Assembly: GCA_030596105.1 (NCBI GenBank)
Contig: JAUVKU010000001.1
Location: forward strand, 1-56,474
Source of the DNA: a bacterium
GTDB lineage: Bacteria > Patescibacteriota > Minisyncoccia > Minisyncoccales > DAOVPY01
DNA length: 56,474 nucleotides
Direction of reading: 5' to 3'
The notes beneath the pieces were generated by a model, which saw only the letters and a list, made by a program, of their open reading frames with translations, did not search any database and was not told the origin of the DNA. Both the position numbers and the translations under genes were made by a program. Every line of letters starts with the position of its first letter. Within the stretch, counting starts at the first letter, position 1. Shown here piece by piece: positions 1 to 56,474 of the stretch.

Positions 1-141
1 TATCATCATGAGTCCGCAATAGCCATCATAACCAAAGAACACAAAGTAATTTTTTCTAAACCACAAAAAGCCATTACAGCGGGTCAATCAATCGTATTTT
101 ATAAGGGAAAACAACTTTTAGGTGGCGGAATCATAAAATAA
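1..141 (+). CDS. mnmA: tRNA 2-thiouridylase MnmA, C-terminal fragment (5' end outside window)
   Basis: Frame 1 is open from the window edge to TAA at 139-141. The tail ...[23 protein letters not shown] resembles the conserved MnmA C-terminus (PGQ..VFY....LGGG.I). Confidence 0.55.
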
Positions 142-176
142 TTGATTATTGGCGATTATCGTTTATAATAGAATCA

Positions 177-1958
177 ATGACCTCAAAAGAACTGCGTAAA
201 AAATTTTTAGATTATTTTGAAAAAAATGGACACAAAATTGTGCCCTCATTTTCCTTGTTACCAATTAATTCCTCAGTTCTTTTTACTACTGCTGGAATGC
301 AACAATTTACTTCCCATTTACAGGGCAAAGACAACCCCATTAAGGGATTTAATTCGCAACATTTAACTTCATGCCAAAAATGTTTTCGTAGCGACGATAT
401 TGAAGAGATAGGGGATGACACGCATCATTCATTTTTTGAAATGTTGGGAAATTGGTCAATCGGTCAAAACGAAAAAGGAGAATATTTTAAGCAGGGCGCC
501 ATAGAATACGCATTGGATTTTTTAATAAATGAGTTGGGATTAGAAAAAGACAAACTTTATATAACTATCTTTAAAGGCAATGAAGACATTCCAAAAGACA
601 ATGAATCAATAAATATTTGGCAAGGACAGGGAATTGAAAGAGAAAAAATAAAAGAATTTGGCGAAGAGGATAATCTTTGGGGACCAGTTGGAGAAACGGG
701 AATTTGTGGTTCTTGTTCAGAAATTTATTATGATAGGGGTCAAAAATTTGGATGTGGCAAAAAAGAATGTGGTCCGAATTGTCAACATTGCAAAAGATTT
801 GTTGAAATATGGAATCTTGTTTTTATAGAATACGCAAAAGATGAAAATAAAAAATATAAATTACTAAATCAAAAAAGCGTTGACACTGGAATGGGGTTAG
901 AAAGAATAATCAGTATTCTACAAAATAAACCATCTGCGTATGAAACAGATTTATTTGTTCCAATTATTCAAGAAATTGAGAAGCAGGGCGATAAAAAATA
1001 TCAAGATGAAAAAAAGAATTTTCGAATTATTGCTGATCATGTCCGTGGTTCAATTTTTTTAATATCTGAAGGTGTTTTGCCCTCAAACATAGAACAGGGT
1101 TATATTTTAAGACGTATTTTAAGAAGAGCGATTAGATATGGCAAAATAATAAAAGCAGAACCTCAATTTTTAATTCCGTTAGCTAAAAAAACAATTGATA
1201 TTTATAAAGATATTTACCCAGAAATTGCGTTAAAGCAAGCAGATATTTTAACCGTTATTCAGAAAGAAGAAGAAAAATTTGAAAAAACATTGGAAAAGGG
1301 ACTTATAGAAACCACATCTGTTATTGATTCCTATGTTGACGGGGAAGATATTAGCGGAAAAGCGGCGTTTGACCTATATCAAACATATGGATTTCCAATT
1401 GAAATGATAAAAGAACTAGCCGATGAACACAACAAAAAAGTTGATAAAAAAGAATTTGAACAAGAATTAAAAAAACATCAAGAAATTTCACGCGCTGGAA
1501 AAGACAAAAAATTTGGAGGAGGAGGAAAATTTTCGCCAAAACTTCATACAGCAACGCATCTTTTACATAGTGCTTTACGGCAAATTCTTGGTGAAAAAGT
1601 CCAACAAATGGGTTCTGATATAACCGAAGAACGGCTAAGATTTGATTTTTCTTTTGAAAGAAAATTATTACCAGAAGAATTAAAACAAATTGAAAATTTA
1701 GTTAATGAAAAAATAAAACAAAATTTACCAATAAAAGAACAAAAAATGGACTATAAAAAAGCTGTGGAATTGGGAGCTTTAGCTTTTTTTAAAGAAAAAT
1801 ATCCAGATATAGTGAGCGTATATTCTATAAATAATTTTTCTAAAGAAATCTGTGCTGGTCCACACGCAAATAAAACAAGCGAATTGGGTAAATTTAAGAT
1901 AATAAAAGAAAAGTCTTCAAGCGCCGGCATACGAAGAATTAAGGCTATTCTTGAATGA
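177..1958 (+). CDS. alaS: alanine--tRNA ligase, short form (593 aa, no C-Ala domain)
   Basis: Class II AlaRS core motifs (FTTAGMQQF, HHSFFEMLGNWS, WGPVGETGICGSCSEIYYD) and editing-domain motifs (HTATHLLHSAL, CAGPH). The protein ends soon after the editing domain. Confidence 0.9.
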   Translation: MTSKELRKKFLDYFEKNGHKIVPSFSLLPINSSVLFTTAGMQQFTSHLQGKDNPIKGFNSQHLTSCQKCFRSDDIEEIGDDTHHSFFEMLGNWSIGQNEKGEYFKQGAIEYALDFLINELGLEKDKLYITIFKGNEDIPKDNESINIWQGQGIEREKIKEFGEEDNLWGPVGETGICGSCSEIYYDRGQKFGCGKKECGPNCQHCKRFVEIWNLVFIEYAKDENKKYKLLNQKSVDTGMGLERIISILQNKPSAYETDLFVPIIQEIEKQGDKKYQDEKKNFRIIADHVRGSIFLISEGVLPSNIEQGYILRRILRRAIRYGKIIKAEPQFLIPLAKKTIDIYKDIYPEIALKQADILTVIQKEEEKFEKTLEKGLIETTSVIDSYVDGEDISGKAAFDLYQTYGFPIEMIKELADEHNKKVDKKEFEQELKKHQEISRAGKDKKFGGGGKFSPKLHTATHLLHSALRQILGEKVQQMGSDITEERLRFDFSFERKLLPEELKQIENLVNEKIKQNLPIKEQKMDYKKAVELGALAFFKEKYPDIVSVYSINNFSKEICAGPHANKTSELGKFKIIKEKSSSAGIRRIKAILE

Positions 1959-2061
1959 AACTTTTATATTTCCTAGCGAGCCCATGCGAAAATTTATTTT
2001 CGTGATGGGCGAGCGACGGAAATACACAAGATGTTATTTCCCGCAACATCCTTTATATTTG

Positions 2062-2089
2062 TTGACATTTTAAATATTTTTGTTATCAT
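2062..2089 (+). promoter_or_regulatory. sigma70-like promoter upstream of infA
   Basis: TTGACA (2062-2067), 16-nt spacer, extended -10 TGtTATCAT (2081-2089), 12 nt before the infA ATG. Confidence 0.45.
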
Positions 2090-2101
2090 AGCAGTATATA
2101 A

Positions 2102-2323
2102 ATGGATTCTAAAAATCAACTTTCAAAAGAAGAAGGAATTGTTTTAGAAACCTTGCCAAATTTAATGTTTAGGGTGAAATTAGAAAATGGAAAAAAAATT
2201 CTAGCTCACCTGAAAGGAAAATTACGATTATATAAAATTAAAATTTTGGCAGGCGATCGAGTAACAGTAGAAATGACCCCTTATGATGAAACAAGGGGGA
2301 GAATTATTTACAGAGGAAAATAA
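2102..2323 (+). CDS. infA: translation initiation factor IF-1
   Basis: 73 aa S1-like fold sequence ([32 protein letters not shown]...[21 protein letters not shown]) in its canonical position before rpmJ-rpsM. Confidence 0.95.
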
Positions 2324-2470
2324 TTCTTATTTAATTAGCGGGCTTATTGTTTAATAAGTAATGTGCCTAAAAATTATGCATCTCATTCTCAAATCCTTAA
2401 TGGATTTGCTTTTTGGGGCGTTTTATGATATTGAGAATACAGGACAAAATGTTCTCAAATTATTATTTTT

Positions 2471-2587
2471 ATGAAAGTACGATCTTCAGTAAAAAAAATT
2501 TGTAAAGACTGTAAAATCGTTCGACGAAAAGGACGGGTTTGTGTTATTTGTAAAAAAAATCCGAGGCACAAACAAAGACAAGGTTAA
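2471..2587 (+). CDS. rpmJ: 50S ribosomal protein L36 (38 aa, below the ORF-track size cut-off)
   Basis: Manual translation gives [38 protein letters not shown] with the zinc-ribbon CxxC...CxxC pattern. It lies between infA and rpsM as in most bacteria. Confidence 0.9.
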
Positions 2588-2615
2588 AAATTTTAAAATA
2601 TAAGCATATAAAAAT

Positions 2616-3005
2616 ATGCCACGAATTGCTGGGGTTAATATCCCCGAAAACAAACAAATAGAAATAGCTCTAACTTATATATATGGAATAGGCGCAACTT
2701 TGAGCAAGAAAATTTTAGATAAAACTAAAATTGGTTCTTCTGTGTTGGCTTCAAAATTAGAATCAGAGGAAATAAACAAATTAAGAGATATTATTGAAAA
2801 AGATTATAAAATTGAAGGAGATCTTCGCCGAGAAAAAATGATAGCCATAAAACGATTAAAAGACATTGGCTGTTGGCGCGGAACTCGCCATATAAAAAGT
2901 TTACCAGTAAGAGGACAAAGAAGTAAAACAAATAATAGAACTGTTCGGGGCAACACAAGAAGAACTGTTGGAAGTGGCAAAAAAGGCGCTCCAGCCCCAA
3001 AATAA
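2616..3005 (+). CDS. rpsM: 30S ribosomal protein S13
   Basis: [26 protein letters not shown]... is a typical S13 N-terminus, and the C-terminal tail is basic. Confidence 0.95.
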
Positions 3006-3009
3006 AAGC

Positions 3010-3462
3010 ATGGGTAAAAAACGCATAATTAAACAATCAGCAGATGAGCTTATTAAAGAGAGAGAGAAAGTGGACGCAAAAGCAAAAAAAGAAATAAAAG
3101 TAAGCGCCTCTAAAAGAGTTGTGGAAGGTAGAGTTTATATCTCAACATCCTACAACAATACTATAATGACTCTAACTGACGCATATGGAAATGTGTTGGG
3201 GTGGGTTAGTGCTGGCAATATTGGTTTTAAGGGCGCAAAAAAAGCAACACCTTTTGCTGCTTCTAAAACAGCTGAAGCGTTATCTCAAAGAGCTAAAAAA
3301 AGAGGCATGGAAAAAATTTCTATTTTTGTTAAAGGAATAGGCGGTGGCAGAGATTCTGCTGTTAGATCCTTGGCCAATAAGGGATTTGAAATTCTTTCAA
3401 TAAAAGATGTTACCCCAATACCACACAATGGATGCAGGCCTCCAAAACCTCGTAGAGTATAG
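3010..3462 (+). CDS. rpsK: 30S ribosomal protein S11 (with about 30-aa Lys-rich N-terminal extension)
   Basis: S11 core (YISTSYNNTIMTLTD..GN...SAG..GFKGAKKATPFAA...DVTPIPHNGCRPPKPRRV). The start is set at ATG 3010, just after the rpsM stop; the ORF-track start 2968 overlaps rpsM. Confidence 0.9.
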   Translation: MGKKRIIKQSADELIKEREKVDAKAKKEIKVSASKRVVEGRVYISTSYNNTIMTLTDAYGNVLGWVSAGNIGFKGAKKATPFAASKTAEALSQRAKKRGMEKISIFVKGIGGGRDSAVRSLANKGFEILSIKDVTPIPHNGCRPPKPRRV

Positions 3463-3506
3463 TAAATCGTTAAATAAAAATCCAAAATACAAAATATAAA
3501 ATAATT

Positions 3507-4154
3507 ATGTCAGCTAAATGTAAAATTTGTAGACGGTTGGGCGAAAAACTTTTTCTTAAGGGCGATAAATGCATGAGCGCCAAATGCTCAATGATTAGAA
3601 AACCTTACCCTCCCGGACTAAAAAGAAAAAAAAGAGCTCCGTCTCTTTCTGAATATGGAAAAGAGTTGAAAGAAAAACAAAAATTAAAAAATTGTTATAA
3701 TTTAAGTGAACATCAGTTTAGAAGATACATAAAAGAAAGTTTGGCAGCAAGACCAAAATCTAAAGATTCAGTTGAGGAAGAAGGACATTCTGTAATGGTT
3801 TTGATAAGAAAAATGGAAAGCCGTTTAGATAATGTAGTCTTTAGGCTTGGCCTTGCTTCGTCTCGCGCACAAGCTAGGCAAATAGTTTCTTATGGTCATT
3901 TTCTAGTTAATAAAAGATTAGTAAATATTCCATCCTATCAGGTTAAAAAAGGCGATGAAGTAAGCGTTAGACCACAATCTTCTAAGAATAAATATTTTCA
4001 AGAAATAACCCCAACTTTAAAGAAAAAACAGCAACCTCTCTGGTTAGAATTTGATGAAAATAAACTAACTGGAAAAGTTACTGGTACGCCTTCTTTTAAA
4101 GAAGCGGCTGTTCCAGCAGAAATATCAACAATTTTTGAATATTATTCAAGATAG
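3507..4154 (+). CDS. rpsD: 30S ribosomal protein S4
   Basis: N-terminal Cys cluster (CKICRRLGEKLFLKGDKCMSAKC) and S4 RNA-binding domain (RLDNVVFRLGLASSRAQARQIVSYGHFLVN). Confidence 0.95.
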   Translation: MSAKCKICRRLGEKLFLKGDKCMSAKCSMIRKPYPPGLKRKKRAPSLSEYGKELKEKQKLKNCYNLSEHQFRRYIKESLAARPKSKDSVEEEGHSVMVLIRKMESRLDNVVFRLGLASSRAQARQIVSYGHFLVNKRLVNIPSYQVKKGDEVSVRPQSSKNKYFQEITPTLKKKQQPLWLEFDENKLTGKVTGTPSFKEAAVPAEISTIFEYYSR

Positions 4155-4239
4155 ATTAAAAATTTTTAATTTTTAACTTTATAAACAAGTCTTATTTTTT
4201 AAACATTTTGAAAATAATAAATTATAAAATTTAAAAATC

Positions 4240-5055
4240 ATGGTTTCTTTACCCCTTCCTTTAAAAATTATTAAAAAGAAAAACAACATAGCCCAATTTG
4301 AGATAGAGGGCTTATTTCCGGGATATGGCATTACTATTGCCAATAGCTTGCGCAGAGTTTTATTATCTTCTTTGCAGGGTGCGGCCATTATTCAAATAAA
4401 AACAAAAGGTGTTCAACATGAATTTTCAACCATTCCAGGAATCACCGAAGATATGCTTGCTATCATAATGAATTTAAAACAATTAAGGTTTAAATTTCAA
4501 ACAGAAGACGATGAACCAATTTCAGCTACGCTTTCCGTTAAGGGAGAAAAAGAAGTAAAGGCTTCTGATTTAAAACTTCCTTCGCAAATAAAAATTATCA
4601 ATAAAGATGCGCATATCGCTACATTAACAGATAAAAAGGCTGAATTAGAAATGGAATTAGTAATTAAAAAGGGGACTGGATACGAACCAGCAGAAAAAAG
4701 AAAAAAAGAAAAATCACCCATTGGAGCGATAGATATTGATGCGATTTTTAGTCCAGTTAACACGGTAAAATATAAAATTGAAAATATGAGGGTTGGAGAA
4801 CGAACAGATTTTGATAAATTAAATTTAGAAATTGAGACAGACGGAACGATTGGCCCACAAGAAGCTTTTGTTCGGGCGTCAGAAATTTTAATTCAACATT
4901 TTTCTTTATTATTTGATGCCACGAAAGAAAAGACGAAAACAATAAAAACAACCGAAACAAAAGAAAAAAAAGAAAAAAAAGAAAAAAAAGAAAAAAAAGA
5001 AAAAAAAGAAAAATCAATTAAAACAAAGACAAAAGAAACAAAAAAGAAAAAATAA
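4240..5055 (+). CDS. rpoA: DNA-directed RNA polymerase alpha subunit, N-terminal domain only, followed by a 44-aa Lys/Glu tail
   Basis: Alpha-NTD motifs (FEIEGLFPGYGITIANSLRRVLLSSLQGAA, RVGERTDFDKLNLEIETDG) in the rpsD-rpoA-rplQ position. No HhH alpha-CTD sequence follows; instead TKEKTKT...(EKK)n...KKKK. Confidence 0.85.
   Translation: MVSLPLPLKIIKKKNNIAQFEIEGLFPGYGITIANSLRRVLLSSLQGAAIIQIKTKGVQHEFSTIPGITEDMLAIIMNLKQLRFKFQTEDDEPISATLSVKGEKEVKASDLKLPSQIKIINKDAHIATLTDKKAELEMELVIKKGTGYEPAEKRKKEKSPIGAIDIDAIFSPVNTVKYKIENMRVGERTDFDKLNLEIETDGTIGPQEAFVRASEILIQHFSLLFDATKEKTKTIKTTETKEKKEKKEKKEKKEKKEKSIKTKTKETKKKK
4963..5013 (+). repeat. in-frame 9-nt microsatellite (GAAAAAAAA)x5 plus a partial unit, inside the rpoA tail
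   Basis: Five perfect tandem GAAAAAAAA units encode (EKK)5. Each unit carries an A8 run. Confidence 0.9.
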
Positions 5056-5077
5056 TTAATAAATTAAGTTAAGCATT

Positions 5078-5428
5078 ATGCGAAAACGCAAAACAGGACG
5101 AAAATTTGGAAGGAAGGCAGATCCAAGAAAAGCATTGTTAAAATCATTAGCAAGGGCGATTATTTTAAATGAAAAAATTAAAACCACTGAAGCAAAAGCG
5201 AAAGAGGTGTCTGTTTTTGTAGAAAAACTCATAACCCAAGCTAAAAATAATAACATCGCCTCAAGAAGAAAATTAGCCACTATTTTTTCTCAAAAGCTTG
5301 TTAAAAAAGCCGTTGAAGAAATTGCCCCTAGATATAAAGAAAGAAACGGAGGATATACAAGAATTATTAAACTTGGTGCCAGAAAAGGCGATGGAGCAAA
5401 TATGGCAATAATAGAATTAGTTAAATAG
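5078..5428 (+). CDS. rplQ: 50S ribosomal protein L17
   Basis: MRKRKTGRKFGRKADPRKALLKSLA... is a typical L17 N-terminus, located directly after rpoA. Confidence 0.95.
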   Translation: MRKRKTGRKFGRKADPRKALLKSLARAIILNEKIKTTEAKAKEVSVFVEKLITQAKNNNIASRRKLATIFSQKLVKKAVEEIAPRYKERNGGYTRIIKLGARKGDGANMAIIELVK

Positions 5429-5449
5429 ATTTATAGAATCAATAAAACC

Positions 5450-5797
5450 ATGGAACGCAAACCTTATACAATTGACGCTACCAACAGACCCCTTGGACGC
5501 ATGGCAACAAGAATTGCCATACTTTTGCGTGGCAAAGATAAACCAGACTTTGCTCCAAATAAAGATATTGGAGGTGTTGTTATTGTTAAAAATATAAAAG
5601 AAGTAAAGTTAACAGGCAAAAAACTTGAAAATAAAATTTATTACCACCATTCTGGATACCTTGGAGGAATAAAAGAGAAACCCCTTAAAACTCTTTTTGA
5701 AGAAAACCCAGCCGAAGTTTTAAGAAAAGCCGTATATGGAATGTTGCCTAAAAATAAATTGAGAGCTAAAATAATAAAACGACTTCAAATTAAATAG
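5450..5797 (+). CDS. rplM: 50S ribosomal protein L13 (short, 115 aa)
   Basis: LGRMATRIAILLRGKDKPDFAPN...YYHHSGYLGGIK...MLPKNKL are L13 motifs, paired with rpsI downstream. Confidence 0.9.
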   Translation: MERKPYTIDATNRPLGRMATRIAILLRGKDKPDFAPNKDIGGVVIVKNIKEVKLTGKKLENKIYYHHSGYLGGIKEKPLKTLFEENPAEVLRKAVYGMLPKNKLRAKIIKRLQIK

Positions 5798-5799
5798 TT

Positions 5800-6381
5800 A
5801 TGCCAATAAAGAAAACCACAATAAAATCTAAATCTTTGCCAAAAAAAACCAAAATTCAAAAGAAAAAAAACGCGGTAGAACCAATAGAAGAAATTAAAAA
5901 AATTGAAGAACCTATTGTTAAAAAAAAGCAAGATTCTAAATCAAAAGAAGATGTTGGTATTAAAAAAACTAAAATAGAAGATACTAAATCAAACCAATAT
6001 TATGAGGCAATAGGCAGAAGGAAAACATCAGTTGCGCGAATTAGACTTTGGACACGAGGAGACAAAGAATTTTCAGTCAATGGCAAACCATATAAAAAAT
6101 ATTTTCAAACTGCCGATCTTCAACAATCAGCCGTTGCTTCTTTGCAAAAAATGAAATGCTTAGATAGATTTAAAATAATAGTTAAAGTGAAAGGCGGGGG
6201 AATGACGGGTCAAGCAGAGGCAATAAGACACGGAACAGCTAGAATACTTATTCAATTTAATTCAGATTTTCAAAAAAGATTAAGAAAGGTTGGATATTTA
6301 ACTAGGGATTCAAGAATGAGAGAAAGGAAAAAATTTGGACTTAAGAGAGCAAGAAGAGCTCCCCAGTGGCAAAAACGATAA
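5800..6381 (+). CDS. rpsI: 30S ribosomal protein S9 with about 65-aa Lys-rich N-terminal extension
   Basis: The C-terminal 125 aa are S9 (GRRKTSVARIRL..., GGGMTGQAEAIRHGTARIL, RDSRMRERKKFGLKRARRAPQWQKR). The N-terminus is low-complexity K/E/I-rich. Confidence 0.9.
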   Translation: MPIKKTTIKSKSLPKKTKIQKKKNAVEPIEEIKKIEEPIVKKKQDSKSKEDVGIKKTKIEDTKSNQYYEAIGRRKTSVARIRLWTRGDKEFSVNGKPYKKYFQTADLQQSAVASLQKMKCLDRFKIIVKVKGGGMTGQAEAIRHGTARILIQFNSDFQKRLRKVGYLTRDSRMRERKKFGLKRARRAPQWQKR

Positions 6382-6401
6382 AAACTTAATATGTGCCCAT
6401 A

Positions 6402-6446
6402 AACAACCCTGCTCACCTCTTTATGGAGAAACAGGGTTGTTTTTTT
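6402..6446 (+). terminator. rho-independent terminator after rpsI
   Basis: AACAACCCTG (6402-6411) pairs with CAGGGTTGTT (6432-6441), followed by a T run to 6446. Confidence 0.75.
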
Positions 6447-6523
6447 GCTAAATTATGATAGTCTACGCCCTTTTTATCAAAAAATTTACATCAGACTCCT
6501 TTTGTATTACATAAAACTTAAAA

Positions 6524-6552
6524 TTGACCAAAATAAAAGACTAAAGTATAAT
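6524..6552 (+). promoter_or_regulatory. sigma70-like promoter for the repeat-protein gene
   Basis: TTGACC (6524-6529), 17-nt spacer, TATAAT (6547-6552). Confidence 0.45.
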
Positions 6553-6580
6553 TAATATAATAAATATTATTATTTTAACA

Positions 6581-7480
6581 ATGTCAAAACAAGAAAAATT
6601 AAAAATTGAATCAAAAGACACAAGAAAAAAATTAGAGACCAATGAAAAATTTCAAAAAAAATCTCTGGACTTTATAGAGAATCTCGCCAACAAAGAAGGG
6701 AATAATGATTGGATAGCTAAAAGTTTGGCTGGTCTTGATTCAAATAGGGCGTGGGAGATGAGAGAAAAATTGCTTGAGCAAAAAACAGATAAGGGCTATA
6801 TAGCTCAAGGTTTGGCTGGTCTTGATTCAGATAAAGCGTGGGAGATGAGAGAAAAATTGCTTAAATTGGAAACGCACAAAGGCAATATAGCCGAAGGTTT
6901 AGCTGGTCTTAAATCTGACAAGGCATGGGAGATGAGAAAAAGATTGCTTAAATTAGGAACAAATACGGGCTATTTATCTAGAAGTTTGGCTGGTCTTGAT
7001 TCAGATAAAGCGTGGAAGATGAGAAAAAAATTTCTTGATAAGGGATCTGACAAAAGCTCAATCGCTATGGGTCTATCTGGTCTTAAATCTGACAAGGCAT
7101 GGGAGATGAGAAAAAAATTGCTTGAATTAGGAACAAACAAAAATTATATTATTGAAAGCTTAATTGGTCTTAAATCTGACAAGGCATGGGAGATGAGAGA
7201 AAAAATGTCTAAAAAGGAAAAGCGCAGAGATTCCATAGCTAAAAGTTTGGCTGGTCTTGATTCAGATAGGGCATGGGAGATGAGAGAAAAATTGCTTGAG
7301 CAAGGAGCGGGCAAGGGCTATATAGCCAGGGGTTTGGCTGGTCTTGATTCAGATAGGGCATGGGAGATGAGAGAAAAATTGCTTGACAAGGGATGTCATA
7401 AAGGCGATATTTCTATGGGAGTTTATGGGAATTATATGATGGCTGGAGTTCGCAAAGCAAAAATAGATCAAAAAAAATAA
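6581..7480 (+). CDS. tandem-repeat protein, eight 29-aa helical repeats (consensus IAxSLAGLDSDKAWEMREKLLxxGxxKGY)
   Basis: 299-aa ORF with its own promoter. Eight consecutive 29-aa units are visible in the translation. I recognise no enzymatic motif. Confidence 0.75.
   Translation: MSKQEKLKIESKDTRKKLETNEKFQKKSLDFIENLANKEGNNDWIAKSLAGLDSNRAWEMREKLLEQKTDKGYIAQGLAGLDSDKAWEMREKLLKLETHKGNIAEGLAGLKSDKAWEMRKRLLKLGTNTGYLSRSLAGLDSDKAWKMRKKFLDKGSDKSSIAMGLSGLKSDKAWEMRKKLLELGTNKNYIIESLIGLKSDKAWEMREKMSKKEKRRDSIAKSLAGLDSDRAWEMREKLLEQGAGKGYIARGLAGLDSDRAWEMREKLLDKGCHKGDISMGVYGNYMMAGVRKAKIDQKK
6713..7408 (+). repeat. 87-bp tandem coding repeat x8
   Basis: Long near-identical DNA stretches recur between units, e.g. 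GTTTGGCTGGTCTTGATTCAGATAGGGCATGGGAGATGAGAGAAAAATTGCTTGA in units 1, 7 and 8. A second subtype, AAATCTGACAAGGCATGGGAGATGAGAAAAA, occurs in units 3, 5 and 6. Confidence 0.85.
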
Positions 7481-7529
7481 AGGATCAAAAATCTTTTTAG
7501 TTCTTAACTAAATACAATAGATTATTAGA

Positions 7530-9026
7530 TTAAAAAATAAATTCTTTTGAATTGTATAAACTTTGATCGCTTAATATATATATTCTTTTATTATTTGAAT
7601 TAAAAAACATTTCTAAATTTTTAAACTCAGCCAAATTATACATATTAATTCCACTCCTATCGTCAATTTCAGCAATTTTTATTTTATCTCCAACACTAAA
7701 TACCAAATAATGATCTCCGAACCAAAAACAATCTCCTATTTTTTCAGAAAATCGTGTTAAAAACACTTTCTCTTGTGCCTGTCTTTTAGGTTGACCATTT
7801 TCTTCTTCAAAAAAGAAAACCCACAATTCAAAATTGTTCAAAAAAACAATTTTTTTATTATCTGGAGAAAGCTTTACATCTCTGACAAATTCAGAGATTT
7901 TTTTAAACTTTTTTAAACTTTCATCCAAAAAATATAAAACATTGTTTTCTTTAATCAATATCCTGTTGGCAACATTGTTTATTGCATAATTCGCCTTCGA
8001 TTCAACGGCTAATGGCTCTAAGTTAAAACTTTCTAAAATCTTTCCAGTAATAGAATCGCTCTTTAAAAGAAACCCTTGATCAGATAACCAATATAGACCA
8101 TCGTCAACGCTTTTATATGCTATTAAATCGCTCAGGATTGATTCTGAAATTTCTTTTTTATTGTAGTCAACGCTGAAAAGAAAATTATTATTTTTACCCT
8201 GCTCTGTGGTTGTCACGAATTTAGTAAAAAATATTTTTTCGGAATCCTGAGCGTTAAAAGAAAAATCTTTTGCATCTGAATCTAAAAAATCTAAAAACAC
8301 GATAGAAGAAGGGTCATCTATTTCTAAAACAAGATGCATTACCTTGCCAGATGATGAATTTGCAAAAGGCCAAAGAGTTTCCAATAAAGCCTTTTCTGAA
8401 TTAGAAGAAAATTTTAAATCTAATAATTCTATATTTTTATTGCTTAATTTTGGAAAAGAAGATGCAGAGATTTCCTGAAACAAAGAATTATTTAATATAT
8501 TTTCTTCGCTTAAAAGAATTTTTTGGTTATTTTTTTCTAAATTTAAAATTTCTAAAACCCAATTATTTTGTTCTTCTGTCTTTTTGATAATTAGTTTTTT
8601 TTGATTTGGTAAAAACCAAAAATTTTCTGTATTATCTTTTAAAACAGTAAACTCAGGATTTTGTGGAATTAAAATAACATTTTTTGCTTCAGTAACCAAT
8701 TGAGCTTCTATTTCTAAAGATTTTTTCCAAGAATAATGTCCCTGTTTGCTTATCTCTATATCATAAGCTATGGGCAAAAGGTTTTTAATAAACACTGAAT
8801 CAAAGAAAAAATCTGTTTTTTCTTTAAATTTACCATTGAAGTGAATTTCAACATTTTTTGGTATAACCTTGCAATAAAATCCTCCAGTTTTGACAATTTT
8901 TATTTTAGCTGTTGACAAATCAAAATCAAAGCGATATCCACAAGAATACAAAATTATCACTGGCGCTCCTAAAAAAAGAAAAAACACACAAAGGGAAAAC
9001 AAAATTGTACGCATTTTTTTTATCAT
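7530..9026 (-). CDS. membrane-anchored PEGA-domain protein with C-terminal beta-propeller-like (TolB/WD40-like) region
   Basis: N-terminal TM helix (ILFSLCVFFLFLGAPVIILY), a PEGA-like beta-sandwich segment (...PIAYDIEISKQGHYSWKKSLEIEAQLVTEAKNVILIP), then repeated beta-strand-rich segments (LSPDNKKIVFLNNFELWVF...). Confidence 0.65.
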   Translation of the reverse strand: MIKKMRTILFSLCVFFLFLGAPVIILYSCGYRFDFDLSTAKIKIVKTGGFYCKVIPKNVEIHFNGKFKEKTDFFFDSVFIKNLLPIAYDIEISKQGHYSWKKSLEIEAQLVTEAKNVILIPQNPEFTVLKDNTENFWFLPNQKKLIIKKTEEQNNWVLEILNLEKNNQKILLSEENILNNSLFQEISASSFPKLSNKNIELLDLKFSSNSEKALLETLWPFANSSSGKVMHLVLEIDDPSSIVFLDFLDSDAKDFSFNAQDSEKIFFTKFVTTTEQGKNNNFLFSVDYNKKEISESILSDLIAYKSVDDGLYWLSDQGFLLKSDSITGKILESFNLEPLAVESKANYAINNVANRILIKENNVLYFLDESLKKFKKISEFVRDVKLSPDNKKIVFLNNFELWVFFFEEENGQPKRQAQEKVFLTRFSEKIGDCFWFGDHYLVFSVGDKIKIAEIDDRSGINMYNLAEFKNLEMFFNSNNKRIYILSDQSLYNSKEFIF

Positions 9027-9130
9027 ATAATCATATATTATTATATATTTTCAGGATACATCACTTGACACAAAATTGCAACCTGTGTTATATTATATCA
9101 TACCTTAAAAACAGAATAAGGAGAGAAAAA

Positions 9131-9835
9131 ATGGACGAATTTGAAAAATGGATGGATGTTGCGGACAAAGAGTATAAAAATGGAGATTATGTTGCGTCTC
9201 GCAAAATGGCGGATTTTGCAATATTTTTCGCAAAAATGCCAAAAAATTTTGCAAAAGCTTTTAACAGAAGGGCACGAGCTAAAAGATATATCGCTTTTAA
9301 AACAGAAGATAAAATACCGAAAGAAATAATGTATATGTCGGCAAGACAAGATTGGGAGACGGTTATAAATATCTCGGGCGACATAGATGTAGAAATAAAA
9401 ATATCTGCCATAAAAGGCATAATGTTGCTTCCGGGCGAAGACATTGAACTTCTATATAATTTTGGAAACAAAATTATAGAAGATCAAGCTTCCAATTGGA
9501 AAGAAAAAAGAAACCTAATCGGGGAATTGGGAAACTCGTATGGAATTGAAGTCCGAAAAACTGACCCATTAGCCGCAAAAAGAATTTTTTTAAACCATTA
9601 TGCCTTAATTAACAAAAAAACCCTTATTGCTGGTCACTTAGCTCATAATGCCGGAACATGCTTTTTAATGCTAAGAAATGAAGAAAGCAATGAATCGGAA
9701 AAGAGATACTATCTTGCTTTATCAGCCATAAGATGGTTGCATCAAGCATTAGAAGATTACCCCGTTGATCAAGTAACGCACATAAAAACGGTTGAGAATA
9801 AAATATACGATGCAAGAGACGGAATTGAACCTTAA
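9131..9835 (+). CDS. hypothetical protein (234 aa)
   Basis: ATG 9131 is preceded by the SD-like TAAGGAGAG 8 nt upstream. The ORF-track start 8912 lies inside the convergent neighbour and is rejected. Confidence 0.6.
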   Translation: MDEFEKWMDVADKEYKNGDYVASRKMADFAIFFAKMPKNFAKAFNRRARAKRYIAFKTEDKIPKEIMYMSARQDWETVINISGDIDVEIKISAIKGIMLLPGEDIELLYNFGNKIIEDQASNWKEKRNLIGELGNSYGIEVRKTDPLAAKRIFLNHYALINKKTLIAGHLAHNAGTCFLMLRNEESNESEKRYYLALSAIRWLHQALEDYPVDQVTHIKTVENKIYDARDGIEP

Positions 9836-9884
9836 AAATTAATCATTCTTTTTTTGCATAAAAATAGGAGGTGAAAAATAAAAA

Positions 9885-10067
9885 ATGAAAATAATAAGAT
9901 ACTCAATGGATGAGGAATATATGCTAACGCAAACAATAAGGACTTCTACAGATTGGGCAATCCTTAAAAACGCCTATGAAAAGCGCGCAGTTATAAAAAA
10001 ACAAAAGAACGACATAGAAGGCGCTGAAATGGATGAGGCGGCCGCAAAACAAATGTTTCAAGAATAG
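9885..10067 (+). CDS. hypothetical small protein (60 aa)
   Basis: Strong SD (AGGAGGTGA) with an A-rich spacer before the ATG. No recognisable domain. Confidence 0.45.
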   Translation: MKIIRYSMDEEYMLTQTIRTSTDWAILKNAYEKRAVIKKQKNDIEGAEMDEAAAKQMFQE

Positions 10068-10157
10068 CCAACAGCGATGATAACAAAATTTAAAAATACC
10101 CGGCAGAAGCTGGGTTATTTATTTACAAAAATTAAAATATCTTATAGAATATATGTA

Positions 10158-10739
10158 ATGGCTATTCCAGCAAAAATACTTAATTATTTAAACAAGTCAA
10201 AGATTAAATACGATTTGGCAAAGCATAAAATTGTTTATACTGCTTACGATAAAGCAGCCACGCTAAAAGTGCCTGAAAAAACTATCTGTAAAACATTGAT
10301 AGTAAAAACAGACAAAACATATAATTTAGTTTTAATTCCCGCTAATAAAAATTTAGATAAAATAAAATTTAAAAAAATATTAAACAACGAACAAAAGAAA
10401 ACTGGAGGGAAAATAGCAAAAACCATTGACTTTGCGACAGAATTATGGATAAAGAAAAATATAAAAGGCATAAAACTCGGAGCAATACCTCCTTTTGGAA
10501 AACTATGGAAACTGCCAGTATTTATAGAAAAAACACTACTAAAAGAACGAGAGATTGTTGTTAATAGTGGAGACCATAGATGGTCAATAAAAATTGACTT
10601 GAACAATTTTAAAAAAGCGATTCCCGATTTAATAGCTGAAAACTTTAGTCAAGCAAAAAAAATAAAAAAGATAAAGAAAGCGAAACCTAAAAAGAAAATA
10701 AAAATACGACCAACAACAAAAGCGAAAAAAAAGTTATAA
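10158..10739 (+). CDS. YbaK/ProX-type aminoacyl-tRNA deacylase domain protein with Lys-rich C-terminal tail
   Basis: The layout YDLAKHKIVYTAYDKAATLKVPEKTICKTLIVKTDKTYNLVLIPANKNLD resembles YbaK/EbsC-family trans-editing domains. The last roughly 35 aa are K-rich. Start taken at ATG 10158. Confidence 0.7.
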   Translation: MAIPAKILNYLNKSKIKYDLAKHKIVYTAYDKAATLKVPEKTICKTLIVKTDKTYNLVLIPANKNLDKIKFKKILNNEQKKTGGKIAKTIDFATELWIKKNIKGIKLGAIPPFGKLWKLPVFIEKTLLKEREIVVNSGDHRWSIKIDLNNFKKAIPDLIAENFSQAKKIKKIKKAKPKKKIKIRPTTKAKKKL

Positions 10740-10775
10740 AGAAAAAGACAAAGCCCAAAAAAAAATAGTATTTGA

Positions 10776-10807
10776 GCGGGTAGTTCAGCGGCTAGAACGC
10801 TGCTCTG
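10776..10807 (+). pseudogene. tRNA-Ile 5'-half fragment
   Basis: 32 nt identical to 10828-10859 of the intact tRNA-Ile (acceptor 3' part, D arm, anticodon stem up to CTG). It then diverges, and the acceptor 5' end differs (GAGCGGG). Confidence 0.8.
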
Positions 10808-10825
10808 CACAATAAAATTTTTGGT

Positions 10826-10901
10826 GGGCGGGTAGTTCAGCGGCTAGAACGCTGCTCTGATAAAGCAGAGGTCGAAGGTTCGATTCCTTCTCCGCCCACC
10901 A
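10826..10901 (+). tRNA. tRNA-Ile (anticodon GAU), CCA encoded
   Basis: Manual cloverleaf: acceptor GGGCGGG/TCCGCCC, D stem GTTC/GAAC, anticodon stem CTGCT/AGCAG with loop CTGATAA, T arm GAAGG-TTCGATT-CCTTC, discriminator A, then CCA. Confidence 0.9.
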
Positions 10902-10935
10902 AAGATTTTTTGGACACCGAGCATAGCGAGAGGTC

Positions 10936-11002
10936 ATAAAGCAGAGGTCGAAGGTTCGATTCCTTCTTTACCTAACCAAAGATTTTTTGGACACCGAGCA
11001 TA
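10936..11002 (+). pseudogene. tRNA-Ile 3'-half fragment plus duplicated trailer
   Basis: 10936-10966 is identical to 10860-10890 (anticodon loop 3' side through the T arm). The acceptor strand has diverged (TTTACCTAA). 10976-11002 is a perfect copy of the 27-nt trailer 10899-10925 (CCAAAGATTTTTTGGACACCGAGCATA). Confidence 0.8.
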
Positions 11003-11019
11003 TCCTTCTTTACCCAACA
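11003..11019 (+). pseudogene. third short tRNA 3'-end fragment
   Basis: TCCTTCTTTACCCAACA closely matches TCCTTCTTTACCTAACC at 10961-10977. Confidence 0.5.
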
Positions 11020-11034
11020 AGGATAATTTTAAAA

Positions 11035-11107
11035 GGGCCGTTGGCTCAGTTGGTAGAGCGCCTCGTTTGCAACGAGGAGGTCGCCAGTTCGAATCTGGCA
11101 CGGTCCA
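11035..11107 (+). tRNA. tRNA-Ala (anticodon UGC), CCA not encoded
   Basis: Acceptor GGGCCGT/ACGGTCC includes the G3:U70 AlaRS identity pair. D stem GCTC/GAGC, anticodon stem CCTCG/CGAGG with loop TTTGCAA, T arm GCCAG-TTCGAAT-CTGGC. Confidence 0.9.
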
Positions 11108-11262
11108 CAATAATAAATTTAACCGCCTTGCCCCCACAGGGCTCGGCGGACAAATTTATAAAAAAATCCAAAATTTTTGAAATCAATTTAGTAATGCTTG
11201 TGGACAAAATCCAAACCTTTCTTGATAATAAGTTCTAACCTTATCTGTCAAACACCAGCATA

Positions 11263-11297
11263 AAAATCGCCCCAACAAATGAATTGGGCGATTTTTT
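11263..11297 (+). terminator. rho-independent terminator downstream of the tRNA pair
   Basis: AAAATCGCCCCAA ... TTGGGCGATTTT hairpin followed by TTTATT. Confidence 0.6.
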
Positions 11298-11407
11298 ATT
11301 AAAAAAGTTATCCACAGCACAAATCTTTTTATTATATGCTATAATAAAATAAACTTTTTAACAAAGGTCGGATCAAATTAAAATAATATAAAAACAATTT
11401 TAAAATT

Positions 11408-12088
11408 ATGATTAATTCAAACTGGTTAGTTACAACACAAGAAGCGTTTCAAAATCTTTTAGCGGGATTGATAGAATTTATCCCCACTATTGTTGGAGCG
11501 ATTATTATGTTGACCGTTGGTTGGTTTATTTCCGTTGGAATAGGCAAGTTAATTGCTAAAATTTTAGAAAAAATAAAATTTAACCAATTTCTTGAAAAAG
11601 CGGGATGGAAATCCACATTTGATAAAGCCGAAATTAAAGTTGATGCAACAAATTTCATAGGCGCTATTTTCAAATGGATCTTATTCATTGTTTTCTTGTT
11701 AGCGGCTGTAGATATTTTAGGCCTAAAACAATTTGCAAATTTTCTGACAAACATTCTTAACTATCTTCCGAATGTAGCAATTGCAACCTTAATTTTTGTT
11801 ACAACCGTAATTATTGCTGACATCGCAGAAAAAATAGCAAGAGCAGGAGTAGAAGGAATAAAAATAGGATATAGCAATATGGTTGCTATAATTGTAAAAT
11901 GGTCAATTTGGATATTTGCTATTTCCGCCATTCTAATACAACTTGGAATTGCTTCAGCATTGATGCTTACATTGTTTACTGGCATCGTTGCATTCTTGGT
12001 GATAGCGGGTGGATTGGCTTTTGGATTTGGAGGAAAAGATGTGGCAGCTGAAATCTTACGAGATTTACAAAAAAAAATCAAGAAATAA
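11408..12088 (+). CDS. small membrane protein with conserved-TM-helix repeats (mechanosensitive-channel-like family)
   Basis: Four to five hydrophobic helices, with repeated motifs of the type IPTIVGAIIMLTVGWFIS / LPNVAIATLIFVTTVIIADI typical of TM-helix-repeat proteins. Confidence 0.6.
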   Translation: MINSNWLVTTQEAFQNLLAGLIEFIPTIVGAIIMLTVGWFISVGIGKLIAKILEKIKFNQFLEKAGWKSTFDKAEIKVDATNFIGAIFKWILFIVFLLAAVDILGLKQFANFLTNILNYLPNVAIATLIFVTTVIIADIAEKIARAGVEGIKIGYSNMVAIIVKWSIWIFAISAILIQLGIASALMLTLFTGIVAFLVIAGGLAFGFGGKDVAAEILRDLQKKIKK

Positions 12089-12115
12089 ACAAAAGATTAC
12101 AGCACGAATAAAATA

Positions 12116-12152
12116 CAAAGAGGTTATTTTTAATAACCTCTTTGTATTTTTT
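12116..12152 (+). terminator. rho-independent terminator
   Basis: CAAAGAGGTTATT / AATAACCTCTTTG hairpin followed by TATTTTTT. Confidence 0.75.
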
Positions 12153-12260
12153 ATACTAATATCATATTAATAAATTAAAACGCACGATCCAATTAGTTAA
12201 AACGTCCAAAATAATTAAAATTCACAGTCATAATTTTTTATAAATTATAGCCACAAACTA

Positions 12261-12289
12261 TTGACAAAACTATAAAAAAGATTTATTAT
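12261..12289 (+). promoter_or_regulatory. sigma70-like promoter
   Basis: TTGACA (12261-12266), 17-nt spacer, TATTAT (12284-12289). The downstream gene has SD AAGGTGA. Confidence 0.45.
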
Positions 12290-12326
12290 AATAATACAGT
12301 AAATTAAAATAAAAAGGTGATAAAAA

Positions 12327-12812
12327 ATGGCAGAAAATAACATGAAAGACATAAATACCGAGATGGCAGAGGCGATGAATAAACAAAAGGACGCAATGGT
12401 TAAGATGTATATTGGCGAAGAGATTAACAAAGAAGAATTTGCTCAGGGCATAAAAACAACGAATGAAGAAATGCTGGAAGAAATGCTGGAAGGAACAAAA
12501 AAGCAAATTGAAAATGTAAAAGCGGAAAAGGATTTTTTCATCAGAATGGCTCTGATAGAGCAAATAAAGAATGGAACACATCATGTAACCGATCTCGCCC
12601 TGAAGAATCTTTTAATTCTTCGTAACGCATTATCTCTTCCAGAAGAGATAGTCCCAAGATTTTTCAAGAAACAAACAAGCGAAAACAAGTACACCTACGC
12701 CTTTTATGCAAACGAACAAGTAGAAAGGGCAATAAAAGAAATAATGAATGGCCAAGTGCCACAACAGATGACCAAACCATCAACCCCACAAGCGGGCATA
12801 GAATTCGGATAA
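12327..12812 (+). CDS. hypothetical protein (161 aa, acidic helical N-terminus)
   Basis: ORF with its own promoter, SD and terminator. No motif recognised. Confidence 0.6.
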   Translation: MAENNMKDINTEMAEAMNKQKDAMVKMYIGEEINKEEFAQGIKTTNEEMLEEMLEGTKKQIENVKAEKDFFIRMALIEQIKNGTHHVTDLALKNLLILRNALSLPEEIVPRFFKKQTSENKYTYAFYANEQVERAIKEIMNGQVPQQMTKPSTPQAGIEFG

Positions 12813-12837
12813 TAATATCCAAAAAAAATATAAAGTT

Positions 12838-12865
12838 AGGCAAAGAAATTTGCCTTTTTATTTTG
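12838..12865 (+). terminator. rho-independent terminator
   Basis: AGGCAAA-GAAA-TTTGCCT hairpin followed by TTTTTATTTT. Confidence 0.7.
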
Positions 12866-12956
12866 CAAAATTTTTTAAAATTCACAAAATTCAAACTGTT
12901 CATATTAACAATTCTGTGGTATATTAAAATTGTTAAATAATCATAATAATCCATAA

Positions 12957-14108
12957 ATGACTATCGATAGTTTTTTAAACAAAAAATTGTTTTTTTCTAT
13001 TATTTTGGGCTTATTTTTAATTCCTTGTTTTGTTTTTGCTCAAAAAACAGTAGAGATTGATTTTTTTTATGGAAATGGCTGTCCGCACTGTGCTGATGAA
13101 CAAAATTTTTTGAATATTCTTGAACAAAAATATCCAGAAGTTAAAATTAATTATTATTCTATTAACGATTTAGAAAGCAGAAAATTACTAACAAGTCTTT
13201 GCGTAAAACACGATGTTAAAAAATACTTAGGATCCATACCAATGACCTTTATTAACGAAGATTTTATTTTAGGATTTAACAAAGTAGAAACAACTGGGAT
13301 AGAAATTGAAGATTCAATCAAAAGACAATTAAAACAAACGATTGAAAAAGAAAAAGAAAAAGAAAAAATTCATATCCCTATTTTAGGAGAAGTTGATGCC
13401 GAAAGATACTCTTTACCAGTTTTAACTATTATTTTGGGAACATTAGATGGATTTAATGTGTGTTCTCTTGGTGCTCTTGTTTTCATATTGGGAATGGTGC
13501 TCGCATTTCGTTCAAAGAAAAAAACCTTATTATTTGGAGGAATATTTATTATAACTTCAGCGATAACTTATGGTCTTTTGATGATACTATGGTATCAGCT
13601 CTTCTCTTTGCTTGGCGCCTACATTAAGTTTATGCACATATTAATTGGCGTAATAGCAATATCTGGAGGATTATATTTTTTCAAGCAATTTTTAAAATTC
13701 CAAAAACGTGGCGTTGTTTGCGCAATGAATCCAACGGAAGGAATAACTTCAAAACTTACCTCAAACATCCAAAAAATATTTAAAAATCCTAAAAATACTT
13801 TCACAATTATTGGAGCAACTTTAGCTTTTGCTATTCTGATAACAATTACAGAATTTCCCTGTTCAGCAATAACACCCGTTATTTATACTGGAATTTTAGC
13901 TCAGGCAGACCTATCTTCTCTTCAATATACGCTGTTTATAGCATTGTTCGTGCTTTTCTATATGATAGACGAATTTATCGTATTTTTAGTAGCCGTATTT
14001 ACGATGAAACTTTGGCTTACTTCACAAAAATTTATCACATATGCTACTTTAATTGGAGCTATCATTTTAATATCTTTAGGATCTTATTATTTATTAACAT
14101 CTATTTAA
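12957..14108 (+). CDS. secreted thioredoxin-fold (CPHC) domain fused to a CcdA/DsbD-like six-TM thiol-disulfide transporter
   Basis: Signal peptide (..LIPCFVFA|QK), Trx-like segment with GNGCPHCADEQ, then six TM helices with Cys in TM1 (GFNVCSLGA) and TM4 (EFPCSAITP), as in CcdA/DsbD-beta. Confidence 0.7.
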   Translation: MTIDSFLNKKLFFSIILGLFLIPCFVFAQKTVEIDFFYGNGCPHCADEQNFLNILEQKYPEVKINYYSINDLESRKLLTSLCVKHDVKKYLGSIPMTFINEDFILGFNKVETTGIEIEDSIKRQLKQTIEKEKEKEKIHIPILGEVDAERYSLPVLTIILGTLDGFNVCSLGALVFILGMVLAFRSKKKTLLFGGIFIITSAITYGLLMILWYQLFSLLGAYIKFMHILIGVIAISGGLYFFKQFLKFQKRGVVCAMNPTEGITSKLTSNIQKIFKNPKNTFTIIGATLAFAILITITEFPCSAITPVIYTGILAQADLSSLQYTLFIALFVLFYMIDEFIVFLVAVFTMKLWLTSQKFITYATLIGAIILISLGSYYLLTSI

Positions 14109-14129
14109 AAACAAACACAAAACAATACT

Positions 14130-14339
14130 ATGGAGAATAAAATTACGAAAGACACAACACTTGCTAAAATTTTAGAACATAATGGCGCAGAAAAAATTTT
14201 AGAAGAATATGAATTGCCATGCTTACATTGTCCAATGGCGCAACTTGAAATGCACGAATTAACTCTTGGACAAATTTGCAAACAATACAATATTAATTTG
14301 GAAAACTTACTTAAAGCATTAAACGAATTAACTAAATAA
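14130..14339 (+). CDS. DUF1858-type small redox-disulfide (CxxC) protein
   Basis: 69 aa. ITKDTTLAKILEHNGAEKILEEYELPCLHCPMAQ...TLGQICKQYNI matches the hybrid-cluster-protein-associated redox disulfide domain pattern. Confidence 0.7.
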   Translation: MENKITKDTTLAKILEHNGAEKILEEYELPCLHCPMAQLEMHELTLGQICKQYNINLENLLKALNELTK

Positions 14340-14349
14340 ATTTTGCTTT

Positions 14350-15171
14350 ATGAACTTAAAAAAAATTTACACGAAAAGGAACGATTGGCAACACAAGGGA
14401 GATTTCGGTTATATTTTAATTGTCGCAGGCGGTAGGATTTATTCTGGCTCGCCAATTTTTAACGCTATGGCTGCTTTGCGAAGTGGAGCTGACTTAACAA
14501 CTATTATTTGTCGTGAACGCACAGCAAATATTGCAGCAAGTTTTTCGCCAGATATTATCGCGCGCCCATTAGATAATGATTTATTGCCAAAACATATTAA
14601 TAAAATCGTTTCTTTATCAAAAAAATTTAATTCTTTAATTATAGGCGGAGGATTAGCACGTGAGCCCAAAACATATAAGGCGATAGGAGAAATAATTAAA
14701 AAAGTTAATTTGCCAATGGTTATTGACGCTGAAGCTATTAGAGCTGTAACCCAAAACAAAGACATATTAAAAGGAAAACAAATAATTTTAACGCCCCATA
14801 TTGAAGAATTTAAAATTTTATCTGGCGAAAATGTAAATCCCGATGAAAAAGACAGAAAAGAAAAAACAGAAAAATTGGCAAAAAATTTGGGAGCAACTAT
14901 TTTATTAAAAGGGCATATTGATATTATTTCTAACGGAGAAAAAACCACCATAAATAAAACAGGTTCACCGTATATGACAAAGGGTGGATTTGGCGACACA
15001 TTGGCTGGAATTTGCGGAACACTTTTGGCCCGAGGCGTTGAACCCTTTGAAGCAGCGGAAACAGCGGCCTATATTAACGGCAAAGCTGGGGAATTGGCAA
15101 CCAAAGAATACGGAGAAGGAGTTTTAGCTAGCGATATTTTCAAATTTATTCCAAAAGTTATAAACAGATAA
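14350..15171 (+). CDS. nnrD: ADP-dependent NAD(P)H-hydrate dehydratase (YjeF C-terminal/carbohydrate-kinase family)
   Basis: HKGDFGYILIVAGG..YSGSPIFNAMAALRSGADL, LIIGGGL and the C-terminal GGFGDTLAGI motif. Confidence 0.85.
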   Translation: MNLKKIYTKRNDWQHKGDFGYILIVAGGRIYSGSPIFNAMAALRSGADLTTIICRERTANIAASFSPDIIARPLDNDLLPKHINKIVSLSKKFNSLIIGGGLAREPKTYKAIGEIIKKVNLPMVIDAEAIRAVTQNKDILKGKQIILTPHIEEFKILSGENVNPDEKDRKEKTEKLAKNLGATILLKGHIDIISNGEKTTINKTGSPYMTKGGFGDTLAGICGTLLARGVEPFEAAETAAYINGKAGELATKEYGEGVLASDIFKFIPKVINR

Positions 15172-15177
15172 ATAATT

Positions 15178-15600
15178 ATGGCGAAAAGAATTCCCTTAGT
15201 TGGAATAGGAATAATGATCTTTAGAAAAAATAAAATTTTGCTTGGCAAAAGAAAAGGATCTCATGGACAAGGAGATTACGCTTTCCCTGGTGGTCATTTA
15301 GATTATATGGAAAATTTTGAAGAGTGTGCTATAAGAGAAATTAAGGAAGAAACTGGAATTAAAGTTAAAAATATCAAATTTCAACTTTTATCAAATATTA
15401 AAAAATTTAATCCAAAACATTATGTCCACATTGGTTTAATTGCCGACCATAAAAATGGCGAACCAAAAATACTTGAACCAGATAAATGCGAAGGCTGGGA
15501 TTGGTATAAATTAGACACATTGCCAAAACCATTATTTTGGCCAACACAAATAGCTATTGATTGCTATAAAAATAAAAAAATATATTTAGATAATCAATAA
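15178..15600 (+). CDS. NUDIX hydrolase
   Basis: Nudix box GGHLDYMENFEECAIREIKEETGI. Confidence 0.85.
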   Translation: MAKRIPLVGIGIMIFRKNKILLGKRKGSHGQGDYAFPGGHLDYMENFEECAIREIKEETGIKVKNIKFQLLSNIKKFNPKHYVHIGLIADHKNGEPKILEPDKCEGWDWYKLDTLPKPLFWPTQIAIDCYKNKKIYLDNQ

Positions 15601-15626
15601 TTAATAATTAATCGTAAATAAAAATC

Positions 15627-15884
15627 ATGTTTGAAAAATTAAAACAAATGAAACAGCTTAAAGAATTGCAAGATTCTTTAAAAAACGAACGGGCAGAAGT
15701 TGAAAAACAAGGAGTTAAAATTGTAGTCAATGGCAAAATGGAAATTGAAGAAGTCCAGCTTAACTCAGAATTGGGGAAAGAAGAACAAGAAAAAATTGTT
15801 AAGGACTGCATTAATGAAGCAATGAAAAAAGTTCAATTTATCGCTGCTCAAAAAATGTCACAAATGCCAGGATTCGGCCTATAA
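15627..15884 (+). CDS. ybaB: YbaB/EbfC-family nucleoid-associated protein
   Basis: 85 aa with the family layout: N-terminal KQMKQLKELQDSL helix, GVKIVVNGKMEIEEVQLN, then a C-terminal helix. Confidence 0.75.
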   Translation: MFEKLKQMKQLKELQDSLKNERAEVEKQGVKIVVNGKMEIEEVQLNSELGKEEQEKIVKDCINEAMKKVQFIAAQKMSQMPGFGL

Positions 15885-15899
15885 TAAAAGCTGAATAAT

Positions 15900-16424
15900 A
15901 TGACGATTTTAGAGATAGAAAAAATTTTGAAAAAAGATGGAATTGGAATTTTACCAACAGATACAATCTATGGATTGGTTGGTTCAGCGTTTTCTAAAAA
16001 AGCGATTGAAAAAATTTACAAAATCAAACAAAGAGAAAAAAACAAACCATTTATAATCTTAATTTCATCATTAAAAGACCTAAAATTATTTGGCATAAAA
16101 TTAGACAAAAAAAGAATTGCATTTTTGAAAAAAATATTCTTCGCGAAAACAAGCATTATATTAGAATGCCCAAATAAAAAATTTTCTTATTTACATAAAA
16201 ATAAAAATAGCTTAGCTTTCAGAATGCCCAAAGATTTATGGCTTAAAAAATTGCTTTCAAAAACTGGGCCGCTGGTAGCTCCAAGCGCAAATTTAACTGG
16301 AATGCCCCCATCTGAAACAATAAAACAGGCAAAAAAATATTTTGGAAATAAAATAGATTTTTATTTTGACAAAGGAAAAATAAAAAACAGGCCGTCTATA
16401 ATTTTAGAGATAAAAAGATTTTAA
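15900..16424 (+). CDS. tsaC: L-threonylcarbamoyladenylate synthase (TsaC/YrdC type)
   Basis: GILPTDTIYGLVG, KIKQREKNKPFIIL and GPLVAPSANLTG motifs. Confidence 0.85.
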   Translation: MTILEIEKILKKDGIGILPTDTIYGLVGSAFSKKAIEKIYKIKQREKNKPFIILISSLKDLKLFGIKLDKKRIAFLKKIFFAKTSIILECPNKKFSYLHKNKNSLAFRMPKDLWLKKLLSKTGPLVAPSANLTGMPPSETIKQAKKYFGNKIDFYFDKGKIKNRPSIILEIKRF

Positions 16425-16427
16425 ACA

Positions 16428-16603
16428 GAGATAATTGTCAAAATTCTTCCGTAACGAAATTTCAAATTTTTGAGAAAAACAAAAAAGGCAAGTAAAAGGA
16501 TTTGAACCGTAGCATCGCTACGGAGAAAATCCTTTTACACAGCCTGACGAAGTTGTAGCCAAAAATATGAAATTGTAGTAGAAAAAATTTTTACAATCAT
16601 CTC
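16428..16603 (+). repeat. structured intergenic element, type I, copy A (sense on + strand)
   Basis: Same length as, and roughly 80-85% identical by eye to, the reverse complement of 49293-49468. 18-bp closing stem GAGATAATTGTCAAAATT / AATTTTTACAATCATCTC. Central hairpin AAAAGGATTTGAA-CCGTAGC-ATC-GCTACGG-AGAAAATCCTTTT. Confidence 0.8.
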
Positions 16604-16610
16604 AAACAAT

Positions 16611-16832
16611 ATGCTAATAAAAATCAAGGCGTTTCCAAGCTCAAACAAAGAAGAAATAATCAAAAAAGAAGAAGATAGTTTTGAAATTAAAATAAAAGAG
16701 CCACCATTACAGGGAATGGCAAATAAAGCCATAATTAAAGCCCTATCTTTGTATTTCAAAATTCCCGTGAAAAAAATTAGAATGATTAAGGGCTTCAGAG
16801 AAAGAAACAAAATTTTTGATATAAATATTTAA
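16611..16832 (+). CDS. DUF167 (YggU) family protein
   Basis: IKIKAFPSSNKEEI...FEIKIKEPPLQGMANKAIIKALSLYFKIPVKKIRMIKGFRERNKIF matches the DUF167 pattern (PgA...app.dGkAN..l..fL...l......i..G..sr.K). Confidence 0.75.
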   Translation: MLIKIKAFPSSNKEEIIKKEEDSFEIKIKEPPLQGMANKAIIKALSLYFKIPVKKIRMIKGFRERNKIFDINI

Positions 16833-16837
16833 AGACA

Positions 16838-17548
16838 ATGAACCTTTTAGAAATAAAAAATTTAAAAGCTCGGGCGAACGAAAAAGCCGTTCTAATGGGG
16901 GTTAATTTAGAAATAAAACAAGGAGAAGTCTGCGCGCTTTTAGGTCCAAACGCCTGTGGTAAAAGTAGTTTAGCGCAAATAATTTCTGGCAACCCAAAAT
17001 ATAAAATCATTGAAGGCAAAATCCTTTTTAAGGGAAAAAGTATCGCTAATTTTGCTCCAGAAAAAAGAGTAAAATTAGGCATTGCTTTAACATGGCAAAA
17101 CCCGCCTTCCGTGAAAGGGGTTAAATTTTCTCAACTTTTTAAAACAACGCTAAAAACAAAAAAGAGATTTCCGTGGACTCAAGAATTTTTAGAGAGAGAA
17201 ATTAATGTTGATTTTTCGGGTGGAGAAAAAAAGATGTCAGAATTATTCCAAGTTTTATTTCTAAACCCCAAAATAGTAATTTTTGATGAAATTGATTCTG
17301 GTTTGGATATTAAAAAATTAGAAATTGCCGCAAAAATAATTAAAAAAGAATTTGTCGCAAAAAATATTGCGGTTTTACTAATAACGCATTCTGGAGAAAT
17401 TTTGAAATTTCTAAAACCTGATTTTACTAGTGTTATGGTGTGTGGTAAAATTATTTGTAAAGAAAAGGGTCATAAAAAAACTCTCGCAACAATTAAAAAA
17501 CACGACTATGAAAAATGCAGAAAATGTTTATTGGCAGATAGACAATAG
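16838..17548 (+). CDS. sufC: Fe-S cluster assembly ATPase SufC (SmsC-like)
   Basis: Walker A GPNACGKSS, Q-loop LTWQNP, SufC-type signature FSGGEKKMSE, Walker B IVIFDEIDSGLD, H-loop ITH. Confidence 0.85.
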   Translation: MNLLEIKNLKARANEKAVLMGVNLEIKQGEVCALLGPNACGKSSLAQIISGNPKYKIIEGKILFKGKSIANFAPEKRVKLGIALTWQNPPSVKGVKFSQLFKTTLKTKKRFPWTQEFLEREINVDFSGGEKKMSELFQVLFLNPKIVIFDEIDSGLDIKKLEIAAKIIKKEFVAKNIAVLLITHSGEILKFLKPDFTSVMVCGKIICKEKGHKKTLATIKKHDYEKCRKCLLADRQ

Positions 17549-18407
17549 AATTAAACAAATCTGTTTAATGGATGAAGCAGAAATTTTACCAATAAATAAA
17601 GCTTGGCAAAAATATAACTGGGTAAAAAAATATTTTAAACAAAAACCAAAACAAGGTTATTTTATTTGGATAAAAAAACAATCAAAAAAAACCTTTTCTA
17701 CTTGCGTAAGTATTGCCAATAAAAACACAAAACAAAAACTTGAAAATCTTCTTGTTCTGGAAAAGGGCGTAAAAGCAAAAATTGAAGGAAATTGTAATTC
17801 TTTAAAAAAAGACCTATCTGGAATTCATCAAGCAACAGGAAAAATCGTATTAAAAGAAAATGCCACACTTAAATATAACCACACCCATTCTTGGAAAGAA
17901 AAAGATATAGTAGAAACAAATTATGACTTTTTTTTAGAAAAAAATTCCAAACTGAATTACACTTACAAATCCTTTTCTTCTCCGCAAAAACTTAGAATAA
18001 AGACCACTCTTAATATATTTGAAAATGCCACAGCGAAAGTAGTCTTGATGGCTGATTGTGAACACGGAGAAACAAACATCAAAGAAACATTATCGTTAAA
18101 AGAGAAGGGAAGTTCTGGAATAATAAAGCTGAGATTAGTTGGTAGGAATAATAGCAAAATCTCTGCTTGTTCTAAAGTTTTAGCTCAAGCTGAGGGCAAA
18201 GGTCATTTGGATTGCCAAGGAATATTGCTTGATAATAATTCAAGCATCTCCTTAACGCCAGAACTTTTATGTGAGAACAAAAAAGCTCAAATAACTCACG
18301 AAGCTTCAATAGGAAAAATTTCTCAAGAAGAATTGACTTATTTAAGAATGAGGGGATTAACCGAGAAGCAGGCAATTAACCTAATCATTTCCGGCTTCTT
18401 ACAATAA
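17508..18407 (+). CDS. sufB: short SufB/SufD-family Fe-S scaffold protein (SmsB-like)
   Basis: C-terminal beta-helix with the conserved end GHLDCQGILLD...ITHEASIGKISQEELTYLRMRGLTEKQAINLIISGFL. The start is uncertain: ATG 17508 overlaps sufC by 41 nt, and the alternative ATG 17568 lies 20 nt after the sufC stop. Confidence 0.75.
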   Translation: MKNAENVYWQIDNRIKQICLMDEAEILPINKAWQKYNWVKKYFKQKPKQGYFIWIKKQSKKTFSTCVSIANKNTKQKLENLLVLEKGVKAKIEGNCNSLKKDLSGIHQATGKIVLKENATLKYNHTHSWKEKDIVETNYDFFLEKNSKLNYTYKSFSSPQKLRIKTTLNIFENATAKVVLMADCEHGETNIKETLSLKEKGSSGIIKLRLVGRNNSKISACSKVLAQAEGKGHLDCQGILLDNNSSISLTPELLCENKKAQITHEASIGKISQEELTYLRMRGLTEKQAINLIISGFLQ

Positions 18408-18435
18408 TAAACCTGTTACCTTATAAGCAATAATT

Positions 18436-18987
18436 ATGGAAATTTTGAAAACTGAAACAGCGTTTGATGGAAAATATCTAAAATTCAAAAAAAGATATTT
18501 TAAAACGCTAAAAGGAAAAACAGAATACTGGGAATATGTTGAGAGAAAAACTATTAGCACAACATTTGTGGCTATTTTTGCTTTAACAAAAAACAAAGAA
18601 ATAATTCTTGAAAAAAATTATCGTGTTCCGTTTGAAGATTATATAATAGAATTGCCGGCTGGACTTTGCGACAAAAAAGGGGAGAGCGAAATTAAAACAG
18701 CTGAAAGAGAATTGTTAGAAGAAACAGGATATATGTCTAAAAAAATGACATTTATTTTTAAGGGACCAGTCTTATCTGGAACTGCCAAAGAAGAAATGAG
18801 CCTTTATTTTGCCCCAGAAGCAGAATTGATTGCCAAGCCAGACACAGAAGACGCTGAAGAAATTGAAATAATCAAGGTTCCATTAAATAAATTGGTTAAT
18901 TTTATTTTAAATTCGTCACAAAATACTAAAATAGACATAAAAATTTTAAGCATTCTACCGATTTTGGCGAAAAAAAAATTAATATAA
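18436..18987 (+). CDS. NUDIX hydrolase (ADP-ribose pyrophosphatase-like)
   Basis: Nudix box LPAGLCDKKGESEIKTAERELLEETGY. Confidence 0.8.
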   Translation: MEILKTETAFDGKYLKFKKRYFKTLKGKTEYWEYVERKTISTTFVAIFALTKNKEIILEKNYRVPFEDYIIELPAGLCDKKGESEIKTAERELLEETGYMSKKMTFIFKGPVLSGTAKEEMSLYFAPEAELIAKPDTEDAEEIEIIKVPLNKLVNFILNSSQNTKIDIKILSILPILAKKKLI

Positions 18988-18994
18988 AACACCG

Positions 18995-21900
18995 ATGAAA
19001 AATACAACAGCAAATCTTAATAAAGAGCAAAAAGAAGCGGTTACTTTTGATAAAGGACCGCTTTTAATTGTGGCTGGAGCTGGCACAGGAAAAACAACAG
19101 TAATTACTAGACGCATACTTGAACTTATAAAATCAAAAAAAGCTAAACCAGAAGAAATTTTAGCATTAACCTTTACAGATAAGGCCGCCGAAGAAATGGA
19201 AGAACGCGTGGATAGATTATTGCCCTACGGTTATACAGATCTTTGGATTTCAACCTTCCATTCTTTCTGTGAAAGAATTCTTAAAACGCATGGACTGGAC
19301 ATTGGGCTTGCGACAGATTTTAAACTTTTAAACCCAACAAACGAGTGGCTTTTATTCCGCCAAAATTTTGATAAATTTAATTTAGATTATTATAGACCAT
19401 TAAGCAATCCGTCAAAATTTATTCGTGTTTTAATTGAACATTTTTCTAAATGCAAAGACGAGGGAATTTATCCTGAAAAATATTTAGAATACAGCGATGA
19501 CTTGCGTTTAAATTTAGATAAAATATCAACAACAAGTAAGTTTATAAAAGAAGAAGATAAAAAAGATTTAATTCTAAAACAAGAAGAAACAAATAGAATA
19601 AAAGAGGTTGCGGAGGCATATTTTACTTTTCAAAAACTTTTATTGGAAAATAATGCTTTAAATTTTGGTGATTTGATAAGCTATTGCTTAAAATTGTTTG
19701 AAAAAAGACCAATAATCTTAGAAAAATACAGAAAACAATTTAAATATATTTTAATTGACGAATTCCAAGATACAAATTGGTGCCAATACGAATTAATAAA
19801 ATTATTAGCTCGTCCAAAAAACAATTTAACCATTTGCGCTGACGATGATCAAGCGATTTATAGATTTAGAGGAGCTTCTTTTAACAATGTCCTGCAATTT
19901 AGAAAAAATTATCCAAAAACTAAAGAAATAATTTTAACGAATAACTATCGCTCAACACAAAACATTCTTGATTTAGCTTATAAATTTATTCAATTAAATA
20001 ATCCTAATAGATTAGAATACCAAATGAACGAAGTTGCTGAAATTTCTAAACAAGCAAAAAACAAAGGAGTAAATTTAACAAATTTTAAAAAAATAAATAA
20101 AAAATTAAAAGCCGCAAATAAAGAAAATGGCATTGTTGAATGCTGTCATTACAAAACTTCAATGCAGGAGTTGAGAGGAGTAGCAACTAAAATCAAAACG
20201 CTTTTAAATCAAGACAAAGAAACAAGCTTAAATGATTTCGCTATTTTAGCCAGAACAAACAGTGTAGCAAATTTATTTGCGCGAGCAATGGAAAGAGAAA
20301 ATATCCCATATAAATTTTTAGCGGCTCAAGGACTATATTCTAAACCATTAATTTTAGATATAATTTCTTATTTCAAATTGCTCAATAATTATTATGAAAA
20401 TTCTTCTGTTTATAGAATTTTAAATTTGCCTTGTCTTAAAATTTCTTTTGAAGACATCGCTAAAATTACGCAATACGCCCATCAACACGGACAAACAGTT
20501 TATGAAACATTATGTCAAACATCTTTAATTCCCAACATTTCTCAAGAAGGCACAACTAAAATTAATTTTATTTTAAGCTTAATTAAAAAACACTCCGTTG
20601 AAGTTCAAAAAAAAAATTTGAGCGAAATTTTTGTAAAATTTTTAAAAGATTCTGGTTATTTAGATTATTTAGTAACAAAAGAAAATGAAAGCGTAATAAG
20701 AGAAAGAACAACACTTATAAATCAATTTTACGAAAAGATTAAAAAATTTGAGGAAACAGAAATTGATCCATGCTTAGCTAATTTTATGGAAGAATTAAGA
20801 ATGGAATTAGAATGCGGAGAACAAGGATCTTTAAAATTTGACCCAGAAAGCGGACCCGAAACAATAAAAATTATGACCGTTCATTCAGCAAAGGGGCTGG
20901 AATTTAAATATGTTTTTTTAGTAAGTCTTGTTGATAGGCGTTTCCCAACAATTGAAAAAAAAGACCCAATAGGAATTCCCGAAAAACTAATTAAAGAGGT
21001 GGCACCAGAAGGGGACGCACACCTACAAGAAGAAAGAAGGTTATTTTATGTAGCAATGACACGCGCCAAAAAAGGATTATTTTTCACTTTAGCTGACGAT
21101 TACGGAGGCGTTAGAAAAAAGAAACAATCTCGTTTTCTTAACGAATGCGAAATAACAAAAGAGGAAACAAAAGCAAAAGGCAAAAATACAAAACAAGCAA
21201 AATCAATTGAAACAACGCAAACAATAAACAGTAAAATTCTCGCAAAAAATCCTATTTCACGCAAACCATATAATAAAGCTACCAATTCATTTATTGGCAA
21301 TAATCTGCCTGGACACTTTTCTTATAGCCAGCTTGCGGCTTTTGACAAATGCCCCTTGCAATATAAATTTTCTCATATTTTAAAAATTCCGATAGGAGGA
21401 AAAGCGGTGTTTAGTTTTGGAAAAACAATACACAACACATTAGAAAAATTCGTTGGCTTAATAGTAAAGAAAGAAGCAATTAATCAAGGGAATTTATTCG
21501 GCTTTACAGACGAAAAAAAACAAGGCAAAGCAAAAAAAACATTAAAAGATTTTGAGGAATTGAAAGAAATCTATAAAAAAGAATGGATTGATGACTGGTA
21601 TGAAGACAAAAAACAAAAACAGGAATACCTAAAACTTGGTAAAAAAATTCTAAAAATTTTTTATAATGATTTTGTGAAAATTAAACCACAAATTCAAATA
21701 ATAAACAATGAACCGGCCATAGAACAAGCGTTTAAGCTAAAAATCGGAGGACATAATTTAATCGGAAAAATAGATAGAATAGATGATTTAAAAGATGGGA
21801 CTTGCGAAATCATTGATTATAAAACAGGAAAAGCGAAAGAAAAATTAACCCCGCAAGACAAACAACAATTAACAATTTACCAAATAGCCAGCGAAGATAT

Positions 21901-22114
21901 TTTGGGATTAAAACCTTCAAAACTTACCTACCATTATTTAGAAGGCAATAAAAAAGTTTCATTTTTAGCAACCGAAAAAGACAAAGAAAAATTAAAAGAA
22001 AAAATGTTAAAACAAATAGAAGAAATGAAAATTAGCAAATTTCATCCAAAGCCAGGATGGCAATGCCAATACTGCGACTTTAAGGGAATTTGTGAATACA
22101 AAAAAAATGTCTAA
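18995..22114 (+). CDS. UvrD/PcrA-type SF1 helicase fused to a C-terminal PD-(D/E)XK Cas4/AddB-like nuclease with a four-Cys cluster
   Basis: Helicase motifs AGAGTGKTT, ILIDEFQDTN, NYRSTQNIL, TVHSAKGLEFKYVFL, LFYVAMTRAK. The C-terminal 250 aa carry CPLQYKF ... IDRID ... IIDYKTGK ... QLTIYQ ... CQYCDFKGIC. Confidence 0.85.
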   Translation: MKNTTANLNKEQKEAVTFDKGPLLIVAGAGTGKTTVITRRILELIKSKKAKPEEILALTFTDKAAEEMEERVDRLLPYGYTDLWISTFHSFCERILKTHGLDIGLATDFKLLNPTNEWLLFRQNFDKFNLDYYRPLSNPSKFIRVLIEHFSKCKDEGIYPEKYLEYSDDLRLNLDKISTTSKFIKEEDKKDLILKQEETNRIKEVAEAYFTFQKLLLENNALNFGDLISYCLKLFEKRPIILEKYRKQFKYILIDEFQDTNWCQYELIKLLARPKNNLTICADDDQAIYRFRGASFNNVLQFRKNYPKTKEIILTNNYRSTQNILDLAYKFIQLNNPNRLEYQMNEVAEISKQAKNKGVNLTNFKKINKKLKAANKENGIVECCHYKTSMQELRGVATKIKTLLNQDKETSLNDFAILARTNSVANLFARAMERENIPYKFLAAQGLYSKPLILDIISYFKLLNNYYENSSVYRILNLPCLKISFEDIAKITQYAHQHGQTVYETLCQTSLIPNISQEGTTKINFILSLIKKHSVEVQKKNLSEIFVKFLKDSGYLDYLVTKENESVIRERTTLINQFYEKIKKFEETEIDPCLANFMEELRMELECGEQGSLKFDPESGPETIKIMTVHSAKGLEFKYVFLVSLVDRRFPTIEKKDPIGIPEKLIKEVAPEGDAHLQEERRLFYVAMTRAKKGLFFTLADDYGGVRKKKQSRFLNECEITKEETKAKGKNTKQAKSIETTQTINSKILAKNPISRKPYNKATNSFIGNNLPGHFSYSQLAAFDKCPLQYKFSHILKIPIGGKAVFSFGKTIHNTLEKFVGLIVKKEAINQGNLFGFTDEKKQGKAKKTLKDFEELKEIYKKEWIDDWYEDKKQKQEYLKLGKKILKIFYNDFVKIKPQIQIINNEPAIEQAFKLKIGGHNLIGKIDRIDDLKDGTCEIIDYKTGKAKEKLTPQDKQQLTIYQIASEDILGLKPSKLTYHYLEGNKKVSFLATEKDKEKLKEKMLKQIEEMKISKFHPKPGWQCQYCDFKGICEYKKNV

Positions 22115-22139
22115 TAATTTCTATTTTTTTCCAAAAAAA

Positions 22140-23561
22140 ATGTCAAAAAAATTTGATACAAAAAAATATGACTCAATAATTATTGGGGCAGGTCCAGCTG
22201 GGATGTTTGCGGCTTTTGAATTGATAAACACAAATCCAGAATTCAATATTTTAGTCGTTGAAAAAGGGAAAGAAGTTGAAAAAAGAAATTGTCCTATGGA
22301 AAAGACTGGAAAATGTTCTAATTGCCAACCTTGCGACATAATGTCTGGGGTGGGGGGCTCTGGAACATTCTCTGATGGCACTTTAAATTTAAGACCAGAT
22401 ATCGGCGGAAACCTTTCTGAATTTACGGAAAAAGAAAGCGATGCATGGGATTTGGTTAATTCAGTAGACAAAGTTTTTCTAAAATTTGGAGCTCCAGAAG
22501 AATGTTATGGAATGTGTGATGAAGAAAACGAACGGCTTTATTATAAAGCAGCTTCCGCAGACATTAAATTTATTAAAATAAAACAAAGACATATTGGATC
22601 AGATAAAACTCCTGAATTAATAAAACAGTTTGCTGATTATTTAAAAAACAAAGGCGTGAAATTTATGTCTGAAACAAATGTAAAAGATTTGATTATTGAA
22701 AACAATGAATGCCGAGGAATAATTTTTTCTCAAGCAAACGGAACCGAAGAAAAAATTTATTCTAAATCTATTTTAATGGCGCCAGGAAGAGCGGGTATGT
22801 CATGGATTAATGAGATAGTTAATAAGCACAATATAGACGCAAAACATGGACCAATAGATATTGGCGTCCGAGTTGAGGTGCCTGCGGTTGTAATGAATCC
22901 AATAACTAAAATTAACAGAGATCCTAAATTTCATATCTGGACAAGTTATTGCGGAGACCTTATTAGAACTTTTTGCACAAATCATCAGGGATTTGTTGTT
23001 AAGGAAAATTACGGGGATTTTATAGGAGTCAACGGACATTCCTTAAAAGATAAAAAATCTGAAAATACTAATTTTGCTTTTTTAACTAGCATAGAATTAA
23101 CGCATCCTTTGGAAGATACTAGTAAATATGGAGAGTCCATAGCAAAAATTACAAATACGCTTGGAGGCGGAAAACCAATCATTCAACGCTTAGGCGATTT
23201 AAAAAAAGGAAGAAGGTCAACTTTTGAACGCTTAAAGAGAAGTGGAATTAAGCATAGTTTAGAAGATGTCACGCCAGGTGATTTGGCCATGGCTTTACCG
23301 AGTAGAATTATAAGTAATATTATAGAAGGATTAGAAAAACTTAATAAAGTAATTCCAGGAGTTGCTACGGATTCTACCTTTCTTTATGGAGCAGAAATAA
23401 AATTTTATTCAAGAAAAATTCTTGTTAATAAAAATATGGAAACCAGTATTAAAAATCTTTTCGTGGCTGGCGACGGAGCTGGTTTAAGCAGAGATATAGT
23501 CAACGCAGCAGCAACAGGCCTATTGGCTGGCAAGGGAATTGTTAAACGCATCGCTCAATAA
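22140..23561 (+). CDS. FAD-dependent oxidoreductase (COG2509-like uncharacterised dehydrogenase)
   Basis: Dinucleotide-binding YDSIIIGAGPAGMFAAFEL and C-terminal LFVAGDGAG. Start taken at ATG 22140, after the upstream stop. Confidence 0.7.
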   Translation: MSKKFDTKKYDSIIIGAGPAGMFAAFELINTNPEFNILVVEKGKEVEKRNCPMEKTGKCSNCQPCDIMSGVGGSGTFSDGTLNLRPDIGGNLSEFTEKESDAWDLVNSVDKVFLKFGAPEECYGMCDEENERLYYKAASADIKFIKIKQRHIGSDKTPELIKQFADYLKNKGVKFMSETNVKDLIIENNECRGIIFSQANGTEEKIYSKSILMAPGRAGMSWINEIVNKHNIDAKHGPIDIGVRVEVPAVVMNPITKINRDPKFHIWTSYCGDLIRTFCTNHQGFVVKENYGDFIGVNGHSLKDKKSENTNFAFLTSIELTHPLEDTSKYGESIAKITNTLGGGKPIIQRLGDLKKGRRSTFERLKRSGIKHSLEDVTPGDLAMALPSRIISNIIEGLEKLNKVIPGVATDSTFLYGAEIKFYSRKILVNKNMETSIKNLFVAGDGAGLSRDIVNAAATGLLAGKGIVKRIAQ

Positions 23562-23638
23562 TCCACCACTAATTTTAAAAAATTTTTGTTCCATTTTATA
23601 TATCCCTATGCGAATAACAATGACAAATGGCAGGGGAC

Positions 23639-23666
23639 TTGACAAGAAATTTTTCATAAGTAAAAT
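23639..23666 (+). promoter_or_regulatory. candidate rRNA promoter
   Basis: TTGACA (23639-23644), 16-nt spacer, TAAAAT (23661-23666), about 250 nt upstream of the 23S 5' end. Confidence 0.4.
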
Positions 23667-23913
23667 GAAAAGTGAGTTATGAATAAAACAAAAAATATAT
23701 TTAAGCAAAAAGACAGTTAGCTTTTTAGTGGCGTATTTTTTTCGCAACTTTAAAGTCGCTTTCTTGAGCGATTTTTTGTTTTATCATAATAGTAGCTCAT
23801 TGTTAACTGAATAATGACGACAAAATAAATTGCAAATAATAAACGAGAGTGTGAAATAATATATTCTATATATTGTTTAGCATTCTCAACTCATATAAAG
23901 TAATTATTAATTA

Positions 23914-27239
<3,326 letters not shown>

Positions 27240-27327
27240 TAATTAATAATTATTTTTGCAATGAAAACACGAAGCAATACACCAACGTATTGCAACAAGA
27301 CTAAATCCGTAAAACAATCTAAAATTG

Positions 27328-27453
27328 TGGTCACTATAAGGGGGCTATACTGAGAGTGCTCCACCTGTTCCCATCCCGAACACAGAAGTGAAATCTTTCA
27401 GGGCCGATGATAGTGGTTTACCGCGAAAGTAGGTAGCTCTCTTATAGTGACCA
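27328..27453 (+). rRNA. rrf: 5S rRNA
   Basis: CCACCTGTTCCCATCCCGAACACAGAAGTGAAA...GCCGATGATAGTG...CGCGAAAGTAGG blocks. The terminal helix is TGGTCACTATAAG/CTTATAGTGACCA. Confidence 0.85.
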
Positions 27454-27482
27454 TAATTTAACGCAATAATTTATTTATTGAT

Positions 27483-27517
27483 AGTTTCTCCCGCAAGGAG
27501 AAACTTTTGTTTTTTTG
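27483..27517 (+). terminator. rho-independent terminator after 5S
   Basis: AGTTTCTCC-CGCAA-GGAGAAACT hairpin followed by TTTTGTTTTTTT. Confidence 0.8.
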
Positions 27518-27536
27518 TGCCTTGATATATAATGAT

Positions 27537-28370
27537 ATGAATAGAAATGTAAATAAAAATATGCGTAGAAATTCTTTTTCTCAGAGAAATACAGCTTTAT
27601 TCATAATCATTGCGATTGTGTTTTTTGCGTTTTTGAATTTTTTCCAAAATCAAATAAAAAATTCGTTTTATTTAATTTCTTCGCCAATCCAAAAAACTTT
27701 TTGGAACGCTGGACAAAAATTTTACACATCTTTTGAAACGATTTACGAAATAAAAAATTTGAAAATCAAGAATCAAGAATTAAAACAAGAAAATAATAGA
27801 TTGTTATCTGAGATCGCAAGTCTAAACGAGCTTGTGAAAGAAAATGAAACATTAAGAAAGGCGTTAGATATTGAGTTAGAGAAAGAATTTAAATTAATTT
27901 TAGCAGACATAACCAGTAAAGACACTTCTCAAGATTCTATTTTAATTAACAAGGGACTCAAAGATAAAATCTTGAATGGTATGGTTGTTATTACGGAAGA
28001 AAAAGTTCTTTTAGGAAAAATTAGCGAAGCTTATAAAGACTTTTCTAGGGTAGCGCTTATTTCTAATAAAGAAAGCACTTTCTCTGGCGAAATTCTTGCG
28101 ACATCATCTGAAGAAAAAATTTCGGGAATTATTCAAGGCAGAGAAAAATCGTCATTATCTTTTATTCGTATTCCACAAGATAAAAAAATTTTTGAACAAG
28201 ATATTATAATAACTTGCGCGCTTGGCGGAAATTTTCCCTCAGGACTTTTGGTTGGCAAAATTAAAACTGTCAAAAAAAGCGACACCGAACCATTTCAACA
28301 AGCTGAAATTTTACCATTTTTCAATATTAAAAAAATACAAAAAATATTTATAATAAGAAATGCTTATTAA
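27537..28370 (+). CDS. mreC: rod shape-determining protein MreC
   Basis: N-terminal TM helix, coiled coil (NQELKQENNRLLSEIASLNELVKENETLRKAL), then beta-barrel domains, followed by mreD and PBP2. Start at ATG 27537, alternative 27561; the ORF-track TTG 27507 lies inside the 5S terminator. Confidence 0.8.
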   Translation: MNRNVNKNMRRNSFSQRNTALFIIIAIVFFAFLNFFQNQIKNSFYLISSPIQKTFWNAGQKFYTSFETIYEIKNLKIKNQELKQENNRLLSEIASLNELVKENETLRKALDIELEKEFKLILADITSKDTSQDSILINKGLKDKILNGMVVITEEKVLLGKISEAYKDFSRVALISNKESTFSGEILATSSEEKISGIIQGREKSSLSFIRIPQDKKIFEQDIIITCALGGNFPSGLLVGKIKTVKKSDTEPFQQAEILPFFNIKKIQKIFIIRNAY

Positions 28371-28704
28371 AAATTTTAAGAAAATTTTAATTGCGCTGTT
28401 TGTCTTTTATTTTTTATCTTTATTTCAATCTAGTTTTTTAGTTCATTTTAGTTTTGCTGGCATAACTCTAAATCTTATTTTTATAATTGTTTTATTGCTA
28501 AGTATTTTTGAAAATAAAAAAATTTCAGAACAATTATATAAAGAAAAATTTTGGTTAAAATATAGCACCTTGGGAGCAATTTTGGGTGGATTTTTCTTAG
28601 ATATTTTTTCAAGCCAATTTATTGGTTTCCATATTCTAATTTTACTTGGAACCGTTGCTGTTATTAAAATAATTCTTAAAAAATATGTGCGCATTCTAAT
28701 TTAA
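28360..28704 (+). CDS. mreD: rod shape-determining protein MreD-like membrane protein
   Basis: 114-aa polytopic membrane ORF overlapping the mreC stop and preceding PBP2. The call rests on position and hydrophobicity only. Confidence 0.55.
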   Translation: MLIKNFKKILIALFVFYFLSLFQSSFLVHFSFAGITLNLIFIIVLLLSIFENKKISEQLYKEKFWLKYSTLGAILGGFFLDIFSSQFIGFHILILLGTVAVIKIILKKYVRILI

Positions 28705-28711
28705 AAAACTT

Positions 28712-30682
28712 ATGACAAGGTTTAAAAAATTAAGAATAAAAAGGACTGAAAACGAAATAGAACCCCACGAAATTTTTTGGGATTCTTTGGCGCAAAAAAA
28801 AGAGAAAAAGTTCGGATTTTCAGAAAAAAAAATGGAGATACCTTTTTCAAAAAACACATCCATATTTCTTTATGCGATTTTTGCTATTACAATGCTCGTT
28901 TTTTTTGCTAAATCTTTTCAACTTCAAATAATAGAAAATGAACATTTGTCCATAAGGGCATCAGAAAACCGATTAAGAATGTATCAAATTAAACCCAAAA
29001 GAGGAGTTATTTATGATAGTAATTTTGAACAGCTCGTTTGGAACAAACCAAGTTTTGATTTAATTTTAGATAGAAAAAACTTCCCAAAAGACGAAGCAAA
29101 AGCTCAAAAAATTTTAAAAACAATTGCGGAAATTATAGATTCTATTTCTCTTGAAGACTTAAAAGAAAAAATAGAAAAAAACGAAACACCAATAATTTTA
29201 ATTTACGAAAACCTCAATCATTCAAATTTAGTTGCCCTTGAAGTGAAAATAAAAAATCAAAATGAATTTTCGGGAATAAAAATTGAAGAAAATACTGTTA
29301 GAGATTATGCTAATGGATCTGTTTTTGCTCATATAATAGGATATACTGGAAAAATAAATAAAAATGAACTTAAAAATCTTAAAAATTATTCATTTACTGA
29401 TTATATTGGAAAAACAGGATTAGAAAAATCATACGAAGAAATATTAAGGGGTGAGCCTGGCGAATTTCAATATGAAAAAAATGCGCAACAAGAAATAATA
29501 AAAAAATTTGTAAAAAAAGAACCAAAAACTGGAAAAAGTTTAATTCTTTGGATAGACGCAAATTTTCAAAAAATGATAGAAGGAGCACTGAAAGAACAAC
29601 TTAAAAAAATTGATGGGCAAAAGGGCGCAATTATCGCAATGAATCCAAAAAACGGAGCAATATTAGCGTTAATATCTTGGCCTAATTTTGATAATAATAA
29701 ATTCTCACAAGGAATTTCTCAAAAAGATTATGACGAAATTCAAAACAACCCAGCAAATCCTCTTTTTAACAGAATAATTGCTGGACAATACCTTACTGGA
29801 TCTACGATTAAACCTATTATCGGAATCGCCGCATTAGAAGAAAAAATCATTAGTGAAAGCACAAGCCTTTATTGTCCATTAAAACTTTGCGTTGAAAACA
29901 TATATTCACATGAAAAAGAATGTTATGGTGATTGGGCATTTCATGGATGGACGAATATAAAAAAGGGCATAGCAGAATCAGTAAATCCTTTCTTTTATAT
30001 TATTGGCGGGGGATATTGGGCGCCAAAAGACCTACTCTTAGAGAATCCAAACCTTCCTAAAAAATTTACTGGACTTGGAGTCGTAAAAATAAAAGAATAC
30101 CTTGAGCTTTTTGGTTGGGGTAAAAAAACAAACATTGATATTCCAGGAGAAAAAAATGGCTTTATTCCTGACGCTGAGTGGAAAAAGGAAATAATTGGCA
30201 ATTCTTGGACTCTCGGTAATACCTATCATCTCTCAATAGGACAAGGATATATTCAAGCAACGCCAATACAAATTGCTAATTCTTTTTCAGCTATTGCAAA
30301 CGAAGGAACTCTTTACAATCCACAACTAGTTAATAAAATCTTAGATGATGAAGGAAATACGATTACAGAAATAGAGCCAGAGATTATACGCCAAAATTTT
30401 ATTGATCCTAAAAATTTACAAATTACAAAACAAGGAATGAGAGATGCTGTAATCTATGGTTCAAGCGCTCTTTTACAAGACCTGCCAGTTAAAGTCGCCT
30501 CAAAAACTGGCACAGCTCAAACCCCCAAAAAAAATTATCACCATAATTGGGTAACAGTTTTCGCTCCTTACGACAATCCAGAAATCGTTTTAACCGTGCT
30601 TATTGAAGATGTGGAAGGTCTCCAATCAGCGTCCTTGCCACTCGCTAAAAAAATTTTAGAATACTATTTTCAAGCGAAATGA
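28712..30682 (+). CDS. mrdA: penicillin-binding protein 2 (elongation-specific transpeptidase)
   Basis: N-terminal anchor plus PBP dimerisation domain. Transpeptidase motifs STIKP (GSTIKPI) and KTGTA, in the mreCD context. Confidence 0.9.
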   Translation: MTRFKKLRIKRTENEIEPHEIFWDSLAQKKEKKFGFSEKKMEIPFSKNTSIFLYAIFAITMLVFFAKSFQLQIIENEHLSIRASENRLRMYQIKPKRGVIYDSNFEQLVWNKPSFDLILDRKNFPKDEAKAQKILKTIAEIIDSISLEDLKEKIEKNETPIILIYENLNHSNLVALEVKIKNQNEFSGIKIEENTVRDYANGSVFAHIIGYTGKINKNELKNLKNYSFTDYIGKTGLEKSYEEILRGEPGEFQYEKNAQQEIIKKFVKKEPKTGKSLILWIDANFQKMIEGALKEQLKKIDGQKGAIIAMNPKNGAILALISWPNFDNNKFSQGISQKDYDEIQNNPANPLFNRIIAGQYLTGSTIKPIIGIAALEEKIISESTSLYCPLKLCVENIYSHEKECYGDWAFHGWTNIKKGIAESVNPFFYIIGGGYWAPKDLLLENPNLPKKFTGLGVVKIKEYLELFGWGKKTNIDIPGEKNGFIPDAEWKKEIIGNSWTLGNTYHLSIGQGYIQATPIQIANSFSAIANEGTLYNPQLVNKILDDEGNTITEIEPEIIRQNFIDPKNLQITKQGMRDAVIYGSSALLQDLPVKVASKTGTAQTPKKNYHHNWVTVFAPYDNPEIVLTVLIEDVEGLQSASLPLAKKILEYYFQAK

Positions 30683-30798
30683 GCCAAATTGAATAAATTA
30701 TTTATTTTTTCAATTTGCGAATAAGCGAAGAAAATGCACTCCCTTGCGGATTCATTTTAAAACCGTTGAATAAAAAAATAAAAATACGAATACAGAGC

Positions 30799-30828
30799 TT
30801 GACCTAATATGAAATAATTTAATATAAT
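30799..30828 (+). promoter_or_regulatory. sigma70-like promoter upstream of greA
   Basis: TTGACC (30799-30804), 18-nt spacer, TATAAT (30823-30828). Confidence 0.4.
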
Positions 30829-30858
30829 GATTTTATAACATCATTCAATAATCTCAAT

Positions 30859-31314
30859 ATGAAAAAACAATTTACAAAACAAAGTTTAGAAAAATTTAAA
30901 AAGGACTTAACGCATTTAAAAAACATTGAACGAAAAGAGATATCTGAACGCATTAAAAAAGCTGCGGCTTATGGCGACCTGTCTGAAAACGCCGAATACA
31001 CAGAAGCAAAAGAAGCCCAAGCGTTTTTAGAAGGCAAAATTATGGAGATGCAAGAATTAATAGAAAGCGCTGTTGTTGTTTCTGGAAAAGGAATGCGTGG
31101 AGTTGTTCAAATAGGATCAACTATTTTACTCCAAAGCAAATTTGGAAAAGAAAAAATTCAAATAGTCGGACTTGGAGATGTCTCTCCTTTAGAAGGAAAA
31201 ATTTCACCTGATTCACCGATGGGAAAAACATTAATAAACAAACCAATAGGCGCAATTATAAGCATTGAAATGCCAAAAGGAAAAATTAATTATAAAATCC
31301 TAAAAATTGAATAA
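30859..31314 (+). CDS. greA: transcription elongation factor GreA
   Basis: Coiled-coil N-terminus with AAAYGDLSENAEYTEAKEAQ and a C-terminal FKBP-like domain (ISPDSPMGKTLINKPIG). Confidence 0.9.
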   Translation: MKKQFTKQSLEKFKKDLTHLKNIERKEISERIKKAAAYGDLSENAEYTEAKEAQAFLEGKIMEMQELIESAVVVSGKGMRGVVQIGSTILLQSKFGKEKIQIVGLGDVSPLEGKISPDSPMGKTLINKPIGAIISIEMPKGKINYKILKIE

Positions 31315-31368
31315 TAGACCCGTTGCCTAATAAACAACAGGTCTAATCTTATTCAACTAGCTACACCA

Positions 31369-31410
31369 ATTGAACCCCGCGCCATAATCTGGCACGGGGT
31401 TCAATTTTTT
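31369..31410 (+). terminator. rho-independent terminator after greA
   Basis: ATTGAACCCCG...CGGGGTTCAAT hairpin followed by TTTTTT. Confidence 0.8.
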
Positions 31411-31469
31411 GACCTTTTGGGGCAAATGAGATAAAATAAGATAAAATACAATATATAAAAACATAATGT

Positions 31470-32954
31470 ATGGCGACAATTGACGAACTCAAAAAAATAC
31501 GAATAAAAAAATTAGCAACTTTTAAAAGTGCTGGGATTGACCCCTATCCATTAAAAATAAAACGGACTCATTCTATTGCTGAGCTTTTTTCTAATTTCAA
31601 TAAATTAAAAAAATCTGAGAAGCAAATAACTGCTGTCGGAAGAATTATGTCAATAAGAGAGCATGGAGCTTTATCATTCTCGCACATTGAAGATGGAAGC
31701 GGAAAAATTCAAACATTTTTTTCGCGCAACAAACTTGGCAAAAACGCATACAATTTCTTTTTAGAAAATTTTGACATAGGAGACTTTATACAGATTTCTG
31801 GAATTTTATTTAAGACCAAACGAAAAGAAAAAACAATAGAAGTTTCAAAATACCATATTTTATCCAAATCTCTTTTGGCTCTGCCCGAAAAATGGCACGG
31901 ATTGCAAGATGTTGAAGAGCGTTCCAGAAAAAGATATTTAGATTTAATTTTTAACAAAGAAGTAAAAGAAAAATTTGAAACTCGTTCAAAAATCATAAAA
32001 GAAATACGAAATTTTTTAGATAAAAACGAGTTCTTAGAAGTGGAAACACCGATTCTGCAATCAATCTATGGGGGAGCAAAAGCAAAACCATTTAAAACGC
32101 ATTTGAACGCGCTTGATATGGATTTGTATCTAAAAATAGCTCACGAGCTTTATCTAAAACGACTCTTAGTGGGCGGATTTGAAAAGGTATATGAAATAGG
32201 AAGAATTTTTAGAAACGAGGGCGTGGATAGGTCGCATAACCCAGAATTTACAATGTTAGAATTTTATTGGGCTTATGCTGACTATAAAAATTTAATGAAA
32301 TTTACTGAAAAATTAATTATAAATTTAATTAAAAAAACAAATAAAAAATTAGAAATAGAATACAAGGAAAAGAAAATAAATTTCAAAGCTCCATGGGAAC
32401 GCATTGAATTCTCGCAATTATTAAGAAAATACACAAAGATTGATTTAGAAGATCTAAACACCGAAGCATTAGCCAAAAAAGCAAAAGAGCTTGGAATCAA
32501 AATTGAAAAAGGCGCAAGCAAAGCTGAAATAGCAGATGAGATTTATAAAAAATATTGTCGTCCCAAAATAGTAAATCCAACATTTGTAATTCATCACCCG
32601 ATGGGAACTTTTCCATTAGCAAAACAGCTTAAAGATAAAAATCATCTTGATTTCATTCAAGCCAAATTAGCTGATTTTCAATTGATAGCAGGGGGATTTG
32701 AACTCTGTAGCGCTTTTTCTGAACTTAATGACCCGATAGAGCAAAGAAAAAGATTTGAAGAACAAGAAAAACTATACAAAAAAGGATTTAAAGAAGCCCA
32801 AAGAACAGACAAGGATTTCTTGGAAGCGTTGGAACATGGCATGCCACCTGCCGCTGGCTTTGGAATGGGAATTGATAGATTAGTAGCCTTATTAACTAAC
32901 TCGCATTCAATAAAGGAGGTTATACTATTCCCAACAATGCGACCAAAAAAATAA
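31470..32954 (+). CDS. lysS: lysine--tRNA ligase (class II)
   Basis: OB-fold N-terminus and class II motifs (FLEVETPILQ, YLKIAHELYLKRLLVGGFEKVYEIGRIFRNEG, GMPPAAGFGMGIDRLV). Confidence 0.95.
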   Translation: MATIDELKKIRIKKLATFKSAGIDPYPLKIKRTHSIAELFSNFNKLKKSEKQITAVGRIMSIREHGALSFSHIEDGSGKIQTFFSRNKLGKNAYNFFLENFDIGDFIQISGILFKTKRKEKTIEVSKYHILSKSLLALPEKWHGLQDVEERSRKRYLDLIFNKEVKEKFETRSKIIKEIRNFLDKNEFLEVETPILQSIYGGAKAKPFKTHLNALDMDLYLKIAHELYLKRLLVGGFEKVYEIGRIFRNEGVDRSHNPEFTMLEFYWAYADYKNLMKFTEKLIINLIKKTNKKLEIEYKEKKINFKAPWERIEFSQLLRKYTKIDLEDLNTEALAKKAKELGIKIEKGASKAEIADEIYKKYCRPKIVNPTFVIHHPMGTFPLAKQLKDKNHLDFIQAKLADFQLIAGGFELCSAFSELNDPIEQRKRFEEQEKLYKKGFKEAQRTDKDFLEALEHGMPPAAGFGMGIDRLVALLTNSHSIKEVILFPTMRPKK

Positions 32955-32958
32955 AAAT

Positions 32959-34230
32959 ATGTTAGATATAAAATTCATAAGAGAAAATCCAAATTTAGTT
33001 AAAAAAGGATGTAAAGACAAACAAGTCAATGTTGATATTGACAAACTTTTAGAGGCAGACCAAAAAAAACGGGCGCTTTTACTCGCATTGGAAGACATGA
33101 GAACAAAAAAAAATAAAGCGAGCAAAGCAATCGTAGCTACAAAAAACGAAGCCGAAAAAAGAAAAATCATTCTTCAAATGCAAGAGCTAGACAAAAACAA
33201 CGATAAAATTGACGAAAAATTTAAAGAAGCTGAAAAACGACTTAACGATTTAATGCTTGATGTCCCTAATCCACCATTTGACAATGTAATAATTGGAAAA
33301 AACGATTCGGAAAATAAAACTCTAAGAGAAGTTGGGAAAAAACCAAAATTTAACTTTGAACAAAAAAATTATTTAGAAATTGCTGAAGATTTAGACCTTA
33401 TTGATATTAAAAGGGCGGCCAAAGTTTCTGGTAGTCGCTTTGGTTATCTTAAAAATGAAATTGCATTGATGGAATTTGCGTTGGTTAATTTAGCTTTTGA
33501 AACCTTGTTAAAAGAAAAATTTACGCCAATTATTCCGCCTGTAATGATTTCTGAAAAATCAATGAGCGCAATGGGCTATTTAGCTCATGGCGGAGAAGAC
33601 GAAACTTATCATTTTGAAAAAGACAACTTATATCTTACGGGCACATCAGAGCAATCAATAGGTCCAATGTACACAGATGAAGTTTTAGAAGAAAAAGAGC
33701 TTCCTAAGCGATTTGTTGGCTTCTCAACCTGTTTTAGAAGAGAGGCTGGCTCTTATGGAAAAGACACGAAAGGGATTTTAAGAGTTCATCAATTTGATAA
33801 ATTAGAAATGTTTAGTTTTTGCGATCCTAAAAAATCAAAAGATGAACATAAATTTTTCCTCTCAATGGAAGAAAAACTAATGCAATCTTTAAAATTGCCC
33901 TATAGAGTAATAGATATTTGTAGCGGCGATCTTGGTGATCCTGCTGCTCAAAAATATGATATTGAAACATGGATACCTTCGGAAAATAAATATCGCGAAA
34001 CGCATTCAACAAGCAATTGCACCGATTGGCAAGCAAGACGACTAAACATCCGTTATCGCAACCCCGAAACTCAAAAATTAGAATTCGTTCATACTGTAAA
34101 TGGCACTGCTTTTGCGATAGGCAGAACTCTAATTGCTATTATTGAAAACTATCAACAAAAAGATGGGGGCATAAAAATTCCGAAAGCTTTGCAAAAATAC
34201 TTGGGATTTAAAACTATTAACAAAAAATGA
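32959..34230 (+). CDS. serS: serine--tRNA ligase
   Basis: MLDIKFIRENP.. coiled-coil arm and class II motifs (FRREAGSYGKDTKGILRVHQFDKLE, TLNGTAFAIGRTLIAIIENYQ). Confidence 0.95.
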   Translation: MLDIKFIRENPNLVKKGCKDKQVNVDIDKLLEADQKKRALLLALEDMRTKKNKASKAIVATKNEAEKRKIILQMQELDKNNDKIDEKFKEAEKRLNDLMLDVPNPPFDNVIIGKNDSENKTLREVGKKPKFNFEQKNYLEIAEDLDLIDIKRAAKVSGSRFGYLKNEIALMEFALVNLAFETLLKEKFTPIIPPVMISEKSMSAMGYLAHGGEDETYHFEKDNLYLTGTSEQSIGPMYTDEVLEEKELPKRFVGFSTCFRREAGSYGKDTKGILRVHQFDKLEMFSFCDPKKSKDEHKFFLSMEEKLMQSLKLPYRVIDICSGDLGDPAAQKYDIETWIPSENKYRETHSTSNCTDWQARRLNIRYRNPETQKLEFVHTVNGTAFAIGRTLIAIIENYQQKDGGIKIPKALQKYLGFKTINKK

Positions 34231-34940
34231 AAACTTTAATTATTCTTCATGGCTGGCAAAGTTCAAGGGAAAAATGGGAAAATGTTAAAAAAGAAATTGA
34301 AAAACAAGGGACTAAGGTGATTTCTCTGGATTTGCCTGGATTTAAAAAAGAAACAGCGCTTTCAGAAGTATGGAATTTGGATAATTATGTTGAATGGTTC
34401 AAAGATTTTTCAGATAAATTCAATGAACCGTTTTTTTTGTTGGGACATTCATTCGGTGGACGAATCGCAATAAAATTTGCTGCGCAATATCCAGAAAAAT
34501 TAGAAGGACTGATTTTGGTCTCATCGGCTGGAATAAAACCAGAAACAAATAACAATCACCGTGCGATGCTTATTTTTGCAAAAAAAATACGCAAAACATT
34601 TTCGCATTTTAATTTTTATCCTCTTGCCAGAAAAATTTTCTACAAATATGTTTTTAAAACAACTGACTACATAAATTCTGAAAAAATCCCCTTTTTACAG
34701 GAAACATTTAAAAATATTATTGATGAAGATTTAAAATCCCAGCTATCTAAAATAAAAAGTAAAACCCTTATTATATGGGGGAACAAAGACATTCTAACGC
34801 CCGTATCCAATGGCTATTTAATGAAAGAAAAAATAAAAAACTCAAAATTGGAGATATTGAAAAATGTTGGGCACAATCCATATGTAACAGATTTTAAAAT
34901 TTTGTCTGAAAAAATTTCAAATTTTATCAAAAATTTTTAA
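34227..34940 (+). CDS. alpha/beta-fold hydrolase
   Basis: LIILHGWQSS, nucleophile elbow GHSFGG and a C-terminal GH (NVGHNPY). The start overlaps the serS stop (ATGA). Confidence 0.8.
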   Translation: MKTLIILHGWQSSREKWENVKKEIEKQGTKVISLDLPGFKKETALSEVWNLDNYVEWFKDFSDKFNEPFFLLGHSFGGRIAIKFAAQYPEKLEGLILVSSAGIKPETNNNHRAMLIFAKKIRKTFSHFNFYPLARKIFYKYVFKTTDYINSEKIPFLQETFKNIIDEDLKSQLSKIKSKTLIIWGNKDILTPVSNGYLMKEKIKNSKLEILKNVGHNPYVTDFKILSEKISNFIKNF

Positions 34941-34944
34941 CATT

Positions 34945-36666
34945 ATGCTTTCAATATTTTCTTTATTGCTTATTTCAATATCCATTTTTTGGCTCATTCG
35001 GTCAGCAAAAATAATTTTGTTTTGGGTTTATTTATGGCAATTAAAAGACTATCATATCCCTAGATTTTTAGCGCATTTCCAAACAGAAAAAGGCAGACAA
35101 ATTTTATTAAGCAAATTACGATTTTTAAAAATCATTTTATTGCTTTGCTTTTTATCTTCCAATATTATTTTATTCTTTCATGATGCTTTTGCTTCTACTG
35201 TCTTCTTGCCATTGATTCTTTTGGTCTTGTATTCTCTTGAATCAATTAGAACTATTAAGGGTTTTATTCAAAGAAAATTAAAAATGCCCGTTTTTACTAA
35301 AAAAACAATGCCAATTTTGGGATTGATTTTTATTCTATTTACCCTATGTCCTTTATTTCTTTGGCAAAAAATACAACAAACCGCTTTTATTTATAATTAT
35401 CCACCATTACTTAAATTTTGTTTTTCACTTTTATTAATTGACATTCTTTCTCCAATAATCTTATCTTTGCTTATTCTGTCTTTCCAGCCATTGACTGTTT
35501 TACTCCGCAATCAAATTTTAAAAAAGGCAAAATTAAAAAGAAAAAAACTGAAAGATCTTTTAGTGATTGGTATTACTGGAAGCTACGGCAAAACATCAAC
35601 AAAAGAATTTCTATACACTATTCTTGCTGAAAAATTCGGTAAAAATAAAATAGTAAAAACAAGCAAACATCAAAATTCAGAAATAGGAATTTCACAATGT
35701 ATTTTAAGAGATATAAAGCCGGAACATAAAATTTTCATTTGCGAAATGGGCGCATATATGAAGGGAGGAATAAAATTGCTTTGCAATATCGCTAAACCAA
35801 AAATCGGCATTTTAACTGGAATAAACCAGCAACATTTAGCAACATTCGGCTCGCAAGAAAAAATAGTAAAAACAAAATTTGAACTAATTAAATCTTTACC
35901 CGAAAATGGTATCGCAATTTTAAACGGAAACAACAAACATATTATTTCAGAACTTGCCACAATCAATAAAACAATAAAAACAGGCATAAAAAAACTCTAT
36001 TCAATAAAAGAAAAAAAAGATATTTGGGCCGAAGATATAAATGTCCAAAAAGAAAAAGTTTTGTTTAAAGTTTTTTCAAAAGATGGAGATTCTGCTAATT
36101 TTATAATAAACTTATTGGGATCGCGAAGTATTGAAAATATTTTGGCAGCAACTGTTTGCGCTAAAGAACTTGGAATGAGTTTAAATGAAATTTCAAAAGC
36201 TTGTGAAAAAATAGAACCAATTCATGGTTTGGGAAAATTAATAAAAGAGCAAAATGGCTTAAATATAATTGACGCCACTTATTCTGCAAACCCCGATAGC
36301 GTAATTTCACATCTTAATTATTTAAAAGTTTGGAATCACGAAACTATCCGTGGCGTTGAATGTAAAAAAATAATTATAATGCCTTGCTTGATAGAGTTGG
36401 GAAACACGGCAAAACACATTCACCAAAAAATAGGAGGGAAAATAGGCGAAATTTGCGACTTAGCGATTATCACCACTAAAGAATATTTTGATGAAATAAA
36501 AAATTCCGCCGTGGAAAGCGGAATGGATAAAAAAAATATTTTATTCATTGAAAATCCAGAAACAATTTTAAAAAAAATAAAAACCTTTTGCAGGGTAGGG
36601 GACATAATCTTGCTTGAAAGTCGAGCGCCAAAAAAAGTAATTAAGAATCTAACAAAAACAAAATAA
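34945..36666 (+). CDS. Mur-ligase-family protein (MurF-like) with about 195-aa polytopic N-terminal membrane domain
   Basis: aa 1-195 contain about six hydrophobic helices. Then come the Mur ligase P-loop GITGSYGKTSTKE, middle-domain motifs, and a C-terminal IDATYSANPDS like the MurF DxYNANPxS. Confidence 0.7.
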   Translation: MLSIFSLLLISISIFWLIRSAKIILFWVYLWQLKDYHIPRFLAHFQTEKGRQILLSKLRFLKIILLLCFLSSNIILFFHDAFASTVFLPLILLVLYSLESIRTIKGFIQRKLKMPVFTKKTMPILGLIFILFTLCPLFLWQKIQQTAFIYNYPPLLKFCFSLLLIDILSPIILSLLILSFQPLTVLLRNQILKKAKLKRKKLKDLLVIGITGSYGKTSTKEFLYTILAEKFGKNKIVKTSKHQNSEIGISQCILRDIKPEHKIFICEMGAYMKGGIKLLCNIAKPKIGILTGINQQHLATFGSQEKIVKTKFELIKSLPENGIAILNGNNKHIISELATINKTIKTGIKKLYSIKEKKDIWAEDINVQKEKVLFKVFSKDGDSANFIINLLGSRSIENILAATVCAKELGMSLNEISKACEKIEPIHGLGKLIKEQNGLNIIDATYSANPDSVISHLNYLKVWNHETIRGVECKKIIIMPCLIELGNTAKHIHQKIGGKIGEICDLAIITTKEYFDEIKNSAVESGMDKKNILFIENPETILKKIKTFCRVGDIILLESRAPKKVIKNLTKTK

Positions 36667-36685
36667 AATACAAGGGGGGGAAATT

Positions 36686-36712
36686 AAAAAAAGAGGATAA
36701 ATCCTCTTTTAA
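36686..36712. terminator. bidirectional hairpin terminator between convergent genes
   Basis: AAAGAGGAT-AAA-TCCTCTTT flanked by an A run and a T run. Confidence 0.65.
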
Positions 36713-36723
36713 ATTCTTATTAT

Positions 36724-37056
36724 TTACTTGTTCATGGCTACTATTATGGCGGTAACAGCAAGAGTTAGAATAATCCCCGCAATTACCTGTACCCAAAACA
36801 TCAACGCGGTAAGCCATGTTGCCTCAATACCTGTAAATTCTGATACCCATGGCCAAATGACAAAATACATTACTAAGACTTGAATTATCACTCCGCCGAA
36901 AGGAATAATCGCCAAAAGCAATACTATGCCATAAAGCACTGCCAGAATAAGCACTGCCAACATTCCGCCAACTCCGCCGTATACGAAATACGCGGTAGCA
37001 ACAAAAAAAACCAAAATAAGCCAATCGCACCCAGTAAATCCTGTTTTTGCGTTCAT
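36724..37056 (-). CDS. small polytopic membrane protein (110 aa), hypothetical
   Basis: Three to four TM helices, strong SD GGGGGTGA, visibly higher GC than its neighbours. Confidence 0.6.
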   Translation of the reverse strand: MNAKTGFTGCDWLILVFFVATAYFVYGGVGGMLAVLILAVLYGIVLLLAIIPFGGVIIQVLVMYFVIWPWVSEFTGIEATWLTALMFWVQVIAGIILTLAVTAIIVAMNK

Positions 37057-37091
37057 TTTTTCTTTTTCACCCCCTAATTTTTTAAATAGCT

Positions 37092-37601
37092 ATGTTTACT
37101 AAATATAAAGTATTATACAAAACAATCGTGATTTTGTCAATAGCTGTGATAACGGGTAATTTAATTTTGCCGAATTTTTCTTTTGCCCAACAAAACAACG
37201 AAATAAACAAATCAGCGGGGGAGTTAACCAAAACATCAGAAAAATCAATTGAAACTCCAAAAGATTTTGGCGAAGCAAAAGACCTTGTAATCCAAATTAT
37301 AAAACCCTTACCAGCTAGTATAGAAAAAGCATGGCAAAAAACAAAAAAAATCTGGCAAAATACATGGATTAAATGGTGGAATAATCGTATATATCCATGG
37401 CTTAAAACAACTTGGCAAAAAACAGCGAAACCATACACAGATAAAGCAATAGAGAAAATCAAACTTTTTTTACATATAGAAATTGAAAAAAGAAAATCAA
37501 TTATAGAGCAAGAACTTGAAAAAGAAAAACAAGAACTAATTGAGGAATTTCCAAAACATAGCAAAACGCTTTGGCAAAAATTTATAGAATTATTAAAATA
37601 G
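37092..37601 (+). CDS. secreted or membrane-anchored Trp/Lys-rich hypothetical protein (169 aa)
   Basis: N-terminal signal/anchor (IVILSIAVITGNLILPNFSFAQQ). WQKTKKIWQNTWIKWWNNRIYPWLKTTWQKT segment. Followed by a palindromic terminator. Confidence 0.6.
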   Translation: MFTKYKVLYKTIVILSIAVITGNLILPNFSFAQQNNEINKSAGELTKTSEKSIETPKDFGEAKDLVIQIIKPLPASIEKAWQKTKKIWQNTWIKWWNNRIYPWLKTTWQKTAKPYTDKAIEKIKLFLHIEIEKRKSIIEQELEKEKQELIEEFPKHSKTLWQKFIELLK

Positions 37602-37622
37602 AAACTGGTTTAAACCAGTTTT
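37602..37622 (+). terminator. palindromic hairpin terminator
   Basis: AAACTGG-TTTAAA-CCAGTTT followed by T. Confidence 0.55.
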
Positions 37623-37662
37623 AAATCATAAGACTGTTTAGTGATTTTTAGTGGGGAAGGGG

Positions 37663-37691
37663 TTGACACGGCTTTTCAAGTCGTATATTAT
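37663..37691 (+). promoter_or_regulatory. near-consensus orphan promoter inside a GC-rich inverted repeat
   Basis: TTGACA (37663-37668), 17-nt spacer, TATTAT (37686-37691), 295 nt upstream of the recombinase ATG. Confidence 0.45.
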
Positions 37692-37914
37692 AAATATATG
37701 AATATGAGTATAATATCTCTAACACTCATAAACAAATATGCTTATATTAACGCCTCCTTCCCCCTTAATATGACTACCCCACTTATACAACAAATAAAAA
37801 GGGGCTAAAACAGCCCAAAAATGATAGAAAATGCTAGAAAAGAGGTACTAAACATCGTCTTTTCATCTATATTATAAGAATAATCTATATATAAAATAAA
37901 CCAGCTTATAACTT

Positions 37915-37988
37915 ATCAATTATCAATCATAAAATATCAATTATATTTTACAAATAATCAATTATTAAAATAATCAATTATCAATATG
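37915..37988 (+). repeat. array of ATCAATTAT 9-mers (four perfect and two variant copies)
   Basis: Perfect copies start at 37915, 37936, 37957 and 37973 (spacings 21, 21 and 16 bp). Variants are at 37922 (ATCAATCAT) and 37980 (ATCAATATG, overlapping the start codon). Confidence 0.8.
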
Positions 37989-38921
37989 CTTAATTATCTT
38001 GAAGATTTCTTGCTTCACATAAAAATAAATAACTATTCAGAAGAAACACTTTATAACTACCAACGAGATTTAAAAACTTTTGAGGACTTCTTAAAGAACG
38101 AGGTTAAAACTTCTTTTAATAAAATTACTAAAAAGACAATTGAACAATACAAAGCGTATTTAGTATCACGCGACCGCAAGACCACTGCAGGCCAAAAACC
38201 TAAAAAAAACCTCTCAGCGGGCTCTATAAATCGCAATTTATCAAGTGTGCGTAGATATCTCAAATATCTTATAAAGATGGACTATAAGACGCCTATAGCC
38301 CCTGAGGGCATTGAATTGTTGCGGACGGAAAAAAAACATCCTAGGGTCTCAGAACTTGAAGAAATAATAAAGCTAATTGAATTTCCTTCTAAACTTGAAA
38401 AGGATACAAAAATTGCTTTACGCAACCGAGCAATGCTTGAAACCCTATTTTCCACTGGAATGCGAATTTCTGAACTAATAAACCTTAAAATATCACAAAT
38501 TGATAAAACGGGCAGAGTTTTTATACTGGGAAAAGGAAAAAAAGAAAGATTTGTTTACTTAACCCAAAGAGCGCAAAAACATATTAAAAAATACATGGAT
38601 TTTCGTGGCTCAAGCGCCTCTCCATTTCTATTTATTCCTTACAGGGGCAAAAATGTGCACGATAAAAATAAAAAAATTTCTACTAATTACCTAGAGGAAA
38701 AAGTTAAAAGATACAGGGAGATATTGGGCTTTAATATTCCTATTTCTCCTCATTCAATCCGACACGCATTTGCCACATATTTGGCTGAAAGCGGAGCTAA
38801 TCCGGTTGCCATTCAAATCCTTTTAGGGCACGAATCATTAGACACCACAACAAGATATGTCCATGCTTCTGATCGTTATGCTGAAAAAATGCATTATAAA
38901 TATCATCCACTCAAAAATTAA
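37986..38921 (+). CDS. tyrosine site-specific recombinase (XerC/XerD family)
   Basis: N-terminal SAM-like core-binding domain plus a catalytic domain with R (GMRISEL), HSIRHAFAT, LLGH and the terminal TRYVH tyrosine. Confidence 0.85.
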   Translation: MLNYLEDFLLHIKINNYSEETLYNYQRDLKTFEDFLKNEVKTSFNKITKKTIEQYKAYLVSRDRKTTAGQKPKKNLSAGSINRNLSSVRRYLKYLIKMDYKTPIAPEGIELLRTEKKHPRVSELEEIIKLIEFPSKLEKDTKIALRNRAMLETLFSTGMRISELINLKISQIDKTGRVFILGKGKKERFVYLTQRAQKHIKKYMDFRGSSASPFLFIPYRGKNVHDKNKKISTNYLEEKVKRYREILGFNIPISPHSIRHAFATYLAESGANPVAIQILLGHESLDTTTRYVHASDRYAEKMHYKYHPLKN

Positions 38922-38980
38922 ACTTATTATTTGATAAATCTAATAAAAAAGCAACGCCTTGAAACGCTACTTTATGTGTT

Positions 38981-39673
38981 TTATTTGCCAAATCTTCTTC
39001 CTCGCTCAGCATAATTTTCAATAGCCTTATTTAAATCTTTTTCAGTAAAATCAGGCCAATATTTTTTTAAAAAATATAATTCTGAATAAGCGCTTTGCCA
39101 TGTTAAAAAATTAGAAAGTCTTTGCTCTCCAGCGGTACGAATAATCAAATCAGGATAAGGCAATCCCTGCGTCCAAAGATTTTTATCTATTAATTCCTCT
39201 GTAATTTTATTTGGAGGAATTTTTTGCGAAACAATTTTTTTAATTGTTTCAACAATTTCCTGTCTTCCGCCATAACTTATAGCAAGAACAAAAATTCTTT
39301 TTTTATTATTTTTTGTAATTTCTTCGGCATTTTTTATTATTTTTTGCAAAAATTTTGGCAGTTTATCTTTTTGTCCAATCACTAAAATTTTTGTGCCATC
39401 TTCATATGCTTCTTGAATAAAATCTTTACTAAGAGCCTGAGCTATCAATTCCATCAAATAGTTTATTTCTTTTTTTGATCTTTTCCAATTCTCAATAGAA
39501 AAACCATAGACAGTTAAAATTTTGATACCTTTCTTTTTACACCATTCTTGCATCTTCCACACATTTTCCTTGCCCTTCAAATGTCCAGCAAAACTTGGCA
39601 GGCCTTTTTCTTTTGCCCACCTTCTATTACCGTCTATAATAATACCTAAATGATAGGGAATTTTTTTGTTCAT
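38981..39673 (-). CDS. uppS: isoprenyl transferase / undecaprenyl-diphosphate synthase
   Basis: HLGIIIDGNRRWAKEKG, FSIENWKR, RTAGEQRLSNFLTWQSAYSELYF. SD AAGGAG lies upstream. Confidence 0.9.
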   Translation of the reverse strand: MNKKIPYHLGIIIDGNRRWAKEKGLPSFAGHLKGKENVWKMQEWCKKKGIKILTVYGFSIENWKRSKKEINYLMELIAQALSKDFIQEAYEDGTKILVIGQKDKLPKFLQKIIKNAEEITKNNKKRIFVLAISYGGRQEIVETIKKIVSQKIPPNKITEELIDKNLWTQGLPYPDLIIRTAGEQRLSNFLTWQSAYSELYFLKKYWPDFTEKDLNKAIENYAERGRRFGK

Positions 39674-39733
39674 ATATTGGCTCCTTTATATTTTAAAAAA
39701 CTACGGGTCTCTTAAACAAAAGTCCTTACATTC

Positions 39734-39762
39734 AAAATACAAAATTTTAAGGATATCGTCAA
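39734..39762 (-). promoter_or_regulatory. candidate promoter for uppS
   Basis: On the minus strand: TTGACG (39762-39757), 17-nt spacer, TATTTT (39739-39734). Confidence 0.3.
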
Positions 39763-39805
39763 GCTAATAAAAACAATGATGCTGGTAAAGTTGAACAAAT
39801 AAAAT

Positions 39806-40771
39806 CTATACTAAAAAATCCCCTTCTATTTTTACTTTTTTAGGCAATACCCATGGCAAATGGAACCCAAAAAAATAAGTTGATTTTGTCGCTATTTTAG
39901 AAAAAATAATTCTTGGAAGAAAAAATCTTTTCATTGCTTTTTCATAAGCTAAAAAATCAGGAAAATTTTTTAAAAGCATTTCAGACGCAATCAATCCCCA
40001 AACTACTCCCCCCCCACTCCAAGGCTTAGTTAGTCCGGCAGCATCGCCACATAATGTAATCTTAGAATGTTTTGGAACACAAAAACCTTGTGGCACAATC
40101 CCAGCCCTTATTTCATCAATTTGCAAATTATGTTCTGACAAAAATTCTTTAAAGAATTTTTGCGCCTGTTTTAATCCAGCAATAATTCCATATTCATATC
40201 CCCCATTCTTAGGTATTTTCCAAGCAAATCCCCTTTTTCGCGCCCAAGTTTCTACAATATTAGTATATTCTTGATCATTGGACTGTTTAACCACAAATCC
40301 CTGAATAGCTAAACGCAAACTTGGGTCATCTAACCCCAAATACTTTCTTACAAAAGATTGTGGCCCATCACAACCAATAATTCTATCAAAATCTTTTAAT
40401 AAATTCGCAATCTCATTATGCGAAATAAAATAATTTAAATTAATTTTTGCGCCTGATTTTTCAGCTAAAATAGCAACCATTTTATCTAATTCCCTATGCT
40501 CTATATCAACAAACCCTTCAGAAAACTTTATTTTTACGCTATTTTTAGGGAAATGAGTTAAAATAAAATCTATTTTATTTTGAATGAGACAAGACGCTTG
40601 AGGAATGAATTCTAAAATTCTTCGCGAAAAAAGCCCTGAACAAGCTTGCTTACCAATCTCTTTTCTTTTTTCAAAAACGCTTACTTGATGACCCTTACAG
40701 GAAAGCTTCCACGCCAAATAAAGCCCACAAATTCCAGCCCCAACAATAGCTATTTTTAATTTTTTCTTCAT
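39806..40771 (-). CDS. geranylgeranyl-reductase-family FAD-dependent oxidoreductase (short form)
   Basis: KIAIVGAGICGLYLAWKLSCKGHQVSVFEKR dinucleotide fold and LCGDAAGLTKPWSGGGVVWG. Start taken at ATG 40771; the ORF-track start 40777 is GTG. Confidence 0.7.
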   Translation of the reverse strand: MKKKLKIAIVGAGICGLYLAWKLSCKGHQVSVFEKRKEIGKQACSGLFSRRILEFIPQASCLIQNKIDFILTHFPKNSVKIKFSEGFVDIEHRELDKMVAILAEKSGAKINLNYFISHNEIANLLKDFDRIIGCDGPQSFVRKYLGLDDPSLRLAIQGFVVKQSNDQEYTNIVETWARKRGFAWKIPKNGGYEYGIIAGLKQAQKFFKEFLSEHNLQIDEIRAGIVPQGFCVPKHSKITLCGDAAGLTKPWSGGGVVWGLIASEMLLKNFPDFLAYEKAMKRFFLPRIIFSKIATKSTYFFGFHLPWVLPKKVKIEGDFLV

Positions 40772-40780
40772 ATACACATA

Positions 40781-40900
40781 TTAAGACATTAAATAACCAA
40801 TAGCAAATGAAAATAGAGAAATCAAAACAACAGCAATAAAAAGAGTGATTTGTTCCCCATTCTTTTTGACAAATTCAATAATTTTTGGTAATATTATCAT
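40781..40900 (-). CDS. possible 39-aa single-TM micro-protein
   Basis: Manual translation gives MIILPKIIEFVKKNGEQITLFIAVVLISLFSFAIGYLMS. The stop lies 9 nt before the reductase ATG. There is no other support. Confidence 0.2.
   Translation of the reverse strand: MIILPKIIEFVKKNGEQITLFIAVVLISLFSFAIGYLMS
40866..40894 (+). promoter_or_regulatory. sigma70-like promoter upstream of rpmA
   Basis: TTGACA (40866-40871), 17-nt spacer, TAATAT (40889-40894). Confidence 0.45.
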
Positions 40901-40932
40901 TAGAATAGAAGATTAACTTATAATTTAAAACT

Positions 40933-41211
40933 ATGTCAAAAACAAAATCAGCGGGTTCGAGTAAATTAGGACGAGATTCTAATCCACAATATCTGGGAGT
41001 CAAGCTTTACGCTGGACAAAAAACAAAGCCTGGTAGTATTATCGTTCGCCAACGAGGTTCAAAAATTTTAGCTGGAAAAAATGTCCGAGAAGGAAAAGAC
41101 AATACCCTTTACGCTATCAAAGATGGCTTGGTTAAATTTACCACAAAACGCATTACACGCTTTGATAATAAACAACGCGTTGCCAAAATAGCGAATGTAG
41201 AACTTAAATAA
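40933..41211 (+). CDS. rpmA: 50S ribosomal protein L27
   Basis: [25 protein letters not shown]...[18 protein letters not shown]...DNTLYA..DG.V.F. Confidence 0.9.
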
Positions 41212-41232
41212 TTTTCAATTTTTCAAAATATG

Positions 41233-41266
41233 AAAAAGGGAGCATGAAAGCTCTCTTTTTCTTTTT
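41233..41266 (+). terminator. rho-independent terminator after rpmA
   Basis: AAAAAGGGAGC-ATGAAA-GCTCTCTTTTT hairpin (one G.U pair) followed by CTTTTT. Confidence 0.6.
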
Positions 41267-41275
41267 CAATTTATT

Positions 41276-42898
41276 CTATTTTTTTATACATGCTTTTACA
41301 AATGCTTTGAATAGTGGATGAGGATTTAATGGTCTTGATTTTAATTCTGGATGAAACTGTGTGGCAACAAAAAATGGATGATTCTTAAGTTCTATAATCT
41401 CAACCAAATCTCTTTCCGTATTAACACCTGCCATTATCATACCATGCTCCTCTAATACGCCTCTAAATGCATTATTAAGCTCGTAGCGGTGTCTATGTCG
41501 TTCAGATATGTTTAGCAACCCATAAGCTTGAAAACTCTTTGTTTTGGGCTTTATCTTACAATCATAAACGCCTAATCGCATCGTAGCGCCATATTTCTTT
41601 TCTTTTAACAACGCTTTTTGATCCGGCATAACATCAATTATAGGACTCTTGCAATTCAAAGAAATTTCAACAGAATTAGCATCTTTTATTTTACAAACAT
41701 TTCTAGCAAATTCTATCACAGCCATCTGTAATCCATAACAAAGACCAAAAAAGGGAATATTATTTTCGCGACAAAACTGAATGGCTTTTATCTTACCGCC
41801 TACCCCCCTACTCCCAAATCCTCCCGGCACTATTATGCCATCATATTTTTTAAGCTCTATAACTTTCTTTGGATTTTTTTCATATTGTTCAGCATTTATC
41901 CAATGAATTTCTGGCTTTCTGTTACATGCCCAACAAGAATGCTTAATCGCCTCAATCACCGAAATGTAACTATCTTTTAATACAAATTTTCCTGTTTCAA
42001 AATATTTTCCAACTATACCAATCTTTACTGGTTCTTTAGCTGTTTTAGCGATATTAACCATTTTAGCCCAATCCCTCAAATCACTTTTTCTTTTTGGCTT
42101 AATACCAAATTTTTTTAAAATTCTTTTTCCTAAATCATCTTTTTGAAAATTAAGCGGAACCTCATAGATTGATTCTATATCAGGAGCAGAAATAATATCA
42201 TTTTTAGAAATATTACAAAAAACTGAAATTTTTTGTTTTCGTGGTTCATCTAAAGCAACAGCTGACCGTGCCAAAATCATGTCAGGTTGAATGCCAGCGG
42301 TATTTAGCGTCCTTACCGCATATTGCGTTGGTTTGGTCTTCATTTCTCCTATTATTGAAGGCACCGGAAGATAACTTACAAGAATAAAAAATACACGTTT
42401 AGGATCTTTGAGCTTCATCATTCTAGCTGCTTCTAAAAACAACATATTTTGATATTCCCCTACCGTTCCCCCAATTTCTATCAAAATAAAATCAGCCTCT
42501 GTTTTTTTGGCTGCTTTTTTAATCCTAAAAATAACTTCATTTGGAATATCTGGAACAACCTCTACGCACTTGCCATTATATCCCAAATTCCTTTCGCGAT
42601 TTATAACTGCTTGATAAACTCTACCGGTGGTAATATAATTATCGGTGCTTAAATTTTCATCTAAAAACCGCTCATAATTTCCGAGGTCCTGATCGCTTTC
42701 AGTTCCATCGTCGGTCACAAAAACCTCTCCATGCTCAATCGGATTCATTGTCCCAGCATCAACATTAACATACGGATCAATTTTGGACGCTGTTACCTTA
42801 AAACCCATGCTCTGCAAAATTTTACCAATGGAAGCCGTAGCAACCCCTTTACCGATGCCAGACATTACTCCACCAGCAACAAAAATATAACGCGTCAT
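41276..42898 (-). CDS. pyrG: CTP synthase
   Basis: MTRYIFVAGGVMSGIGKG N-terminus and a glutamine amidotransferase domain with GLCYGLQ and HRHRYE. ATG at 42898; the ORF-track start 42922 is TTG. Confidence 0.95.
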   Translation of the reverse strand: MTRYIFVAGGVMSGIGKGVATASIGKILQSMGFKVTASKIDPYVNVDAGTMNPIEHGEVFVTDDGTESDQDLGNYERFLDENLSTDNYITTGRVYQAVINRERNLGYNGKCVEVVPDIPNEVIFRIKKAAKKTEADFILIEIGGTVGEYQNMLFLEAARMMKLKDPKRVFFILVSYLPVPSIIGEMKTKPTQYAVRTLNTAGIQPDMILARSAVALDEPRKQKISVFCNISKNDIISAPDIESIYEVPLNFQKDDLGKRILKKFGIKPKRKSDLRDWAKMVNIAKTAKEPVKIGIVGKYFETGKFVLKDSYISVIEAIKHSCWACNRKPEIHWINAEQYEKNPKKVIELKKYDGIIVPGGFGSRGVGGKIKAIQFCRENNIPFFGLCYGLQMAVIEFARNVCKIKDANSVEISLNCKSPIIDVMPDQKALLKEKKYGATMRLGVYDCKIKPKTKSFQAYGLLNISERHRHRYELNNAFRGVLEEHGMIMAGVNTERDLVEIIELKNHPFFVATQFHPELKSRPLNPHPLFKAFVKACIKK

Positions 42899-42924
42899 AT
42901 TAATATACCTTTTACGCAACAACC

Positions 42925-42960
42925 ATTTCTACTGCGATTTTAAAGTCTCGCTACGAAAAA
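42925..42960 (-). repeat. core-only copy (E) of the intergenic element family, in the pyrG leader
   Basis: The minus-strand sense TTTTTCGTAGCGAGACTTTAAAATCGCAGTAGAAAT joins the 5' module (TTCGTAGCGAGA.TT) directly to the 3' module (AAATCGCAGTAGAAA) found in copies A-D. Confidence 0.65.
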
Positions 42961-43063
42961 TTGTCACGCAACAGGTCTAACAGACGGGACCCCCCCTTTT
43001 TTTATTATATTAAATTAAATAACAAAATTTACTTAACGCCTTTCAATAATTTCAAACTATAAA

Positions 43064-43510
43064 TTATTCTTCTGCGACAATTATAACTTTTATTTCTACT
43101 TCTAAATTGTGTTCAAAAGAAATCTTTACTGGAAATTCACCTATTTCCTTAATTGGCGCGGATAAAAGAATTTTATCTTTATCAATCTTAAATCCCATTT
43201 CTTTTAATTTGTTGGAAATTTTTTGACTATTGATTGACTCAAAGAGTTGGCCATCTTCTCCAACTTTCACAGAAATCATAACTTCCAACCCATCCATTTG
43301 CGAAGCAAATTCTTGACTCTTCATAAGATCTTCTTTCATTTGCTTTGTATAAATTTCTTTTTCCGCTTCTAATTCTTTAAGGACTTCCCTTGTAGCAAGT
43401 TTCGCCATATTCTTAATAAATAAAAAATTCTTGGCATATCCATCTTTTACATCTTTGATGTCATATTTTTTTCCAAGACCTTCTACATCTTCTAAAAGAA
43501 TTACTTTCAT
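43064..43510 (-). CDS. rplI: 50S ribosomal protein L9
   Basis: [31 protein letters not shown]-terminal domain plus a C-terminal globular domain. Confidence 0.9.
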
Positions 43511-43541
43511 AATTTTGTTGATAATTGATAATTTATTTATT

Positions 43542-43703
43542 GAGAGCGTGGAACGATATGCTTTCGTAGCGAAATTTCCAAAATTTAAGACAAATTTTTC
43601 AAAAATTTTCGAAGCGTATATGGTAATATACGATGAAAAAATTTTGGGAGAATTTGGCTAAATTTTAGAAATTGCAGTAAAAATGATATCATTCTACGCT
43701 CTC
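43542..43703 (+). repeat. structured intergenic element, type II, copy C (sense on + strand, antisense to flanking genes)
   Basis: Closing stem GAGAGCGTGGAACGATAT / ATATCATTCTACGCTCTC (17/18 including a G.U pair). Internal modules TTCGTAGCGAAATTT, GTATATGGTAATATAC and GGCTAAATTTTAGAAATTGCAGTAAAAATG align with copy D. Confidence 0.75.
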
Positions 43704-43706
43704 ATC

Positions 43707-44921
43707 TTACCTTGTTTCTTTTAATAGTTCAACTGCTCTATCTAATTGCGGATCATTACCTTCTTCATAATCCTCATTAGTCATTTTAACTTCTATGTCT
43801 GGTTCAATGCCCTTACCAGCAATAAGATTTCCGTTGGGCGTCAACCATTTCGCTACTGTTATTTTAAGACTTGATCCATTTCTTAATCTTTCAAGCTCTT
43901 GAACAGAGCCCTTTCCGAAAGATGTCTCACCAATTATTTTTATGCCACAATTATCTCTAAGTGCTCCAGCCAAAATCTCGGACGCAGAAGCAGATCCTTG
44001 ATTCATTAAAACAACTATTTCAAAATCTTTAAAAGCTCCGTTTCCCTTCGCCAGATACTCCAATTTTTCTTGATCTGGTCCAAAATCTTCAATTGTAACA
44101 ATCTGATCTTTCTCCAAAAACCAACCAGCAATATATTGAGAAACCTCTAAATAACCACCTGGATTATTACGAAGATCCAAAATAATTTTCTTGGCTGAAG
44201 TATTTAAAATTTTCACACTCGCTGTTTGAAACGCAGAGCCCGTTGTTCCTAAAAACTGATAAAGTCTCATATAAACAATTGGATCAGCTTCAGTATCATC
44301 TTCAAGCAATTCCCATTTAATAGAAGGCATTTCTATTATGCCTCTAATAATCTTAATTTCTTGCGTCTTTTCCCAGCCATTTCTAGCAATTGTCAAAACA
44401 ACTTCAGTTCCTTTTGGTCCCCTAATAAGATGGACAGCTTCATCAATAGTGAGGTCCCGAGTATGCTCATCTCCAACTTTGAAAATCTTATCTCCTGCCC
44501 TAAGTCCTGCTTTCTGCGCTGGAGTTCCCTCTAAAGGAGCGATGACTTGAAGCTGATCATTTCTTATGCCTATTTCCATACCAACACCCTCAAAAACCCC
44601 GCTAACATCTTCAAAAAACTGATTAGTTTCTTCGGGTGGCATAAATATGGTATACGGGTCATCTAAACTTTCAACCATTCCCGAAATGGCTCCATAAATC
44701 ATTTTTTCGTGATCAAATTCTTCCCGTCCAACATATTTTTTTTCAAGAACATTATAGCTCTCCCAGAAAAGAGAAAGATCAATTTTTCCTGCAGGAGATA
44801 CTAATTCCATTCCCTTATAAATCCCCCCTTCCTCACCACAATAAAAACCAAGAAAAAAAGAAAACAAAATAGTTCCAATTAAAAAGATAAATTTGAATGT
44901 TTTTATATTTAAAAAACGCAT
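43707..44921 (-). CDS. S41-family C-terminal processing peptidase with PDZ domain
   Basis: N-terminal anchor, PDZ (GMEIGIRNDQLQVIAPLEGTPAQKAGLRAGDKI), catalytic GSASASEI and TSFGKGSVQ. Confidence 0.9.
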   Translation of the reverse strand: MRFLNIKTFKFIFLIGTILFSFFLGFYCGEEGGIYKGMELVSPAGKIDLSLFWESYNVLEKKYVGREEFDHEKMIYGAISGMVESLDDPYTIFMPPEETNQFFEDVSGVFEGVGMEIGIRNDQLQVIAPLEGTPAQKAGLRAGDKIFKVGDEHTRDLTIDEAVHLIRGPKGTEVVLTIARNGWEKTQEIKIIRGIIEMPSIKWELLEDDTEADPIVYMRLYQFLGTTGSAFQTASVKILNTSAKKIILDLRNNPGGYLEVSQYIAGWFLEKDQIVTIEDFGPDQEKLEYLAKGNGAFKDFEIVVLMNQGSASASEILAGALRDNCGIKIIGETSFGKGSVQELERLRNGSSLKITVAKWLTPNGNLIAGKGIEPDIEVKMTNEDYEEGNDPQLDRAVELLKETR

Positions 44922-44948
44922 TAGACTTTATTAATTTTTATAAAAAAG

Positions 44949-45021
44949 TGCGTCCAGGAGGAATCGAACCTCCAACCGCCGGCTTAAAAGGCCGTTGCTC
45001 TACCTATTGAGCTATGGACGC
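44949..45021 (-). tRNA. tRNA-Lys (anticodon UUU)
   Basis: Reverse complement folds as GCGTCCA-TA-GCTC-AATAGGTA-GAGC-A-ACGGC-CTTTTAA-GCCGG-CGGTT-GGAGG-TTCGATT-CCTCC-TGGACGC-A. Confidence 0.9.
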
Positions 45022-45108
45022 AAAACAATCCTTAAATTTTCACCTTTAATAATACCCTATTTTCAATAAAAAACAATACTCAAATCGCAAAACAATTTAA
45101 CAAAATTT

Positions 45109-46146
45109 CTAAAACTGCTCTAGAAACTTTATATCGCCAGAATAAAACAATCTAATATCATCTATTTTGTATTTCATCATCACCAATCTATCTATACCCA
45201 TTCCAAAAGCAAAACCTTGCCAAAATTTAGGATTTAATCCCCCTGCTTTTAACACATTTGGGTGAACCATTCCAGCTCCAATTGTTTCAAGCCATCCTGT
45301 TTTTTTACAAACGCTACATCCTTTTCCTTTACAATTTAAACATTTTATATCAATTTCAACGCTCGGTTCTGTAAATGGAAAATAACTTGGTCTTAATCTT
45401 ATCTCAACTTTTTTATTAAAAAAATTATCTAAAAACTCATTAATTACGGCTTTTAAATTCGCTAAAGAGACACCTTTGCCAACCATCATTCCTTCCAACT
45501 GATGAAATTGAACATCGTGCGAAGCGTCAGTTGCTTCGTGTCTAAATACTTTACCTGGAGCAACTATCCTGAATGGCGGATTATTTTTTTCCATATAGTG
45601 AATCTGCACAGCTGATGTGTGACATCTCATTAGTTTTTTGCCTTGTTTATTGTCCTTCTCTTGCTTAAGCCAAAAAGTATCTTGGACATCGCGAGCTGGA
45701 TGATCTTTTGGCACATTTAACGCATCAAAATTATACCATTCTGTTTCTATTTCTAATCCTTCGGCCACAGAAAACCCCATTGACTGGAAAATTTCAACAG
45801 CACTTCTAATTGACTGCGTTAAAGGATGAATGTATCCTGTTTTTATTCTTTTCCCTGGAATAGTAATATCAATCCATTCTTTTTCTCCTGCTTCTTTTAT
45901 AATTCTTTCTTTTGTTTCTTGAATCTTTTCGTCAATTTTTGTTTGCAAAAAATCCTTGACCTCATTTATTTCTTTACCAGCCTTAGCTCGTTTTTCTTTT
46001 GGCAATTTCCCAATTGATTTTACGGCTTGCATAATTTCTCCTTTCTTACCTAAATACTCTTGAAAAATTTCATTCAACTTTTTAACATCATCTGCATTCT
46101 CTATTTTTTTAGAAATATTTTTTTTAAGTAAATTTAAACCCTCCAT
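45109..46146 (-). CDS. pheS: phenylalanine--tRNA ligase alpha subunit
   Basis: HPLTQ, DHPARDVQDTFW, FRHEATDASH, FPFTEPSVEID and GMGIDRL motifs. No pheT follows on this strand. Confidence 0.95.
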   Translation of the reverse strand: MEGLNLLKKNISKKIENADDVKKLNEIFQEYLGKKGEIMQAVKSIGKLPKEKRAKAGKEINEVKDFLQTKIDEKIQETKERIIKEAGEKEWIDITIPGKRIKTGYIHPLTQSIRSAVEIFQSMGFSVAEGLEIETEWYNFDALNVPKDHPARDVQDTFWLKQEKDNKQGKKLMRCHTSAVQIHYMEKNNPPFRIVAPGKVFRHEATDASHDVQFHQLEGMMVGKGVSLANLKAVINEFLDNFFNKKVEIRLRPSYFPFTEPSVEIDIKCLNCKGKGCSVCKKTGWLETIGAGMVHPNVLKAGGLNPKFWQGFAFGMGIDRLVMMKYKIDDIRLFYSGDIKFLEQF

Positions 46147-55319: not shown

Positions 55320-56474
55320 TTAAGATTTCCAGATATTCCGTAATTTTTCGCTAGCCTTAATCTGTCCAACTTTCATTTCAAGAATCTTTTTAGCTTTATA
55401 CTCAAAGCATTCTTTTCTTCTAGAGGCCAACCATTTTTCAAAAACTATAATACGAGATCTAAAAAACCAAATTAATGATAATGCCATTGATAAGGGCAAG
55501 AAAAACGAATCTAATAGAATATTATTTGTGAGACCAGTAGAAACTTCTGTGGCAGCTCCAGCAACTTGCTTTTTATTTACAACGACACTCGCTATATCCG
55601 TAATAGAGCTATCAAAATTATAAACCAAAACAGTATTAATAAGCGTAGTCTCTCCGAAAACAAACTGATTTGATCCTGCTACTTGAACCTTAAAATCTAT
55701 TCTCTTTGTTTGACCAACAGCCAAATCACCTATATCCAATCCAGAAAATATATTGCCACTTGAAGAAACATCATCTATCTTCAAATCCCCCATATAAATA
55801 AGATTGTCTGGTAAGGTATCCTGAACAATAACATTCTGTACAGACAAAGAATTATCTCCAATAACCTTAACTCTGAAATAAAGTATTTCTCCTGGATCAG
55901 CTGAAACTGAATGTACCCACGATGTTCCATTAGAATAATTCTTAACTAATTTATTAATCGTAAAAACAGGAATAACTTGCTGATTTTCAACATTAACAGT
56001 CATACTATGACTAGTAGAACCTCCTAAACCCGTACAAGTCATTGTATAAGTTCTTACAGAAGTTAAACTTCCTGTTGATTGTGATCCGCTAGTAGACTTT
56101 GTTCCTGACCAACCACCAGATGCATAACAAGTGTTAGCATTTGTTGATGTCCAAGTTAAATTAGCTGAACCATTGTATCCAATAGTTATTGAACCATTTG
56201 AATTGTTTGCTTTAATGTCAACTGTTGGAGCAACTGGCTGATTTTGAACATTAACAACAACGCTATCACTAACAGAACCTCCAGCACCTGTACAATTTAT
56301 TGTATAAGTTCTTGTAGAAGTTAAACTTCCTGTTGATTCTGATCCACTCGTGCTTTTTGTTCCTGACCAACCACCAGATGCATAACAAGTGTTAGCATTT
56401 GTTGATGTCCAAGTTAAATTAGCTGAACCATTGTATCCAATAGTTATTGAACCATTTGAATTGTTTGCTTTAAT
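55320..56474 (-). CDS. cell-surface repeat protein, C-terminal part (5' end outside window): Ig-like 86-aa repeats, DUF11-like domain, C-terminal TM anchor
   Basis: The frame stays open upstream of the ORF-track Met to the window edge. There are two 86-aa repeats (DIKANNSNGSITIGYNGSANLTWTSTNANTCYASGGWSGTK...TYTINCTGAGGS). These are followed by a DPGEILYFRVKV...VQDTLPDNL...VGQTKRIDFKVQV domain and then a hydrophobic anchor (FFLPLSMALSLIWFF) with a basic tail. Confidence 0.75.
   Translation of the reverse strand: MKANNSNGSITIGYNGSANLTWTSTNANTCYASGGWSGTKSTSGSESTGSLTSTRTYTINCTGAGGSVSDSVVVNVQNQPVAPTVDIKANNSNGSITIGYNGSANLTWTSTNANTCYASGGWSGTKSTSGSQSTGSLTSVRTYTMTCTGLGGSTSHSMTVNVENQQVIPVFTINKLVKNYSNGTSWVHSVSADPGEILYFRVKVIGDNSLSVQNVIVQDTLPDNLIYMGDLKIDDVSSSGNIFSGLDIGDLAVGQTKRIDFKVQVAGSNQFVFGETTLINTVLVYNFDSSITDIASVVVNKKQVAGAATEVSTGLTNNILLDSFFLPLSMALSLIWFFRSRIIVFEKWLASRRKECFEYKAKKILEMKVGQIKASEKLRNIWKS
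56044..56474 (-). repeat. 258-bp tandem coding repeat (at least 1.7 units, truncated by the window edge)
   Basis: 56101-56216 is identical (116/116 by eye) to 56359-56474. The remaining part of the unit is about 85% identical. Confidence 0.85.

Follow-up and report, generated by a model that had tools for sequence, protein, structure and literature searches.

A family of rod-shaped intergenic repeats with a strand-specific fold in Patescibacteria

ERIC elements (also called IRU) are imperfect palindromes of about 127 bp found in Enterobacteriaceae and Vibrio. Their RNA hairpin is thought to affect the processing or stability of mRNA, and no transposase is known for them. The Correia elements (NEMIS) of Neisseria are hairpin repeats of 100-160 bp that lie near genes and are co-transcribed with them, their transcripts being substrates of RNase III. 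A cognate transposase is not known in this case either. REP and REPIN sequences form within-genome populations of near-identical copies that persist over long periods.

The element described here was found in a stretch of 56,474 nucleotides from a patescibacterial contig (JAUVKU010000001.1 in assembly GCA_030596105.1), which we call the window. CPR bacteria (Patescibacteria) have small genomes in which the spacers between genes are very short and mobile DNA is considered scarce. Five copies of a repeat within 56 kb, in chaperone and ribosomal-protein operons, are therefore unexpected.

In its behavior, the element appears closest to ERIC, Correia, and REPIN elements, with ERIC and Correia compared by description. 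Like ERIC/IRU, it is a small, non-coding, imperfect palindrome in transcribed spacers that occurs in either orientation and has a sequence conserved across genera at differing locations. It differs from ERIC/IRU in host phylum, sequence, and length, in its variable closing stem and invariant asymmetric internal loop, and in its spread over phylum-level CPR lineages; moreover, no TA duplication was seen. With the Correia elements it shares the insertion of hairpin-forming repeats close to genes. However, the terminal inverted repeats of Correia elements, 26 bp long, are conserved, and a TA target is duplicated on insertion. The present element has variable termini and a strand-specific fold, and shows no visible duplication. 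As a functional analogy only, the RNase III sites of phage T7 are also intercistronic hairpins with stems around a conserved asymmetric internal loop. In contrast to the element, they measure about 50-60 nt, are not mobile repeats, and are always in the sense direction.

Copies in the window and anatomy of the rod

A sequence-only reading of the window had listed five copies of the family. An unfiltered scan of the window with a covariance model (CM) returned exactly these five (A to E, Table 1), everything else scoring 21 bits or less. The resemblance of copy A to the reverse complement of copy B, noted by eye, was confirmed by an alignment over 186 nt with 83% identity, and copies C and D have their end modules in common, as had been proposed. 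The 5' module TTYCGTARCGARATTT and the 3' module GAAATYGYAGTAGAAA each occur five times in the window, versus 0.97 and 0.27 occurrences, respectively, expected by chance. Over its full length, each of the copies A to D forms a single imperfect hairpin, and the z-scores relative to shuffled sequences lie between -7.7 and -9.3.

Table 1. Element copies in the window and parts of copy A
Feature	Position	Strand	Description	CM score (bits)
Copy A	16428..16603	+	176 nt; GAGAT subtype with extended apical hairpin	67.7 sense, 21 antisense
Copy A, closing helix P1, 5' arm	16428..16450	+	last base is the anchor C of UUCC	
Copy A, IL1, 5' strand	16451..16457	+	GTAACGA (GUARCGA)	
Copy A, apical hairpin, A/B-subtype-specific	16492..16538	+	GTAAAAGGATTT..CCGTAGC-ATC-GCTACGG..AAATCCTTTTAC	
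Copy A, IL1, 3' strand	16575..16580	+	GTAGTA (GYAGUA)	
Copy A, P1, 3' arm	16581..16603	+	GAAA and stem	
Copy B	49293..49468	-	176 nt; subtype of A	85.9
Copy C	43542..43703	+	162 nt	90.9
Copy D	49800..49960	-	161 nt	104.4
Copy E, mini element	42902..42979	-	P1 (many G·U), IL1 and 10-nt loop only	45.4

Copy A lies between tsaC (Sua5/YrdC, 15900-16424) and a DUF167 gene (16611-16832), in the same direction as both. Copy D, between grpE (49994-50482) and a DUF3467 gene (49500-49793), stops 6 nt short of the ATG of the latter, and copy B is located between the DUF3467 gene and dnaK (47290-49284), ending 8 nt before the dnaK ATG. Copy C is antisense to both of its neighbors, a gene for a ctpA-like S41 peptidase (43707-44921, minus strand) and rplI (43064-43510, minus strand). 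Copy E, between rplI and pyrG (41276-42898), ends about 3 nt before the pyrG ATG. Both orientations are found within 7 kb of the window (E-, C+, B-, D-). The subfamilies A/B, C, D, and E occur together in the window genome, and a mixture of subfamilies was likewise seen in L059.

The sense strand of each full copy, with a GC content of 30-40%, forms a rod-shaped hairpin of about 165 nt. Its closing helix, P1, consists of an invariant UUUC/GAAA beside the first internal loop, a small irregularity, and then 18 more pairs. The irregularity, a 2x2 mismatch in some copies and a 1-nt 3' bulge after GAAA in the others, defines two register classes of about equal size. Among 153 distinct sites, P1 positions 6-23 are 84-99% paired, with three to four Watson-Crick pair types nearly everywhere, and the pairing drops abruptly to 31-58% from position 24 outward. 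Because of this sharp fall, we assign P1 a length of 24 bp in every lineage. As this length takes in the UUUC/GAAA, it replaces the 18-20 bp previously given for the closing stem. The sequence of P1 is specific for the lineage or subfamily (AGACC.., GGGAC.., GGAAC.., GAGGTC.., GATAC.., GAGAG.., GAGAT..).

P1 ends at IL1, an asymmetric internal loop (5'-GUARCGA / 5'-GYAGUA) that is invariant in the alignment except for R and Y. The R forms a pair with U (28 A-U, 26 G·U), and the adjoining pair changes from A-U to G-C with compensation. Readings of the loop as a K-turn, a sarcin-ricin motif, part of a hairpin ribozyme, or an attC site were considered by eye, and none fits. Above IL1 follows P2, with about 14 bp, and in many copies a second loop, IL2 (GAGCGAGRCRAAG / CAAAGYCGYAGCC). 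By eye, IL2 repeats the GUAGC theme on the opposite strand, which gives P2 a pseudo-dyad. Beyond IL2 come P3, a GA-rich loop, and P4. Helices P2 to P4 co-vary and are separated by purine-rich loops. On the sense strand, GTAG is present at two or three fixed places, namely in the 5' strand of IL1 (as GTAG or GTAA), in the 3' strand of IL1, and, in many copies, in the 3' strand of IL2.

Two further details of the earlier description had to be revised. The central hairpin of copies A and B, taken as a module of the whole family, is a subtype-specific apical extension, which is also present in L037 and in L059 (5386-5566). The copy at 42925-42960, described as core-only, is not stemless, but extends to the limits given for copy E and has its own G·U-rich closing stem of about 22 bp. 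Its folding energy is -25.9 kcal/mol on the sense strand versus -7.4 kcal/mol for a shorter antisense construct. As this mini copy consists of little else, P1 and IL1 are the minimal unit of the family.

Covariation and strand specificity

Covariation was counted in a MAFFT alignment of 22 diverse homologs that belong to one register class; the alignment was not fitted to the structure. Compensatory changes, affecting both sides, were found in 43 of 54 pairs. The fraction of paired cells was 95.5%, compared to 78% in shuffles and 36-49% when the partners were slid by one to three columns. The observed covariation measures were reached by 0 of 500 shuffles, a comparison that overstates independence, since the copies are phylogenetically related, and is not to be read as a probability. 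The slid-partner controls retain this relatedness and still fail to match the observed pairing. The number of compensated pairs and the outcome of the shuffles uphold the earlier claim that the stems are selected for pairing. Some fixed columns hold G·U in most sequences.

RNAalifold missed P1 when applied to a plain MAFFT alignment, because two register classes exist (with or without the 1-nt bulge after GAAA), and a seed alignment of sequences in the same register was used instead. An alignment made by the covariance model contained a mixture of sense and antisense matches and was left out of the covariation counts.

The fold is conserved on one strand only. The strand with GUARCGA is the more stable of the two at 67 of 69 copies and 150 of 151 distinct sites, and its folding energy lies below that of the complement by a mean of about 12 kcal/mol. 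This energy gap is independent of orientation, at -12.9 kcal/mol for co-directional copies and -11.5 kcal/mol for antisense copies. Inside P1, 121 G·U pairs were counted versus 51 A·C mismatches, an excess that is missing from the flanks, where both occur about equally often. The sequence-only reading had proposed a folded RNA or, alternatively, a DNA cruciform. The selected fold is retained, but a symmetric DNA cruciform is disfavored because the fold is strand-specific.

These observations also bear on the possibility that the element is an ordinary DNA-level MITE, with arms that are the terminal inverted repeats for a DDE transposase. The compensation between the arms would then be only apparent, a product of gene conversion or of quasi-palindrome correction (template switching) and not of selection for folding. 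By template switching, as is well established, one arm of a palindrome can take over a change that arose in the other, which could produce such arm-to-arm changes. The element also resembles a MITE in being small, non-coding, multi-copy, intergenic, and palindromic, in its presence/absence polymorphism, and in its division into subfamilies. However, the termini are its least conserved part: the 18 outer bp of P1 have three to four Watson-Crick pair types almost throughout, and the conserved sequence is situated 24 bp from the ends. One subterminal site is consistently unlike the other (GTARCGA versus the complement of GYAGTA), an asymmetry that correction between the arms would erase, and neither the excess of G·U over A·C nor the sense-only stability is expected for double-stranded recognition. 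In addition, no target duplication was seen, and neither an ORF-bearing version of the element nor a transposase adjoining it was found at any of about 150 sites. We thus rejected a DDE-type MITE, because the conserved termini and the target duplication that define this type were not seen, and consider the ordinary MITE reading as a whole quite unlikely. Quasi-palindrome correction could nevertheless add to the arm-to-arm matching, although it cannot explain the kept asymmetry or the G·U excess.

Distribution, empty sites, and gene context

In order to find the element outside the window, we scanned one genome per species, in total 185,579 species representatives from all phyla, for the motif CGTARCGARAYTT-N(85-115)-RAAATYGYAGTARAAA. 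This strict scan identified 66 loci in about 45 MAGs, with a maximum of six loci per MAG. More than 150 further sites, in Patescibacteria and some Elusimicrobia, were collected by strict motif search, and a scan of metagenomes identified at least 120 contigs with the motif. The hosts among the Parcubacteria are Nealson-, Yanofsky-, Staskawicz-, Portnoy-, Lipton-, Yonath-, Moran-, and Gribaldobacteria. Other patescibacterial hosts are Magasanik-, Falkow-, Uhr-, Kuenen-, Doudna-, Peregrini-, and Saccharibacteria. The organism of the window is itself a parcubacterium; its nearest DnaK is 84% identical, and the sources of the homologs bear names that include Minisyncoccales and Nealsonbacteria, while look-ups of the window's own proteins gave no exact match on record. 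Outside the Patescibacteria, motif loci were present in three Elusimicrobia MAGs, and in two MAGs labeled Gammaproteobacteria/Lysobacteraceae that may be mis-binned. The homologs had CM scores of 33-180 bits, the sense strand always scoring above the antisense strand. The element was absent from viral contigs (by scan) and from phage and plasmid collections (by blastn).

No Rfam 15 family matched the window at the gathering threshold, in line with the earlier statement that the fold was not that of a known RNA family. With the threshold relaxed to E ≤ 10, the window copies and the best-scoring homolog matched only hairpin, snoRNA, and miRNA models, all far below threshold. Literature searches by topic and by sequence string did not find a description of the element, and the family is apparently undescribed. 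It is a candidate for a new entry in Rfam or in a repeat library, and the covariance model lets annotators mask or label sites that otherwise yield spurious ORFs and altered gene ends.

Comparison with relatives showed that the element is missing from equivalent positions. In a syntenic relative (L067, GCA_030628945.1), the closest of those compared, whose DnaK is 84% identical, sites B, C, D, and E are all empty, and the spacers are short (grpE-19 nt-DUF3467-37 nt-dnaK and ctpA-14 nt-rplI-15 nt-pyrG). Site B is also empty in L068. In L069, sites C and D are empty and no copy is present in 22 kb; the spacers equivalent to B and E are longer there (two tRNA genes and AT-rich sequence, respectively), again without the element. 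L044 carries a cupin gene between two copies in inverted orientation, both of which are missing from L199 and L200. The first of these copies took the place of the four final codons of the glycosyltransferase gene upstream and provides the stop codon of this gene. Exact deletion of the copy brings back the orthologous K-T-S reading frame, with no room for a 2-nt duplication. Finally, the site occupied in L041 is empty in L014. Because syntenic relatives have empty sites, we interpret the copies as repeat insertions, and not as conserved cis-regulatory RNAs or classical small RNA genes.

A target-site duplication was not visible at the handful of junctions inspected, which lie in AT-rich sequence. 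The bases outside AGACC...GGTCT vary as complements (T/A, A/T, C/G; AA..TT, CA..TG) and not as direct repeats, so that they lengthen the helix instead of duplicating the target. The sole direct repeat seen at the flanks is AAACA..AAACA around copy A. Identical flanks with and without the element, indicating recent transposition, were not caught among the loci compared. One Peregrinibacteria MAG carries the hairpin within a composite repeat of about 290 nt, the copies of which are 91-95% identical. A terminator-like outer stem was seen in this composite only. Other MAGs have small GC-rich hairpins nested inside the element.

The copies take up the entire spacer; they often abut or run into stop codons and finish a few nucleotides ahead of start codons. 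Among sites with genes called on both sides, 40 copies are co-directional with their neighbors, 39 are antisense to both, and 44 are in mixed surroundings; the corresponding numbers in a first, smaller sample were 21, 20, and 19. The sequence-only reading had set a MITE-like element in random orientation against a selected fold. Random orientation and selected fold were both found, and the two are not mutually exclusive. At about 16% of the sites, a -10-like hexamer adjoins the 3' end on the antisense strand, which is partly the palindrome continuing.

The position of copies B and D in the grpE-DUF3467-dnaK operon suggested a cis-regulatory RNA of the downstream gene, which in the grpE-dnaK heat-shock operon could be a thermometer or an attenuator. 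Only 3-8 nt separate copies A, B, D, and E from the start codons that follow, a distance at which a long hairpin would occlude the initiation region. Against this, the flanking genes are unrelated across 150 sites, half of the copies are antisense, and relatives have the same operon without the element. The proximity to start codons follows from the spacers of 15-40 nt that are typical of these genomes. The cis-regulatory reading is therefore largely refuted, and we hold it to be very improbable. An operator of the CIRCE (heat-shock) type was also considered and rejected, as its sequence is not matched and chaperone genes are not involved at most sites.

Another explanation invokes genes for trans-acting, protein-binding small RNAs, rod-shaped like 6S, Y, and SRP RNAs, which were duplicated and spread, with IL1 as a putative protein site. 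It would account for the conserved loops between co-varying helices, the conserved G·U pairs and the sense-only fold, the fixed helix length, and the strong constraint on an orthologous copy described below. However, the element has no associated promoter or terminator. No motif was found at a fixed distance from the element and promoter-like matches were at chance level, arguing against an element-borne promoter. Nothing resembling an intrinsic terminator (a GC-rich stem and a T run) was called at copies A to D, and the flanks past P1 are not T runs. The small RNA explanation also has to contend with copies that abut or overlap stop and start codons, with a density of up to five copies in 56 kb, and with the nesting of copies into composite repeats. 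In the strict motif scan, moreover, the element was confined to about 45 of the 185,579 species-representative genomes, and it is missing from close relatives. We regard this explanation as improbable.

Flanking ORFs, first 502 and then 1479 of them, were clustered by BLASTP, and no recurrent family of neighbor proteins emerged. The largest cluster was an artefact, made up of ORFs running through the element itself. The next one, a small GIY-YIG protein about 1.8 kb away, was represented on about seven distinct contigs, and the rest were housekeeping proteins. Since there is no recurrent neighbor among the 1479 flanking ORFs, the element appears to be non-autonomous.

Proposed recognition in trans and possible constraint in place

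On balance, we think it probable that the element is a non-autonomous, horizontally spread insertion element of CPR bacteria, and that its folded single strand is recognized by a factor acting in trans. The insertions are found in the short spacers of housekeeping operons, in one case in the last codons of a gene, and in both orientations. Copying would rely on a trans-acting factor encoded elsewhere. This factor may read IL1 in RNA or ssDNA folded as a single strand, and act at the foot of P1, which lies at a constant helical distance from IL1. The loop and the length of the helix would then be invariant, and the termini variable, because the factor reads IL1 and acts at the P1 foot.

An asymmetric loop that does not vary, a closing helix whose length is fixed while its sequence is free, and a strand-specific fold are an unusual combination that provides a handle on the reading factor, which could be a new mobilization enzyme or an RNA-binding protein specific to uncultivated CPR bacteria. 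Small palindromic intergenic repeats are a kind of element that is already known; that the mechanism of the present element is new is a real possibility, though not the likelier case. We also entertain, as possible rather than probable, the idea of a new class of mobile structured nucleic acid. Here, the invariant loop of the rod would be read by a dedicated protein that measures 24 bp to the foot of the helix for excision or insertion. The class would have spread across phylum-level CPR lineages and Elusimicrobia, with some copies retained by their hosts as operon-processing modules. With its conserved loops and variable rod, such an element would be closer in architecture to viroid-like or protein-scaffold RNAs than to transposon ends.

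A related alternative is an element mobilized as ssDNA, of the REP/REPIN-RAYT or IS200/IS605 type, in which a Y1 HUH enzyme acting on the folded top strand would cut and join without target duplication. The missing duplication and the strand-specific fold with its tolerance of G·T pairs agree with this idea. So do the small GC-rich hairpins nested in the element in some genomes and the GTAG at two or three fixed places of the sense strand, GTAG being the 5' tag that is recognized by RAYT in REP elements. The likeness to REP, BIME, and REPIN sequences further includes their nature as extragenic palindromes and a structural, strand-specific recognition, which is proposed for the present element. 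However, REPs are GC-rich and only 20-40 nt long, and a REPIN is an inverted doublet, whereas the element is a single AT-rich rod of about 165 nt, four to eight times the length of a REP. As all its GTAGs are on one strand, it is not an inverted GTAG-tagged REP doublet, and on account of its size and the missing doublet structure we rejected its assignment to REP/REPIN. A RAYT-like gene was not found near any copy among the flanking ORFs, and an IS200 TnpA probe had no match by tblastn and phmmer in 1.34 Mb of element-bearing loci, which is a weak negative. The mixed, random orientation is also unlike the lagging-strand bias of IS608-type elements. Altogether, the GTAG motifs and the missing duplication point towards HUH/RAYT-type chemistry, but the size, the GTAGs on a single strand, and the negative probe do not support membership in this group, which we consider unlikely.

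The attC sites of integrons were compared for similar reasons. They are imperfect palindromes between genes that vary in sequence and are recognized as a folded single strand with unpaired bases, as proposed for the present element. In contrast to the element, they have R''/R' boxes (RYYYAAC / GTTRRRY) of 7 bp at their ends and always lie in one orientation behind their cassette ORFs. The element has ends such as GAGA.., AGACC.., and GGGAC.., is randomly oriented, and has neighbors such as dnaK, grpE, rplI, pyrG, and tsaC, and we therefore rejected an assignment to attC.

Returning to the non-autonomous insertion element recognized in trans, an inserted copy would be co-transcribed with its operon as a long double-stranded hairpin. 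This hairpin may be a determinant of RNase III-type processing or stability, located 3-9 nt from start codons, and inserted hairpins probably affect processing, stability, or initiation. As the orientation is random, about half of the copies yield a transcript of the antisense strand, in which the conserved loops are missing, and an RNA-level role of IL1 for the host could therefore not apply to all of them.

An orthologous copy allowed us to consider constraint in place. The copy between leuS and tsaC was found in a MAG labeled Saccharibacteria (L061), and the site is shared by L190-L193, in which TsaC is 86% identical. In relatives at 79-81% identity the copy is missing, and the neighbors there are others. 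Conservation at this site, which represents one co-directional pair only, is due to purifying selection in place, concerted evolution, or both. A host-level effect such as that proposed above, or concerted evolution among copies, would lead to strong conservation of an orthologous copy. The conservation fits a host function better than pure selfishness, since selfish copies should decay in place. The element together with its spacer has an identity of 95.3% between these two species. For the same species pair, identity is 85.5% for leuS and 82.6% for tsaC, about 70% at third codon positions, and 63-74% at fourfold-degenerate sites. The two copies of the element have eight differences, one of which is a compensated change from A-U to G-C in P1.

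Junctions and insertion sites of the element

Directly adjoining the 3' end of the element, a -10-like hexamer (TATAAT or TATATT) is present on the antisense strand, the complement of the strand carrying GUARCGA, at about 16% of sites, compared with a background of 1-2% (149 sites). Part of this excess is a continuation of the palindrome itself. The remainder may come from a preference for certain target sites or from a promoter that faces outward.

At locus L044 from another genome (1647-2461), a cupin gene lies between two copies of the element that are inverted relative to each other. The upstream copy takes the place of the final four codons of a gene for a glycosyltransferase, whose stop codon it now supplies, indicating that insertions of the element are not always intergenic.

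Hairpins nested in the element and composite repeats

A second type of small, GC-rich hairpin (e.g. CCCTGCCTGCCGGTAGGCAGGC) sits within copies of the element at four loci from other genomes (see table). At L025 and L064, one such hairpin is located immediately 3' of the conserved-loop sequence CGTAACGA. The presence of these hairpins within element copies shows that these genomes carry multiple families of hairpin repeats, which insert into one another.

In Peregrinibacteria JACPHH01 (L004, L013, L021, L038, L039 and L050), the element is contained in a composite repeat of about 290 nt, the outer arms of which (AGAGGGCGGGGAC / GTCCCCGCCCTCTTTTT) resemble an intrinsic terminator. The left part of the composite includes TTTTCGCTACG, the reverse complement of the 5' strand of the conserved loop, and the 87-nt left module is also found alone.

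Positions of nested GC-rich hairpins and of the tRNA gene pair
Feature	Location	Position (nt)
Nested GC-rich hairpin	L001	~1210-1235
Nested GC-rich hairpin	L019	~2480-2500
Nested GC-rich hairpin	L025	~1710-1990
Nested GC-rich hairpin	L064	~2600-2780
tRNA-Ile(GAT) + tRNA-Ala(TGC)	window	10826-11108

RNA genes and other repeats

In the rRNA region of the window (23916-27445), the 23S rRNA gene has a length of 3324 nt, versus 2925 nt for the model, and therefore contains insertions; the 5S gene comes after it. The 56,474-nt window contains no 16S gene. The usual place of tRNA-Ile(GAT) and tRNA-Ala(TGC) is the 16S-23S spacer; here, the pair is found 13 kb upstream of the 23S rRNA gene, with protein ORFs intervening. 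Among relatives of the window's organism, L069 has two tRNA genes in the DUF3467-dnaK spacer (9655-9815), and L067 (GCA_030628945.1) has a LAGLIDADG ORF after dnaJ (13221-14057).

Several other repeats are also present in the window. An 87-nt unit is tandemly repeated at least eight times (6626-7534, 64-76% identity) within ORF 6581-7480, the encoded protein having 29-residue repeats. ORF 4240-5055 closes with a lysine-rich tail, which is encoded by an (A8G)n run (4929-5064). Two 41-nt sequences (37036-37076 and 54531-54571, 85% identical; TAGGGGGTGAAAAAGAAAAAATGAA on the coding strand) each span the leader and start of a minus-strand gene, so that both genes have a ribosome-binding region in common. 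Finally, two adjoining copies of a 248-nt direct repeat (55969-56474, 89% identity) reach the end of the window.
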